Origin: a virus | Lineage: Duplodnaviria > Heunggongvirae > Uroviricota > Caudoviricetes | IMG/VR virus record: IMGVR_UViG_2541047839_000003 | Reading direction: 5' to 3' (one strand) | Length of the DNA: 6,204 bases | Position numbers and translations under genes: made by a program | The notes under the pieces: generated by a model | Databases searched by the model: none | What the model was told of the DNA's origin: nothing | What the model saw: only the letters and a program-made list of their open reading frames with translations | In this document: in pieces, positions 1 to 6,204 of the stretch | Layout of the letters: each line of letters opens with the position of its first letter | How positions within the stretch are numbered: position 1 is the first letter of the stretch

Positions 1-1
1 A

Positions 2-604
2 GAACGCCGTGATCTGTTGAATAACGTTCTGCGCATTGGTGGTTTTATGACACCAAAAGGGAAGCCTAAAGTGCCGGAAGCACTGTTTAAAAACATCTGC
101 GACTCTCTCGGCCTAAAAACAGGAAAACGTCGCGGCAGAGATGGCGATAAGCGCCCGACATTGCGTTTTGTTGAGCCTGAGTCTGTAGCATTTATGCTTG
201 ATATTCTTGCGCAACGTCAGGAGGACGGTATGACGTTGAAAGCTCGCAAGGCGGAAAAATCAACGACCGAAGTGGATCGCGATTTGTCATTAAATATATA
301 TATGAATGGTGAAACGCGATCCACAAACACGGTGGAACAGGATTCCCCTCGTTCAGCTATATCACAGGCTTTGGCCGTATTGCCGGTGGCTGTTCCTGAG
401 TCCTGGGCGATGAGTGCGCTTTCCAGTGAGGAGTTGGCCACTATGTCATCATGGTCATCAGCCAGCATAGCTATGACGTTTGCATCCCTGTACCTCACAG
501 AGTTCATGGATCACCTTTCCAGCAATGAGCTGCGGCGGTTACGTGAATACATTACGGGGAATAGCTCATGCAGCTACGAAGAGCAGGGCGCTTTCTATGG
601 GTAA
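2..604 (+). CDS. hypothetical protein, 5'-truncated at the window edge (C-terminal ~200 aa visible)
   Basis: The reading frame is open from position 2 with no stop before the listed 17..604 ORF, so the gene starts upstream of the window; stop TAA at 602-604. Same orientation as the downstream genes. No family recognised. Confidence 0.5.
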   Translation, partial: ERRDLLNNVLRIGGFMTPKGKPKVPEALFKNICDSLGLKTGKRRGRDGDKRPTLRFVEPESVAFMLDILAQRQEDGMTLKARKAEKSTTEVDRDLSLNIYMNGETRSTNTVEQDSPRSAISQALAVLPVAVPESWAMSALSSEELATMSSWSSASIAMTFASLYLTEFMDHLSSNELRRLREYITGNSSCSYEEQGAFYG

Positions 605-788
605 TGAGTGGATATTATCTTTGTGTCTCTTGCTTTGTGTGTTCCAGCAATGGTTTTGGTTCATAGACCGAAAGTCTCACAAGGAAAACATGAAGGCCAG
701 GAAGGCGATGTTTCGTGGTGAACAATTTGCGCAGACTTATCGTATGTGGAAACGTTTCTATCGTGAATTTTCGGTGAACGGGGAGTAA
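597..788 (+). CDS. possible small protein (63 aa from ATG 597, or 32 aa from ATG 690); hydrophobic N-terminal segment, basic C-terminus
   Basis: It is the 3' part of the listed 480..788 ORF. ATG 597 overlaps the end of the upstream gene; ATG 690 is preceded by AAGGA at 681-685. The 597 form would have one hydrophobic stretch (WILSLCLLLCVFQQWFWFI). It could equally be non-coding intergenic sequence. Confidence 0.2.
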   Translation: MGNEWILSLCLLLCVFQQWFWFIDRKSHKENMKARKAMFRGEQFAQTYRMWKRFYREFSVNGE

Positions 789-792
789 AAAT

Positions 793-1119
793 ATGTCTAC
801 TACTGCATTTTTGGACAAACTTGATTACCGTCAGCTGCAGTTCTGCCGGGATGAATGCGAACGACGCATTAGGGCTATCCAGGAGGAAGAAAAAAAGGTC
901 GCCTGGGCTGTAACAGATCGTGGCCTTATCTTTGGCTGGTTCCGTACGGAGGATTATCTGAAAGCAGTGGAATTATTGGCGCGTAAGGCTGCTGAGCGTT
1001 GGGAACGAGCCGACAAGGAAAACCCGGAGACGAAGTATGAACTGAATCTCTACATCGAGGGCAACCGTCTACCATTGTCAGAGTATAACGCTTTGTTTGC
1101 TGATGGTGAGTGGGGTTAA
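793..1119 (+). CDS. hypothetical protein (108 aa), charged and probably cytoplasmic
   Basis: Listed ORF with GGGGAG at 780-785 about 7 nt upstream of ATG 793; stop TAA 1117-1119 lies 2 nt before the next start. No family recognised. Confidence 0.6.
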   Translation: MSTTAFLDKLDYRQLQFCRDECERRIRAIQEEEKKVAWAVTDRGLIFGWFRTEDYLKAVELLARKAAERWERADKENPETKYELNLYIEGNRLPLSEYNALFADGEWG

Positions 1120-1121
1120 AA

Positions 1122-1517
1122 ATGGCTGTTCAATCATACAAATACGAATCCCCTTTGGATAAGGGATACATTCGTATCAAGTTAAGTCGTTCTCAGCATA
1201 AGGCTATTTTTAAGGTAAGGAAAATTCGCATATTGGATGCGTATGCGTATTACTACAACGGTGAAAATGTTGTTGTTGAACACTTTCTTGCACGATGGTT
1301 TGTAGCTCTGATTTTTGTCCCTCTCCTGTTAATTGGTACTTTTGTGGATGGTTTTCCTAGTACATGGCGGGAGATAAAGAAAGGCCTATTCCCGCGTAAG
1401 TACGGCAGATTTTCGCAAGATAGCTGGCGAGTTATACCAGGTAAACATTCTGTGGATGAGCAGCCGATTGTTGATTACTGGTTGAAGCGTATGGCTGATG
1501 CTAAAAAAGTTGATTGA
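1122..1517 (+). CDS. hypothetical small membrane protein (131 aa from ATG 1122)
   Basis: The listed ORF 1110..1517 begins at GTG; ATG at 1122 with a G-rich stretch upstream is the more likely start. One predicted transmembrane helix (WFVALIFVPLLLIGTFV) in a basic protein. Tightly coupled to the upstream 108-aa gene. Confidence 0.55.
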   Translation: MAVQSYKYESPLDKGYIRIKLSRSQHKAIFKVRKIRILDAYAYYYNGENVVVEHFLARWFVALIFVPLLLIGTFVDGFPSTWREIKKGLFPRKYGRFSQDSWRVIPGKHSVDEQPIVDYWLKRMADAKKVD

Positions 1518-1523
1518 ATAGTG

Positions 1524-1565
1524 ATGACTGTTCAAGTTAAACCGTTCTCGGCATATTTTATTTAA
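1524..1565 (+). repeat. degenerate duplicated copy of the 5' end of the 1122..1517 gene
   Basis: ATGACTGTTCAA at 1524-1535 matches ATGGCTGTTCAA at 1122-1133, and 1532-1555 (TCAAGTTAAACCGTTCTCGGCATA) matches 1177-1200 (TCAAGTTAAGTCGTTCTCAGCATA) at 22 of 24 positions. Relative to the full copy, 47 bp between two TCAA microhomologies are missing, which shifts the frame; it reads only 13 codons before a stop. Confidence 0.6.
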
Positions 1566-1606
1566 TGGAATAACATATTATTAATCAAATAGGTTAAGTT
1601 AATATT

Positions 1607-2419
1607 ATGCGTAACAAAAAAACAACAGCTTTATTACTCTCTATCTTGTTATTATCTGGATGCACTTATCAATATGATAATAAGGCATCAACGGACGTTG
1701 AGTATAAATTCGAAAAAGAAAAAAGAGTACCTATCAACTCTGTTGGTGATTTTAGCAGCAAAATACTCACAGGTAAGGAATTTAATAGAATTATTGCATC
1801 AAAGATAGATGATGGTTCATGGCGTGGATATGTCGTTCACTCATTAACATACGCGCCATACAACAACGTTTTAACATCTCAAGGTTTGTCTATCCCTAGA
1901 AGTATCACATACTCAGGAACATATCTTAACCGTGATTTTGTTGAGAATAGCGGTAGTGATAGCGTGATAACATCTCGAGATATGTCTGGATGGTATGGTT
2001 TTCATGTCGATTCCTCTGAAATAACAAAGCATGGAAGCTATGTTGGTGCTAATGCTTTTGGAATATCTGCTGATGTAGAAGTGTTAAATACTTTAGGTGC
2101 CGAAATTATCTTTGGTAGTACACAAATAAATGAAGGGAACCCTGAAACAATATGGGCAGATATTGATATAAAAGGACAAATACCAAAAGATGTTAATGTA
2201 AAAGACCTTAGAATTGAATATTTAGCAAAGATAAATGGGTTAAGCAGTAATCATATTGATATAACATCACCTACTATTTTTAACCCGTCAGATATGAGCC
2301 ATAAAACTCAGGTTTTTATGGGTGAGTTATTAGCCGCGCGCCTAATAAATATTAAAACGGGAGAAATTTATCCAGTACAGCTAGAGTGGGTGTTCCGTTC
2401 GCGTGAGGCTTTCTTATAA
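1607..2419 (+). CDS. lipoprotein of unknown function (270 aa) on an AT-rich insert
   Basis: N-terminus MRNKKTTALLLSILLLSGC has a basic n-region, hydrophobic core and lipobox LSGC with Cys19, followed by Thr at +2. The mature part is rich in S/T/N/G/Y. The gene is visibly much more AT-rich than its flanks. Confidence 0.75.
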   Translation: MRNKKTTALLLSILLLSGCTYQYDNKASTDVEYKFEKEKRVPINSVGDFSSKILTGKEFNRIIASKIDDGSWRGYVVHSLTYAPYNNVLTSQGLSIPRSITYSGTYLNRDFVENSGSDSVITSRDMSGWYGFHVDSSEITKHGSYVGANAFGISADVEVLNTLGAEIIFGSTQINEGNPETIWADIDIKGQIPKDVNVKDLRIEYLAKINGLSSNHIDITSPTIFNPSDMSHKTQVFMGELLAARLINIKTGEIYPVQLEWVFRSREAFL

Positions 2420-2480
2420 CGGAACAATAACATTGTTCATGTTCTGATCGTTTGTTCAAGCAAACTATAAAAACACCTGT

Positions 2481-2500
2481 CCCCGTGACTGGTCACGGGG
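2481..2500. promoter_or_regulatory. perfect 20-bp GC-rich palindrome (operator or hairpin)
   Basis: CCCCGTGAC-TG-GTCACGGGG is fully self-complementary. It sits between the lipoprotein gene and the promoter-like element at 2521 and is not followed by a T-run on the plus strand. Confidence 0.4.
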
Positions 2501-2520
2501 TAAAATGTCTTTGCAAATTA

Positions 2521-2550
2521 TTGACGTGTGCGTCGTTTTGGAGGTAAAGT
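2521..2550 (+). promoter_or_regulatory. candidate sigma70 promoter of the anti-immunity operon
   Basis: TTGACG at 2521-2526, 18-bp spacer, TAAAGT at 2545-2550; predicted start near 2557. A short palindrome GACGtgtgCGTC (2523-2534) overlaps the -35 and spacer. Hexamer matching only. Confidence 0.3.
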
Positions 2551-2610
2551 CACCTCGCTGCGGTAAATCCCGCAGTCGGGACTTCGCAATCCTGGCAAAA
2601 CGAAGCGCAC

Positions 2611-2634
2611 AACACGCGCCAGCGTGTTTTTTTG
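2611..2634 (+). terminator. intrinsic terminator / attenuator in the operon leader
   Basis: Stem CACGC (2613-2617) / GCGTG (2622-2626) with loop GCCA, extendable by two A-T pairs, followed by a run of seven T (2627-2633). It lies inside the leader, upstream of the structured RNA element and the first ORF. Confidence 0.5.
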
Positions 2635-2664
2635 TGTGTATAGACCTGCGCATATCCGAATTAT

Positions 2665-2743
2665 GGTGGCTCAGGTGGGGCTGACTTCGGTCGGGCCGGT
2701 TTCTTCGTTTACCGGTATTGCGAACCCCGCCTGGGCTACCACC
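2665..2743 (+). ncRNA. candidate C4/CI-type immunity antisense RNA (structured ~80-nt element); boundaries approximate
   Basis: A long-range stem closes the element: GGTGG 2665-2669 with CCACC 2739-2743, CAGG 2672-2675 with CCTG 2730-2733, TGGGG 2676-2680 with CCCCG 2725-2729. It encloses two hairpins: CTGAC-TTCG-GTCGG (2681-2694) and CCGG-loop-CCGG (2696-2715). The second loop contains CTTCGTTT (2703-2710), complementary to AAACGAAG (2598-2605) in the leader and, with one G-U pair, to AAACGGAG (2784-2791) over the GGAG of the next ORF. Confidence 0.35.
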
Positions 2744-2799
2744 AATAAAGAGATTCGCAACTCTGGTGGTAGCACGACCAATAAAACGGAGTGCATACC

Positions 2800-2964
2800 A
2801 TGTTCAAATTCAAATTTGCGGCAGTCGTTCGCACAGACAAAAAGTCCCACATTCATCATCTTTCCACTATCGCGTCATCTGAACGGGAAGCTCGTCGCCA
2901 GTTCGCCAGCCGGTTTGTCCTGGTATTGTCTGCCCGTATTCCGGTGCGCGAGGTGGCTGCATGA
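2800..2964 (+). CDS. Icd-like small protein (54 aa), candidate cell-division inhibitor and first gene of the operon
   Basis: ORF MFKFKFAAVVRTDKKSHIHHLSTIASSEREARRQFASRFVLVLSARIPVREVAA, too short for the supplied track. GGAG at 2788-2791 lies 8 nt before ATG 2800. Its stop overlaps the next start (ATGA at 2961-2964). Size, position and the motif resemble Icd-like proteins as I recall them; not verified by alignment. Confidence 0.55.
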   Translation: MFKFKFAAVVRTDKKSHIHHLSTIASSEREARRQFASRFVLVLSARIPVREVAA

Positions 2965-3194
2965 ATCAGGTAAAAATGAACGCTGTTGGCCTGCTGGAAT
3001 CGTTGGATGAACGTCTGGCTCAGGTCTATGCGCTCGTATCATCAGCCCATCGGACAGTCTCCAGCTGTGAGGCGTCGATTTATCTCTCAGAAGCAGGGAA
3101 ACTCCTTCAAATTGCGTGTGAGTTAACACACGAAGCACAGGGGTATTCAGCATCTCTCTCGTCGCAATTGCAGCACAATAAGGAGGCCAAATGA
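2961..3194 (+). CDS. hypothetical small protein (77 aa), middle gene of the operon
   Basis: Listed ORF; GAGGTGG at 2951-2957 precedes ATG 2961. Its stop overlaps the next start (ATGA at 3191-3194). No family recognised; it occupies the position of an antirepressor accessory gene. Confidence 0.55.
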   Translation: MNQVKMNAVGLLESLDERLAQVYALVSSAHRTVSSCEASIYLSEAGKLLQIACELTHEAQGYSASLSSQLQHNKEAK

Positions 3195-3973
3195 GCGCGT
3201 TAGCTGTATTTTCGTTTCAGGAAGAGCATCAGGTTCGTGTAGTGATGATTAACGGTGAGCCGTGGTTTGTGGCTAAGGATGTATGTGATGCTTTAAGACT
3301 CGTTAATTCCCGGAAGGCGCTAATGTCTCTGGATGAGGATGAAAAGGGTGTAACTTTAAGTTACACCCCTGGCGGAGAGCAAAAGCTAAATATTATTTCA
3401 GAGTCAGGTCTATACACCCTGATCCTCCGCTGCCGTGACGCGGTGAAGCAAGGCACAACAGCTTGGCGGTTTCGCAAATGGGTAACGAACGAAGTCTTGC
3501 CCTCTATTCGCAAAAATGGAGAGTACGTTTACATCGAGCCTGAGCCAATGCGAGCAGCGGAGCCGTTGAACTGGAGGCAGAAAGAGTATCTGCGAGGGCT
3601 GATTAACGATATAGCACAAAGTTTTCAGTACCGAAATGCCTGGATTAGCGGTGTATGGTTAGCTTTGCGTCGGGCGTGTCGTAATCCATCCCCGAACCCC
3701 ATAACGGTTGATGATTTGCCAGCAATTACGGCAGAACTGCGCCGGATTTTGACGGCTGCTGAGTCGGCATTGGGGAACATGCGCACGTATGAACGAGAGT
3801 TGTTGCGTGATGTTGTTCGTGGGGGTAGGCGGAGTATGTCGTGTGGTGATTTACCCATCACCGATATTAACTCTGATCTGGAAAAGGCGTTACCCGCGCA
3901 TTTTGAACTGGCAGTTCAAAAACTTGAGCAGTTATCCGCGCAGCTAAAGCCAGCAGAAATCACCAATAAATAG
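3191..3973 (+). CDS. Bro-N domain protein, antirepressor-like (260 aa)
   Basis: N-terminal ~110 aa (FSFQEEHQVRVVMINGEPWFVAKDVCDALRL ... ESGLYTLILRCRDAVKQGTTAWRFRKWVTNEVLPSIRKNGEY) matches the Bro-N signature seen in phage Ant/KilA-type proteins. AGGAGG at 3181-3186 precedes ATG 3191; stop TAG 3971-3973. Confidence 0.85.
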   Translation: MSALAVFSFQEEHQVRVVMINGEPWFVAKDVCDALRLVNSRKALMSLDEDEKGVTLSYTPGGEQKLNIISESGLYTLILRCRDAVKQGTTAWRFRKWVTNEVLPSIRKNGEYVYIEPEPMRAAEPLNWRQKEYLRGLINDIAQSFQYRNAWISGVWLALRRACRNPSPNPITVDDLPAITAELRRILTAAESALGNMRTYERELLRDVVRGGRRSMSCGDLPITDINSDLEKALPAHFELAVQKLEQLSAQLKPAEITNK

Positions 3974-4109
3974 GGTTGACCAGCCCGAATTTATGCCCTT
4001 CTTAGAGAAGGGAAGCCTCGCAGTCGGGGCGGTGATGTCTGTGGTTGCAGCCGCGTTTCCTCCGTTACTTCTGCCCTTTGCAGGGGGCAGGCGAGGTAGG
4101 TCACACAAC

Positions 4110-4133
4110 AAGGCACCGTTAATTCGGTGCCTT
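4110..4133. terminator. hairpin between the convergent ant operon and telN, candidate bidirectional terminator
   Basis: AAGGCACCG (4110-4118), loop TTAATT, CGGTGCCTT (4125-4133): a 9-bp stem 12 nt beyond the telN stop. A T-rich tract follows on the plus strand (TTACTGTATGCTTT) and a U/G-rich tract on the minus strand. Confidence 0.45.
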
Positions 4134-4144
4134 TACTGTATGCT

Positions 4145-6046
4145 TTAACCGAAATATGTCAGCCATGCTAACTGCATTGCTGACATGGGGCTGTTTGCAC
4201 TGCCGGACCACGCATAATTCTGGCCATTATAATGAAACTCAACAACGTATGAGCCATCACCAATATTTCTCACCGGCTTAAATACCGGCTTAGATACAGG
4301 CGAAGAAGGTGCAGGCGGTTGCTGTTCTTCTACGCTATCTTCCTCTTCCTCTTCCTCTTCCTCTATCTCAATTTCGTCGTCATCCAGATCGTCATCCTCT
4401 GATAATTCATCCGCCAGTTCAGGTATTGCTTCCAGTTCTTCTTCGTCAGGCATAACGATTTCTGGAGTATCTATTTTCAGTTGCCATTGTCCGTTTTCGC
4501 CAACAAATTGCCCCAGAGCATCAGCAGCAAATTCCAGGTATCGACTAATCATTGTTGGGCTAAATTTGAACGCTCTTAGAGTGCTGTTCGTGATTTTTAT
4601 AGAGGGGTCCTGCTCTACCAGCTGCTTAACTGTGTTATGCAGACGAACCCCGGCATCTCCTCTGGCGAATCCAGGCATTTCGTCATCAAGCTGCTGCAAT
4701 GCTTCCAGCCTGGTATTTTCGTTTCCAGTATTTGGCCTCCATGTCTTTGAGAAGTTGGCCAGCTTGAATTGCTTATAGTGTAATTGAGTGTTTTCATCGT
4801 CATGGCCTAAAATTTCCATAAAGAAAACATCTTCATCTACGTTTTTCCAACGAGGATCTACGCGGAAAAACATTTCATACGCAATACGGGCATAAATAGC
4901 ACGACTATCTTTATAAACACGGCGGTCATCTTTGAAAAATGATTTAACCCACGGGTTAAAAGCCTTTGCTAATATGGCATTAATACGTCCGTTTTCAGAG
5001 CGTGTGTCGTTATCTCCATAACCTTTAACGACATCATCAAAATCAGATGCTGCTGGGCATGAGCGAAGTACATTTATTAAATAAACAAATGTTTTTGCTT
5101 CGCATAATGTATATATTTTTCTGGTTATATTATCAGAAGTTCTTTTTTTAGCTTGGCCTAAAAAATCAACGGTATACTTACCAGAAACAGTAAATGTACC
5201 TTGATACATAATCTCAATCATTCGTCTTCCTGACAATGCAGCAAGTGCAAATGCCAAAGGAGCCATACCTGAACGAGTGTTTAGATTATTTAATGTAGCA
5301 GGGCTATTTATAATATCGTAAATAGCTTGCATATATTTAGGGTAATCAATGACCACCACGTTACGTTTCTTATTGTGCAGAACGTCCGCCCATCGTTGCT
5401 GGATAGATGCACGTTCGGCAGGGCTTAGTTGAAGATGATAGAGAATCTCATGGTTAACTTTTAGCTGATTCAACTCCTCAAGTAAGGCAGATCCTTGCTG
5501 TAGTAATTTATATAAATAATCGCGCTTATCTTTCCAGTTATCGCTAGTTAAATCAGAAATGGCGAATTGCCACTCTTTATATTTATTTGATAATTTCAAT
5601 AACTTATTATGACTTTTGTTATCGCCAATTCTGATATTAGATAAATCTTCTGATAGAGGGAGAATTAATTTTAATTTTGCCTGTAAAGCTGACATTCTCT
5701 GGCGAATATCGGCAGCAGGTAGAGAAAGCCATGACAATAGCTCCTCATTATATAAAGGATACTTTTCAGATAGGCGATGTATATTTTTTTCAAAGCTATG
5801 ATGAAGTTTATCATCAAACCGTTTTCTGGCCCTGCTCATATAGGCATTGAATGTGTTGGCTGTAATTCTTTTTTCTAATCCTTTCCCCCTAAACTTTCGC
5901 TTGTCATTAAATAATGCATTTTTAAATTTTAATGCAACAGCCTTTATTTTTTTTGTTTTCTCCCCTTGAGGACGGTCAGAGTTATCTATTGACTCAACAT
6001 CGCTAACAAGTGAGTTTATTAATTCACCGATTTTTACTTTGCTCAT
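4145..6046 (-). CDS. telN: protelomerase (telomere resolvase), TelN/TelK family, complete, 633 aa
   Basis: The translation is recognisably close along its length to N15 TelN as I recall it (MSKVKIGELIN..., KRITANTFNAYMSRARKRFDDKLHHSF, TRSGMAPLAFALAA.SGRRMIEIM, RSENGRINAILAKAFNPWVKSF, ILGHDDENTQLHYKQFKLANFS). His423-Tyr424 (Tyr codon at 4775-4777) sits where I recall the TelN catalytic tyrosine. The start is preceded by AGGAGAGG on the minus strand; stop TAA at 4145-4147. Confidence 0.93.
   Translation of the reverse strand: MSKVKIGELINSLVSDVESIDNSDRPQGEKTKKIKAVALKFKNALFNDKRKFRGKGLEKRITANTFNAYMSRARKRFDDKLHHSFEKNIHRLSEKYPLYNEELLSWLSLPAADIRQRMSALQAKLKLILPLSEDLSNIRIGDNKSHNKLLKLSNKYKEWQFAISDLTSDNWKDKRDYLYKLLQQGSALLEELNQLKVNHEILYHLQLSPAERASIQQRWADVLHNKKRNVVVIDYPKYMQAIYDIINSPATLNNLNTRSGMAPLAFALAALSGRRMIEIMYQGTFTVSGKYTVDFLGQAKKRTSDNITRKIYTLCEAKTFVYLINVLRSCPAASDFDDVVKGYGDNDTRSENGRINAILAKAFNPWVKSFFKDDRRVYKDSRAIYARIAYEMFFRVDPRWKNVDEDVFFMEILGHDDENTQLHYKQFKLANFSKTWRPNTGNENTRLEALQQLDDEMPGFARGDAGVRLHNTVKQLVEQDPSIKITNSTLRAFKFSPTMISRYLEFAADALGQFVGENGQWQLKIDTPEIVMPDEEELEAIPELADELSEDDDLDDDEIEIEEEEEEEEDSVEEQQPPAPSSPVSKPVFKPVRNIGDGSYVVEFHYNGQNYAWSGSANSPMSAMQLAWLTYFG
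4338..4363 (-). repeat. (CTTCCT)4 hexamer repeat encoding an eight-Glu run in the telN linker
   Basis: TCTTCCTCTTCCTCTTCCTCTTCCTC on the plus strand corresponds to (GAG GAA)4 on the coding strand, inside the acidic segment DDDEIEIEEEEEEEEDSVEE. Confidence 0.8.
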
Positions 6047-6080
6047 CTTTCCTCTCCTGATTATCCGCTCGGATTATCGT

Positions 6081-6176
6081 AACACAATTTGAGAATAAGA
6101 TAACTAATAACGCGTTAACTTAGCCACAAACTAACAGAACACAATAACGGATAATAAATAAAAACACAATATCGGA
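6081..6176. repeat. three direct repeats of AACACAAT upstream of telN, candidate tos-type TelN-binding repeats
   Basis: AACACAAT occurs at 6081-6088, 6138-6145 and 6163-6170; the last two extend to GAACACAATAACGG and AAACACAATATCGG (12 of 14 identical). In telN orientation they read ATTGTGTT, resembling the ATTGTGTG arm of the N15 telomere palindrome as I recall it. Confidence 0.45.
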
Positions 6177-6204
6177 ACGTTAAAATTTGTTCCTTGACTT
6201 TGTT

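Follow-up and report, generated by a model that had tools for sequence, protein, structure and literature searches.

A remnant of a neighbouring gene's 5' region at the edge of a cargo slot in N15-like linear phage-plasmids

The 6.2-kb stretch of DNA analysed here (the "window") is part of a linear phage-plasmid of Escherichia that is N15-like (Ravinvirus-type). Directly downstream of an intact gene encoding a 131-residue protein (the "131-aa gene"), it carries a short stretch, at 1524-1555, that derives from the 5' region of this gene and is not a dispersed motif. This stretch is probably what is left of a partial second copy of the gene 5' end, a fossil devoid of function that arose through microhomology-mediated recombination. 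Around it is a hypervariable cargo slot, whose left boundary is the stop codon of the 131-aa gene with the next 6 nt and whose right boundary is a conserved hairpin unit preceding immA. The remnant is best read as a scar of ordinary phage mosaicism, which is a well-known kind of thing, and not as a reusable cassette-exchange motif.

Genomic context

The genes and other features of the window are collected in Table 1. Their order is that of the N15 region reaching from repA (gene 37) to immA (genes 33-36, followed by the antirepressor operon under small-RNA control). The immA organisation of N15 has been described (PMC4488713). In the window, the isrK-like and C4-type antisense RNAs are Rfam matches of 52.8 and 82.3 bits, respectively. 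The nearest phage records, YDC107_1 and PhiR46_1, are 96% identical to the window over only 72-74% of its length, because both are devoid of the lipoprotein segment. About 50 related loci were taken from plasmid, phage, E. coli genome, viral contig, and metagenome collections for comparison.

Table 1. Features of the window, with their positions, strand, and basis or remarks.
Feature	Position	Strand	Basis or remark
repA, 3' end	to 604		
Short ORF overlapping the repA stop codon	to 788		3' part corresponds to the 192-nt CDS annotated in PhiR46_1
108-aa gene	793-1119		
131-aa gene, intact, parent of the remnant	1122-1517	plus	ORF list; phrog_15458
Parental block 1, ATGGCTGTTCAA	1122-1133	plus	start codon and 9 nt, ending in the first TCAA (1130-1133)
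Parental block 2, TCAAGTTAAGTCGTTCTCAGCATA	1177-1200	plus	opens with the second TCAA (1177-1180)
Stop codon (TGA) of the 131-aa gene	1515-1517		
Spacer ATAGTG, 3' of this stop codon	1518-1523	plus	
Remnant block 1, ATGACTGTTCAA	1524-1535	plus	11/12 against the gene start
Remnant block 2, TCAAGTTAAACCGTTCTCGGCATA	1532-1555	plus	21/24 against 1177-1200
CGGCATA, remnant-specific	1549-1555		inside remnant block 2
AT-rich spacer, 5' of the lipoprotein gene	1556-1606	plus	
Cargo gene, predicted lipoprotein of 270 residues	1607-2419	plus	ORF list
Degenerate copy of the conserved N15 unit, bounding the slot on the right	2425-2460	plus	
Start of the immA-type secondary immunity operon	2557-2746	plus	Rfam, Pfam, annotations of relatives
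isrK-like RNA	2557-2632		Rfam
C4-type antisense RNA	2659-2746		Rfam
icd-like gene	2800-2964		
77-aa gene	2961-3194		
Bro-N gene	3191-3973		Pfam Bro-N
Protelomerase	4145-6046	minus	

The 131-aa gene is the last of the repA-side operon. Its product belongs to phrog_15458, of unknown function (PHROG match 8.9e-92), and has no match in Pfam or NCBIfam. Homologues are found in other N15-like elements, at 64% identity in Citrobacter, 44% in Yersinia, and 31-36% in Klebsiella and Enterobacter.

Similarity of the remnant to the gene start

Direct reading shows that both parental blocks are seen again after the stop codon of the gene (Table 1). The remnant begins 6 nt 3' of this stop codon, its similarity starts exactly at the start codon of the gene, and its two blocks, on the plus strand, follow each other in the order of the gene, with which they are collinear. 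TCAA stands twice in the intact gene, at a distance of exactly 47 bp, but only once in the copy. The pair of 24-mers is the only direct pair in the window with at least 21/24 matches, and none of 400 first-order Markov shuffles of the window gave any 24-mer pair reaching this level. When both strands of the complete relative L060 (47,425 bp) were searched, with up to 6 mismatches allowed for block 2 and up to 1 for block 1, the blocks were found only at the gene and at the remnant. The idea of a dispersed binding site was rejected on this uniqueness of the motif in the L060 genome. The segment 1518-1538 resembles the start of the 131-aa gene with p=0.0008. Beyond 1555, in the AT-rich spacer, similarity is not significant (p=0.72-0.95), and the real feature is therefore 1524-1555 (32 nt), not 1524-1565.

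Read in the frame of its ATG, the copy 1524-1565 gives MTVQVKPFSAYFI and then a stop codon, out of frame with the parental codons. Its coding capacity is gone: the 47-nt gap shifts the frame and leaves a 13-codon ORF. The remnant shows three differences at the amino-acid level, two of which match natural homologues, its N being the residue of the Citrobacter homologue at that position, and its T at codon 2 that of the Klebsiella and Enterobacter homologues. These residues would fit descent from a once-real allele rather than random drift. Significant similarity to a parent, same-strand adjacency and collinearity with it, and loss of coding are all features of a pseudogene fragment. No promoter-like (plus strand) or terminator-like signal was called over the remnant, and its RNA folding is not unusual (z=-1.35 against shuffles).

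The initial annotation had reported the recurrence of the 12-nt and 24-nt blocks 3' of the stop codon and had described the remnant as degenerate and out of frame, and both descriptions are borne out, by the above matches and by the shifted frame of what is taken as non-coding debris. It had also extended the copy to 1565, which holds as far as 1555 but not beyond, and had postulated a 47-bp deletion flanked by TCAA. The TCAA repeats are indeed present at that distance, but the deletion is only one reading of them, as a joint with the arm of the hairpin unit fits as well (see below).

A variable slot between fixed flanks

After the 131-aa gene, or after the gene that takes its position, at least five alternative contents are found between the same flanks. 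These are a 74-aa gene (YDC107_1, L013, L014, L046, and L047), a secreted 95-aa protein annotated as Spackle by one depositor (PhiR46_1 and many others), the lipoprotein (the window, L003-L005, L016, L018, L049, and L058), a YebF-like exported protein whose NCBIfam matches fall below the cut-off (L055), a 110-aa gene (L062), and a pesticin-like muramidase (L044). In Citrobacter L027, K. oxytoca L043, and N15, the slot holds nothing. Gene content thus differs between conserved flanks, as is expected of a moron or cargo slot, and so does base composition from that of the backbone, with a GC content of 27-36% over most of 1475-2374 (39-40% at 1850-2074) against 42-55% in the flanks.

The lipoprotein of the window has a signal peptide ending in LLSGC and is encoded by an AT-rich gene. 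It has no match in Pfam, PHROG, or NCBIfam and belongs to no known family. Small MOBP plasmids carry homologues with 60-62% identity, and so does an N15-like element of Enterobacter cloacae, in this same slot; only five homologue clusters were found. The AlphaFold model has a mean pLDDT of 45.6. There is no plus-strand promoter-like site 5' of 1607, and the only structure 3' of the lipoprotein stop codon is an AT-rich 7-bp hairpin. The true left end of the lipoprotein cassette is somewhere within 1556-1606. The AT-rich spacer showed no significant similarity to the region 5' of the YebF-like cargo (p=0.16) or to that 5' of the Enterobacter lipoprotein homologue.

On the left, each of the five cargo types has a junction of its own, nested with the others, and the start sequences of the cargoes are unrelated. 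The junction reads TGA-GTTGTG in the 74-aa type, TGA-(G/A)TTG(T/C)G-AT(A/G)ACTGTT in the 95-aa type, and TGA-ATAGTG-ATGACTGTTCAA-GTTAAACCGTTCTCGGCATA in the lipoprotein type, the cargo following in each case. The spacer 1518-1523 is backbone in common with the 95-aa type (GTTGTG, ATTGTG, or GTTGCG) and the 74-aa type (GTTGTG), and the first 9 nt of the remnant, AT(G/A)ACTGTT, are backbone common to relatives with the 95-aa cargo, which do not have block 2. The full remnant is found only with the lipoprotein cargo. All cargo types have just two boundaries in common: on the left, the gene stop codon followed by 6 nt, and on the right, the hairpin unit.

On the right side, every element resumes with one conserved unit, of the general form CAATAAC-TGATCAGG-TTCTGATCAG-..AAAG. 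In N15 it reads CAATAAC-TGATCAGG-TTCTGATCAG-TCAGTAAAGCAAACTATAAAAAC and stands directly 3' of the gp33 stop codon. The copy of the window is degenerate but complete (CAATAAC-AT-TGTTCATG-TTCTGATCG-TTTGTTCAAG), and homology of the window to N15 itself starts at its first position in megablast. Within it, TGTTCAAG at 2453-2460 repeats 1529-1536 exactly, so that the 8-mer flanks the lipoprotein cassette (p about 0.018). Locus L004, also of the lipoprotein type, has TGTTAAAG on the right side instead of the exact repeat. The left arm and loop of the conserved hairpin, ATAACTGATCAGGTT, match the remnant segment 1524-1538 at 12 of 15 positions. Simple insertion of both cargo types into the hairpin loop was considered and rejected, a complete, if degenerate, hairpin unit being present to the right of each cargo.

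Among lipoprotein-type loci, the 131-aa gene alternates, in its 5' and middle parts, between two alleles that are about 15% apart (17-23 differences per 140-180 nt), and its 3' end is constant, as is the 108-aa gene. The remnant, the spacer, and the cargo are invariant, or nearly so, beside this mosaic gene; exchange therefore takes place through homologous recombination within the flanking gene and within the immA region rather than at the remnant. Deletions or replacements at microhomologies are evidently common in this region, with examples in L012, L013, and L014. About 650 bp are missing between two ATGG in L013, resulting in an in-frame fusion of two genes, all three small genes are deleted in L014, and a replacement starts 28 nt into the 131-aa gene in L012.

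Search for a fuller second copy

No intact or longer second paralogue of the 131-aa gene was found among phages, plasmids, E. coli genomes, viral and metagenome contigs, and proteins, and the duplication is therefore deduced from 32 nt. Relatives keeping such a copy would be a further feature of a pseudogene fragment; only shorter fragments of the remnant were seen in them. Nor did tblastn and profile-guided locus searches of phages, plasmids, viral contigs, and metagenome contigs reveal tandem paralogues of the gene. An exact 20-mer of the remnant, the sole query used for the genome contig collection with one genome per species, was found in viral and genome contigs only in the same lipoprotein-type elements, besides one chance match. 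The 16-mer CGTTCTCGGCATAAGG, meant to catch a less decayed copy, and AGTTAAACGGCATAAG, meant for Citrobacter-like relatives, returned chance matches and the known Citrobacter element only. A constructed empty-site query found no empty site beside an E. coli-type 131-aa gene in PLSDB, the Citrobacter one being the only empty site obtained.

Plasmid records list some second "places" for the 131-aa gene, mostly in oversized records of 60-90 kb; those in the oversized records were taken as duplicated assemblies of the linear element. A 46-kb record, NZ_LR883007.1, lists three places for the gene.

Traces of the remnant in other cargo contexts

In the cargo-less Citrobacter element, 17 nt separate the stop codon of the gene from the hairpin unit, and together with this codon they read AGTTAAAC-GGCATAAG-CTAT. 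This stretch has the states specific to the remnant (AAAC, not AAGT, and GGCATA, not AGCATA) and continues as the gene-like AAG(G)CTAT. Its alignment to the remnant, in which both GTTAAAC and CGGCATA (with the remnant-specific G) are present, gives p=0.0026. The YebF-like type, which reads TAA-GTGCG-CGGCATATT, also carries CGGCATA. A 7-mer of the remnant common to all three contexts has a chance probability of 0.0008, or of 0.013 if any 7-mer of the intergenic region counts; the Citrobacter and YebF-like matches are short, and their homology to the remnant is statistical rather than certain. The remnant is probably older than the lipoprotein insertion, because CGGCATA follows the gene in the Citrobacter and YebF-like elements. 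On this moderate evidence, a partial second copy of the gene 5' region probably predates the arrival of the lipoprotein, the different lineages having kept different scraps of it.

Proposed origin

The events that may have led to the fossil, their order, and their mechanism are reconstructed from the similarity and uniqueness of the blocks, the slot with its nested junctions and mosaic flanks, and the shared CGGCATA; the presumed lack of function belongs to the same reconstruction. A short-homology (illegitimate) recombination would have placed a copy of the 5' region of the gene just 3' of it. It would likely have joined ATGGC-TGTTCA-A and/or A-TCAAGTT, in the 5' region of the gene, with ATAAC-TG(A/T)TCA-GGTT, which is similar and makes up the left arm and loop of the hairpin. 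The copy would then have decayed. It may have started from the ATG and later lost the 47 bp between the TCAA repeats. Alternatively, the joint may have been made directly at TCA(A/G)GTT, in which case block 1 would be a copy of the hairpin left arm, ATAACTGATCAGG, or a hybrid with it, and an E. coli-type empty site would read TGA-GTTGTG-ATAACTG(A/T)TCAGG-TTCTGATCA. Incoming cargo genes would subsequently have overwritten most of the copy, leaving 32 nt in the lipoprotein lineage, AT(A/G)ACTGTT only in the lineage with the 95-aa cargo, and fragments containing CGGCATA in the Citrobacter and YebF-like elements. At present, the functionless remnant would ride, frozen, with the lipoprotein cassette as this passes from element to element through ordinary homologous recombination within the flanking gene and within the immA region.

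The statistics are split as to block 1, whose origin, in the gene start or in the hairpin arm, is ambiguous. In the window, 1518-1538 fits the gene start as given above and the hairpin arm with p=0.02; at the homologous junction of the 95-aa type, the hairpin arm fits (p=0.016) and the gene start does not (p=0.52). ATAA-CTG-TTCA, the start seen in the 95-aa type, is exactly the product expected if the arm (ATAA-CTG-ATCA) crossed over with the gene start (ATGG-CTG-TTCA); we infer that such an event would reconcile both results.

Alternative explanations

A chance resemblance in AT-rich DNA might be argued from blocks that are short (12 and 24 nt) and were picked after the fact, but it is effectively refuted by the shuffles, by the uniqueness of both blocks in 47 kb, and by their adjacent and collinear position beside the parent gene. 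Another account has the gene-like block arriving together with the lipoprotein, either as donor DNA, if the cassette of the donor phage lay inside an allele of the 131-aa gene, or as filler that template switching took from the nearby gene while the cassette was being joined to the backbone at the TCAAG(TT) microhomology. Microhomology-mediated repair is known to leave short templated patches at illegitimate junctions, and the confinement of the full remnant to the lipoprotein cargo, where it is invariant, is in line with such an arrival. So are the end of the backbone common to the 95-aa type at ACTGTT (1532), immediately 5' of the block, and the difference of the block from every sampled resident allele, with states known in other alleles. 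We nevertheless consider this account unlikely. Filler DNA would match its template fully at first, but 3 of 20 positions differ; CGGCATA, with its remnant-specific G, and GTTAAAC follow the gene in elements free of the lipoprotein; and neither the Enterobacter element (60% lipoprotein homologue, same slot) nor the small plasmids have the block upstream.

A function of the remnant is improbable, be it as a translationally coupled 13-codon leader ORF (1524-1565) or as an RNA or DNA element for read-through into the lipoprotein gene from the repA-side operon. Its ATG does stand 6 nt after the upstream stop codon, TTGAATAGT and ACTGTTCAA form a 9-bp inverted repeat spanning the stop codon and the ATG, and a small CCG-TTCT-CGG hairpin is followed by a T-rich run, but no Shine-Dalgarno sequence is present, most relatives of the 95-aa type have ATA instead of ATG, the fold is no better than that of shuffles, and neither a terminator nor a plus-strand promoter was called at the remnant. 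The sequence is 100% conserved in all lipoprotein-type loci, and CGGCATA is kept in three contexts; the whole cassette, however, is nearly identical among these loci, whose similarity makes conservation uninformative as to whether the remnant is a neutral passenger or a constrained element. The motif is also found nowhere else in the L060 genome, which speaks equally against a dedicated exchange site, of the att or integron attC kind, used repeatedly to swap cargo. Such a site has very little probability, even though several cargo genes occupy one slot bordered by a conserved palindromic unit, an exact 8-mer stands at both ends of the cassette, and GTTAAAC would fit GTTRRRY, the core consensus of integrons. 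Between cargo types, the left junctions are non-identical and nested, the right side of L004 departs from the 8-mer, and the Enterobacter element and the 74-aa cargo are joined at other positions. Neither a common core at the junctions of different cassettes nor a cognate recombinase was found, the annotation of L060 listing no integrase, recombinase, or transposase except the protelomerase. As to a transposon insertion with target-site duplication, the insert contains a single ORF, that of the lipoprotein, and no terminal inverted repeats were seen on direct reading of its two ends. Finally, N15-like telomere phages might capture cargo genes at a structure-directed hot spot, the conserved palindromic unit 3' of the repA-side operon (CTGATCAGG-TT-CTGATCAG, containing two GATC sites), but we regard this as highly improbable. 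If the unit acted in this way, replication stalling or slipping at the hairpin would repeatedly make short duplications and insertions, and the gene-start remnant and the arm-like duplicates flanking the cargo would be their footprints.

A decayed partial copy of the gene 5' end is the reading retained here, and the claims of the initial annotation on origin fare unequally beside it. Of its tandem duplication followed by decay, a partial duplication survives as the most economical account, but the relatives with an intact second paralogue to which it had looked were not found. Relatives with another cargo after the same gene (74-aa, 95-aa, YebF-like, and others), to which it had also pointed, do exist. 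Its cassette-exchange boundary at a conserved gene start is right in placing the remnant at the left edge of the variable segment, but the junctions are nested and the remnant is not a boundary motif common to them. That the remnant marks the junction used to insert the lipoprotein gene is not borne out, the remnant being probably the older of the two, with CGGCATA present in lipoprotein-free elements.

Relation to known systems

The Hendrix-type model of phage mosaicism accounts for gene remnants at the mosaic junctions of temperate phages by illegitimate recombination and subsequent selection. The present case resembles them in being a short decayed piece of a neighbouring gene at the border between backbone and variable segment, with junctions at or near gene boundaries and with alternative sequences between the same flanks in related phages. 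Unlike them, it copies the gene immediately upstream, as a partial tandem duplicate, and not a foreign gene, and its fragments seem to be kept in several cargo contexts. Microhomology-mediated deletions and duplications arise by slipped mispairing or unequal exchange between short direct repeats. Accordingly, the 47-bp gap is bounded by a 4-nt TCAA repeat of which one copy is left, and this region of sister elements has undergone other deletions, at microhomologies of 2-4 nt. In contrast with the known cases, the event is deduced from one decayed copy, and the hairpin-arm joint explains the same bases without a deletion.

Phage morons are accessory genes located between conserved operons, often with a deviant base composition, as in lambdoid phages. 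Likewise, the AT-rich lipoprotein gene lies between two conserved transcription units, where relatives have other small secreted or membrane proteins, or nothing. Where a moron would have a promoter and a terminator of its own, the lipoprotein cargo shows no plus-strand promoter-like site and only the AT-rich hairpin 3' of its stop codon, and the present finding is a scar beside a moron rather than the moron itself. N15 itself has the conserved unit (CAATAACTGATCAGGTTCTGATCAG..AAAGCAAACTATAAAAAC) ahead of immA, but it carries gp33 and gp34 instead of the 131-aa gene, has neither cargo nor remnant, and the gp33 stop codon lies inside its unit.

The remnant matters little alone. As a fossil, it would show that microhomology-mediated recombination shuffles the accessory genes of N15-like phage-plasmids at one slot and that homologous recombination in the flanks then spreads them. 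Its use lies in annotation and comparative work, for which it fixes the limits of the slot, with the stop codon of the 131-aa gene on one side and, on the other, the CAATAAC-hairpin unit ahead of immA. In these elements, which are widespread in Enterobacteriaceae, the slot contains lineage-specific secreted or membrane proteins of unknown function, among them an uncharacterised lipoprotein family that also occurs on small mobilisable plasmids.

Borders and contents of the cargo slot

The slot between the stop of the 131-aa gene and the immA operon is delimited on its right side by a hairpin unit that is kept across N15-like elements. Its stem is palindromic, spans 8 bp and includes two GATC sites; in the window copy, the left arm has decayed to TGTTCATG and pairing is lost. 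At the left side, a 9-bp inverted repeat places the ATG of the remnant, the partial copy of the 131-aa gene's 5' end, within its loop. This repeat is limited to the loci carrying the lipoprotein gene as cargo, and RNA folding of the surrounding region was overall no better than that of shuffled sequences.

The 270-aa lipoprotein (window 1607-2419) has no match in Pfam, PHROG or NCBIfam, and its AlphaFold prediction (pLDDT 45.6) is too poor for use. Its family is uncharacterised and small, comprising only five homologue clusters; homologue loci are L020, L021 and L022. Homologues of 60-62% identity are encoded by MOBP mobilisable plasmids of 3.7-4.4 kb from Enterobacter and Klebsiella, where they adjoin a rep-like gene. 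Another occupies the same cargo position in an N15-like element from Enterobacter cloacae, 3' of a gp33-like gene. A further type of cargo, an exported protein present in the related locus L055, weakly resembles YebF (an NCBIfam match of 1.4e-09 that falls short of the cut-off). It is accompanied by a 131-aa gene having a different 3' end, ...WLKYMVDTHKAD.

Features in the window and in related loci
Feature	Location	Description
Inverted repeat, 9 bp	window 1513-1534	TTGAATAGT / ACTGTTCAA, across the 131-aa gene's stop codon
Conserved hairpin unit	window 2425-2460; L064 1800-1845; all related loci	CAATAAC-TGATCAGG-TT-CTGATCAG-..AAAGCAAACTATAAAAAC
Perfect palindrome, 9-bp arms	window 2481-2500	CCCCGTGAC-TG-GTCACGGGG
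Hexanucleotide run (CCTCTT)n	window 4309-4400	C-terminal part of the protelomerase gene, minus strand
Replacement	L012 ~1553-1760	from 28 nt inside the 131-aa gene; incoming piece is a gp33-like gene fragment
Deletion, ~650 bp, at ATGG	L013 ~2700-2720	in-frame fusion of the gp36-like start with the 131-aa gene's final 8 codons
Deletion	L014 ~2735-2745	repA stop codon joined to the final 9 nt of the 131-aa gene
IS2	L005 1261-2489	E. albertii element; lipoprotein gene split in its signal-peptide region
ISKpn26 (IS5 family)	L009 1708-2688	ETEC element; 131-aa gene split
118-aa exported protein	L055 2024-2380	further cargo type of the same slot

Rearrangements in related elements

Microhomology-mediated rearrangements have hit the same region in three sister elements (L012, L013 and L014), and two insertion sequences were found in the segment. 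Several of these 46-47-kb linear elements have been deposited as oversized "circular plasmid" records in which the region is present twice, such as NZ_CP014491.1 (62.6 kb), NZ_CP019258.1 (75 kb) and CP088430.1 (91.5 kb). The doubling apparently arose where assemblies ran on through the hairpin telomeres, and such records raise apparent copy numbers in searches.

Immunity operon and protelomerase

The perfect palindrome, retained in relatives, is a possible operator or terminator; the isrK/C4/icd operon has a promoter-like site (TTGACG, 2521) shortly 3' of it. Downstream, Rfam gives hits to isrK (52.8 bits) and to C4 antisense RNA (82.3 bits) in tandem within 2557-2746, 5' of an icd-like gene, a layout of the P1/P4/N15 anti-immunity type, under small-RNA control. 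Finally, the hexanucleotide run encodes an acidic EEEEEEEE/D-rich tract close to the protelomerase C-terminus.

Follow-up and report, generated by a model that had tools for sequence, protein, structure and literature searches.

The 6,204-nt stretch of DNA analysed here, referred to as the window, comes from a linear phage-plasmid of the N15 type (Ravinvirus-like). Between the genes for replication and for telomere resolution this backbone is interrupted by an AT-rich insert containing a single gene, the product of which is predicted to be a lipoprotein. The question raised by this locus is what such a gene does for the element, or the cell, that carries it. The features of the window are listed in Table 1.

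Table 1. Features of the window, with positions counted from its first nucleotide
Feature	Position	Strand	Basis or remark
RepA replication protein, C-terminus	17-604		
gp36-like ORF	793-1119		
gp35-like ORF, 135 aa	1110-1517		
AT-rich upstream spacer, GC 0.25	1518-1606	+	gp35-like stop codon to lipoprotein start codon
Insert (cargo cassette)	~1533-2433	.	not in closest relatives; blastn homology break
Lipoprotein gene	1607-2419	+	ORF list, ATG start
Predicted signal peptide with lipobox	1607-1663	+	lipobox nt 1652-1663; sequence
Predicted tether, residues ~20-38	1664-1720	+	poorly conserved, low confidence; lipid anchor to folded domain
Signature Y145-x-G-x-N149-A-F-G152 ... V157	2039-2077	+	family alignment A2
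Motif A243-A-R-L-x-N248 ... Y255 ('LLAARLIN-KTG-xY')	2333-2371	+	alignment, second conserved motif
Weak AT-rich hairpin GAACAAT-AAC-ATTGTTC, without T-run	2421-2438	+	right insert edge; sequence, terminator scan
Antirepressor-control locus: Rfam isrK	2557-2632		
Antirepressor-control locus: C4 antisense RNA	2659-2746		
77-aa ORF, then Bro-N antirepressor	antirepressor 3191-3973		
Protelomerase gene telN	4145-6046	-	

The borders of the insert were located by a blastn comparison with YDC107_1 and PhiR46_1, the closest phages, both of them approximately 95% identical to the window on either side of it. Homology to both is lost at 1523-1532 and is back at 2434-2442, confirming the insert that the sequence-only reading had placed at 1556-2460 and moving both of its edges slightly to the left. 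The homology of N15, NAR688 and Kpn74 to the window resumes at 2425-2437, and the variable slot as a whole extends from the small genes following repA to the antirepressor-control (isrK/C4 RNA) locus. The insert has a GC content of 0.343 compared to 0.445 in the rest of the window, and the lipoprotein gene has a GC3 of 0.258. This segment had been described as more AT-rich than everything around it, which holds against the rest of the window taken together but not against the 5' two-thirds of telN (~4800-6050), where GC content is 0.33-0.39 and a few windows tie with the insert. An equal AT-richness is reached in just 2.9% of 901-nt windows, nearly all of which overlap the insert.

Among 5,426 complete genomes, three of about 17 closely related E. 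coli backbones carry the insert. N15, YDC107_1 and PhiR46_1 are without it, and a 95-aa ORF takes its place in most other related E. coli backbones. This comparison of related phage-plasmids, which had been suggested as a check, bears out the earlier proposal of separate acquisition: presence/absence polymorphism between collinear genomes is combined with a deviating GC content, as in morons in the Juhala/Hendrix sense (PMC3594210). On these two grounds the insert is a separately acquired, single-gene moron cassette at a fixed junction of the phage-plasmid. Flanking repeats and att-like sites were sought at the insert borders, where only short matches at chance level were found. An N15-like element of the Enterobacter type, with backbone proteins 51-77% identical to those of the window, has a 59%-identical homolog in this very slot. 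A recent acquisition is therefore not required, and the gene may instead have occupied the slot for a long time, with loss or replacement in N15 and most E. coli relatives.

The slot also holds cargo in other N15-type elements. The gene order of Klebsiella phage NAR688 is RepA, an 86-aa ORF, a gp36-like ORF, a 181-aa ORF (+ strand) and a 377-aa ORF (- strand), after which homology restarts exactly at window position 2434, corresponding to position 7001 of the NAR688 locus. In Kpn74, fragments of a colicin-like pore-former occupy the same slot. The cassette located between the RepA and protelomerase genes is TelA/ImmA, and both proteins have been found in lysogen proteomes (PMC12042878). With TelA/ImmA at the same junction and present in lysogens, the lipoprotein gene therefore lies within a known lysogen-expressed cargo hotspot, and judging from this slot it is probably expressed in lysogens as well. 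The TelA/ImmA cassettes serve competition (PMC12042878) and consist of two genes encoding a toxin and an inner-membrane immunity protein, whereas the window cassette has one gene, no toxin and a predicted lipoprotein. The 95-aa alternative cargo of PhiR46_1 bears the label 'Spackle', which is the depositor's only and went unconfirmed against solved-structure sequences.

The company of bacteriocin genes raises the possibility that the lipoprotein provides orphan protection against toxins acting in the periplasm (colicin M, pesticin-like toxins, telocins, type VI secretion effectors), either by neutralising the toxin or by masking its translocator. The identical slot in Klebsiella telomere phages contains bacteriocin-immunity cassettes, and small ColE1-type plasmids, which are classic carriers of bacteriocin and immunity genes, have the lipoprotein as their sole cargo here. 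The predicted periplasmic location would also suit such a role, and receptor inactivation of the Cor type is known to protect against colicin M (PMC3594210). This explanation is nevertheless considered unlikely, given that an accompanying toxin gene was found in none of approximately 17 contexts, that ten of the contexts are within phage tail modules, where the presence of immunity genes would be hard to explain, and that telocin immunity proteins of the ImmA type are polytopic inner-membrane proteins, unlike this lipoprotein.

The gene product is a 270-aa precursor with a mature form of 252 aa (approximately 28 kDa, pI 5.3). Comparison with the E. fergusonii copy gave a dN/dS of 0.17 (17 synonymous and 11 non-synonymous differences). 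Because of this ratio, and because intact homologs of 53-63% identity retain the lipobox, the ORF is judged to be a real gene under purifying selection. A spurious or decaying ORF in functionless AT-rich DNA, which could draw on the loosened stop-codon constraint that such a composition gives in some frames and on the missing family annotation, is effectively refuted by the same dN/dS value, by the conservation of lipobox and motifs among these homologs on many different elements, and by a confident structure prediction. A promoter scan of the window did not identify a consensus sigma-70 promoter on the + strand upstream of the gene, so transcripts reading through from the repA operon probably account for its expression. 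The terminator scan found no convincing terminator belonging to the insert itself, the hairpin at its right edge being weak, and the earliest strong + strand terminator is at 2611-2628, within isrK.

The N-terminus of the protein, MRNKKTTALLLSILLLSGC and then T, contains three positive charges, a hydrophobic core of nine residues and the lipobox L16-S17-G18-C19, and therefore has the positive n-region, hydrophobic h-region and lipobox ([LVI][ASTVI][GAS]C) expected of a bacterial lipoprotein. Cys19 is the predicted lipid-attachment residue. The residue at +2 is Thr20 and not the Asp retention signal, and sorting to the outer membrane is predicted on this basis. The single 270-aa gene, the LSGC lipobox, Cys19 and Thr at +2 named in the sequence-only reading are all present. 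The lipobox is canonical in 16 of 18 full-length family members, with the variant LNGC in P0018. Asp is absent from position +2 in all 17 members with a lipobox Cys, where T, S, V, A, G or I is found instead. The signal peptide is followed by a putative tether, with a pLDDT of 57-67 over residues 11-30 and the lowest conservation of any alignment block (0.22) at residues 21-40. The mature protein contains no transmembrane segment (maximum KD-19 of 1.18) and no Cys besides the anchor. The reported S/T/N/G/Y-richness of the mature domain is real and modest, these residues making up 35.7% of it against 19-31% in other window proteins.

AlphaFold predicted a mostly beta structure with good confidence (pLDDT 87.5, pTM 0.78). 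With six close sequences the model was unusable (pLDDT 50), and the usable model was obtained after adding distant relatives. The predicted structure, which had been called for together with a fold search, found no fold match in the libraries searched. Within the wide family, invariant residues of alignment A2 are confined to the first of the two motifs in Table 1, where Y145, N149, A150 and G152 are invariant. No catalytic-type residue set is conserved across the family alignment, which argues for a binder and not an enzyme. Ten distant members contain a pair of Cys residues approximately 70 residues apart, aligning to I186 and V257 of the window protein, both in predicted strands. This suggests a disulfide, and a disulfide would in turn place the domain in an oxidising, periplasmic compartment.

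This protein belongs to a very small family. Five clusters, with identities of 99-53%, were returned from 5.8 billion proteins, and 20 matches from 1.84 billion cluster representatives in an exhaustive profile search; a word-indexed search with the wide alignment made almost no additions. The members are confined to Gammaproteobacteria (Escherichia, Salmonella, Klebsiella, Enterobacter, Serratia, Providencia, Tatumella and Xanthomonas), and their annotations read hypothetical protein or lipoprotein throughout. No copy was found when species-representative genomes were scanned with the close-subfamily alignment, nor any carrier in a cultured-phage collection when the window protein, P0017 and P0011 were used as tblastn queries. 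The window protein matched zero Pfam families at E up to 0.1, and for this protein and 19 aligned members the Pfam, NCBIfam and PADLOC libraries made no assignment beyond signal-peptide noise. PADLOC-DB v2 showed no match for the window protein and an isolated, marginal NsnC match (E=0.0026) for one of the 19 members. Against PDB sequences nothing was found with the single sequence, and a profile search with alignment A2 produced no relevant match.

These searches reached a single catalogued family, PHROG 13753, a 263-position profile of unassigned function. The window protein matches it with an E value of 1.3e-3 over residues 135-259 only, while its relatives range from 7e-4 to 5e-9 and the distant ones (1.5e-7 to 5e-9) match over most of their length. 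The subfamily of the window protein appears to be a divergent edge of PHROG 13753, with membership at the superfamily level at best. No paper characterising the lipoprotein family was found in the literature. The statement of the sequence-only reading that the family could not be recognised accordingly stands: a moron-encoded envelope protein borne by prophages and plasmids is a known kind of gene product, and this family is uncharacterised and a fold orphan, recognised in none of the family or fold libraries searched.

The genomic contexts of the relatives provide the main indication of function. In ten siphovirus prophage contexts the family gene is found inside the tail module. Five members (P0017, P0012, P0016, P0020 and P0015) are encoded directly upstream of the tape-measure gene and a sixth, in L060, directly upstream of a 977-aa ORF that is a probable tape measure. 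P0008 is encoded directly downstream of the tape-measure gene, P0011 and P0005/L025 are one gene further on from it, and the family gene of L032/L033 adjoins an Ail/Lom moron, at a place between tail L and tail I. Outside of tail modules, the Xanthomonas homolog is co-oriented with and 18 nt downstream of a Peptidase_S24 CI-type repressor gene, and in 3.7-4.4 kb MOBP plasmids and a 2.7-kb ColRNAI plasmid a lipoprotein homolog is all that is encoded besides the backbone. One further homolog is present on a relaxase/resolvase element. On the MOBP mini-plasmids a 143-aa gene always lies 5' of the homolog; it was considered as a partner and rejected, its product being a winged-helix, Rep-like protein with weak MarR, RepL and Rep3 matches.

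Composition and terminators were inspected at ten loci, nine of them prophage tail modules and the tenth a plasmid with a relaxase gene (L048). In all ten, the GC content of the family gene is 2-19 points below that of its flanks. An intrinsic terminator directly 3' of the gene was recognised by eye at eight of the ten, with confirmation by a tool in L039, L051 and L049, and a terminator in this position inside a tail operon implies that the gene is an autonomous unit. Promoter-like matches in the relatives did not rise above shuffled expectation.

From these habitats, namely the tape-measure junction, the neighbourhood of a CI-type repressor, the telocin slot and the place of sole cargo on mini-plasmids, and from the modes of action of known phage lipoproteins, envelope-level exclusion of incoming siphophages is the favoured function, and we would give it about an even chance. 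The product would be expressed in the plasmid-prophage state and exported by Sec, and the tether of about 20 residues would then hold a 230-residue, mostly beta, non-enzymatic domain of orphan fold in the periplasm. There it would serve as envelope-level protection of the carrier cell against infection by incoming (sipho)phages, either as a ligand on the periplasmic side of an outer-membrane receptor or as an obstacle to the delivery of DNA across the periplasm by the tail tip and tape measure. The clustering around tape-measure genes hints at the second option. The same action could also exclude bacteriocins that share the import route.

Several observations weigh against exclusion. No homology to known exclusion proteins was detected, and the known Gram-negative superinfection-exclusion lipoproteins are much smaller (approximately 61 residues for Llp). 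The tail-module contexts are phylogenetically non-independent and may represent just favoured sites of moron insertion, and in the window itself the gene is without linkage to tail genes. The argument from neighbouring cargo, whether from the telocins or from the 'Spackle' label, amounts to guilt by association.

A role in the life cycle of the element itself would account for some of the same contexts. The protein might be an accessory of lysis or egress, prevent adsorption to debris during the lytic phase, or provide entry exclusion for mobilisation. Co-orientation within late tail operons would mean late lytic transcription, T5 Llp is a lytic-conversion protein of such a kind, and the copies on small plasmids lie beside mob genes that include one for an MbeD/MobD exclusion protein. 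Such a role is regarded as very improbable: the gene is dispensable, with about 14 of 17 near-identical E. coli backbones lacking it, the terminator directly 3' of it marks an autonomous unit, it is present on a 2.7-kb plasmid that is non-conjugative and lacks annotated mob genes, and conjugation is not a property of N15-type elements. An o- or u-spanin was rejected as well, as the protein has 270 aa and neither a C-terminal transmembrane segment, an i-spanin partner nor a lysis-module context. Lipoproteins of the o-spanin class are short and encoded within or beside an i-spanin gene, and those of the u-spanin class carry a C-terminal transmembrane helix.

Of the known exclusion proteins, the lipoproteins Llp of T5, Cor (T1, phi80, N15, HK022) and Rtp45 bind the periplasmic face of FhuA or LptD (PMC9586334, PMC12685063). 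Like the window protein they are phage-encoded, single-gene products with a lipobox. From their anchorage in the inner leaflet of the outer membrane they act without partners on a receptor, the class of mechanism that is proposed here by analogy. The sequence-only reading had offered T5 Llp and the phi80/N15 Cor protein as precedents. A kinship with them is not supported: no similarity was detected, whether as a Pfam or PHROG match or as a fold match of the window protein. Llp has approximately 61 mature residues and one disulfide, whereas the mature window protein has 252 residues and no disulfide-forming Cys pair. The positions of the genes differ as well, Llp, Cor and Rtp45 being encoded next to the receptor-binding-protein gene and the prophage relatives of the window protein next to the tape-measure gene.

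The junction between tail assembly chaperone and tape measure is the site of the archetypal moron, gp15 of HK97. This YebO-like superinfection-exclusion protein is produced by the prophage and prevents DNA entry, an effect that depends on the tail region of the phage (PMC3594210). Five relatives share this position, and the sixth precedes the probable tape-measure ORF. The window gene is not in this position and sits in the N15 cargo slot. The gp15 protein is a small inner-membrane protein, whereas members of the lipoprotein family have 250-300 aa without a transmembrane segment and are unrelated to it in sequence.

A third comparison is with Ltp of Streptococcus thermophilus phage TP-J34, a prophage lipoprotein for superinfection exclusion encoded in the lysogeny module, where it adjoins the repressor gene as the Xanthomonas homolog does. 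Going by the title of a cited paper, Ltp reportedly targets the tape measure protein. It differs from the window protein in having 142 aa and a Gram-positive host, where it is located on the outer face of the cytoplasmic membrane, and no similarity between the two was detected. The window protein may act in the manner of Llp/Cor/Rtp45, of gp15 or of Ltp; by size, architecture and sequence it is outside all of these groups, and likewise outside TraT, Bor, the spanins and the PADLOC systems.

TraT of F-like plasmids, which is of similar size and confers surface exclusion and serum resistance, and Bor/Iss of lambda are, like the window protein as predicted, outer-membrane lipoproteins of mobile elements that act alone. 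They suggest lysogenic conversion as a further explanation, in which the protein would affect interaction with an animal host or the robustness of the envelope (serum or complement, adhesion, stress) as do TraT, Bor/Iss or Lom-like proteins. Its size is near that of TraT (about 25 kDa) and the predicted compartment is the same, the L032 copy belongs to a moron cluster adjoining the Ail/Lom-family outer-membrane protein, and carriers come from human, pig, poultry and wild-bird isolates. This explanation is likewise considered unlikely. None of the 19 family members matched TraT (PF05818) or Bor (PF06291), no TraT, Bor or Ail/Lom match was obtained in Pfam at E up to 0.1, and the genomic habitats differ; one member comes from a prophage in Xanthomonas hortorum, which is a plant pathogen, and others are from environmental metagenomes, and the clustering around tape-measure genes is left unexplained. 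The probability that is left over belongs to functions outside those considered here.

A narrower version of exclusion can be put forward tentatively, at clearly lower probability than exclusion in general. The family would form a fold-orphan group of Gram-negative superinfection-exclusion lipoproteins whose target, met on the periplasmic face of the outer membrane, is the tail tip or tape measure of incoming siphophages, with DNA delivery and not adsorption being blocked. It would be a Gram-negative functional counterpart of Ltp and HK97 gp15, and a portable defence of one gene able to stand alone, both on plasmids of 2.7-4.4 kb and in the telocin slot. Should the function be confirmed, the gene would be a structurally new, one-gene, envelope-level determinant against phages, and possibly bacteriocins, that is mobile among prophages, phage-plasmids and mini-plasmids of Enterobacterales, with a bearing on host range in phage therapy and on what selects 'cryptic' small plasmids. 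The recurrent adjacency to tape-measure genes could also provide a genetic handle on the crossing of the Gram-negative periplasm by siphophage DNA, a poorly understood step. For the telomere phages, the telocin slot emerges as a general cargo hotspot for envelope-acting competition genes, containing the lipoprotein gene here, a gene for a secreted 95-aa protein in most E. coli relatives and bacteriocin genes in Klebsiella phages.

The gene immediately preceding the AT-rich lipoprotein insert encodes a 135-aa gp35-like protein that is probably membrane-associated. This ORF is also found in the close E. coli relatives, while N15, NAR688 and the Enterobacter-type elements lack any counterpart. 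Besides the lipoprotein gene, it is a second variable gene of this slot. Among the close E. coli relatives, the two examined (PhiR46_1 and pEC21Z151-46K) have a 95-aa ORF in the slot, and this ORF probably also occupies it in most backbones lacking the insert. The 95-aa product begins with a signal peptide of the Sec type, its mature part contains four Cys residues, and its PHROG matches are solely to PHROGs of unknown function. It is annotated in PV340565 as "Spackle exclusion protein", a label that was not confirmed by sequence comparison with solved structures.

Features of the cargo slot and its right flank. Coordinates are window positions unless preceded by the handle of a compared locus (L002, L036).
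Feature	Location	Strand	Details
gp35-like ORF, 135 aa	1110-1517	+	GC 0.41; PHROG 15458; hydrophobic segment FLARWFVALIFVPLLLIGTFV
isrK RNA	2557-2632	+	Rfam, 52.8 bits; close right neighbour of insert
C4 antisense RNA	2659-2746	+	Rfam, 82.3 bits; right of insert
95-aa ORF	L002 3044-3331; L036 1346-1633		slot occupant

At the right end of the slot, a palindrome, CTGATCAG-GTT-CTGATCAG, directly precedes the shared backbone sequence in relatives (~3030-3050 of compared locus L001 and ~6995-7015 of L034). The window retains the right half of this motif alone (GTTCTGATCG, 2440-2449), and the cargo breakpoint therefore lies inside the motif, which may represent a hotspot for recombination or a hairpin with a regulatory role. 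The isrK and C4 region following it corresponds to the CA-RNA/antirepressor control locus of N15, and a terminator scan places a strong + strand terminator (2611-2628) within isrK. Positions 2575-2729 of the window match unannotated spots in 35 E. coli chromosomes at ~78% identity, and these are presumably unannotated C4/isrK-type RNAs from other prophages.

Low GC content is also observed in the core gene telN, encoded on the - strand, in which GC is 0.33-0.39 over the 5' two-thirds (the AT-rich part, window 4800-6046) versus 0.43-0.46 over the 3' third, the 5' part equalling the insert in AT-richness. Inverted duplicates of telN together with the slot occur inside single records, namely a 56-kb IMG/VR contig (L027), L001 (7022-8297) and plasmid records of 62-92 kb. 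These copies likely arose because the assembly continued across the linear plasmid's covalently closed hairpin telomere.

Members of the lipoprotein family are also encoded in other genomic settings. In the prophage locus L032, a moron cluster (4685-8810) located between tail L and tail I within a lambdoid tail module combines the gene for the lipoprotein homolog with those for an outer-membrane protein of the Ail/Lom family, a P22_AR_N antirepressor and a Bro-N protein. At 3923-8260 of locus L057, a weak member of the family (E 2e-6) is accompanied by an IrrE/M78 peptidase and by LysM, SH3 and thrombospondin-repeat proteins, a different, envelope-themed context.

Follow-up and report, generated by a model that had tools for sequence, protein, structure and literature searches.

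The question raised by positions 2,481–3,973 of the window (the whole 6,204-nt stretch of viral DNA analyzed here) is whether this region is an anti-immunity switch of a phage-plasmid and, if so, which of its RNAs and proteins operate the switch. The original prediction had described a promoter, a structured leader, a small Icd-like ORF, and antirepressor genes arranged as in N15 immA. These components were all found: a promoter-like site and a structured leader are followed by three ORFs on the same strand that are joined by ATGA overlaps, and the whole is syntenic with and homologous to N15 immA. The latter was reportedly characterized by Ravin, Svarchevsky and Deho in 1999 as an anti-immunity operon with the order Pa, CA RNA, icd, antA, and antB. 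We consider it very probable that the locus is a syntenic orthologue of immA (icd-antA-antB) and thus the anti-immunity operon of a linear Escherichia phage-plasmid related to N15, under the regulation known from N15, P1, and P7. This system has already been characterized in those three phages; the locus preserves it well and is not new in kind. The features are listed in Table 1.

Table 1 Features in and around the anti-immunity locus (positions are those of the window)
Feature	Positions	Strand	Basis
Palindrome CCCCGTGAC-TG-GTCACGGGG	2481–2500		Centre ~66 nt upstream of predicted transcription start; core conserved
Promoter-like site, counterpart of N15 Pa	2521–2550	+	TTGACG 2521–2526, 18-nt spacer, TAAAGT 2545–2550; sigma-70-like consensus scan
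IsrK-like leader RNA	2557–2633	+	Rfam isrK (RF01394) match 2557–2632, 52.8 bits (gathering 50)
C4/CA-type antisense RNA	2659–2746	+	Rfam C4 (RF01695) 82.3 bits (gathering 45), E 1.2e-15, full-length (1–87 of 87)
mRNA target region	2749–2801	+	Two hairpins with a2, b2, icd SD, and AUG; pairing counts
icd-like gene, first cistron, 54 aa	2800–2964	+	NCBIfam NF033153, 67 bits (cut-off 25)
antA homologue, 77 aa	2961–3194	+	65% identical to N15 gp31, E 5e-31
antB homologue, 260 aa	3191–3973	+	Pfam Bro-N 77.8 bits (cut-off 25.6); 74% identical to N15 gp30
Conserved structured 3′-UTR element	3977–4103	+	Fold z = −3.57; RNAalifold
Hairpin AAGGCACCG-TTAATT-CGGTGCCTT	4110–4133		Between convergent antB and telN genes

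The phage-plasmid context that had been supposed is evident from the flanks, which are repA on one side and a convergent protelomerase gene on the other. The former is represented by its 3′ end (17–604), whose product, the RepA C-terminus, matches phrog_4913, and the latter is the minus-strand ORF at 4145–6046, which carries TelK/ResT domains and encodes a four-domain protelomerase according to the domain search. The gene order matches N15 genes 37 ... 32-31-30, convergent with gene 29, and the repA-protelomerase synteny of the locus is common to N15, YDC107_1, phiKO2, and KpLi5. In N15 and phiKO2, the icd, antA, and antB genes form the immA operon (PMC4488713, PMC10612081). The leader shares ~80% nucleotide identity with the N15 cA region, and 138 PLSDB plasmids match the window. 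Upstream of the promoter, the two differ: the window has an AT-rich 270-aa lipoprotein-like ORF, while N15 has genes 33–36.

The predicted ATGA links between the ORFs were confirmed at 2961–2964 (icd/antA) and 3191–3194 (antA/antB). Because 4-nt overlaps are annotated identically in N15, phiKO2, and KpLi5, they are regarded as conserved rather than fortuitous. Each downstream start also has its own Shine-Dalgarno (SD) sequence within the preceding ORF (GAGGTGG at 2949–2955 and AAGGAGG at 3179–3185). The 54-aa icd ORF begins at ATG 2800, the mechanically called ORF starting at GTG 2791, and PGAP annotates the same 165-nt icd CDS in pEA8_3. A further 54-aa ORF with a TTG start (2718–2882), which overlaps C4 in another frame, was dismissed as mechanical.

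The first product had been predicted to be Icd-like, and this was borne out by the NCBIfam model ‘host cell division inhibitor Icd-like’ (Table 1). By residue count, it agrees with the corresponding stretch of N15 gp32 at 51 of 54 positions (94% identity by tblastn). The Pfam search of this ORF returned no match to an Icd model and only a sub-threshold LtuB; the assignment rests on the NCBIfam match and the identity with N15. The second product, for which no family had been recognized, proved to be AntA, the protein named as the antirepressor in the N15 and phiKO2 literature: it matches phrog_6301 and phrog_10889 (‘anti-repressor’), and the annotation of phiKO2 Gp28 notes a similarity to the AntA antirepressor of N15. 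A word-indexed protein search retrieved close relatives only, and an exhaustive search retrieved 8 representatives in 1.84 billion proteins; AntA is thus a narrow family for which we name no distant one. In its AF2 model (pLDDT 85.9), helices at residues 3–32 and 36–76 form a predicted two-helix hairpin. Foldseek with this model gave nothing beyond generic helical hairpins (best E 0.2), so we claim no structural homologue, and the PDB sequence search yielded no sequence relatives of AntA or AntB. The third product, AntB, has the predicted Bro-N domain (PF02498) at residues 14–104, covering the full profile (1–96 of 96); the C-terminal half, beyond this domain, is uncharacterized. Among the domains named for the profile searches, the Icd-like and Bro-N ones were present, so that the two outcomes by which the original prediction could have failed were checked and neither spoke against it, whereas neither KilAC nor the Pfam AntA/AntB domain was found in the three proteins (Pfam, E ≤ 0.1). 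Despite their names, the N15 genes antA and antB have no relation to the Pfam ‘AntA/AntB’ family.

Which of the two downstream proteins is the antirepressor is a separate matter. The original prediction assigned this role to the Bro-N protein, in which case the 77-aa protein would be an accessory or a chaperone. Consistent with that assignment, AntB matches PHROG Ant families, Bro-N proteins being found in many PHROG families labelled anti-repressor Ant, and among 54 distinct related regions encoding AntA its gene is full-length in 33; in the window, its product is 74% identical to N15 gp30. However, Icd and AntA co-occur in 54 of these 54 regions, whereas AntB is a 43–53-aa stub in 10 and was undetected in 11, in some of them possibly because the locus ends there. 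Moreover, the phiKO2 record designates AntA as the antirepressor and AntB as auxiliary, the function of AntB has not been elucidated according to reviews (PMC4488713, PMC10612081), lysogenization was abolished by the antA of a Yersinia telomere phage on its own (PMC10612081), and PY54 is without antB (PMC4488713). Because the N15 and phiKO2 literature and records thus name AntA as the antirepressor and AntB as auxiliary or of unknown function, the Bro-N protein is probably not the main antirepressor, and we consider the original assignment improbable. By analogy, AntA, a small helical protein, is the probable antirepressor and the likely effector. On the basis of homology and the literature (PMC4488713, PMC10612081), AntA would inactivate the CB prophage repressor and Icd would inhibit cell division.

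The predicted ‘leader RNA’ is real, in that the ~240-nt leader folds far better than shuffled sequences (z = −5.3; 0 of 200 shuffles), but it consists of three elements, not one: first an IsrK-like RNA that carries a1/b1 and ends in a terminator, then the C4/CA antisense RNA, and finally the a2/b2 targets, which lie over the ribosome-binding site of icd. The match to the Rfam isrK model starts at 2557, where transcription is also predicted to start (near G2557), and barely exceeds the threshold in the window, while the relatives score 59–67 bits. Hairpin 1 of this leader (2557–2576) is 100% paired, with compensatory changes in 5 of 7 pairs; hairpin 2 (2577–2594) displays a1 (TTCGCAA, 2583–2589) in its loop; b1 (AAACGAAG, 2598–2605) is single-stranded; and the intrinsic terminator found by the terminator scan (stem 2611–2628, T run 2627–2633) is 98.7% paired across relatives. 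For the Rfam c4-a1b1 model (RF03163), the window scores 24.8 bits, below the gathering score of 46.7, whereas phiKO2 passes at 49.1 bits; despite this, a1 and b1 are present in the window and complementary to C4. The consensus scan revealed no second promoter between the terminator and C4, where the sequence is not conserved. Since no isrJ match was obtained in the window (Rfam, E ≤ 1) and the downstream genes are icd-antA-antB, the leader is a member of the isrK RNA family, whereas the locus as a whole is not an isrK locus of the Gifsy-1 type.

In the C4/CA RNA, the closing stem of 17 bp (2664–2680 with 2725–2741, then CCA; MFE fold) is 100% paired across relatives. Hairpin 1 (2681–2694) is 99.5% paired, and 4 of its 5 pairs show compensatory changes. 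Hairpin 2 (2695–2716) holds b′ (CTTCGTTT, 2703–2710) in its loop, and a′ (TTGCGAA, 2718–2724) is single-stranded on the 3′ side of hairpin 2. The N15 cA region gives the same Rfam C4 match as the window, and the isrK and C4 Rfam pair also occurs in N15, phiKO2, PY54, and an Stx phage. As in P1, the C4/CA RNA is probably cut out by RNase P. It was also observed that some relatives have tandem arrays of orphan C4 genes, whose a′ classes are those used by other phages.

The target region starts with a small hairpin (2749–2764) whose loop contains a2 (TTCGCAA, 2754–2760). The hairpin of the translation initiation region (2766–2775 with 2791–2801) encloses b2 (AAACGGAG, 2784–2791), the icd SD (GGAG, 2788–2791), and the AUG at 2800; it is 93.7% paired, with 4 of 9 pairs compensatory. 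Hence, b2 covers the icd SD, and this overlap is seen in relatives as well. The a′ element is exactly complementary to TTCGCAA both at 2583 (a1) and at 2754 (a2), and b′ (2703) is complementary to b1 (2598) and b2 (2784, with one G-U pair).

These pairings were examined in 43 distinct leaders. All 7 pairs between a′ and a2 are kept (100% paired), and 5 of the 7 have changed on both sides. For a1, pairing with a′ was counted by per-sequence complementarity, not by alignment columns, as the alignment count failed (46% paired, signal at slide +1) because a 2-nt insertion in the a1 loop of the window shifts the register. Counted in this way, a′ pairs over at least 7 contiguous nt with its own a1 and its own a2 in 43 of the 43 leaders. 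The cross-type pairings of a′ average 3.7 and 4.2 nt, and only 2–4.5% of them reach 7 nt; the b′-b2 pairing is short (6–8 bp) and separates the types less well than a′ does. The leader structure as a whole is 94.2% paired versus 38–43% in slid controls, and 0 of 500 shuffles attained the observed values. The 43 leaders contain 7 variants of a′ and 15 of b′ in 25 combinations, and near-identical backbones (Icd 98–100% identical) carry four different specificities. The recognition windows are 54–75% identical versus 86–92% for the rest of the leader. N15 itself differs from the window in this respect: a′ is UUGCGAA and b′ is CUUCGUUU in the window, against UUGAGAA and CUUCUUGU in N15, with both targets changed to match. 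Because a′ and b′ differ among the 43 relatives and both target copies change with them, the antisense switch is regarded as intact, with many specificities. Such covariation amounts to a clean natural mutagenesis experiment, and it supports a mechanism of the P1 type. It also bears on the idea that the locus is an inactive relic carried between repA and telN: the three ORFs are all intact, compensatory changes preserve all of the RNA helices and the two antisense-target pairings in the 43 leaders, and many complete Escherichia plasmids carry copies of the locus that are 95–98% identical. We find a relic hardly credible.

From these structures, together with the work on N15, P1, and Gifsy-1, the following course of regulation may be proposed. 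Transcription would begin near 2557 from a promoter without a recognizable repressor operator, and most transcripts would stop at the intrinsic terminator (2611–2633), giving a ~76-nt IsrK-like RNA with the a1/b1 target copies; the promoter activity and the terminator efficiency are presumed for this locus. The transcripts that read through would contain the C4/CA RNA (~2664–2744), which has a tRNA-like stem ending in CCA and is probably excised as in P1. In the mature antisense RNA, the loop b′ and the single-stranded a′ would pair with b2 and a2 on additional transcripts that have passed the terminator. The icd gene would then stay untranslated, because b2 includes the icd SD, which is itself at the edge of the conserved AUG-holding hairpin. 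The antA and antB genes would be silent too, because they are coupled to icd through the ATGA overlaps and the untranslated leader would be exposed to Rho; translational repression and Rho polarity are thus suggested by the b2/SD overlap and the coupled ORFs. When the antisense control is overcome, Icd would block cell division and AntA would inactivate the CB-type prophage repressor, with AntB (Bro-N) as a helper to AntA.

The CA RNA might instead act chiefly on transcription in the manner of the P4 CI RNA. It would then pair with a1/b1 and a2/b2 while the leader is still being transcribed and cause premature termination, and occlusion of the ribosome-binding site would be secondary. An intrinsic terminator does lie immediately 3′ of a1/b1, and the N15 study is said to have stressed premature termination. 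The architecture of target, antisense, and target is also the same as in P4 seqA-CI-seqC (PMC4825925, PMC3632133). Nevertheless, the b2/icd SD overlap in the window and its relatives argues that translation is occluded and that termination results from the missing translation. For P1, Biere, Citron and Schuster reportedly described just such a translation block in 1992, termination again being a consequence of the missing translation. The sequence fits either mechanism; we regard a chiefly transcriptional action as possible but rather doubtful.

As another possibility, positive control of the IsrK type could dominate: the abundant terminated leader RNA (2557–2633) would pair in trans through a1/b1 with the C4 RNA or the long transcript and turn on icd-antA-antB translation. 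The decision would then depend on the ratio of leader to C4, as determined by read-through at the terminator and by RNA stability, and not on C4 alone. The isrK match above the gathering score and the conserved terminator hairpin are consistent with this, as is the finding that a1/b1 are perfect decoys for a′/b′ in 43 of the 43 relatives, which argues for selection on the upstream copies to pair. Translation of anrP in Gifsy-1 increases more than 100-fold with IsrK in trans, and the processed STnc1160 sits at the position occupied here by C4 (PMC4825925); the IsrK-like seqA element was reported to be essential for establishing P4 lysogeny (PMC3632133). Given that its homologue in Gifsy-1, the IsrK leader, is an activator (PMC4825925), the a1/b1 leader may be more than a passive by-product. 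However, the Gifsy-1 authors attribute the activation to a refolding of the long mRNA around orf45, an element without a counterpart in the present locus; here, icd follows C4 and is not contained in it. Positive control is also compatible with the translational mechanism, to which it would add an input. That it dominates is a real possibility, although we lean against it.

Upstream of the transcript, the −35 hexamer is nearly invariant among the 43 relatives, and T106, A107, and T111 of the −10 hexamer are invariant or nearly so; the promoter sequence contains no apparent repressor operator. The region under study begins at position 2481 with a palindrome, which precedes the −35 hexamer and is outside the transcript; in about 30 relatives its core is invariant while its flanks are variable. 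The 14-mer CGTGACTGGTCACG occurs in exactly 3 copies in N15 and 3 in pEA8_3, at equivalent places. The palindrome was rejected as an N15 SopB centromere site (IR1–4), the IR sequence being TGCGACCnnGGTCGCA (PMC7205306 Table 4), which has 4 copies in N15, 5 in pEA8_3, and 0 in the window. It was also rejected on sequence as a CB operator: the annotated N15 operators hold sites of the TTATAGC-TG-GCTATAA type. The palindrome is a candidate, unproven part of the switch.

At the 3′ end of the operon, the structured 3′-UTR element has 48 pairs, 12 of them compensatory (RNAalifold, 11 distinct sequences), and its G-U pairs fit the + strand. It has no Rfam match at E ≤ 1 and is absent from phiKO2 and KpLi5. 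The hairpin farther downstream is kept with compensatory changes (alignment columns 147–172), and a ‘putative bidirectional’ terminator is annotated at the equivalent place in phiKO2; the hairpin is probably a bidirectional terminator.

The locus can be compared with several known systems. With N15 immA, it shares the slot between repA and the convergent telN, the gene order, the 4-nt overlaps, and the isrK-like and C4/CA RNA pair (Rfam). Antirepression operates in N15, whose repressor is non-cleavable (PMC10432266). With P1/P7 immI (c4-icd-ant1/ant2), it shares the Rfam C4 family, a1/b1 upstream and a2/b2 downstream with a b2-type site on the icd ribosome-binding site, and an Icd-like first cistron coupled to antirepressor genes. 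As with the heteroimmunity of P1 and P7, the specificity resides in the recognition loops (Citron and Schuster 1990, as far as cited in PMC2864571 and PMC3632133). In contrast to immI, with P1 compared by description, the locus has the small AntA and the Bro-N AntB instead of Ant1/Ant2, no C1-type operator recognized at its promoter, and an IsrK-type intrinsic terminator between a1/b1 and C4.

Gifsy-1 isrK-orf45-anrP-isrJ of Salmonella (PMC4825925) is similar in that an isrK-family leader sRNA with a leaky terminator is followed by a processed RNA, a short upstream ORF is translationally coupled to the antirepressor, and a further RNA element comes after the antirepressor gene. It differs in that the short ORF of the locus is Icd-like and is located after C4, not inside it, two downstream proteins stand in place of AnrP, a different conserved 3′-UTR structure is present in place of isrJ, and the output would be repressor inactivation in a plasmid prophage, not AntQ expression. 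P4 immunity (seqA-CI RNA-seqC) likewise has a processed antisense RNA flanked by two target copies on the same transcript, and IsrK/C4 pairs have been described as structural homologues of P4 seqA/CI, similar to the P1, P7, and N15 systems (PMC3632133). However, the P4 system is a primary immunity that stops replication-gene transcription, while the RNA here guards an antirepressor operon, and P4 proteins are absent. Finally, the TF-smORF and VqmA-Qtip modules of Vibrio linear plasmid phages (PMC10432266) occupy the same repA-telN slot and use a small protein that inactivates a cI-type repressor without cleavage, but they are switched by a transcription factor, not by antisense RNA, and their small proteins are unrelated in sequence. 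In that survey, 210 of 271 repA-telN loci were N15-like and were set aside as known antirepression users (PMC10432266).

With an intact immA orthologue recognized, three “hypothetical protein” calls become one coherent regulatory module, the lysogeny override switch of N15-like phage-plasmids, which are common in Escherichia and Klebsiella; the current understanding of the system is unchanged by these results. Beyond this, we tentatively suggest that the C4/CA recognition elements may be a fast-evolving, reassorting code that decides which N15-like phage-plasmids silence each other's antirepressor operons. The a1/b1 leader might then act as an inbuilt sponge by which the threshold for switching is set, the orphan C4 genes might be weapons or shields between co-resident phage-plasmids, and the palindrome and the 3′-UTR RNA might be additional, as yet undescribed inputs to the switch or outputs from it. 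The specificity combinations predict heteroimmunity groups among these phage-plasmids.

The window, 6204 bases long, is a piece of a linear Escherichia phage-plasmid of the N15 type. A megablast search against plasmids matched it to 138 plasmid records, eight of them over the full length at 95–98% identity (in E. coli, E. albertii, and E. fergusonii). Among phages, the best match to the region 2400–4150 was Ravinvirus YDC107_1 (91%), and N15 matched the leader part (80%). The N15 gene order is kept: repA (gene 37), small genes, and genes 32-31-30, convergent with the protelomerase gene 29. The features of the window are listed in the table. An AT-rich ORF of 270 aa has a GC content of 29–39%, as compared with about 50% in its neighbours, and its product begins with a lipoprotein-type signal (LLSGC). 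No family was found for it in Pfam or NCBIfam, and PHROG gave a single weak match. Since its GC content is low and its position in N15 is occupied by other genes (33–36), it is probably a moron.

Features of the window, and copies of the palindrome core in N15 and pEA8_3
Feature	Position	Strand	Remarks
Replication protein, C-terminal end	17–604		phrog_4913 match
270-aa ORF	1607–2419	+	AT-rich, lipoprotein-like start
Palindrome CCCCGTGAC-TG-GTCACGGGG	2481–2500		conserved, upstream of immA promoter
Sigma-70-like promoter site	2521–2550		TTGACG-18-TAAAGT, upstream of leader
Leader hairpin 1	2557–2576	+
Leader hairpin 2	2577–2594	+	a1 TTCGCAA (2583–2589) in loop
b1 AAACGAAG	2598–2605	+	single-stranded
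Intrinsic terminator	2611–2628 (stem)	+	with seven-T run
C4 closing stem, 17 bp	2664–2680 with 2725–2741	+	CCA next
C4 internal hairpins	2703–2710 (b')	+	UUCG hairpin, then second hairpin with loop b' CTTCGTTT
a' TTGCGAA	2718–2724	+	single-stranded, after second C4 hairpin
Downstream hairpin	2749–2764	+	a2 TTCGCAA (2754–2760) in loop
Downstream hairpin	2766–2801	+	encloses b2 AAACGGAG (2784–2791), icd Shine-Dalgarno GGAG (2788–2791) and AUG (2800)
icd-like ORF, 54 aa from ATG	2800–2964	+	NCBIfam NF033153
antA homologue, 77 aa	2961–3194	+	N15 gp31 identity
antB homologue, 260 aa	3191–3973	+	Bro-N domain
Structured 3′-UTR element	3977–4103	+	between antB and shared terminator
Terminator hairpin, shared	4110–4133		3′ of UTR element
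Protelomerase ORF, 633 aa	4145–6046	−	TelK_N, muzzle, catalytic and stirrup domains
Core CGTGACTGGTCACG in N15	28549–28562, 33236–33249, 39268–39281
Core CGTGACTGGTCACG in pEA8_3	475, 6228, 42633

The original prediction of an anti-immunity locus of the P1/N15 type was borne out in its elements, all of which are in place (a promoter-like site, a folded leader, three ORFs and their ATGA overlaps), and in its reading, which is supported by homology and synteny with immA, the icd-antA-antB anti-immunity operon of N15, by three RNA elements with their structures, and by the coupled ORFs. The −35 hexamer and the T-A...T of the −10 hexamer are almost invariant among 43 relatives, and the leader RNA from 2557 folds far better than shuffled controls (z = −5.3). 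The ORFs are joined by the ATGA overlaps at 2961 and 3191, and the Shine-Dalgarno sequences of the second (GAGGTGG, 2949–2955) and the third (AAGGAGG, 3179–3185) lie within the respective preceding ORFs. Identical 4-nt overlaps are found in the annotations of N15, phiKO2 and KpLi5; thus, they are conserved rather than due to chance.

The profile search confirmed the first product as Icd-like: it scored 67 bits against NCBIfam NF033153 ('host cell division inhibitor Icd-like'; cut-off 25) and has 94% identity with the matching region of N15 gp32; no Pfam model matches it. The older annotation of N15 gene 32 (L001, 3748–4038) is a 96-aa protein spanning the C4/CA RNA gene, of which NCBIfam and PGAP support the last 54 codons only, that is, the Icd-like ORF. 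GenBank U63086 reads 'cA: secondary immunity repressor' here, and the PHROG label for the gene 32 family, 'transcriptional repressor', is apparently inherited from this annotation. The 77-aa product, for which no family had been recognised, proved to be an AntA homologue: its identity to N15 gp31 is 65% (E 5e-31), and it has matches in two PHROG families, phrog_6301 and phrog_10889, of which the second bears the label 'anti-repressor'. The AntA family is narrow: when 1.84 billion representative proteins were searched exhaustively, only 8 members were found. AlphaFold modelled AntA as a two-helix hairpin (pLDDT 85.9), for which Foldseek gave no informative neighbour (best E 0.2) and the PDB holds no sequence relative. 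In the 260-aa product, Pfam detected the whole Bro-N domain (77.8 bits); this protein is 74% identical to N15 gp30 over its full length; KilAC and Pfam AntA/AntB domains were not detected in it, and its C-terminal half matched no named family. The phiKO2 record names the homologues Icd, 'antirepressor AntA' and 'auxiliary anti-repressor AntB'.

The Bro-N domain itself was verified, but the protein carrying it is probably not the main effector, since AntB is a stub or undetected in many related regions. Among the 54 distinct regions that encode AntA, Icd is encoded in all, whereas AntB is full-length in 33, a stub of 43–53 residues in 10, and undetected in 11, for some of which the end of the locus may account. 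The conserved core is therefore icd-antA. Two papers on telomere phages define immA as the operon icd-antA-antB and state that it has not been elucidated what AntB does (PMC4488713, PMC10612081); antA alone prevents lysogenisation (PMC10612081). As a separate observation, an internal deletion of antB occurs in the close relatives L011 (region about 1731–1895), L014–L016, L018, L021, L033, L111 and L113. It leaves a 54-aa stub and removes the 3′-UTR element, with icd and antA intact, which indicates that antB is dispensable in nature.

The leader is structured as foreseen, although it is composed of three RNA elements rather than one. Rfam gave a full-length match to the C4 antisense RNA (2659–2746; 82.3 bits, gathering 45), a match just above threshold to isrK, the leader RNA family known from Gifsy-1 of Salmonella (2557–2632; 52.8 bits, gathering 50), and one under threshold to c4-a1b1 (2544–2598). 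The pair of C4 and isrK was also found by Rfam in the N15 cA region, phiKO2, PY54 and an Stx2 phage, and both RNAs are already annotated in one GenBank record. The loops of C4 are complementary to a stretch in which the icd ribosome-binding site lies. The promoter scan found no second promoter between the terminator and C4, and this stretch is not conserved in the alignment of 43 leaders, which suggests that C4 and the mRNA both arise by read-through of the terminator.

Related loci were collected from annotated phage records and from an IMG/VR scan with the conserved 5′ stem of C4, followed by filtering with a leader profile; 43 distinct leaders (window 2440–2815 and loci L001–L142) were aligned. 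The recognition sequences vary among the phages, with 7 variants of a', 15 variants of b' and 25 combinations; thus, these elements reassort. In all 43 leaders, a' can pair with the a1 and the a2 of the same leader through 7 or more contiguous complementary nt; for pairings across a' types, the means are 3.7 and 4.2 nt, and 7 nt is reached in just 2–4.5%. All 43 leaders have a fully paired (100%) a'-a2 helix, in which five of the seven pairs are changed on both sides. The paired fractions were also high for the C4 closing stem (100%), C4 hairpin 1 (99.5%; 4/5 compensatory), leader hairpin 1 (100%; 5/7 compensatory), the terminator (98.7%) and the hairpin over the icd start (93.7%; 4/9 compensatory). 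The whole structure is 94.2% paired, as compared with 38–43% when the partners are slid, and none of 500 shuffles reached the observed values. Among close relatives with 98–100% identical Icd, four specificities occur, and the recognition windows have diverged faster (54–75% identical) than the remaining leader sequence (86–92%). Such a pattern is to be expected if selection acts on the base pairing between C4 and the two target copies while specificity diversifies. The heteroimmunity of P1 and P7 is described likewise, as relayed by later articles (Citron and Schuster 1990, cited in PMC2864571, PMC3632133).

In two related contigs, a tandem of two additional, orphan C4 genes was found (L090, 7310–7397 and 7409–7496, + strand; L076, about 385–580, − strand); the tandem comes after an intrinsic terminator and directly before the immA promoter. 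All score above the Rfam threshold. Their a' sequences, AUUCUCAC and AUUCCUAC, belong to classes of other phage-plasmids, not to that of the resident operon, and these genes may serve the cross-silencing of foreign antirepressor operons.

By analogy with N15, P1/P7, P4 and Gifsy-1, the promoter would be active in the lysogen and the terminator would end most transcripts, yielding an IsrK-like RNA; C4 would be produced from the read-through transcripts. With CCA after its closing stem, C4 is similar to the acceptor end of a tRNA, and the C4 RNA of P1 is cleaved by RNase P. Pairing of C4 with a2/b2 would block icd translation and open the transcript to Rho, so that antA and antB would be neither transcribed nor translated. 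The P4 CI RNA works by premature transcription termination, and C4 may likewise act chiefly in this manner. The a1/b1 leader, in turn, may be a trans-acting activator or sponge, like IsrK of Gifsy-1 (PMC4825925). When the C4 block on icd translation is overcome, Icd would halt division and AntA, assisted by AntB, would inactivate a non-cleavable CB-type prophage repressor; the N15 repressor is non-proteolytic and under antirepression (PMC10432266).

Two further elements flank the operon. The 14-bp core of the upstream palindrome, CGTGACTGGTCACG, has exactly three copies in N15 and three at equivalent places in its close relative pEA8_3: within the 5′ part of repA, directly ahead of the ribosome-binding site belonging to a small ORF like N15 gene 47, and before the immA promoter. 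The palindrome could connect anti-immunity with replication and with a further small gene. A SopB IR site was ruled out by comparison with the IR sites, and a CB operator was ruled out because the palindrome is unlike these operators. The 3′-UTR element is conserved; for it, RNAalifold gave 48 pairs, 12 of them compensatory, from 11 distinct sequences, and its G-U pairs assign it to the + strand. It has no match in Rfam, is absent from the Klebsiella relatives phiKO2 and KpLi5, and occupies a position analogous to that of isrJ after anrP in Gifsy-1.

The leader belongs to the isrK family, just over the threshold; however, isrJ is absent and the downstream genes differ, so that the locus is not an isrK locus of the Gifsy-1 type. 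By every feature testable in sequence, it is a member of the N15 immA, C4 RNA and Bro-N families. IsrK/C4 has been described as structurally equivalent to P4 seqA/CI and as used by P1, P7 and N15 (PMC3632133), and other authors have left the N15-like repA-telN loci out of consideration because antirepression was already known for them (PMC10432266). Thus, the system is already known, and this locus is a further member of it whose antisense specificity differs from that of N15.

Follow-up and report, generated by a model that had tools for sequence, protein, structure and literature searches.

A predicted IsrK-type leader RNA, terminator and C4-type antisense RNA ahead of the anti-repressor genes in an N15-like telomere phage-plasmid

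Why should an intrinsic terminator stand just downstream of a promoter, ahead of the very genes that the promoter would express? This question is raised by positions 2521-2634 of the 6,204-nucleotide stretch of viral DNA analyzed here in full (the window). An original prediction, made from the letters alone, had read the site as a termination-control switch. Our comparisons point to a promoter with its leader RNA and leader terminator, belonging to an anti-repressor operon (secondary immunity, immA-type) in an N15-like telomere phage-plasmid. The leader module is of a known regulatory kind, an IsrK-type leader with a C4-type antisense RNA, and is real but ordinary.

Table. Features predicted in the window, with positions counted from its first letter.
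Feature	Position	Strand	Description
Sigma-70 promoter (Pa-like)	2521..2550	+	-35 TTGACG 2521-2526, 18-nt spacer, -10 TAAAGT 2545-2550; consensus scan
IsrK/seqA-type leader RNA, ~77 nt	2557..2633	+	hairpin 1, hairpin 2, single-stranded linker, intrinsic terminator
Leader hairpin 1	2557..2576	+	GCUGCGG / CCGCAGU
Leader hairpin 2	2577..2594	+	CGGGA / UCCUG; loop presents a1
Target site a1	2583..2590	+	UUCGCAAU, loop of leader hairpin 2; complementary to C4 2717-2724
Target site b1	2598..2605	+	AAACGAAG in linker, 5 nt upstream of terminator stem; complementary to C4 loop
Candidate anti-terminator hairpin	2605..2619	+	GCGC 2605-2608 / GCGC 2616-2619
Intrinsic terminator	2611..2633	+	stem AACACGC 2611-2617 / GCGTGTT 2622-2628, loop GCCA, T-run 2627-2633
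C4-type antisense RNA (CA RNA homologue)	2659..2746	+	Rfam C4 RF01695, 82.3 bits, E = 1.2e-15
b' (C4 hairpin loop)	2703-2710	+	CUUCGUUU; partner of b1
a' (stretch 3' of C4 hairpin)	2717-2724	+	AUUGCGAA; partner of a1
Downstream target a2	2754..2760	+	UUCGCAA; cognate pairing 7-8 bp in 24/24 modules
Downstream target b2	2784..2791	+	AAACGGAG; overlaps Shine-Dalgarno GGAG 2788-2791 of icd-like ORF
icd-like gene	2800..2964	+	first operon ORF; NCBIfam NF033153 phage_ICD_like, 67 bits, E = 1.1e-18
antA-like anti-repressor gene	2961..3194	+	65% identical to N15 gp31, E = 5e-31; PHROG 10889 anti-repressor
antB-like gene	3191..3973	+	BRO-N domain; Pfam Bro-N, 77.8 bits

Along the window, a sigma-70 promoter is followed by a leader hairpin with a T-run, a structured RNA and three ORFs. 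The antA-like product has a phiKO2 homologue, Gp28, whose annotation notes similarity to N15 AntA, and the antB-like gene is syntenic with N15 gp30 and with phiKO2 Gp27 (annotated AntB-like). Four protelomerase domains were detected, and icd, antA and antB are followed by protelomerase. The N15-type immA gene order was thus found in full: promoter, leader, CA/C4 RNA, icd, antA and antB, beside telN. Escherichia phage PhiR46_1 and several plasmids match the window at 100% identity, and in these records the leader and C4 RNA are unannotated or lie under hypothetical ORFs. Three ORFs overlapping the leader region, 2465-2653 on the minus strand and 2505-2684 and 2624-3010 on the plus strand, were judged spurious. 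The 'cA'/gene 32 CDS of N15 reflects an earlier interpretation of this RNA region as protein-coding. Upstream of the leader lies a low-GC ORF (1607-2419, 270 aa).

We examined the promoter and start that the original prediction had placed ahead of the terminator. Eleven promoter-like sites were found in the window against 14.2 expected, and the 2521-2550 site alone is not significant. Its conservation argues for it: the -35 and -10 positions are the same in related modules, all 22 aligned leaders keep the A and T of the -10, and a -35 of the type (C)TTGC/TTGAC stands at equal distance in about 20 unrelated modules. The -35 region of the leader is identical in N15. Because the -35/-10 position and the -10 A and T are kept in relatives, a transcription start near 2557 is well supported, and we infer a terminated RNA of ~77 nt.

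The leader (2557-2632) scores 52.8 bits on the Rfam isrK model (RF01394; E = 1.7e-9), matching positions 1-77 of 77 at a small margin over the gathering score of 50, and the N15 and phiKO2 leaders reach 62.4 and 66.8 bits on the same model. The minimum free energy (MFE) structure contains three hairpins (-27.3 kcal/mol, z = -2.1), and the isrK architecture, in which a pair of 5' hairpins is followed by a single-stranded linker and then a terminal terminator, is present in both the MFE and the centroid structures. Hairpin 1, which had been noticed as CTGCGG/CCGCAG at 2557-2576, is real, with changes on both sides in 7/7 pairs and 96.8% of cells paired across 22 relatives. Hairpin 2 has a pair probability of 0.87 (-5.1 kcal/mol). 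Its count in the alignment is just 38% paired, which is not evidence against it, as the window register lies 2 nt off that of most relatives and the single-sequence probability is high. Another hairpin had been claimed between CTTCG (2582-2586) and CGAAG (2601-2605). Both arms exist in the sequence, yet they pair only in a minor conformer (probability 0.11, -3.1 kcal/mol) that is absent from the Rfam consensus and has its inner pairs broken in 9-13 of 22 relatives, and we rejected it as a conserved element. It arises because a1 (CUUCGCAAU) and b' (CUUCGUUU) of this phage share CUUCG by chance.

The terminator is present as described, a hairpin and seven T downstream of the start. Its 7-bp stem lies ~76 nt downstream of the promoter and ranks first of 13 terminator-like sites in the window (shuffles, 6.0 +/- 3.0), with a hairpin energy of -9.4 to -10 kcal/mol (z = -2.8). 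The helix is 87% paired across 22 relatives, and one pair alternates between CG and GC. Within the leader/terminator stretch, GAAGCGCACAACACGCGCCAGCGTGTTTTTTTGTGTGT is identical between the window and N15, and the terminator stretch matches at 100% identity a stem_loop that the N15 record marks as a putative rho-independent terminator. The phiKO2 record annotates the same terminator; phiKO2 and a Stx2 phage record annotate it together with the isrK and C4 pair. With an N15 immA homologue, an identical annotated hairpin and an isrK match next to C4, the description of the leader as P4/N15-type holds.

The terminator and the C4 RNA occur together in unrelated backbones, namely Stx lambdoid, P88-like and Klebsiella telomere phages, and in those unrelated phages nucleotide similarity to the window begins at the terminator itself. 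Among related modules, 101/106 carry the leader terminator. This count comes from a rewritten terminator finder; the version that demanded a perfect stem and a loop of 3-8 nt had overlooked the P1 hairpin along with four genuine terminators. In collecting the modules, the pattern CTTCGGNNNNGCCGGTTTC matched mainly coding sequences, and a stricter pattern gave the final set.

The C4 region (folding z = -5.3) begins 26 nt downstream of the leader and is flanked by complementary targets on both sides, a1/b1 upstream and a2/b2 downstream. The original prediction had correctly matched AAACGAAG at 2598-2605 to the RNA loop at 2703-2710 but had missed a1 in the loop of hairpin 2 and a2/b2 over the icd ribosome-binding site. 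Over the whole window AAACGAAG has just two occurrences, the (+) copy at 2598-2605 and the complement at 2703-2710 (chance expectation 0.23). The a1/a' and b1/b' pairs are 8 bp each in the window, and both covary. Cognate pairing of b1 spans 7-11 bp in 24/24 modules, no non-cognate b pairing of at least 7 bp was found (0/484), and two compensatory double changes in b1/b' separate the window from N15. Likewise, cognate pairing of a1 (7-8 bp) is kept in 24/24 modules through 12 different sequences, and the a1 site of the P1 record is the same site. The 106 related modules carry 42 different loops and 26 different a' segments, and both pairings covary among them. Downstream, b2 pairs with the C4 loop over 8 bp including one G-U pair, its Shine-Dalgarno GGAG lies 8 nt before ATG 2800, and the equivalent site covers GGAG(G/A) in 22/24 related modules. 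The anatomy of the module, its homology and the covariation of both pairings are matters of observation.

The position of b1 relative to the terminator is also constrained. Its end lies 5-8 nt from the terminator stem in 86/101 modules with a leader terminator, and its complementarity to C4 stops at G2605 and extends into the terminator arm in none of the modules. Covariation and this fixed distance suggest that pairing between the C4 loop and AAACGAAG bears on the terminator. They favor the earlier proposal that such pairing remodels the terminator region, whereas the route it took, via the CTTCG/CGAAG hairpin, is not conserved.

We propose as a conserved anti-terminator candidate the hairpin formed by 2605-2608 and 2616-2619. 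This competing hairpin overlaps b1 at G2605 and the 5' arm of the terminator at G2616 and C2617. In modeled folding of the nascent RNA it belongs to the MFE structure of transcripts ending at 2619-2624, and the terminator takes over from 2626. Its energy is -5.7 kcal/mol, or -2.4 with b1 blocked. An equivalent hairpin is predicted in all 62 distinct local sequences of relatives (-3.8 to -10 kcal/mol), comparable in strength with their terminator hairpins (-5.9 to -10 kcal/mol), and is lost or weakened with b1 blocked. The core GCG/CGC is nearly invariant (89% paired in the alignment) and alignment covariation is uninformative; the hairpin was assessed instead by per-sequence folding, with shuffle p-values of 0.008 to 0.42 per sequence, and by a table of partner bases. 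When b1 has A as its second-to-last base, the hairpin partner of that base is U in 5/6 lineages; with G there, 49/51 sequences have C or U as the partner. The rule fails in the window lineage, which has an A:C mismatch and the weakest competing hairpin of the family (4 bp, with one base shared with b1). In the P1 c4 leader three segments are arranged alike, the middle one able to pair with the first or the third. At equilibrium the predicted probability of the terminator is 0.97-0.99, whether or not b1 is occupied, against 0.006 for the competing hairpin. Therefore, any switch would have to be kinetic.

Taken as a whole, the locus is probably an immA-type leader with C4-controlled termination, negative feedback and a decoy leader. 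Transcription from near 2557 would produce an IsrK/seqA-type leader consisting of hairpin 1, hairpin 2 displaying a1, a linker with b1, and the terminator. Transcripts that read through would carry the C4-type RNA (2659-2746), which is cut out by processing in relatives, and then icd-antA-antB. The exposed b' and a' segments of C4 could find pairing partners both in the leader (b1/a1) and over the icd ribosome-binding site (a2/b2). Without C4, the 3' end of b1 and the spacer would pair with the 5' arm and loop of the terminator, and this short competing hairpin, forming before the terminator 3' arm emerges, would lower termination. C4 bound to b1 would remove the competing hairpin, letting the terminator form and transcription stop at 2629-2634. 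Read-through would then make C4, and C4 would shut read-through off. The terminated ~77-nt leader would keep a1/b1 and might serve as a decoy or activator, as shown for IsrK, by binding either C4 itself or the C4 domain of long transcripts. In this scheme the sign of the C4 effect on the terminator and the role of the competing hairpin are what we infer.

A broader proposition would take in the whole C4 family, including P1: b1 would overlap an anti-terminator hairpin, C4 would act in trans as an anti-antiterminator and the terminated leader as a sponge, making a two-RNA toggle. We hold this generalization to be possible but doubtful. We did not find a general C4 anti-antiterminator mechanism spelled out in the accessible literature, and the authors of the IsrK study raise C4-type control of the IsrK terminator only as a possibility (PMC4825925). 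The behavior of Gifsy-1 speaks against C4-controlled termination here: constitutive STnc1160 enhanced IsrK toxicity, unlike what a simple C4 termination factor would do (PMC4825925).

Could the terminator act without any C4 control? It might be constitutively leaky, with the main task of yielding a stable IsrK-like sRNA of ~77 nt that binds C4, or the C4 domain of read-through transcripts, in trans via a1/b1 and so activates icd/ant, while C4 leaves termination unchanged. The predicted terminator probability, above 0.97 whatever the occupancy of b1, fits such a reading, as does the description of the Rfam isrK family as an Hfq-binding sRNA. Gifsy-1 offers a precedent: compensatory mutants proved there that short IsrK, made by termination, pairs with the C4-equivalent region of the read-through mRNA and so activates its translation (PMC4825925). 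A leaky terminator leaves unexplained, however, why b1 keeps its distance of 5-8 nt from the stem in 86/101 modules and why a competing hairpin overlaps b1 in every relative. We regard it as unlikely, and it is compatible with C4-controlled termination rather than exclusive of it.

C4 might also act with the opposite sign, hindering the terminator or stabilizing the nascent RNA at a1/b1 and so increasing read-through. A duplex 5 nt from the stem could sterically impede hairpin nucleation, and the enhanced IsrK phenotype under constitutive STnc1160 in Gifsy-1 would agree with such anti-termination (PMC4825925). Yet the complementarity ends at G2605 and enters the terminator arm in no module, C4-type RNAs are repressors in P1/P7 (record annotation) and in P4 (PMC4825925), and positive feedback on an anti-repressor operon would destabilize lysogeny, making this sign very improbable. 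The remaining alternative, that the hairpin and T-run end the upstream genes (ORF ending at 2419) or insulate the operon and that the complementarities are coincidental, is effectively refuted. The terminator does lie downstream of an unrelated ORF of low GC (1607-2419), and from the end of that ORF to 2611 no other is predicted. A conserved promoter, however, stands between that ORF and the terminator, the terminator and the C4 RNA move together into phage backbones that are otherwise unrelated, and covariation of b1/a1 with C4 excludes coincidence.

For the window itself the significance is small: it holds a recognizable copy of a module that Rfam models (isrK and C4) and that is annotated in N15 and phiKO2, of a kind already studied experimentally in N15, P4, P1 and Gifsy-1. 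There is value in annotation, as the leader and RNA are unmarked or covered by hypothetical ORFs in the identical PhiR46_1 and plasmid records. Across the family, b1 at 5-8 nt and the hairpin overlapping it provide a testable account of the way in which a small RNA might impose intrinsic termination.

Among known systems, P1/P7 immI (Citron and Schuster 1990; GenBank NC_005856) has the same a1-b1-c4-a2-b2-icd-ant layout, with b2 over the ribosome-binding site, and the P1 record states that C4 at a2/b2 represses icd and ant translation. Its leader holds a terminator-like hairpin and T-run, preceded by a competing hairpin overlapping b1. The loop of the P1 hairpin measures 12 nt, no terminator is annotated there, and the P1 leader scores 35 bits on isrK, below the gathering score. 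Conversely, the window leader scores 24.8 bits on the c4-a1b1 model (RF03163), under its gathering score of 46.7, where P1 itself scores 51 bits. By these scores the window leader is assigned to the isrK branch, not the P1 branch. One module taken as P1-like, L069, turned out to be a Pseudomonas-type module.

In P4 immunity (seqA, CI RNA = seqB, seqC), a processed leader-encoded RNA of the C4 clan pairs on both sides and causes premature termination, and seqA with CI has been described as the structural homologue of IsrK with C4 (PMC3632133, PMC4825925). The P4 system controls the replication (alpha) operon, whereas the genes of the window are icd/antA/antB in a telomere phage. The main regulated site of P4 (timm) is Rho-dependent and lies downstream of CI. 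The window element resembles P4 immunity in the way it would work but does not belong to it.

IsrK/STnc1160/orf45-anrP of Gifsy-1 (Salmonella; Rfam RF01394; Hershko-Shalev et al. 2016, PMC4825925) has the same three-hairpin leader ending in an intrinsic terminator, followed by a processed RNA at the C4-equivalent position and an anti-repressor gene. IsrK ends at a rho-independent terminator that some transcripts read through, and STnc1160, at the C4 position, arises by processing of the read-through transcript (PMC4825925). Pairing of the leader with the C4 domain was proven by compensatory mutants; IsrK in trans raised downstream transcription 8-fold; constitutive STnc1160 did not relieve IsrK toxicity (PMC4825925). 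The Gifsy-1 backbone is lambdoid, not that of a telomere phage, its C4-equivalent region was read by the authors as a small ORF (orf45) with translational activation (PMC4825925), and its likeness to the window was measured via the Rfam covariance model alone.

The closest system is the immA region of N15 (GenBank AF064539, U63086), a direct homologue at about 80% nucleotide identity (79.9% over 649 nt). Pa promoter, leader, CA RNA and icd-antA-antB follow in the same order beside the protelomerase gene, the -35 region and the terminator with its flanks are identical to the window, and the N15 leader and RNA also score as isrK and C4. Termination in N15 reportedly depends on processed CA RNA, a finding ascribed to Ravin, Svarchevsky and Deho in 1999 (Mol Microbiol 34:980). 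In that case transcripts would read through by default when the RNA is absent, the reverse of the default stop assumed in the original prediction. The low-GC 270-aa ORF upstream in the window is absent from N15. The recognition segments differ as well: b1/b' is AAACGAAG/CUUCGUUU in the window and ACAAGAAG/CUUCUUGU in N15, and a1/a' is UUCGCAAU/AUUGCGAA in the window and UCUCAAC/GUUGAGA in N15. The a and b pairs reassort freely among relatives, and because both differ from N15, the window is predicted to have a separate immunity, or anti-immunity, specificity.

Three plus-strand genes, Icd-like, AntA-like and Bro-N, lie upstream of a protelomerase gene, and megablast places the region among N15-like telomere phage-plasmids. 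Together, the gene content and the N15-like matches indicate that the element heads an N15-type immA (secondary immunity/anti-repressor) operon. By megablast, identity over 2400-3200 is 97% to Escherichia phage PhiR46_1, 91% to YDC107_1 and 80% to N15, and 2505-2800 is 100% identical in PhiR46_1 and in plasmids such as NZ_CP019258. The region has similar sequences in 211 phage and 266 plasmid records. In distant relatives (Stx, P88-like and others) similarity starts at the terminator itself (query position ~99-110); hence the terminator travels with the C4 RNA and not with the sequence upstream of it.

Features of the leader, the C4 RNA and the operon, with the evidence for each
Feature	Positions	Strand	Evidence
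Promoter-like site TTGACG-18-TAAAGT	2521-2550	+	Consensus match and comparison with relatives
isrK (RF01394)	2557-2632	+	Rfam, 52.8 bits (gathering threshold 50), full model
a1 UUCGCAAU	2583-2590	+	In loop of leader hairpin 2; pairs with a' AUUGCGAA (2717-2724)
b1 AAACGAAG	2598-2605	+	Site of the original prediction; pairs with b' CUUCGUUU (2703-2710)
Competing hairpin GCGC/GCGC	2605-2608 with 2616-2619	+	Nascent-RNA folding
C4 antisense RNA (RF01695)	2659-2746	+	Rfam, 82.3 bits; adjoins the isrK match
a2	2754-2760	+	Downstream of C4
b2 AAACGGAG	2784-2791	+	Downstream of C4; takes in the icd Shine-Dalgarno GGAG
Icd-like ORF	2800-2964	+	NCBIfam NF033153
AntA homologue ORF	2961-3194	+	65% identity to N15 gp31; PHROG anti-repressor
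Bro-N protein gene	3191-3973	+	Bro-N domain
Protelomerase gene, 633 aa	4145-6046	-	Four TelK/ResT Pfam domains

As a bare consensus match, the promoter-like site is not significant in a scan of the window; comparison makes the predicted promoter convincing. The -35 region is the same in N15 and the window, a -35 element stands at equal distance in ~20 otherwise unrelated modules, and the 5' part of 22 aligned leaders has no invariant base except the -10 A and T. With such a conserved promoter, transcription would start near 2557 and the terminated RNA would be ~77 nt long. The hairpin and T-run that the original prediction placed in this leader are present (stem 2611-2617/2622-2628, loop GCCA, seven T at 2627-2633). 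Among 13 terminator-like sites detected across the window (shuffles give 6.0 +/- 3.0), the terminator (2611-2633) ranks first, and its hairpin folds at about -10 kcal/mol (z = -2.8). Likewise, the proposed first hairpin (2557-2576) is strongly supported by compensatory changes in 7/7 pairs. The letters of the proposed second hairpin, CTTCG (2582-2586) with CGAAG (2601-2605), are there, but it is a minority conformer (probability 0.11, -3.1 kcal/mol) beside a hairpin CGGGA/UCCUG at 2577-2594 (0.87, -5.1 kcal/mol). We rejected it as a conserved element: it is missing from the Rfam consensus and lacks conservation in relatives.

Several observations concern the surroundings of the leader. A perfect 9-bp inverted repeat, CCCCGTGAC-TG-GTCACGGGG at 2481-2500, lies 20 bp upstream of the -35; N15 keeps most of it, in the form CACGTGACTGGTCACGGGG. 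The repeat could serve as an operator at which a protein acts on the promoter, or as a terminator-like end to the upstream unit. Further upstream, a 270-aa ORF (1607-2419, plus strand) with a lipoprotein-type N-terminus (MRNKKTTALLLSILLLSGC) sits in a low-GC island (33-39% GC vs 42-52% around) and has no match in Pfam, NCBIfam or PHROGs. N15 does not have it at that position, and the small gene that PhiR46_1 carries in its place is another one, annotated Spackle. The ORF has the look of an accessory (moron) gene that entered immediately before the immA promoter. ORFs at 2624-3010 (+), 2505-2684 (+) and 2465-2653 (-) overlap the leader and C4 RNA. In N15 records the position still bears a CDS, the 'secondary immunity repressor' gene 32 / cA; this is an earlier interpretation, as a protein, of a region that present models treat as an RNA gene. 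In several plasmid records the surrounding region goes under the label 'ash family protein'. At the far end of the operon, the antB-telN intergenic region (3974-4144) is structured (-70.4 kcal/mol, z = -2.8), with no Rfam match found. A strong hairpin with flanking T/A runs, AAGGCACCG/CGGUGCCUU, closes the region at ~4109-4135, at the place equivalent to a bidirectional terminator annotated in phiKO2; CTCGCAGTCGGGG (4017-4029) is similar to the sequence where leader hairpins 1 and 2 meet (CCGCAGTCGGGA).

The interaction between leader and C4 is real and is positioned relative to the terminator. Site labels follow the P1 GenBank record, with a1 and then b1 upstream, b' the C4 hairpin loop and a' the stretch 3' of that hairpin. 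The b1 8-mer, originally predicted to be complementary to the downstream RNA loop, indeed occurs only there and, as its complement, in b'; a1 is a second leader target that had been overlooked. Compared with N15, b1 and b' differ at two positions per side in a compensatory manner, and a1 and a' differ likewise. Searching viral contigs for a C4 core pattern, in two scans, yielded 106 unique modules. In the first set (n=24), cognate b pairs span 7-11 bp and cognate a pairs 7-8 bp in every module, none of 484 non-cognate b combinations reaches 7 bp, and the downstream sites behave like the leader sites, the one pairing with the C4 loop covering the Shine-Dalgarno in 22/24. The 106 modules comprise 42 different loops and 26 different a' segments; a leader terminator is present in 101, and in 86 of those b1 ends 5-8 nt before the stem.

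Recognition pairs (window 2583-2605 and 2703-2724) reassort independently among the modules (contigs L003-L215), the same C4 loop occurring with different a' and the reverse (e.g. L034, L006 and L055; or L015 and L086 vs N15). Such reassortment resembles a combinatorial way of diversifying immunity specificity, for which P1 vs P7 is a precedent in principle. More than one isrK-C4 module is present on some contigs and plasmids: L074 has two C4 matches (266-353 and 8633-8720) differing in specificity, and plasmid records have 2-4 places each; several modules on one replicon raise the question of cross-talk between them. A minority of C4 modules has no recognisable T-run terminator after b1 (L128, L147, L165, L182, L207, L024, L069), thus the leader terminator is common in the C4 clan, not universal. 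L069 and L024 are Pseudomonas-type, and L069 matches the c4-a1b1 model rather than isrK.

In 62/62 distinct relatives, folding of the RNA that spans b1 and the terminator loop gives a short hairpin at a stage when the terminator 3' arm has yet to be made. Its 5' strand consists of the last 1-6 nt of b1 plus spacer, and its 3' strand of the end of the terminator 5' arm plus loop bases. Energies of this competing hairpin (-3.8 to -10 kcal/mol) are comparable with those of the terminator hairpins (-5.9 to -10), and blocking b1 in folding removes or weakens it. An A as second-to-last base of b1 faces U in 5/6 lineages, and a G at that position faces C or U in 49/51 sequences. The A-U rule fails only in the window/N15 lineage, which also has the weakest competing hairpin of the family (four pairs, one base shared with b1). 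The core of the hairpin hardly varies, so alignment covariation is silent, and per-sequence shuffle p-values range from 0.008 to 0.42. In the window, folding nascent RNA with its end at 2619-2624 places the hairpin in the minimum-energy structure; the terminator replaces it from 2626. At equilibrium the terminator dominates (probability 0.97-0.99 vs 0.006), thus any effect of the competing hairpin must be kinetic.

The leader terminator of the immA operon is probably controlled by C4 via the competing hairpin. When C4 is absent, this hairpin would delay terminator folding and permit read-through, yielding C4 and the anti-repressor. C4 on b1, aided by a loop-loop contact at a1, would then remove the competing hairpin and enforce termination, and would meanwhile block icd translation by pairing with a2/b2. 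The terminated 77-nt leader would keep a1/b1 and could titrate C4, as IsrK does. We consider the sign of the C4 effect and the anti-terminator role of the competing hairpin, taken jointly, moderately likely. In N15, according to the 1999 study by Ravin and colleagues, leader termination reportedly requires processed CA RNA, the N15 counterpart of C4. In P4, CI RNA was reported to cause premature termination via pairing with seqA and seqC (PMC4825925).

The main rival, which we regard as unlikely, holds that the terminator is constitutive and leaky and serves to produce a trans-acting leader RNA; it is compatible with C4-controlled termination, the two not being mutually exclusive. The Salmonella prophage Gifsy-1 bears on both. 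Its IsrK leader RNA ends at a rho-independent terminator, a subset of transcripts reads through to a long mRNA, and STnc1160, a stable RNA at the C4-equivalent place, is a processing product of the read-through transcript (PMC4825925). The IsrK middle hairpin pairs with the downstream domain at that place, as proven by compensatory mutants, and IsrK in trans raised downstream transcription 8-fold and translation >100-fold (PMC4825925). Against C4-enforced termination, IsrK toxicity was enhanced, not relieved, when STnc1160 was made constitutively (PMC4825925).

The element qualifies both as Rfam isrK and as an N15-type immA operon, and its family membership is close to certain. Homologous leaders score 62 bits (N15) and 67 bits (phiKO2) with isrK. 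The homologous stem-loop carries the annotation 'putative rho-indep. transcription terminator' in the N15 genome record; aligned with the window, N15 shows no difference over the 38 nt of terminator and flanks, whereas the surrounding leader has diverged. A matching 'terminator' is annotated ahead of icd/antA/antB in phiKO2, and a Stx2 phage record places 'isrK Hfq binding RNA' beside 'C4 antisense RNA'. The original prediction was of a termination-control switch of the P4/N15 type; P4 immunity works alike, but the genes under control differ, which places the element outside that system. seqA and CI have been described as structural homologues of IsrK and C4, and structurally similar systems are said to be used by P1, P7 and N15 (PMC3632133). 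P1 and P7 share the a/b logic with the element, which falls below the threshold of the P1-type c4-a1b1 model (24.8 bits vs 46.7). The P1 c4 leader, a sub-threshold isrK match (35 bits), resembles the family in having UGCGG, CCGCA and UGCGG before a T-run, the middle segment being able to pair with either flank. In P1 (L126, NC_005856), 48274-48311 holds a hairpin plus T-run directly after b1, reading ACCGCA, a 12-nt loop, TGCGGT and ATTTTT, preceded by a competing hairpin TGCGG/CCGCA overlapping b1; the record annotates no terminator there. The element belongs to an already known kind of module, with a and b specificities that differ from those of N15, and the family-wide anti-terminator reading is the sole part of the finding that might be new.

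Follow-up and report, generated by a model that had tools for sequence, protein, structure and literature searches.

The structured element upstream of the icd gene in the 6,204-nt stretch of viral DNA analysed here (the window) is very probably an antisense RNA of the C4/CA type, belonging to the secondary-immunity operon (immA, 'anti-immunity') of an N15-like linear phage-plasmid; we put the probability of this reading at roughly 0.88. The element is an ordinary member of the known family of phage small antisense RNAs that includes P1 C4 and N15 CA. It introduces no new principle: the family, the layout and the mechanisms have already been described for P1/P7 (1990), P4 and N15 (1999). A scan with Rfam covariance models for C4-type RNAs, proposed as a check when the element was first noticed, returned RF01695 (C4 antisense RNA) at 2659-2746 on the + strand with 82.3 bits against a gathering score of 45 (E = 1.2e-15), and the match runs end to end (model positions 1-87 of 87). 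The window as a whole has the arrangement of an N15-like telomere phage-plasmid, with promoter, leader, terminator, C4-like RNA, icd, antA and antB in succession and telN converging on them. Family membership, the fold, the six complementary sites, their co-variation, the gene content and the gene overlaps were all established directly. A further Rfam match in the window, to snoZ196 at 1729-1810, scored 30.4 bits against a threshold of 55 (E = 0.14) and was dismissed as chance.

The antisense RNA, its leader and its operon

The mature C4/CA-type RNA is predicted to be 79 nt long (2665-2743, + strand). Its ends were placed by alignment to the annotated c4 of P1 (positions 3344-3420 of that locus, L016), which lies inside its own Rfam match at 3338-3423. 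When 2665-2743 was folded alone, it formed a closing stem of 16-17 bp (2664-2680/2725-2741), two internal hairpins (hairpin 1, 2681-2694; hairpin 2, 2695-2716) and a 3' CC overhang. This fold has a predicted energy of -47.6 kcal/mol and accounts for 80% of the ensemble (z = -5.7), and none of 200 shuffled sequences folded as well. The stem with two internal hairpins had been proposed from the outset, and it is seen again when the longer stretch 2557-2800 is folded. In the minimum-energy fold the junction after hairpin 2 is single-stranded, as expected of a C4 fold. A tRNA-like 3' end is visible in the sequence, with A2741 paired and followed by CC. By analogy with P1 and P4, an RNA of ~79 nt would be released, its 5' end being cut by RNase P.

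The same region could instead encode a small protein, with the RNA features incidental; candidates are an 'ash family protein', a 'cA secondary immunity repressor' or the product of the ORF at 2624-3010. In RefSeq records the homologous stretch appears as a pseudogene for an 'ash family protein', with no ncRNA feature, U63086 and AF064539 annotate CDSs at this place, the old N15 record has a 'cA secondary immunity repressor' CDS, and the 128-aa ORF does span 2624-3010. However, NCBIfam contains no family that matches the translation of 2624-2797, the ORF crosses icd in another frame, and the Rfam match is full-length. Across related loci the closing stem is 100% paired with nine compensatory pairs, and hairpin 1 has four more; complete pairing with compensatory double changes shows selection at the RNA level. 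To judge from the title of the later N15 paper (PMID 10594823), the N15 element was itself subsequently shown to be a small processed RNA. We consider a protein-coding function highly improbable.

Transcription of the C4-type RNA probably begins at a sigma-70-type promoter located by a consensus scan at 2521-2550 (+ strand), in which the -35 hexamer TTGACG (2521-2526) and the -10 hexamer TAAAGT (2545-2550) are separated by an 18-nt spacer. The transcript is predicted to start near G2557. Both hexamers are kept at equal distance in all 14 aligned loci, and the P1 hexamers that align with them are those of the annotated P1c4 promoter. The promoter is the equivalent of N15 Pa and of P1 P1c4 (P51b).

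The promoter is followed by a leader RNA of the IsrK/seqA type (2557-2633, + strand), in which two hairpins (leader hairpins 1 and 2, at 2557-2576 and 2577-2594) precede a single-stranded stretch and an intrinsic terminator. The terminator, found with a terminator scan at 2611-2633 (+ strand), consists of a stem-loop at 2611-2628 (-10 kcal/mol) and a U7 tract at 2627-2633, and the records of N15 and phiKO2 each show an annotated terminator at the corresponding position. The leader matches Rfam isrK (RF01394) at 2557-2632 with 52.8 bits, just over the gathering score of 50; the 13 relatives other than P1 all reach this threshold, with 55-76 bits. Five pairs of leader helix 1 show compensatory changes. 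The threshold of the c4-a1b1 motif (RF03163), which P1 and four Klebsiella relatives reach, was not reached in the window at 2544-2598 (24.8 bits versus 46.7, E = 0.0047). Despite this low score, both a1 and b1 exist in the window, and the hairpin-2 loop is one base longer than in relatives.

Three overlapping genes make up the operon downstream of the RNA. The first, icd (2800-2964, + strand), encodes a 54-aa Icd-like cell-division inhibitor, the identity originally proposed for this ORF; it matches NCBIfam NF033153 with 67 bits (cut-off 25), is 94% identical to N15 Icd, and has homologues named Icd in phiKO2, PY54 and RefSeq annotations. Its stop codon overlaps the start of the antA homologue in an ATGA at 2961-2964. 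The antA product (2961-3194, + strand; 77 aa) corresponds to the N15 anti-repressor gp31, with which it is 65% identical, and falls in PHROG 10889 'anti-repressor'. A second ATGA (3191-3194) joins the antA stop to the start of the antB homologue (3191-3973, + strand), whose 260-aa product contains a Pfam Bro-N domain (E = 1e-21) and is 74% identical to the auxiliary anti-repressor gp30 of N15. In the phiKO2 record, Gp28 is described as similar to N15 AntA and Gp27 as similar to N15 AntB. A gene for a telN-type protelomerase with TelK/ResT domains (4145-6046, - strand) converges on the operon. The order of promoter, terminator, small RNA, icd, antA, antB and converging protelomerase is the same in the annotations of N15, phiKO2 and YDC107_1.

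Six recognition sites that change in step

The original prediction held that the loop of hairpin 2 is complementary to 2598-2605 and, with one G-U pair, to 2784-2791. Both matches were confirmed directly in the sequence, but the set of sites was incomplete. A second set of matches, a'/a1/a2, is also present and completes the a1b1/a'b'/a2b2 layout of P1. The likeness to P1 in having an upstream site, the RNA and a downstream site also holds, as the P1 record annotates a1, b1, c4, a2, b2 and icd in that order.

Within the RNA, the recognition element b' (CUUCGUUU, 2703-2710, + strand) lies in the 12-nt loop of hairpin 2, and a' (AUUGCGAA, 2717-2724, + strand) comprises the whole single-stranded junction from hairpin 2 to the closing stem. 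The former sits where P1 b' (UCACUAAC) does in the aligned loop, and the latter where P1 a' (CUGUCAA) does. In the leader, a1 (UUCGCAAU, 2583-2590, + strand) occupies the loop of leader hairpin 2 and can form eight Watson-Crick pairs with a'. The b1 target (AAACGAAG, 2598-2605, + strand) is single-stranded, begins 7 nt past a1, can form eight Watson-Crick pairs with b' and ends six bases ahead of the terminator stem. Downstream of the RNA, a2 (UUCGCAA, 2754-2760, + strand) is in the loop of a 4-bp hairpin (2749-2752/2761-2764). The b2 target (AAACGGAG, 2784-2791, + strand) pairs with b' at eight positions, one of them a G-U (U2705-G2789). In the icd RBS hairpin it is found in the loop and at the 3' edge, and it overlaps the icd Shine-Dalgarno sequence GGAG (2788-2791), 8 nt before the ATG at 2800. 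The matches at a1, b1, a2 and b2 are thus 8, 8, 7 and 8 nt long. Binding was estimated from local duplex energies, which gave -23.6 and -21.6 kcal/mol for the duplexes of the RNA with its own targets. When the RNA was cofolded as a second strand with either the leader or the 5' UTR, no intermolecular pairs were produced; the method cannot open or kiss stable hairpins.

Each of these matches is short, and the first description of the element allowed that they might have arisen by chance; the RNA would then be purely structural and the 8-nt matches without function. Single matches are indeed reached in 0.5-7% of shuffled sequences. Their joint occurrence is another matter: among 20,000 dinucleotide-shuffled versions of the two flanks, 15 contained both b-matches and none contained all four a and b matches together. 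The motif AAACGRAG occurs in the 6.2 kb window only at the three b places, and three matches, no more, to the composite TTCGCAA-N5-30-AAACGRAG are present, at a1b1, at a2b2 and as the complement of b'a'; 200 shuffles gave none.

We also compared the sites across related loci. The 14 annotated phage loci hold at least 10 different a' sequences, yet a'/a1/a2 and b'/b1/b2 are complementary in every locus. An RNA scored against the targets of its own locus averages 30.8, versus 20.8 against the targets of other loci. When pairs were counted, 87.5% of the cells were paired and 32 pairs were changed on both sides, which none of 500 shuffles reached; only ~43% were paired in slid registers. For the individual helices, five of the seven a1-a' pairs (14 loci) and seven of the eight b1-b' pairs are changed on both sides, and the a2-a' helix is 81.7% paired with five compensatory pairs. 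The column-wise count for b2 is poor (50.5%), the b pairings being in different registers in each allele and not aligned by MAFFT; the b sites were consequently compared across loci by a register-free search. The metagenomic contigs of IMG/VR gave 47 real loci by way of Icd, and every one of them follows the pattern. Altogether, some 60 related loci have differing recognition sequences, with all targets changing in step. Conservation of the loop/target complementarity in related elements, which the first reading had named as a test of itself, is therefore found, maintained through different sequences. Because the six sites co-vary, the chance reading is refuted, and we give it practically no credence.

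Repression, termination and the role of the leader

The steps by which the antisense RNA may act are modelled on its homologues, as regards RNA processing, repression, polarity and any effect on termination. The promoter at 2521-2550, which looks constitutive, would fire from a start near 2557, and most transcripts would probably end at the terminator at 2611-2633 to give a leader of ~77 nt carrying a1 and b1. Transcripts that read through would hold the C4-like domain, which RNase P would cut at its 5' end, as in P1 and P4, to leave a stable RNA of ~79 nt. The released RNA would expose b' in the loop of hairpin 2 and a' in the junction, and in trans, possibly also in cis, would pair with a2 and b2 on the operon mRNA. 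The icd gene would then go untranslated because b2 covers its Shine-Dalgarno sequence. Given the ATGA overlaps that link icd to antA and antA to antB, the block of icd translation should extend to the anti-repressor genes, by translational coupling together with transcriptional polarity, as it does in P1. In addition, a' and b' may pair with a1 and b1 ahead of the terminator, where they would either reinforce premature termination, following the N15/P4 model, or allow leader and RNA to titrate each other.

The original prediction that the RNA both occludes the ribosome-binding site and controls termination through the leader fares differently in its two parts. Occlusion of the icd RBS follows directly from the geometry and from the P1 precedent: C4 blocks ant expression by pairing around the RBS (PMC12197685), and structurally similar IsrK-C4 systems are at work in P1, P7, N15 and P4 (PMC3632133). 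That the leader site serves to control termination can only be inferred from N15 and P4, and our search of the leader for an antiterminator, that is, a structure that C4 binding could disrupt, gave no convincing candidate, the only hit being a 4-bp GCGC/GCGC hairpin.

A stricter form of the termination model would have the RNA control termination only, by pairing with nascent a1b1 and perhaps a2b2, and would regard RBS occlusion as incidental. The N15 CA RNA reportedly elicits premature termination at the Rho-independent terminator Ta. The title of the N15 paper (PMID 10594823) and papers that cite it place the anti-repressor under the control of a small RNA released by processing. In P4, CI works through termination (PMC3632133), and the position of b1, six bases ahead of the terminator stem, is conserved. 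However, the terminator is predicted to form unaided. Its hairpin is present in every leader fold, with a1 and b1 blocked or free, so the folds lend no structural support to C4-dependent termination. Moreover, b2 overlaps the Shine-Dalgarno sequence in all 14 annotated loci, and the P1 record annotates the b2 pairing as a site of translational repression. The terminator also lies upstream of the RNA gene, so that the RNA is made by read-through only. We regard control of termination alone as unlikely.

It is also possible that the leader serves as a decoy, following the logic of IsrK. The terminated leader (2557-2633), which would be abundant, would bind a' and b' in cis or in trans, with no control of termination, and as an anti-antisense RNA would free a2, b2 and the icd RBS and activate the operon. 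The balance of leader and C4 would set anti-repressor expression, a scheme compatible with C4 repression at a2 and b2. The leader belongs to the IsrK family, and its a1b1 stretch could form with b'a' a nearly continuous duplex of ~23 bp, the one predicted at -23.6 kcal/mol. A parallel is the isrK-orf45(STnc1160)-anrP locus of Gifsy-1 in Salmonella, which like the window has an IsrK leader with a terminator, a structured region and an anti-repressor gene (PMC4825925). There, translation of anrP rises about 140-fold when IsrK is provided in trans, and the compensatory mutants G28A/C162U and G31A/C159U prove that the leader pairs with a conserved downstream region, from which a processed RNA exists (PMC4825925). 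Going by coordinates, the mutant positions appear to fall on a1 (+27 to +34) and a' (+161 to +168) in the transcript predicted for the window. From these coordinates and the published description we infer that helix b-I of Gifsy-1 is equivalent to the a1b1-a'b' pairing. In addition, 'orf45' is conserved as nucleotides and not as amino acids (PMC4825925), which would be expected if 'orf45' were a C4 RNA.

The logic reported for Gifsy-1 nevertheless differs from that of the C4 family. In this lambdoid prophage, which has no icd, the short leader activates in trans and 'orf45' is translated (PMC4825925). The activation of anti-repressor translation by IsrK in trans, more than 100-fold, gives the a1b1 module the opposite sign, and binding to Hfq and action in trans on its own read-through transcript are IsrK traits known only for Gifsy-1 (PMC4825925). 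The activation was seen on over-expression, and for N15-like phages it would hold by analogy. Genetically, the C4/CA/CI RNA is a repressor in P1, P7, N15 and P4, and seqA is needed to establish P4 immunity, which points to a repressive role of the upstream site (PMC3632133). We consider a decoy role of the leader less likely than not.

The region between the RNA and icd holds a further structural feature, a switch segment (GGUGGUAGCAC, 2765-2775, + strand) that can enter two mutually exclusive helices. Its positions 2765-2773 can pair with 2735-2743, the 3' arm of the C4 closing stem (96.8% paired, five compensatory pairs). Alternatively, positions 2767-2775 can pair with 2791-2800, from the Shine-Dalgarno sequence to the icd AUG (87.2% paired, six compensatory pairs; not reached in 500 shuffles). 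The resulting RBS hairpin is the minimum-energy fold of 2744-2815. Two mutually exclusive helices that both co-vary show a structural switch around the RBS, a point in favour of the decoy leader. They can also be combined into a more elaborate scheme, in which the locus would be an all-RNA switch with three states and combinatorial specificity. The terminated leader, with a1 and b1, would titrate the C4-like RNA, and the choice of partner by 2765-2775 would tie access to the icd RBS, in cis, to whether the C4 domain folds or is excised. The a and b modules would reassort independently among N15-like phage-plasmids and so generate a two-key code of anti-immunity groups; one b loop was found with four different a' sequences. 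We found no description of the alternative helices or of modular reassortment in the accessible literature. This scheme is speculative, and we hold it to be rather doubtful as a whole.

Relation to known immunity systems

Taken as a C4/CA-type antisense RNA, the element is closest to the CA RNA of N15 and its immA operon (icd-antA-antB; Ravin, Svarchevsky and Deho 1999, PMID 10594823). The gene order is shared, DNA identity is ~80%, and the window proteins are 94% (Icd), 65% (AntA) and 74% (AntB) identical to those of N15. Both loci reach the Rfam thresholds for C4 and isrK. The recognition elements, in contrast, differ: a' is AUUGCGAA in the window and GUUGAGAA in N15, b' is CUUCGUUU in the window and CUUCUUGU in N15, and all four window targets carry the matching changes. 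Cross-duplexes with N15 are predicted at -12 to -15 kcal/mol, about 10 kcal/mol weaker than those of each RNA with its own targets, and the two RNAs are therefore probably not cross-reactive. The window RNA is predicted to be a hetero-specific allele relative to N15. As elsewhere in the C4 family, it would repress anti-repressor synthesis in trans and set the specificity of immunity.

With the immI C4 system of P1/P7 (Citron and Schuster 1990; RF01695), the window shares the layout of a1-b1, c4 (b', a'), a2-b2 and icd. In both P1 and the window, b' is in the hairpin-2 loop, a' is in the junction, b2 is at the icd RBS and the genes downstream are translationally coupled. The spacing is also similar, with an a1-b1 gap of 7 nt in both and an a2-b2 gap of 22 nt in P1 and 23 nt in the window. 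On the other hand, all recognition sequences differ, the P1 anti-repressors Ant1/Ant2 are unrelated to AntA and the Bro-N protein AntB of the window, and a C1 operator is present near the promoter of P1, in its promoter region. The leader of P1 passes the c4-a1b1 threshold and falls short of that of isrK, the reverse of the window. P4 was compared by description. Like the window, this satellite phage, with its seqA, seqB and seqC, has a small RNA, CI, processed from a leader transcript, with complementary sites upstream (seqA, IsrK-like) and downstream (seqC), but its premature termination controls a replication operon rather than an icd-ant operon. The CI/seqA/seqC system has been described as a structural homologue of IsrK and C4 (PMC3632133, PMC4825925). 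BLAST with the Rfam isrK consensus did not find Gifsy-1 in the phage collection, and BLAST with the C4 consensus did not find P1; P1 was compared from its own record.

These results locate the RNA switch that would silence both the anti-repressor and the cell-division inhibitor Icd in one lineage of N15-like linear phage-plasmids. As its recognition sequences are unlike those of N15, the lineage is predicted to form a separate specificity group of secondary immunity, which bears on derepression between co-resident or superinfecting telomere phages. The lineage is common in E. coli, E. albertii, E. fergusonii and Klebsiella, and an identical 331-bp region is present in at least 12 plasmid records.

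C4-type RNA, leader and target sites

Folded alone, the segment 2665-2743 gave an extended closing stem that encloses two hairpins; this fold has an energy of -47.6 kcal/mol and z = -5.7 and makes up 80% of the ensemble. This is the shape described in the original prediction, which had also placed the ends of the element exactly where we predict those of the mature RNA by alignment to the annotated mature P1 c4 RNA. The Rfam scan proposed there returned a full-length match to RF01695 (C4 antisense RNA) at 2659-2746, which scored 82.3 bits (gathering score 45). The leader (2557-2632) matched RF01394 (isrK) at 52.8 bits versus 50, and the c4-a1b1 model reached 24.8 bits in the window, below its threshold of 46.7. 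A sigma-70-type promoter (2521-2550; TTGACG, 18 nt, TAAAGT) lines up with the promoter annotated as P1c4 in P1, and the leader terminator is intrinsic, a stem-loop at 2611-2628 followed by a U7 tract.

In the loop of the second hairpin, b' (2703-2710, CUUCGUUU) is the exact complement of b1 (2598-2605, AAACGAAG), six bases before the terminator. It also pairs, via one G-U, with b2 (2784-2791, AAACGGAG), which contains the GGAG 8 nt before the icd ATG. All three had been recognized previously, and every feature of the original prediction was found at the coordinates given there. A second set had been missed: a' (2717-2724, AUUGCGAA) makes up the entire 8-nt junction and is complementary to both a1 (2583-2590, UUCGCAAU), located in the hairpin 2 loop of the leader, and a2 (2754-2760, UUCGCAA), located in that of a small downstream hairpin. 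In the P1 record b' lies in the loop of hairpin 2 and a' in the junction after it, with a1 and b1 upstream and a2 and b2 downstream. The proposed likeness to P1 extends to both sets and to their spacing, the a1-b1 gap being 7 nt in both and the a2-b2 gap 23 nt here and 22 nt in P1.

The original prediction had cautioned that complementarities of only 8 nt could be due to chance. This caution does not stand. AAACGRAG occurs only at the reported sites within the whole window, and when the flanks were dinucleotide-shuffled 20,000 times, the two b matches arose jointly in 15 shuffles and all four a and b matches in none. The composite motif TTCGCAA-N5-30-AAACGRAG occurs exactly three times, as a1b1, the complement of b'a', and a2b2 (0 of 200 shuffles).

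A C4 match was found in all 14 annotated phage loci compared: N15, YDC107_1, five Klebsiella telomere phages, PY54, an Aeromonas telomere phage, three lambdoid/Stx phages, a P2-like phage and P1. It is preceded by an IsrK-type match in all but P1, whose leader passes the c4-a1b1 threshold instead; both RNAs are already annotated in one Stx phage record. Apart from the separate c4-a1b1 covariance threshold, which it does not reach, the element shows all the testable features that define the C4/CA family and an N15-type immA (secondary-immunity) operon. It represents a new member, predicted to be hetero-specific, of an already known RNA family.

Co-variation and specificity

Co-variation across loci is the decisive test. 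The 14 loci carry 10 or more distinct a' sequences, and b' also comes in many forms. Within each locus, a1 and a2 pair with the local a' over 7-8 Watson-Crick pairs, and b1 and b2 with the local b' over 6-11 pairs; the weakest, PY54, carries an identical single internal mismatch in both b targets, as read by eye. The mean pairing score was 30.8 for each RNA with the targets of its own locus, compared with 20.8 for those of other loci. Base pairs were also counted formally on a MAFFT alignment for the helices of leader and C4 and for the a1-a' and b1-b' contacts: 87.5% of cells were paired and 32 pairs had changed on both sides. The co-variation score was 0.443, versus 0.19 for shuffles (0 of 500 reached it) and ~0.1 when partners were slid by 1-3 columns. 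The a2-a' contact was 81.7% paired, with 5 compensatory pairs. Further loci from IMG/VR, found via the Icd protein, were self-consistent in 47 of 47 cases (38 parsed correctly by script; L037, which the script misread, and eight that it left unparsed were judged by eye); one hit of this search, L065, is not a real locus. Loop/target complementarity is kept in both the 14 and the 47 loci, so the lack of conservation in related elements that the original prediction named as counting against it is clearly not what is seen.

The RNA differs from that of N15 at two positions in a' (GUUGAGAA in N15) and two in b' (CUUCUUGU in N15), with matching changes in all four targets. Predicted duplex energies were -21.6 to -24.3 kcal/mol when either of the two RNAs was paired with its own targets and -11.9 to -14.8 in crosses. 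From these energies and the matched target changes, cross-reaction between the window allele and N15 is unlikely. P1 and P7 are heteroimmune, and the difference from N15 parallels theirs. Among N15-like elements the a and b modules (window 2703-2724; loci L018-L064) reassort independently. The b loop of the window, UUUCUUCGUUUA, was found with four a' sequences (AUUGCGAA, AUUCUCAC, GUUGAGAA and AUUCCUAC), and a' AUUGCGAA with three different b loops. There were 18 a/b combinations among 39 script-parsed IMG/VR loci, and the targets always fit their own RNA.

Predicted repression of icd and the leader contact

Directly from the sequence, b2 covers the icd Shine-Dalgarno, and a1 and b1 lie immediately upstream of the intrinsic terminator. 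In P1, the C4 RNA pairs with a2 and b2 and so represses translation of icd and, as a consequence, expression of ant (P1 record; PMC12197685). In N15, control of the anti-repressor is attributed to a small RNA that is cut from the leader of the operon (PMID 10594823; PMC7567579; PMC3632133). The P4 CI RNA, a structural homologue, is reported to bring about premature termination via pairing with seqA and seqC. Taken with these precedents, the sequence features make repression of icd-antA-antB by a processed ~79-nt RNA the most likely function; it would act chiefly by ribosome-binding-site occlusion and polarity.

The original prediction had given the RNA a dual role, occluding the ribosome-binding site and controlling termination in the leader. 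The position of b2 agrees with the first part. As to the second, the terminator hairpin (-10 kcal/mol) was present in all folds and unchanged when a1 and b1 were blocked, and no structural basis for C4-dependent termination was seen in leader folds with a1/b1 free or blocked. In Gifsy-1 the homologous short leader RNA IsrK activates a downstream anti-repressor in trans by pairing with a conserved downstream region (PMC4825925), which by its coordinates appears to correspond to a'b' here. Since the terminator is predicted to form unaided and IsrK activates, the a1b1 module may serve as a target for termination or as a decoy, or fill both roles. The proven IsrK pairs G28:C162 and G31:C159 (PMC4825925) fall at the transcript positions of a1 (+27 to +34) and a' (+161 to +168) here, and in 'orf45' of Gifsy-1 nucleotides are conserved and amino acids are not (PMC4825925). 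This match, made by published positions, together with the nucleotide-only conservation suggests that 'orf45'/STnc1160 may be a C4 homologue and IsrK its a1b1 decoy.

Segment 2765-2775 can form two mutually exclusive helices. In the first, 2765-2773 pairs with the 3' arm of the C4 closing stem (2735-2743; 96.8% paired, 5 compensatory pairs over the 14 loci). In the second, 2767-2775 pairs with 2791-2800, from the end of the Shine-Dalgarno through the A of the icd AUG (87.2% paired, 6 compensatory pairs over the same loci); the 5' UTR adopts this helix in its minimum-energy fold. Their mutual exclusion suggests a structural switch in cis, in which folding or excision of the C4 domain is tied to how accessible the ribosome-binding site of icd is; we found no description of such a switch in the accessible literature. 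Only the alternative helices and the modular specificity might repay further work.

Source element, genes and annotation

The window comes from an N15-like linear phage-plasmid. Escherichia phage PhiR46_1 has a stretch 100% identical to 2500-2830, as do no fewer than 12 plasmids (~46 kb) of E. coli, E. albertii and E. fergusonii; the N15 immA region has ~80% identity to 2440-3200. On the plus strand, icd (2800-2964; NCBIfam NF033153, 67 bits) encodes a product 94% identical to N15 Icd. It is followed by homologues of antA (2961-3194; 65% identity to N15 gp31; named AntA, anti-repressor, in the phiKO2 record) and antB (3191-3973; Bro-N domain, 74% identity to N15 gp30, AntB). The three ORFs are linked through ATGA overlaps and, judged from sequence, are translationally coupled. 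They converge on a minus-strand protelomerase ORF, telN (4145-6046), with all four protelomerase domains. Between antB and telN lies an inverted repeat, AGGCACCG-TTAATT-CGGTGCCT (4111-4132), where the phiKO2 record has a putative bidirectional terminator; it was not called in our terminator scan because it is without a T-run.

In identical public plasmid records the C4 RNA is without an ncRNA feature, and RefSeq/PGAP calls an 'ash family protein' pseudogene over it (window 2624-2746, compared with 1625-1747 of L017 and 413-715 of L002, two related records). Old N15 records place a 'cA secondary immunity repressor' or gp32 CDS over the RNA. Translation of the C4 region gave no NCBIfam match, and these protein calls are probably spurious calls on an RNA gene.

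Full-length antB in the window encodes 260 aa. In PhiR46_1 and pEC21Z151-46K (L004 3692-3856, L017 2192-2356) it is cut to a 54-aa Bro-N fragment abutting telN, despite a 100% identical upstream regulatory region. Directly upstream of the immA promoter, a plus-strand ORF (1607-2419; 270 aa) has 35% G+C versus 47-50% in its flanks and a lipoprotein-like N-terminus (LLLSGC). Its product had no Pfam or PHROG match, and in PhiR46_1 its place is taken by another small ORF, which bears the annotation 'Spackle'. The window ORF is thus probably cargo that can be exchanged. Several IMG/VR contigs (L019/L021, L033/L034, L043/L044, L046/L047, L054/L056) and plasmid records of 60-90 kb carry two inverted copies of the locus. 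Because immA adjoins telN and telL, these are probably the product of an assembly that ran on through the covalently closed hairpin telomere, or of head-to-head dimers.

Follow-up and report, generated by a model that had tools for sequence, protein, structure and literature searches.

The window analysed here, the whole 6,204-nucleotide stretch of a viral sequence (IMGVR_UViG_2541047839_000003), carries on its minus strand, at 4145..6046, an open reading frame (ORF) of 633 amino acids, whose product is very probably a functional protelomerase of the TelN/TelK type, from a temperate, N15-like phage that is kept as a linear plasmid prophage in Escherichia. This reading is based on homology, domain architecture, active-site conservation, synteny, and the position of the telomere (tel) site in contigs encoding the identical protein. 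In addition, comparison at the sequence level supports the assignment of the DNA to the N15-like (Ravinvirus-type) phage-plasmid lineage. The gene marks the contig as part of an N15-like phage-plasmid of ~46 kb that is common in Escherichia; the protelomerase is already catalogued as a gene of this lineage, and the value of the finding lies mostly in annotation, with no new question on protelomerases being raised.

The protelomerase gene and its relatives

In the six-frame ORF list of the window, the 633-aa ORF starts with ATG, and a Shine-Dalgarno sequence, GGAGAGG, can be read from the sequence 4 nt 5' of this codon (6051..6057, minus strand). The gene is regarded as complete because the tblastn alignment with N15 TelN covers residues 1-632 of 633. 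A sigma-70-like promoter was not found on the minus strand of 6047-6204, the 158 nt upstream of the gene within the window. Within the protein, all four Pfam domains that characterize TelK and TelN (the PF22853/PF20849/PF16684/PF20818 set) are present in order, namely TelK_N (residues 4-78, 140.6 bits), TelK_muzzle (residues 81-198, 170.9 bits), the catalytic domain ResT-TelK_cat (residues 257-427, 88.2 bits), and TelK_stirrup (residues 443-533, 162.1 bits), and these scores of 88-171 bits are to be read against gathering cut-offs of 27-28 bits. The stirrup is followed by an acidic linker (residues about 533-585), with 28 Asp/Glu per 53 residues, and by a small C-terminal domain (residues about 586-633), which, according to the alignment, is kept across the phage enzymes. 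In TelN, C-terminal parts are not needed for resolution or for protection of the telomere from Mre11-Rad50 (PMC12624138). Moreover, the sole match in a PDB sequence search is phiKO2 TelK (chain 2v6e_A, E = 1.8e-295), and it spans residues 1-536, the entire crystallised construct.

As the catalytic fold and the R-K-R-H-Y chemistry are common to tyrosine recombinases and type IB topoisomerases (PMC3558466), the protein might be thought to be some other tyrosine recombinase or integrase that merely resembles protelomerases. However, it is collinear with TelK over its full length at about 79% identity, with the TelK-specific muzzle and stirrup included, and the Pfam search gave no family besides the TelK domains; such an origin of the resemblance is considered vanishingly improbable. 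The similarity to TelK/TelN proteins is far above chance, and identification of the ORF as a complete TelN/TelK-type protelomerase (telomere resolvase) is supported. An earlier note on this DNA, made from the sequence alone, had proposed a TelN-like protelomerase of 633 aa on the minus strand, and the exact ORF, the four Pfam domains and the TelK match bear this out.

The closest relatives differ little from the window protein. By tblastn, identity is 98.9% to the enzyme of Escherichia phage YDC107_1 (CP025712.1; annotated protelomerase, genus Ravinvirus) and 98.7% to that of Escherichia phage PhiR46_1 (PV340565.1), and 630 of the 633 residues are shared with the RefSeq 'protelomerase family protein' WP_052985248.1, encoded by the E. 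albertii plasmid pEA8_3. Across these three, the proteins belong to one length class and are 98.7-99.5% identical to the window protein; in the DNA around the gene, identity is 94-98% and gene order is alike. WP_052985248.1 is distinguished from the window protein by one substitution (N306D) and by a run of glutamates in the acidic linker, which in the window protein (residues 562-569; 4304-4327, minus strand) comprises 8 Glu rather than 6; the latter difference looks like a slippage-type polymorphism.

At a greater distance, phiKO2 TelK (PDB 2V6E) is 78.6% identical and has the same N-terminal, muzzle, catalytic and stirrup architecture, but its acidic linker differs in length, giving 640 aa as opposed to 633. 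N15 TelN (gene 29) shares all catalytic residues and 77.4% identity over the full length, while about 23% of residues differ. Identity falls to 43.2% for Yersinia phage PY54 Tel and to about 32% for the phiHAP-1 and VP882 protelomerases, the alignments of the latter two being gapped over most of the muzzle region. Comparison with N15 TelN, phiKO2 TelK and PY54 Tel is what the earlier note had proposed as the check on its identification, and in none of these cases was significant similarity wanting. PY54 Tel and the phiHAP-1 and VP882 enzymes, as well as TelA of Agrobacterium and ResT of Borrelia, have the catalytic domain and the active-site set in common with the window protein, whereas TelA and ResT are without the muzzle and TelA is also without the stirrup (PMC3558466, PMC11317167). 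In the general annotation libraries, the enzyme is poorly represented: NCBIfam has no model matching either the protelomerase or the RepA fragment of the window, and PHROGs places the protelomerase in phrog_5272, a family of 'unknown function'. These misses are library gaps and constitute no argument against the identification.

Active site and proposed mechanism

The conserved active-site residues of TelA are Arg255, Lys286, Tyr363, Arg366, His394 and the nucleophile Tyr405 (PMC3558466). For transfer of these positions, the window protein was aligned with N15 TelN, TelK, PY54 Tel and the phiHAP-1 and VP882 enzymes, and the resulting alignment of six phage protelomerases was used as a profile against PDB, where it reaches TelA (4f41) and ResT (8vs5). 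The corresponding residues of the window protein are Arg275 (TelA Arg255; motif GRR), Lys300 (Lys286; GQAKKR), Lys379 (Tyr363) and Arg382 (Arg366), both in KDSRA, His415 (His394; LGH), and Tyr424 (Tyr405; TQLHYK). All six are invariant in the six phage enzymes; the third position, which is Lys in the phage enzymes, is Tyr in TelA. Loss of the active-site Arg/Lys/His/Tyr residues, named in the earlier note as a finding that would speak against a protelomerase, is therefore not encountered, nor is an absence of similarity to protelomerases.

With respect to the nucleophile, the numbering and the histidine assignment given earlier need to be revised. The His423-Tyr424 pair had been placed at the position of the catalytic tyrosine of N15 TelN. 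The window protein does have TQLHYK there, and Tyr424 is homologous to the nucleophile, but the nucleophile itself is residue 425 in both N15 TelN and TelK in native numbering, the offset being due to a one-residue deletion near position 306 in the window protein. In TelN, the Y425F mutant is catalytically dead (PMC12624138). His423 cannot be kept as a hallmark, since its position is occupied by Ala or Ser in PY54, phiHAP-1 and VP882; as judged from the alignment, the catalytic and conserved histidine is His415.

A scheme for the action of the enzyme can be drawn from the literature on TelK, TelN and TelA, its chemistry, the function of the upstream repeats and the topology of the molecule being put forward by analogy. 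A protelomerase dimer would bind the palindromic tel site just beyond the window end, as TelN and TelK do, and Tyr424 of each subunit would attack one strand, producing staggered cuts 6 bp apart and a 3'-phosphotyrosine intermediate, with catalysis presumably assisted by Arg275, Lys300, Lys379, Arg382 and His415. The freed 5'-OH ends would then be refolded and ligated to the complementary strand, giving rise to two covalently closed hairpin telomeres. In this manner, the protelomerase would turn the infecting genome, once circularised, into a linear prophage and, after RepA-driven replication, would resolve the replicated telomere junctions. TelN also shields hairpins from SbcCD (PMC12624138), and the same role is plausible for the window protein at 77% identity.

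Gene neighbourhood

The genes around the protelomerase follow the arrangement of N15. At the start of the window, 1..604 (plus strand) holds the 3' end of repA, a homologue of N15 gene 37 truncated by the window start; it matches positions 1103-1289 of the 1290 positions of the phrog_4913 profile (E = 1.8e-50), as expected of an N15-type repA, and full RepA proteins in relatives comprise 1327-1331 aa. Further downstream lies an anti-immunity locus on the plus strand, consisting of an isrK-like leader RNA (2557..2632; 52.8 bits against a gathering score of 50) with a terminator hairpin at its end (2611-2628), a C4-type antisense RNA (2659..2746; 82.3 bits against a gathering score of 45) that is the counterpart of the N15 cA locus, an icd-like gene (2791..2964; host cell division inhibitor Icd-like protein, NF033153), a small anti-repressor-type ORF of 77 aa resembling N15 gp31 (2961..3194; annotated relatives and PHROGs), and a Bro-N antirepressor gene (ant) homologous to N15 gene 30 (3191..3973; Pfam and PHROGs). 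The segment 2425-3073 has 80% DNA identity to the N15 cA region. With the isrK-like RNA and the C4 RNA upstream of icd and ant, this locus is an anti-immunity switch under RNA control, of the kind known from P1 and N15.

As the earlier note had stated, the anti-immunity operon and telN are convergent, with the C4-type RNA, icd and ant directed at the telN 3' end. The note regarded this layout as differing from N15, but it is no departure, because N15 genes 30-32 oppose gene 29: in the N15 record, telN is gene 29 on the plus strand, genes 30 (Ant), 31 and 32 come next on the minus strand, and genes 33-36 and gene 37 (replication protein) lie further on, so that ant, gp31 and cA/icd converge on the telN 3' end with repA beyond them. 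In phiKO2, too, the anti-repressor gene is convergent on the telK 3' end. A point of difference is that a bidirectional terminator is annotated after telK in phiKO2, while a terminator scan found no terminator-like site in the ant/telN spacer of the window (3974-4144). The same spacer contains a 51-aa ORF (3993-4148, plus strand), which has a 4-nt overlap with the telN stop codon; its match is to phrog_35352 (E = 2.4e-25), a family of unknown function, and in YDC107_1 it is annotated as hypothetical.

Between repA and the anti-immunity locus, a low-GC island (1607-2419; GC 0.33-0.37 as against 0.45-0.51 in the flanks) coincides with an ORF of 270 aa on the plus strand, which begins with a lipoprotein-type signal, MRNKKTTALLLSILLLSGC. 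It has no match in Pfam, PHROGs, PADLOC or NCBIfam, but seven N15-like Escherichia plasmids carry it at 96-100% identity, and versions of 60-62% identity are found on small plasmids of Enterobacter and Klebsiella, every copy being labelled 'hypothetical'. YDC107_1 and PhiR46_1 are without it, the slot in PhiR46_1 being taken by a gene annotated 'Spackle exclusion protein'. The position seems to be a variable slot for accessory genes, and a possible product of the ORF is an exclusion or surface protein.

Telomere region and replicon topology

In N15, the 56-bp telRL site is located upstream of telN. The core CCATTATACGCGCGTATAATGG is found in N15, phiKO2, pEA8_3, YDC107_1 and PhiR46_1, and in seven of the eight examined contigs that encode the identical protein it is centred 191 nt upstream of the ATG, which corresponds to window position about 6237/6238 as the expected tel centre. 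No telomere palindrome was detected in the window by an inverted-repeat search of 5900-6204 and by reading of the sequence, because the last window position, 6204, falls 5 nt short of the 56-bp site and 33 nt short of its centre; for the same reason, we infer the pairing of enzyme and target from relatives.

The 22-bp tel core is the same in N15 and in the lineage of the window, but the flanking arms have diverged, reading CAGCACATAATT(A/C/T)CC in this lineage as opposed to CAGCACACAATAGTCC in N15, and the perfect palindrome is longer than in N15, at 42 bp in L009-L011. Together with the 77% identity to N15 TelN, the shared core with diverged arms and the 42-bp palindrome would be compatible with the enzyme of the Escherichia lineage being a specificity variant of TelN, an idea that we consider rather unlikely. 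If it were true, the enzyme could be partly orthogonal to N15 TelN/telRL, and partial orthogonality would be of interest for the construction of linear vectors and of DNA with closed ends.

Upstream of the gene, on the telomere side, there are three exact copies of the motif AACACAAT on the plus strand (6081..6088, 6138..6145 and 6163..6170), and the positions of these AACACAA repeats are kept in N15 and phiKO2. In sequence, the repeats are similar to the R3 arm of the tel site (CAGCACATAAT), and they agree with what is known of N15, in which degenerate versions of the L3/R3 motif occur as repeats of the R1/R2 type (PMC12624138). By analogy, they are probably accessory TelN-binding sites of a telomerase occupancy region, to which additional TelN would bind. 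Across the window as a whole, AACAYAAY is not enriched, with 3 copies where 1.33 are expected and at least that number in 31 of 200 shuffles, whereas clustering of the motif within 90 nt upstream of telN has a Poisson probability of about 6e-6, a value that ignores local AT-richness. The signal is thus meaningful only as a 90-nt cluster combined with positional conservation in N15 and phiKO2. An inverted repeat, GGAAC-N10-GTTCC (6174-6193, plus strand), is located between the last of these repeats and the window end; it is present in close relatives and weakly in N15 and phiKO2, and may be a protein-binding site or a promoter element near the telomere.

The window itself holds neither a telomere nor topological information, and it has accordingly to be asked whether the gene resides in an integrated or defective chromosomal prophage with no linear plasmid, in which the protelomerase would be a relic or serve another role. 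In line with such an origin, counterparts of the C4 RNA segment 2575-2729 (~155 nt), at 78% identity, occur on many E. coli chromosomes. However, this segment accounts for all chromosomal matches listed among complete E. coli genomes, and those matches are presumably other prophages, whereas each of the 17 records at >=90% identity is plasmid-sized (27-75 kb). Moreover, the exact protein is listed in 104 blocks of a public assembly collection, in 95 of which the longest carrying contig is 10-50 kb and in none of which it exceeds 200 kb, and the ORF is intact with every catalytic residue. Residence in a chromosome is therefore extremely unlikely, and a phage-plasmid is preferred, with further matches in PLSDB on plasmids of E. 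albertii, E. fergusonii and Shigella of about 42-49 kb.

The gene content of the lineage leads to the same replicon type. Eight contigs encoding the identical protein (L009-L016) were examined, none of which contains the window exactly, the best having 96 mismatches in 6204. They carry SopB-SopA, the tel site, telN, ant-icd, the 270-aa ORF, RepA, a CB-like HTH repressor, Cro and Q, and L009 has lambda-like tail genes in addition; this gene set is the N15 gene plan. Outside the window, in L009-L016 and pEA8_3, sopAB thus lies across the tel site, and the CB-like repressor, cro, Q and siphovirus tail genes are found. Hence, of the features that the earlier note had named for inspection, repA, sopAB, cB and a telomere palindrome, all are present in contigs with the identical protein, while the window itself contributes the 3' end of repA and not the palindrome. 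The proposal of an N15-like phage-plasmid holds on the Pfam, PDB, DNA and tblastn matches, the plasmid size of all E. coli matches at >=90% identity, and the lack of any carrying contig above 200 kb.

As to topology, several sets of assemblies of relatives give indirect signs of hairpin ends. The record of PhiR46_1 has an annotated telL site at its start, and in many plasmid records the tel centre lies no more than about 30 nt from one end. L014-L016 end 17-23 nt beyond the tel centre as perfect fold-backs, and in L014 the sequence is GCACATAATT, the telN-side arm in mirror image, where the sopA-side arm would give AAACATAATT. In YDC107_1, the two arms of a perfect inverted repeat meet at the tel core with 0 nt between them, and 3.3 kb of flanking sequence is present as a mirror image. 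The assemblies are not uniformly linear-ended, because pEA8_3 and L009-L011 are filed as circular records in which the tel junction between telN and sopA is uncut. These near-identical records could be taken to mean that the element is a circular plasmid, or that the sequence derives from the virion or a circular form, in which the tel site stays unprocessed. Such a 'circular' status is, however, an assembler default, as short-read graphs join both arms through the shared palindrome, whereas other assemblies of the lineage are interrupted at the palindrome or continue through it as fold-backs; in addition, an intact protelomerase beside its own site would be expected to cut that site, and the type member N15 is linear as a prophage (PMC12624138). 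A circular element is accordingly very unlikely.

The N15 module set and the fold-back contig ends at the palindrome give good support to a linear phage-plasmid with hairpin ends for the lineage, and from the lineage we infer this form for the molecule of the window. For the interpretation of assemblies, this means that hairpin ends can be expected to yield broken contigs, fold-back duplications and spurious 'circular' records. In the YDC107_1 record (L001, CP025712.1), telN, ant and icd are duplicated as a mirror image around the tel core (5362-13297), with the second telN copy split into three ORFs. The duplication is most likely no real sequence but the result of an assembly that read through the hairpin end, and several plasmid records of 61-91 kb, in each of which two places match, may share the same assembly problem.

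Follow-up and report, generated by a model that had tools for sequence, protein, structure and literature searches.

The window, i.e. the entire stretch of 6,204 nt that was analysed, corresponds to the telL end of a roughly 46-kb linear plasmid-prophage found in E. coli and similar to N15 (Ravinvirus). It hosts telN (4145..6046, minus strand), which encodes a protelomerase (telomere resolvase) of 633 aa. The initial annotation had named the ORF telN, and its assignment to the TelN/TelK-type protelomerases is established by the Pfam domains TelK_N, TelK_muzzle, ResT-TelK_cat and TelK_stirrup (E values from 1e-25 to 1e-50), by the match to the TelK crystal-structure chain 2v6e (E 1.8e-295), and by 77% identity to N15 TelN over the full length. 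The catalytic tyrosine falls by alignment at Y424 (Y425 in N15), and the stirrup domain spans residues 443-533. A Shine-Dalgarno sequence, AGGAGAGG, can be read directly at 6051..6058 (minus strand), 4 nt upstream of the telN ATG, and a purine-rich block is common to all aligned relatives at this position. Within telN, at 4338-4364, the hexamer TCTTCC is repeated about 4.5 times in tandem; read on the minus, coding strand it specifies the poly-Glu tract EEEEEEEE, which belongs to the acidic C-terminal linker of the enzyme. The corresponding acidic stretch of N15 TelN is shorter and different, and the tandem could be a slippage-prone length polymorphism. Two plus-strand ORFs converge on telN, one carrying a Phage_ASH domain (2624-3010), the other, of 260 aa, a Bro-N domain (3191-3973). 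The place of the Bro-N ORF is taken in N15 by an anti-repressor gene (gene 30 Ant), which similarly lies beside telN.

The element itself is already in GenBank. Positions 5500-6204 of the window are 99.1% identical to Escherichia phage YDC107_1 (CP025712.1, L001), and 98.9% identical to PhiR46_1 (PV340565.1, L002). The latter record, linear and 46.3 kb long, ends in telL and telR, and includes ParAB, a replication gene of the primase type, and structural genes akin to those of lambda. This layout, together with the read-through of the tip in CP025712.1, fits a linear plasmid-prophage, the ends of which are predicted to be hairpins. Among 5426 complete E. coli genomes, 17 (~0.3%) harbour similar linear plasmids, and the E. 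coli matches reside on plasmids in 23 cases out of 23. Public records of the element often carry a perfect inverted duplication departing from the telO dyad, as L001 at 3739-6705, and many sequences match in two places. In duplicated records telN occurs twice, one copy being frameshifted into fragments annotated as 'protelomerase domain protein', and record lengths rise up to 60-91 kb for a replicon of roughly 46 kb. Rather than real gene content, these inverted duplications seem to reflect an assembly that read through the hairpin telomere, or else a head-to-head dimer.

The telomere past the window edge

Both CP025712.1 and PV340565.1 continue beyond the edge of the window, where they read …ccttgactttgtt, then ctgaaaatcagcacataatttcccattatacgc and gcgtataatgg, with ctgaaaatcagcacataatttcccattatacgc coming immediately after base 6204. 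The telomere had been predicted to lie just beyond this base, and extension of the sequence proved the prediction right. The two ~99%-identical records share the palindrome CCATTATACGC/GCGTATAATGG, the dyad of which, corresponding to the hairpin tip, falls between window-equivalent positions 6237 and 6238, thus 33 nt past base 6204. From the dyad to the telN ATG there are 191 nt, as against 192 nt in N15 and 190 nt in the phiKO2 group. By the same two records, telO corresponds to positions 6227-6248, and the arm box, ATTATGTGCTGATT in telN direction, to positions 6210-6223. The 22-bp telO, CCATTATACGCGCGTATAATGG, is the same as in N15. PV340565.1 opens with an annotated "telL site" and carries a "telR site" at the far end, beside ParAB. 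CP025712.1 goes on beyond the tip with telN repeated perfectly in inverted orientation, as expected from an assembly reading around a hairpin. A palindrome of the telO type was looked for in 6047-6204 as well, and the repeat search found none, in agreement with what had been noticed from the sequence.

A plus-strand promoter-like sequence, TTGACT-18-CATAAT (10/12 matches), occupies 6194-6199, continues past the edge (L001 3695-3724), and points toward the hairpin tip. Its -10 hexamer falls within the arm box, and the sequence is kept in the clade of the window and absent from N15. Matches of this quality are at the level of chance, about 1.2 being expected in the scan.

Three repeats in the telN leader

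The leader of telN (6047-6204) is AT-rich, as initially remarked, its GC content being 33% vs 43% for the whole window. A pattern search of the 6204-nt window identified exactly three perfect copies of the 8-mer AACACAAT, all on the plus strand and all confined to the leader, where they had been first spotted, at 6081-6088, 6138-6145 and 6163-6170. No further exact copy occurs in the rest of the 6204-nt window, and the five matches with one mismatch found elsewhere are at chance level. The 8-mer reads ATTGTGTT in telN direction. Two of the copies had been reported to share 12 of 14 residues; the likeness is real and slightly better, since copies 2 and 3 agree at 13 of 14 positions (AACACAATAACGGA and AACACAATATCGGA).

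Extended to 14 nt, read on the minus strand, and numbered from the dyad, the three repeats define three accessory boxes. The proximal box, ATTGTGTTACGATA, spans 6075..6088 (+150 to +163), and contains the exact 8-mer at 6081-6088. The middle box, TCCGTTATTGTGTT, spans 6138..6151, with the 8-mer at 6138-6145 (+93 to +100). The distal box, TCCGATATTGTGTT, spans 6163..6176, with the 8-mer at 6163-6170 (+68 to +75). In telN direction ATTGTGTT is thus found at +68, +93 and +150. A fourth, degenerate box in the opposite orientation occupies the final 8 nt of the window (6197..6204, plus strand; +34 to +41), and reads ACTTTGTT on the plus strand and AACAAAGT in telN direction. Its AACA, at +34 to +37, is invariant in 11 of 11 aligned sequences, and the phiKO2 group has at this position AACACAGT, one mismatch away from the box.

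Other features of the leader may be mentioned. The proximal and middle boxes are enclosed by a perfect 8-nt inverted repeat, ATTATCCG and CGGATAAT, located at 6060-6067 and 6148-6155, the two arms of which are separated by 80 nt; being only 8 nt long, it is possibly a chance match. GATTATC is present in two copies in direct orientation at 6059-6077. In the spacer that separates the middle from the proximal box, position 6125 is variable: the window has C, YDC107_1 has G, PhiR46_1 has T, and IMG/VR relatives have A or G. The bases around it (…TTTGTG[N]CTAAG…) are fixed across records. YDC107_1 and PhiR46_1 have the same three boxes as the window, and differ from it by a few SNPs, among which the one at 6125. 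In these and similar plasmid records either telL/telR or nothing is annotated in the leader, and the accessory boxes are unannotated. A hidden RNA or peptide gene was considered, and rejected: the leader has no ORF of at least 20 aa, and the single match found in Rfam at a permissive threshold, to a snoRNA, is noise.

The distribution of the 8-mer in the complete PhiR46_1 genome (46,290 bp, both strands) is telomere-specific. Of six exact copies, five are no more than 190 bp away from one or the other end, and all of these read outward from their own hairpin, so that the two sets are mirror-oriented. The sixth falls in the first part of parA, some 500 bp short of the right end. The orientation is outward for all box matches but one on both arms across related elements. 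The terminal operons, telN at one end and parAB at the other, are in turn transcribed away from the hairpin, co-directionally with the boxes. Iterons or an origin, partition sites, and repressor operators were rejected as identities for the repeats, the motif being confined to the two telomeres; the N15 origin is located inside repA, and the N15 centromere-like sites are dispersed and unrelated in sequence.

That the repeats are no product of chance had been claimed from the beginning. In dinucleotide-preserving shuffles of 6047-6204, at least three copies of some 8-mer were obtained 201 times out of 20,000, and the only other 8-mers reaching three copies per 158-nt stretch of the window are those of the TCTTCC tandem in telN. 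A frequency of about 1% for a region of 158 nt is not overwhelming alone, and the repeats could be seen as a functionless by-product of an AT-rich, low-complexity leader. A chance origin is in effect refuted by comparative data, and we regard it as exceedingly improbable: the location of five of the six genomic copies at the telomeres obeys a strict orientation rule, and the positions of the boxes are kept across at least 8 lineages while spacers diverge.

Homology and conservation of the boxes

The natural target of N15 TelN, called tos (telomerase occupancy site), is about 310 bp long, and the 56-bp telRL within it consists of telO and the L3/R3 motifs (PMC12624138, summarising Deneke et al. 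2000, 2002). The L1/L2 and R1/R2 repeats of N15 are degenerate copies of L3/R3 (PMC12624138), and primers used to amplify N15 tos by PCR reach exactly to the +150 box, GTGTTACGATATCCAGAGAC (PMC2847241). On the basis of sequence and position, it is well supported that the three boxes of the window are the telL-side accessory repeats of an N15-type tos region, and thus counterparts of known repeats. A gene of the TelN/TelK family adjoins them, and they flank a telRL with the telO core …TACGCGCGTA…, as read in two ~99%-identical records, the palindrome lying outside the window itself. The offsets coincide with those of the N15 repeats (+68/+93/+150 vs +69/+93/+150), in line with the N15 parallel drawn in the initial annotation, and the boxes are degenerate copies of the arm box (L3/R3), mirror-oriented about the dyad. 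The resemblance to one arm of telRL, also pointed out at the outset, holds when measured: ATTGTGTT matches the N15 arm box ATTGTGTG at 7 of 8 positions, and the arm box of its own lineage, ATTATGTG, at 6 of 8; of the proximal 14-mer, 11 of 14 positions agree with the N15 arm box. When accessory segments are compared with the arm-box region, 9.0 of 12 positions match, vs 7.0 for spacer segments.

N15 is the closest term of comparison. Along with the likeness of TelN and the identity of telO, N15 shares the orientation of the boxes, and the proximal 14-mer ATTGTGTTACGATA is identical in the two phages. The arm box, located at +15 in both, differs (ATTGTGTGCTGATA in N15 vs ATTATGTGCTGATT in the window lineage), and spacers are only about 50% identical. 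While the window lineage has three perfect copies of ATTGTGTT, the N15 cores are GTTGTGTT at +69, ATTATGTT at +93, and ATTGTGTT at +150. The TelK protein of phiKO2 is 80% identical in the N-terminal 200 aa, and phiKO2 has the same telO, an identical arm box ATTATGTGCTGATT, and boxes at +69, +93 and +150. In the phiKO2 group one more box is present, at +131, and the box consensus, ATTGTGTTATGAT, is longer. The structure of phiKO2 TelK (2V6E) spans the minimal site alone, and does not include accessory boxes. The extra box of the group (L004, L005 and L006; +131 to +148) reads ATTGTGTGATGTTTCTCAGT and is CRP-site-like, the CRP site consensus being TGTGA-N6-TCAnn. In the more distant Yersinia phages PY54 and P840 a protelomerase gene similarly lies beside a palindrome with central TACGCGCGTA and flanking accessory repeats, in the form of a 15-bp / 10-bp inverted repeat, and GGGTTACGATAA is found upstream of tel. 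The PY54 protelomerase is only 38% identical, and its box sequence is of the GGTTAC type.

The spacing of the boxes is maintained in elements from several hosts. Boxes reside at +69, +93 and +150 in an Enterobacter phage and in a Pseudocitrobacter element (L032), and at +69, +93, +131 and +150 in phiKO2, KpLi5 and Kpn74, all three with an arm box at +15. More distant elements were collected from IMG/VR and GTDB genomes: L030, L035 of Rouxiella, L036 of Xenorhabdus, and L037 of Enterobacteriaceae LSJC7. Their protelomerases are 46-56% identical to that of the window, and the best matches to their own arm boxes fall at +68 to +70, +91 to +93, and +147 to +150. Considered one by one, the distal box has counterparts at +68 to +70 in relatives; the middle box is found at +93 in every lineage in which TelN identity is at least 76%, and at +91 to +93 in the distant ones; the +150 box is present in N15, the Enterobacter phage, L032 and the phiKO2 group, and lies at +147 to +150 in L030, L035, L036 and L037. 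The motif is accompanied by a protelomerase gene in Escherichia, Klebsiella, Enterobacter, Pseudocitrobacter, Xenorhabdus and Rouxiella. The distance from dyad to ATG is 189-192 nt in 6 of 8 lineages although spacers diverge.

In an alignment of the telN-side arm from 11 sequences the boxes stand out as conserved islands. The arms differ little in length (189-192 nt), which leaves the alignment with hardly any gaps, and bias introduced by the aligner should therefore be small. The pairwise column identity among five lineages is 0.86 for the boxes, vs 0.51 for the rest of the segment from +29 to +191, the values for the individual boxes being 0.88 (proximal), 0.93 (middle) and 0.78 (distal). 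Random placement of three 8-column blocks equalled the conservation of the boxes once in 20,000 trials. Judged from these alignments, both the sequence and the spacing of the boxes are under selective conservation while spacers drift. The maintenance of box offsets (about +69, +93 and +150) and orientation across hosts is a modest step beyond the published statements that we found.

Possible functions of the boxes

Binding of the protelomerase would be the likeliest function of the boxes. Degenerate copies of the arm box, reading outward from the hairpin tip at the fixed offsets +68, +93 and +150, would most likely offer protelomerase monomers additional, weaker places to dock. In combination with their mirror images on the other arm, they may increase the local concentration of the enzyme, and a larger, higher-order nucleoprotein complex could be formed both where resolution takes place and on the finished hairpin, to the benefit of in vivo resolution and/or end protection. 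Protelomerase sitting on the proximal box would repress telN as well, because this box contains the best-conserved -10-like element of the gene. We consider this reading of the telL-side tos repeats, taken as a whole, probable.

Published data speak in part for docking of the protelomerase, and in part against the boxes being essential. TelK monomers bind the target sequence preferentially, and then dimerise (PMC3575837). Binding of the CTD1 domain of TelN to accessory repeats has been called 'conceivable', and a higher-order protective structure has been speculated upon, CTD1 being non-essential for end protection (PMC12624138). The palindrome of PY54 is only partially functional in vivo without adjacent sequences, and the 56-bp telRL alone is enough for processing by N15 TelN (PMC3540006). 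The flanking repeat was proposed to matter for in vivo processing in PY54, and is dispensable in P840 (PMC10612081). Since the 56-bp telRL suffices, and the P840 flanking repeat is dispensable, the boxes are plausibly non-essential for catalysis.

The arm likeness may alternatively be superficial, and the boxes be bound by a different protein, either a host nucleoid factor or another phage factor organising telomere-proximal DNA. In the window lineage the boxes match each other (8/8) better than their own arm box (6/8); at positions 4 and 8 they share G and T, where the arm box has A and G, respectively; and the region is AT-rich. Lineage-specific co-variation of arm box and accessory boxes was not significant, either in a fixed register (own 7.25 vs other 7.44; 13,840 of 20,000 permutations) or in a register-tolerant test (own 9.0 vs other 8.6; 2000 of 20,000 permutations). 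Yet, the mirror symmetry about the dyad, and the location of five of the six genomic copies at the telomeres, argue for a telomere-specific reader; the motif persists across many hosts together with the protelomerase gene, and no other candidate DNA-binding gene is consistently adjacent. We thus deem the involvement of a different protein quite unlikely.

Transcription is the other process in which the boxes could take part. An extended -10-like element, TGtTACGAT (6076..6084, minus strand; hexamer 6076-6081, TG 6083-6084), is a candidate for the telN promoter. It sits inside the proximal box, and ends 29 nt before the telN ATG. By an ad hoc promoter score, TGnTA(C/T)GAT at about +154 to +162 takes one of the top two ranks in 8 of 9 lineages. 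It is the sole candidate found at a conserved position among the nine. A scan of leader and telomere with the strict sigma-70 consensus called no promoter on the telN strand, TGtTACGAT included, and the terminator-like matches in the same region were the telomere palindrome itself and a weak GGAAC/GTTCC stem. If TGtTACGAT is the promoter of telN, any protein sitting on the proximal box would occlude it. Autoregulation of TelN, suggested in the initial annotation, is plausible through the proximal box on these sequence grounds, but the proposal is a tentative one, less likely than not, and no report of TelN autoregulation was found in the searchable literature.

As a rival reading, the boxes could be conserved mainly as transcription signals for RNA polymerase (-10, extended -10 or -35-like elements), or as an operator to which a transcription factor of the telomere-proximal operons would bind. 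The TGnTACGAT of the proximal box would fit such a role, and several boxes of the phiKO2 group read TGTTATGAT, a near-consensus extended -10. The core GTTACGATAA is kept upstream of tel even in PY54, the protelomerase of which is 38% identical, and at both ends the boxes are co-directional with the adjacent genes. However, three boxes at fixed offsets, 82 nt apart, plus a mirror set, cannot all be the telN promoter. The boxes at +68 and +93 have no usable -10 in this lineage (ATTGTGTTTTTATT and ATTGTGTTCTGTTA), and the other promoters of the 46-kb genome are practically devoid of the 8-mer. In addition, the boxes resemble the telRL arm box, which is a protelomerase contact region. A primary role in transcription therefore appears unlikely, and docking of the protelomerase remains the reading that we favor.

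A more elaborate version of protelomerase docking may be envisaged. The array of three boxes and its mirror set could work as a scaffold, on which additional protelomerase would wrap or loop the hairpin end, giving rise to a shelterin-like cap against SbcCD. Through the box overlapping the -10, occupancy of the cap would be coupled to the expression of telN. The spacing +69, +93 and +150 is conserved down to 46% protelomerase identity, and selection on box spacing argues for an architectural role. We look at such a cap as possible, though rather unlikely.

The function of the repeats was still called speculative in 2025 (PMC12624138). The boxes offer precise targets for mutagenesis in the study of telomere resolution and end protection, and in linear vectors based on TelN/tos.
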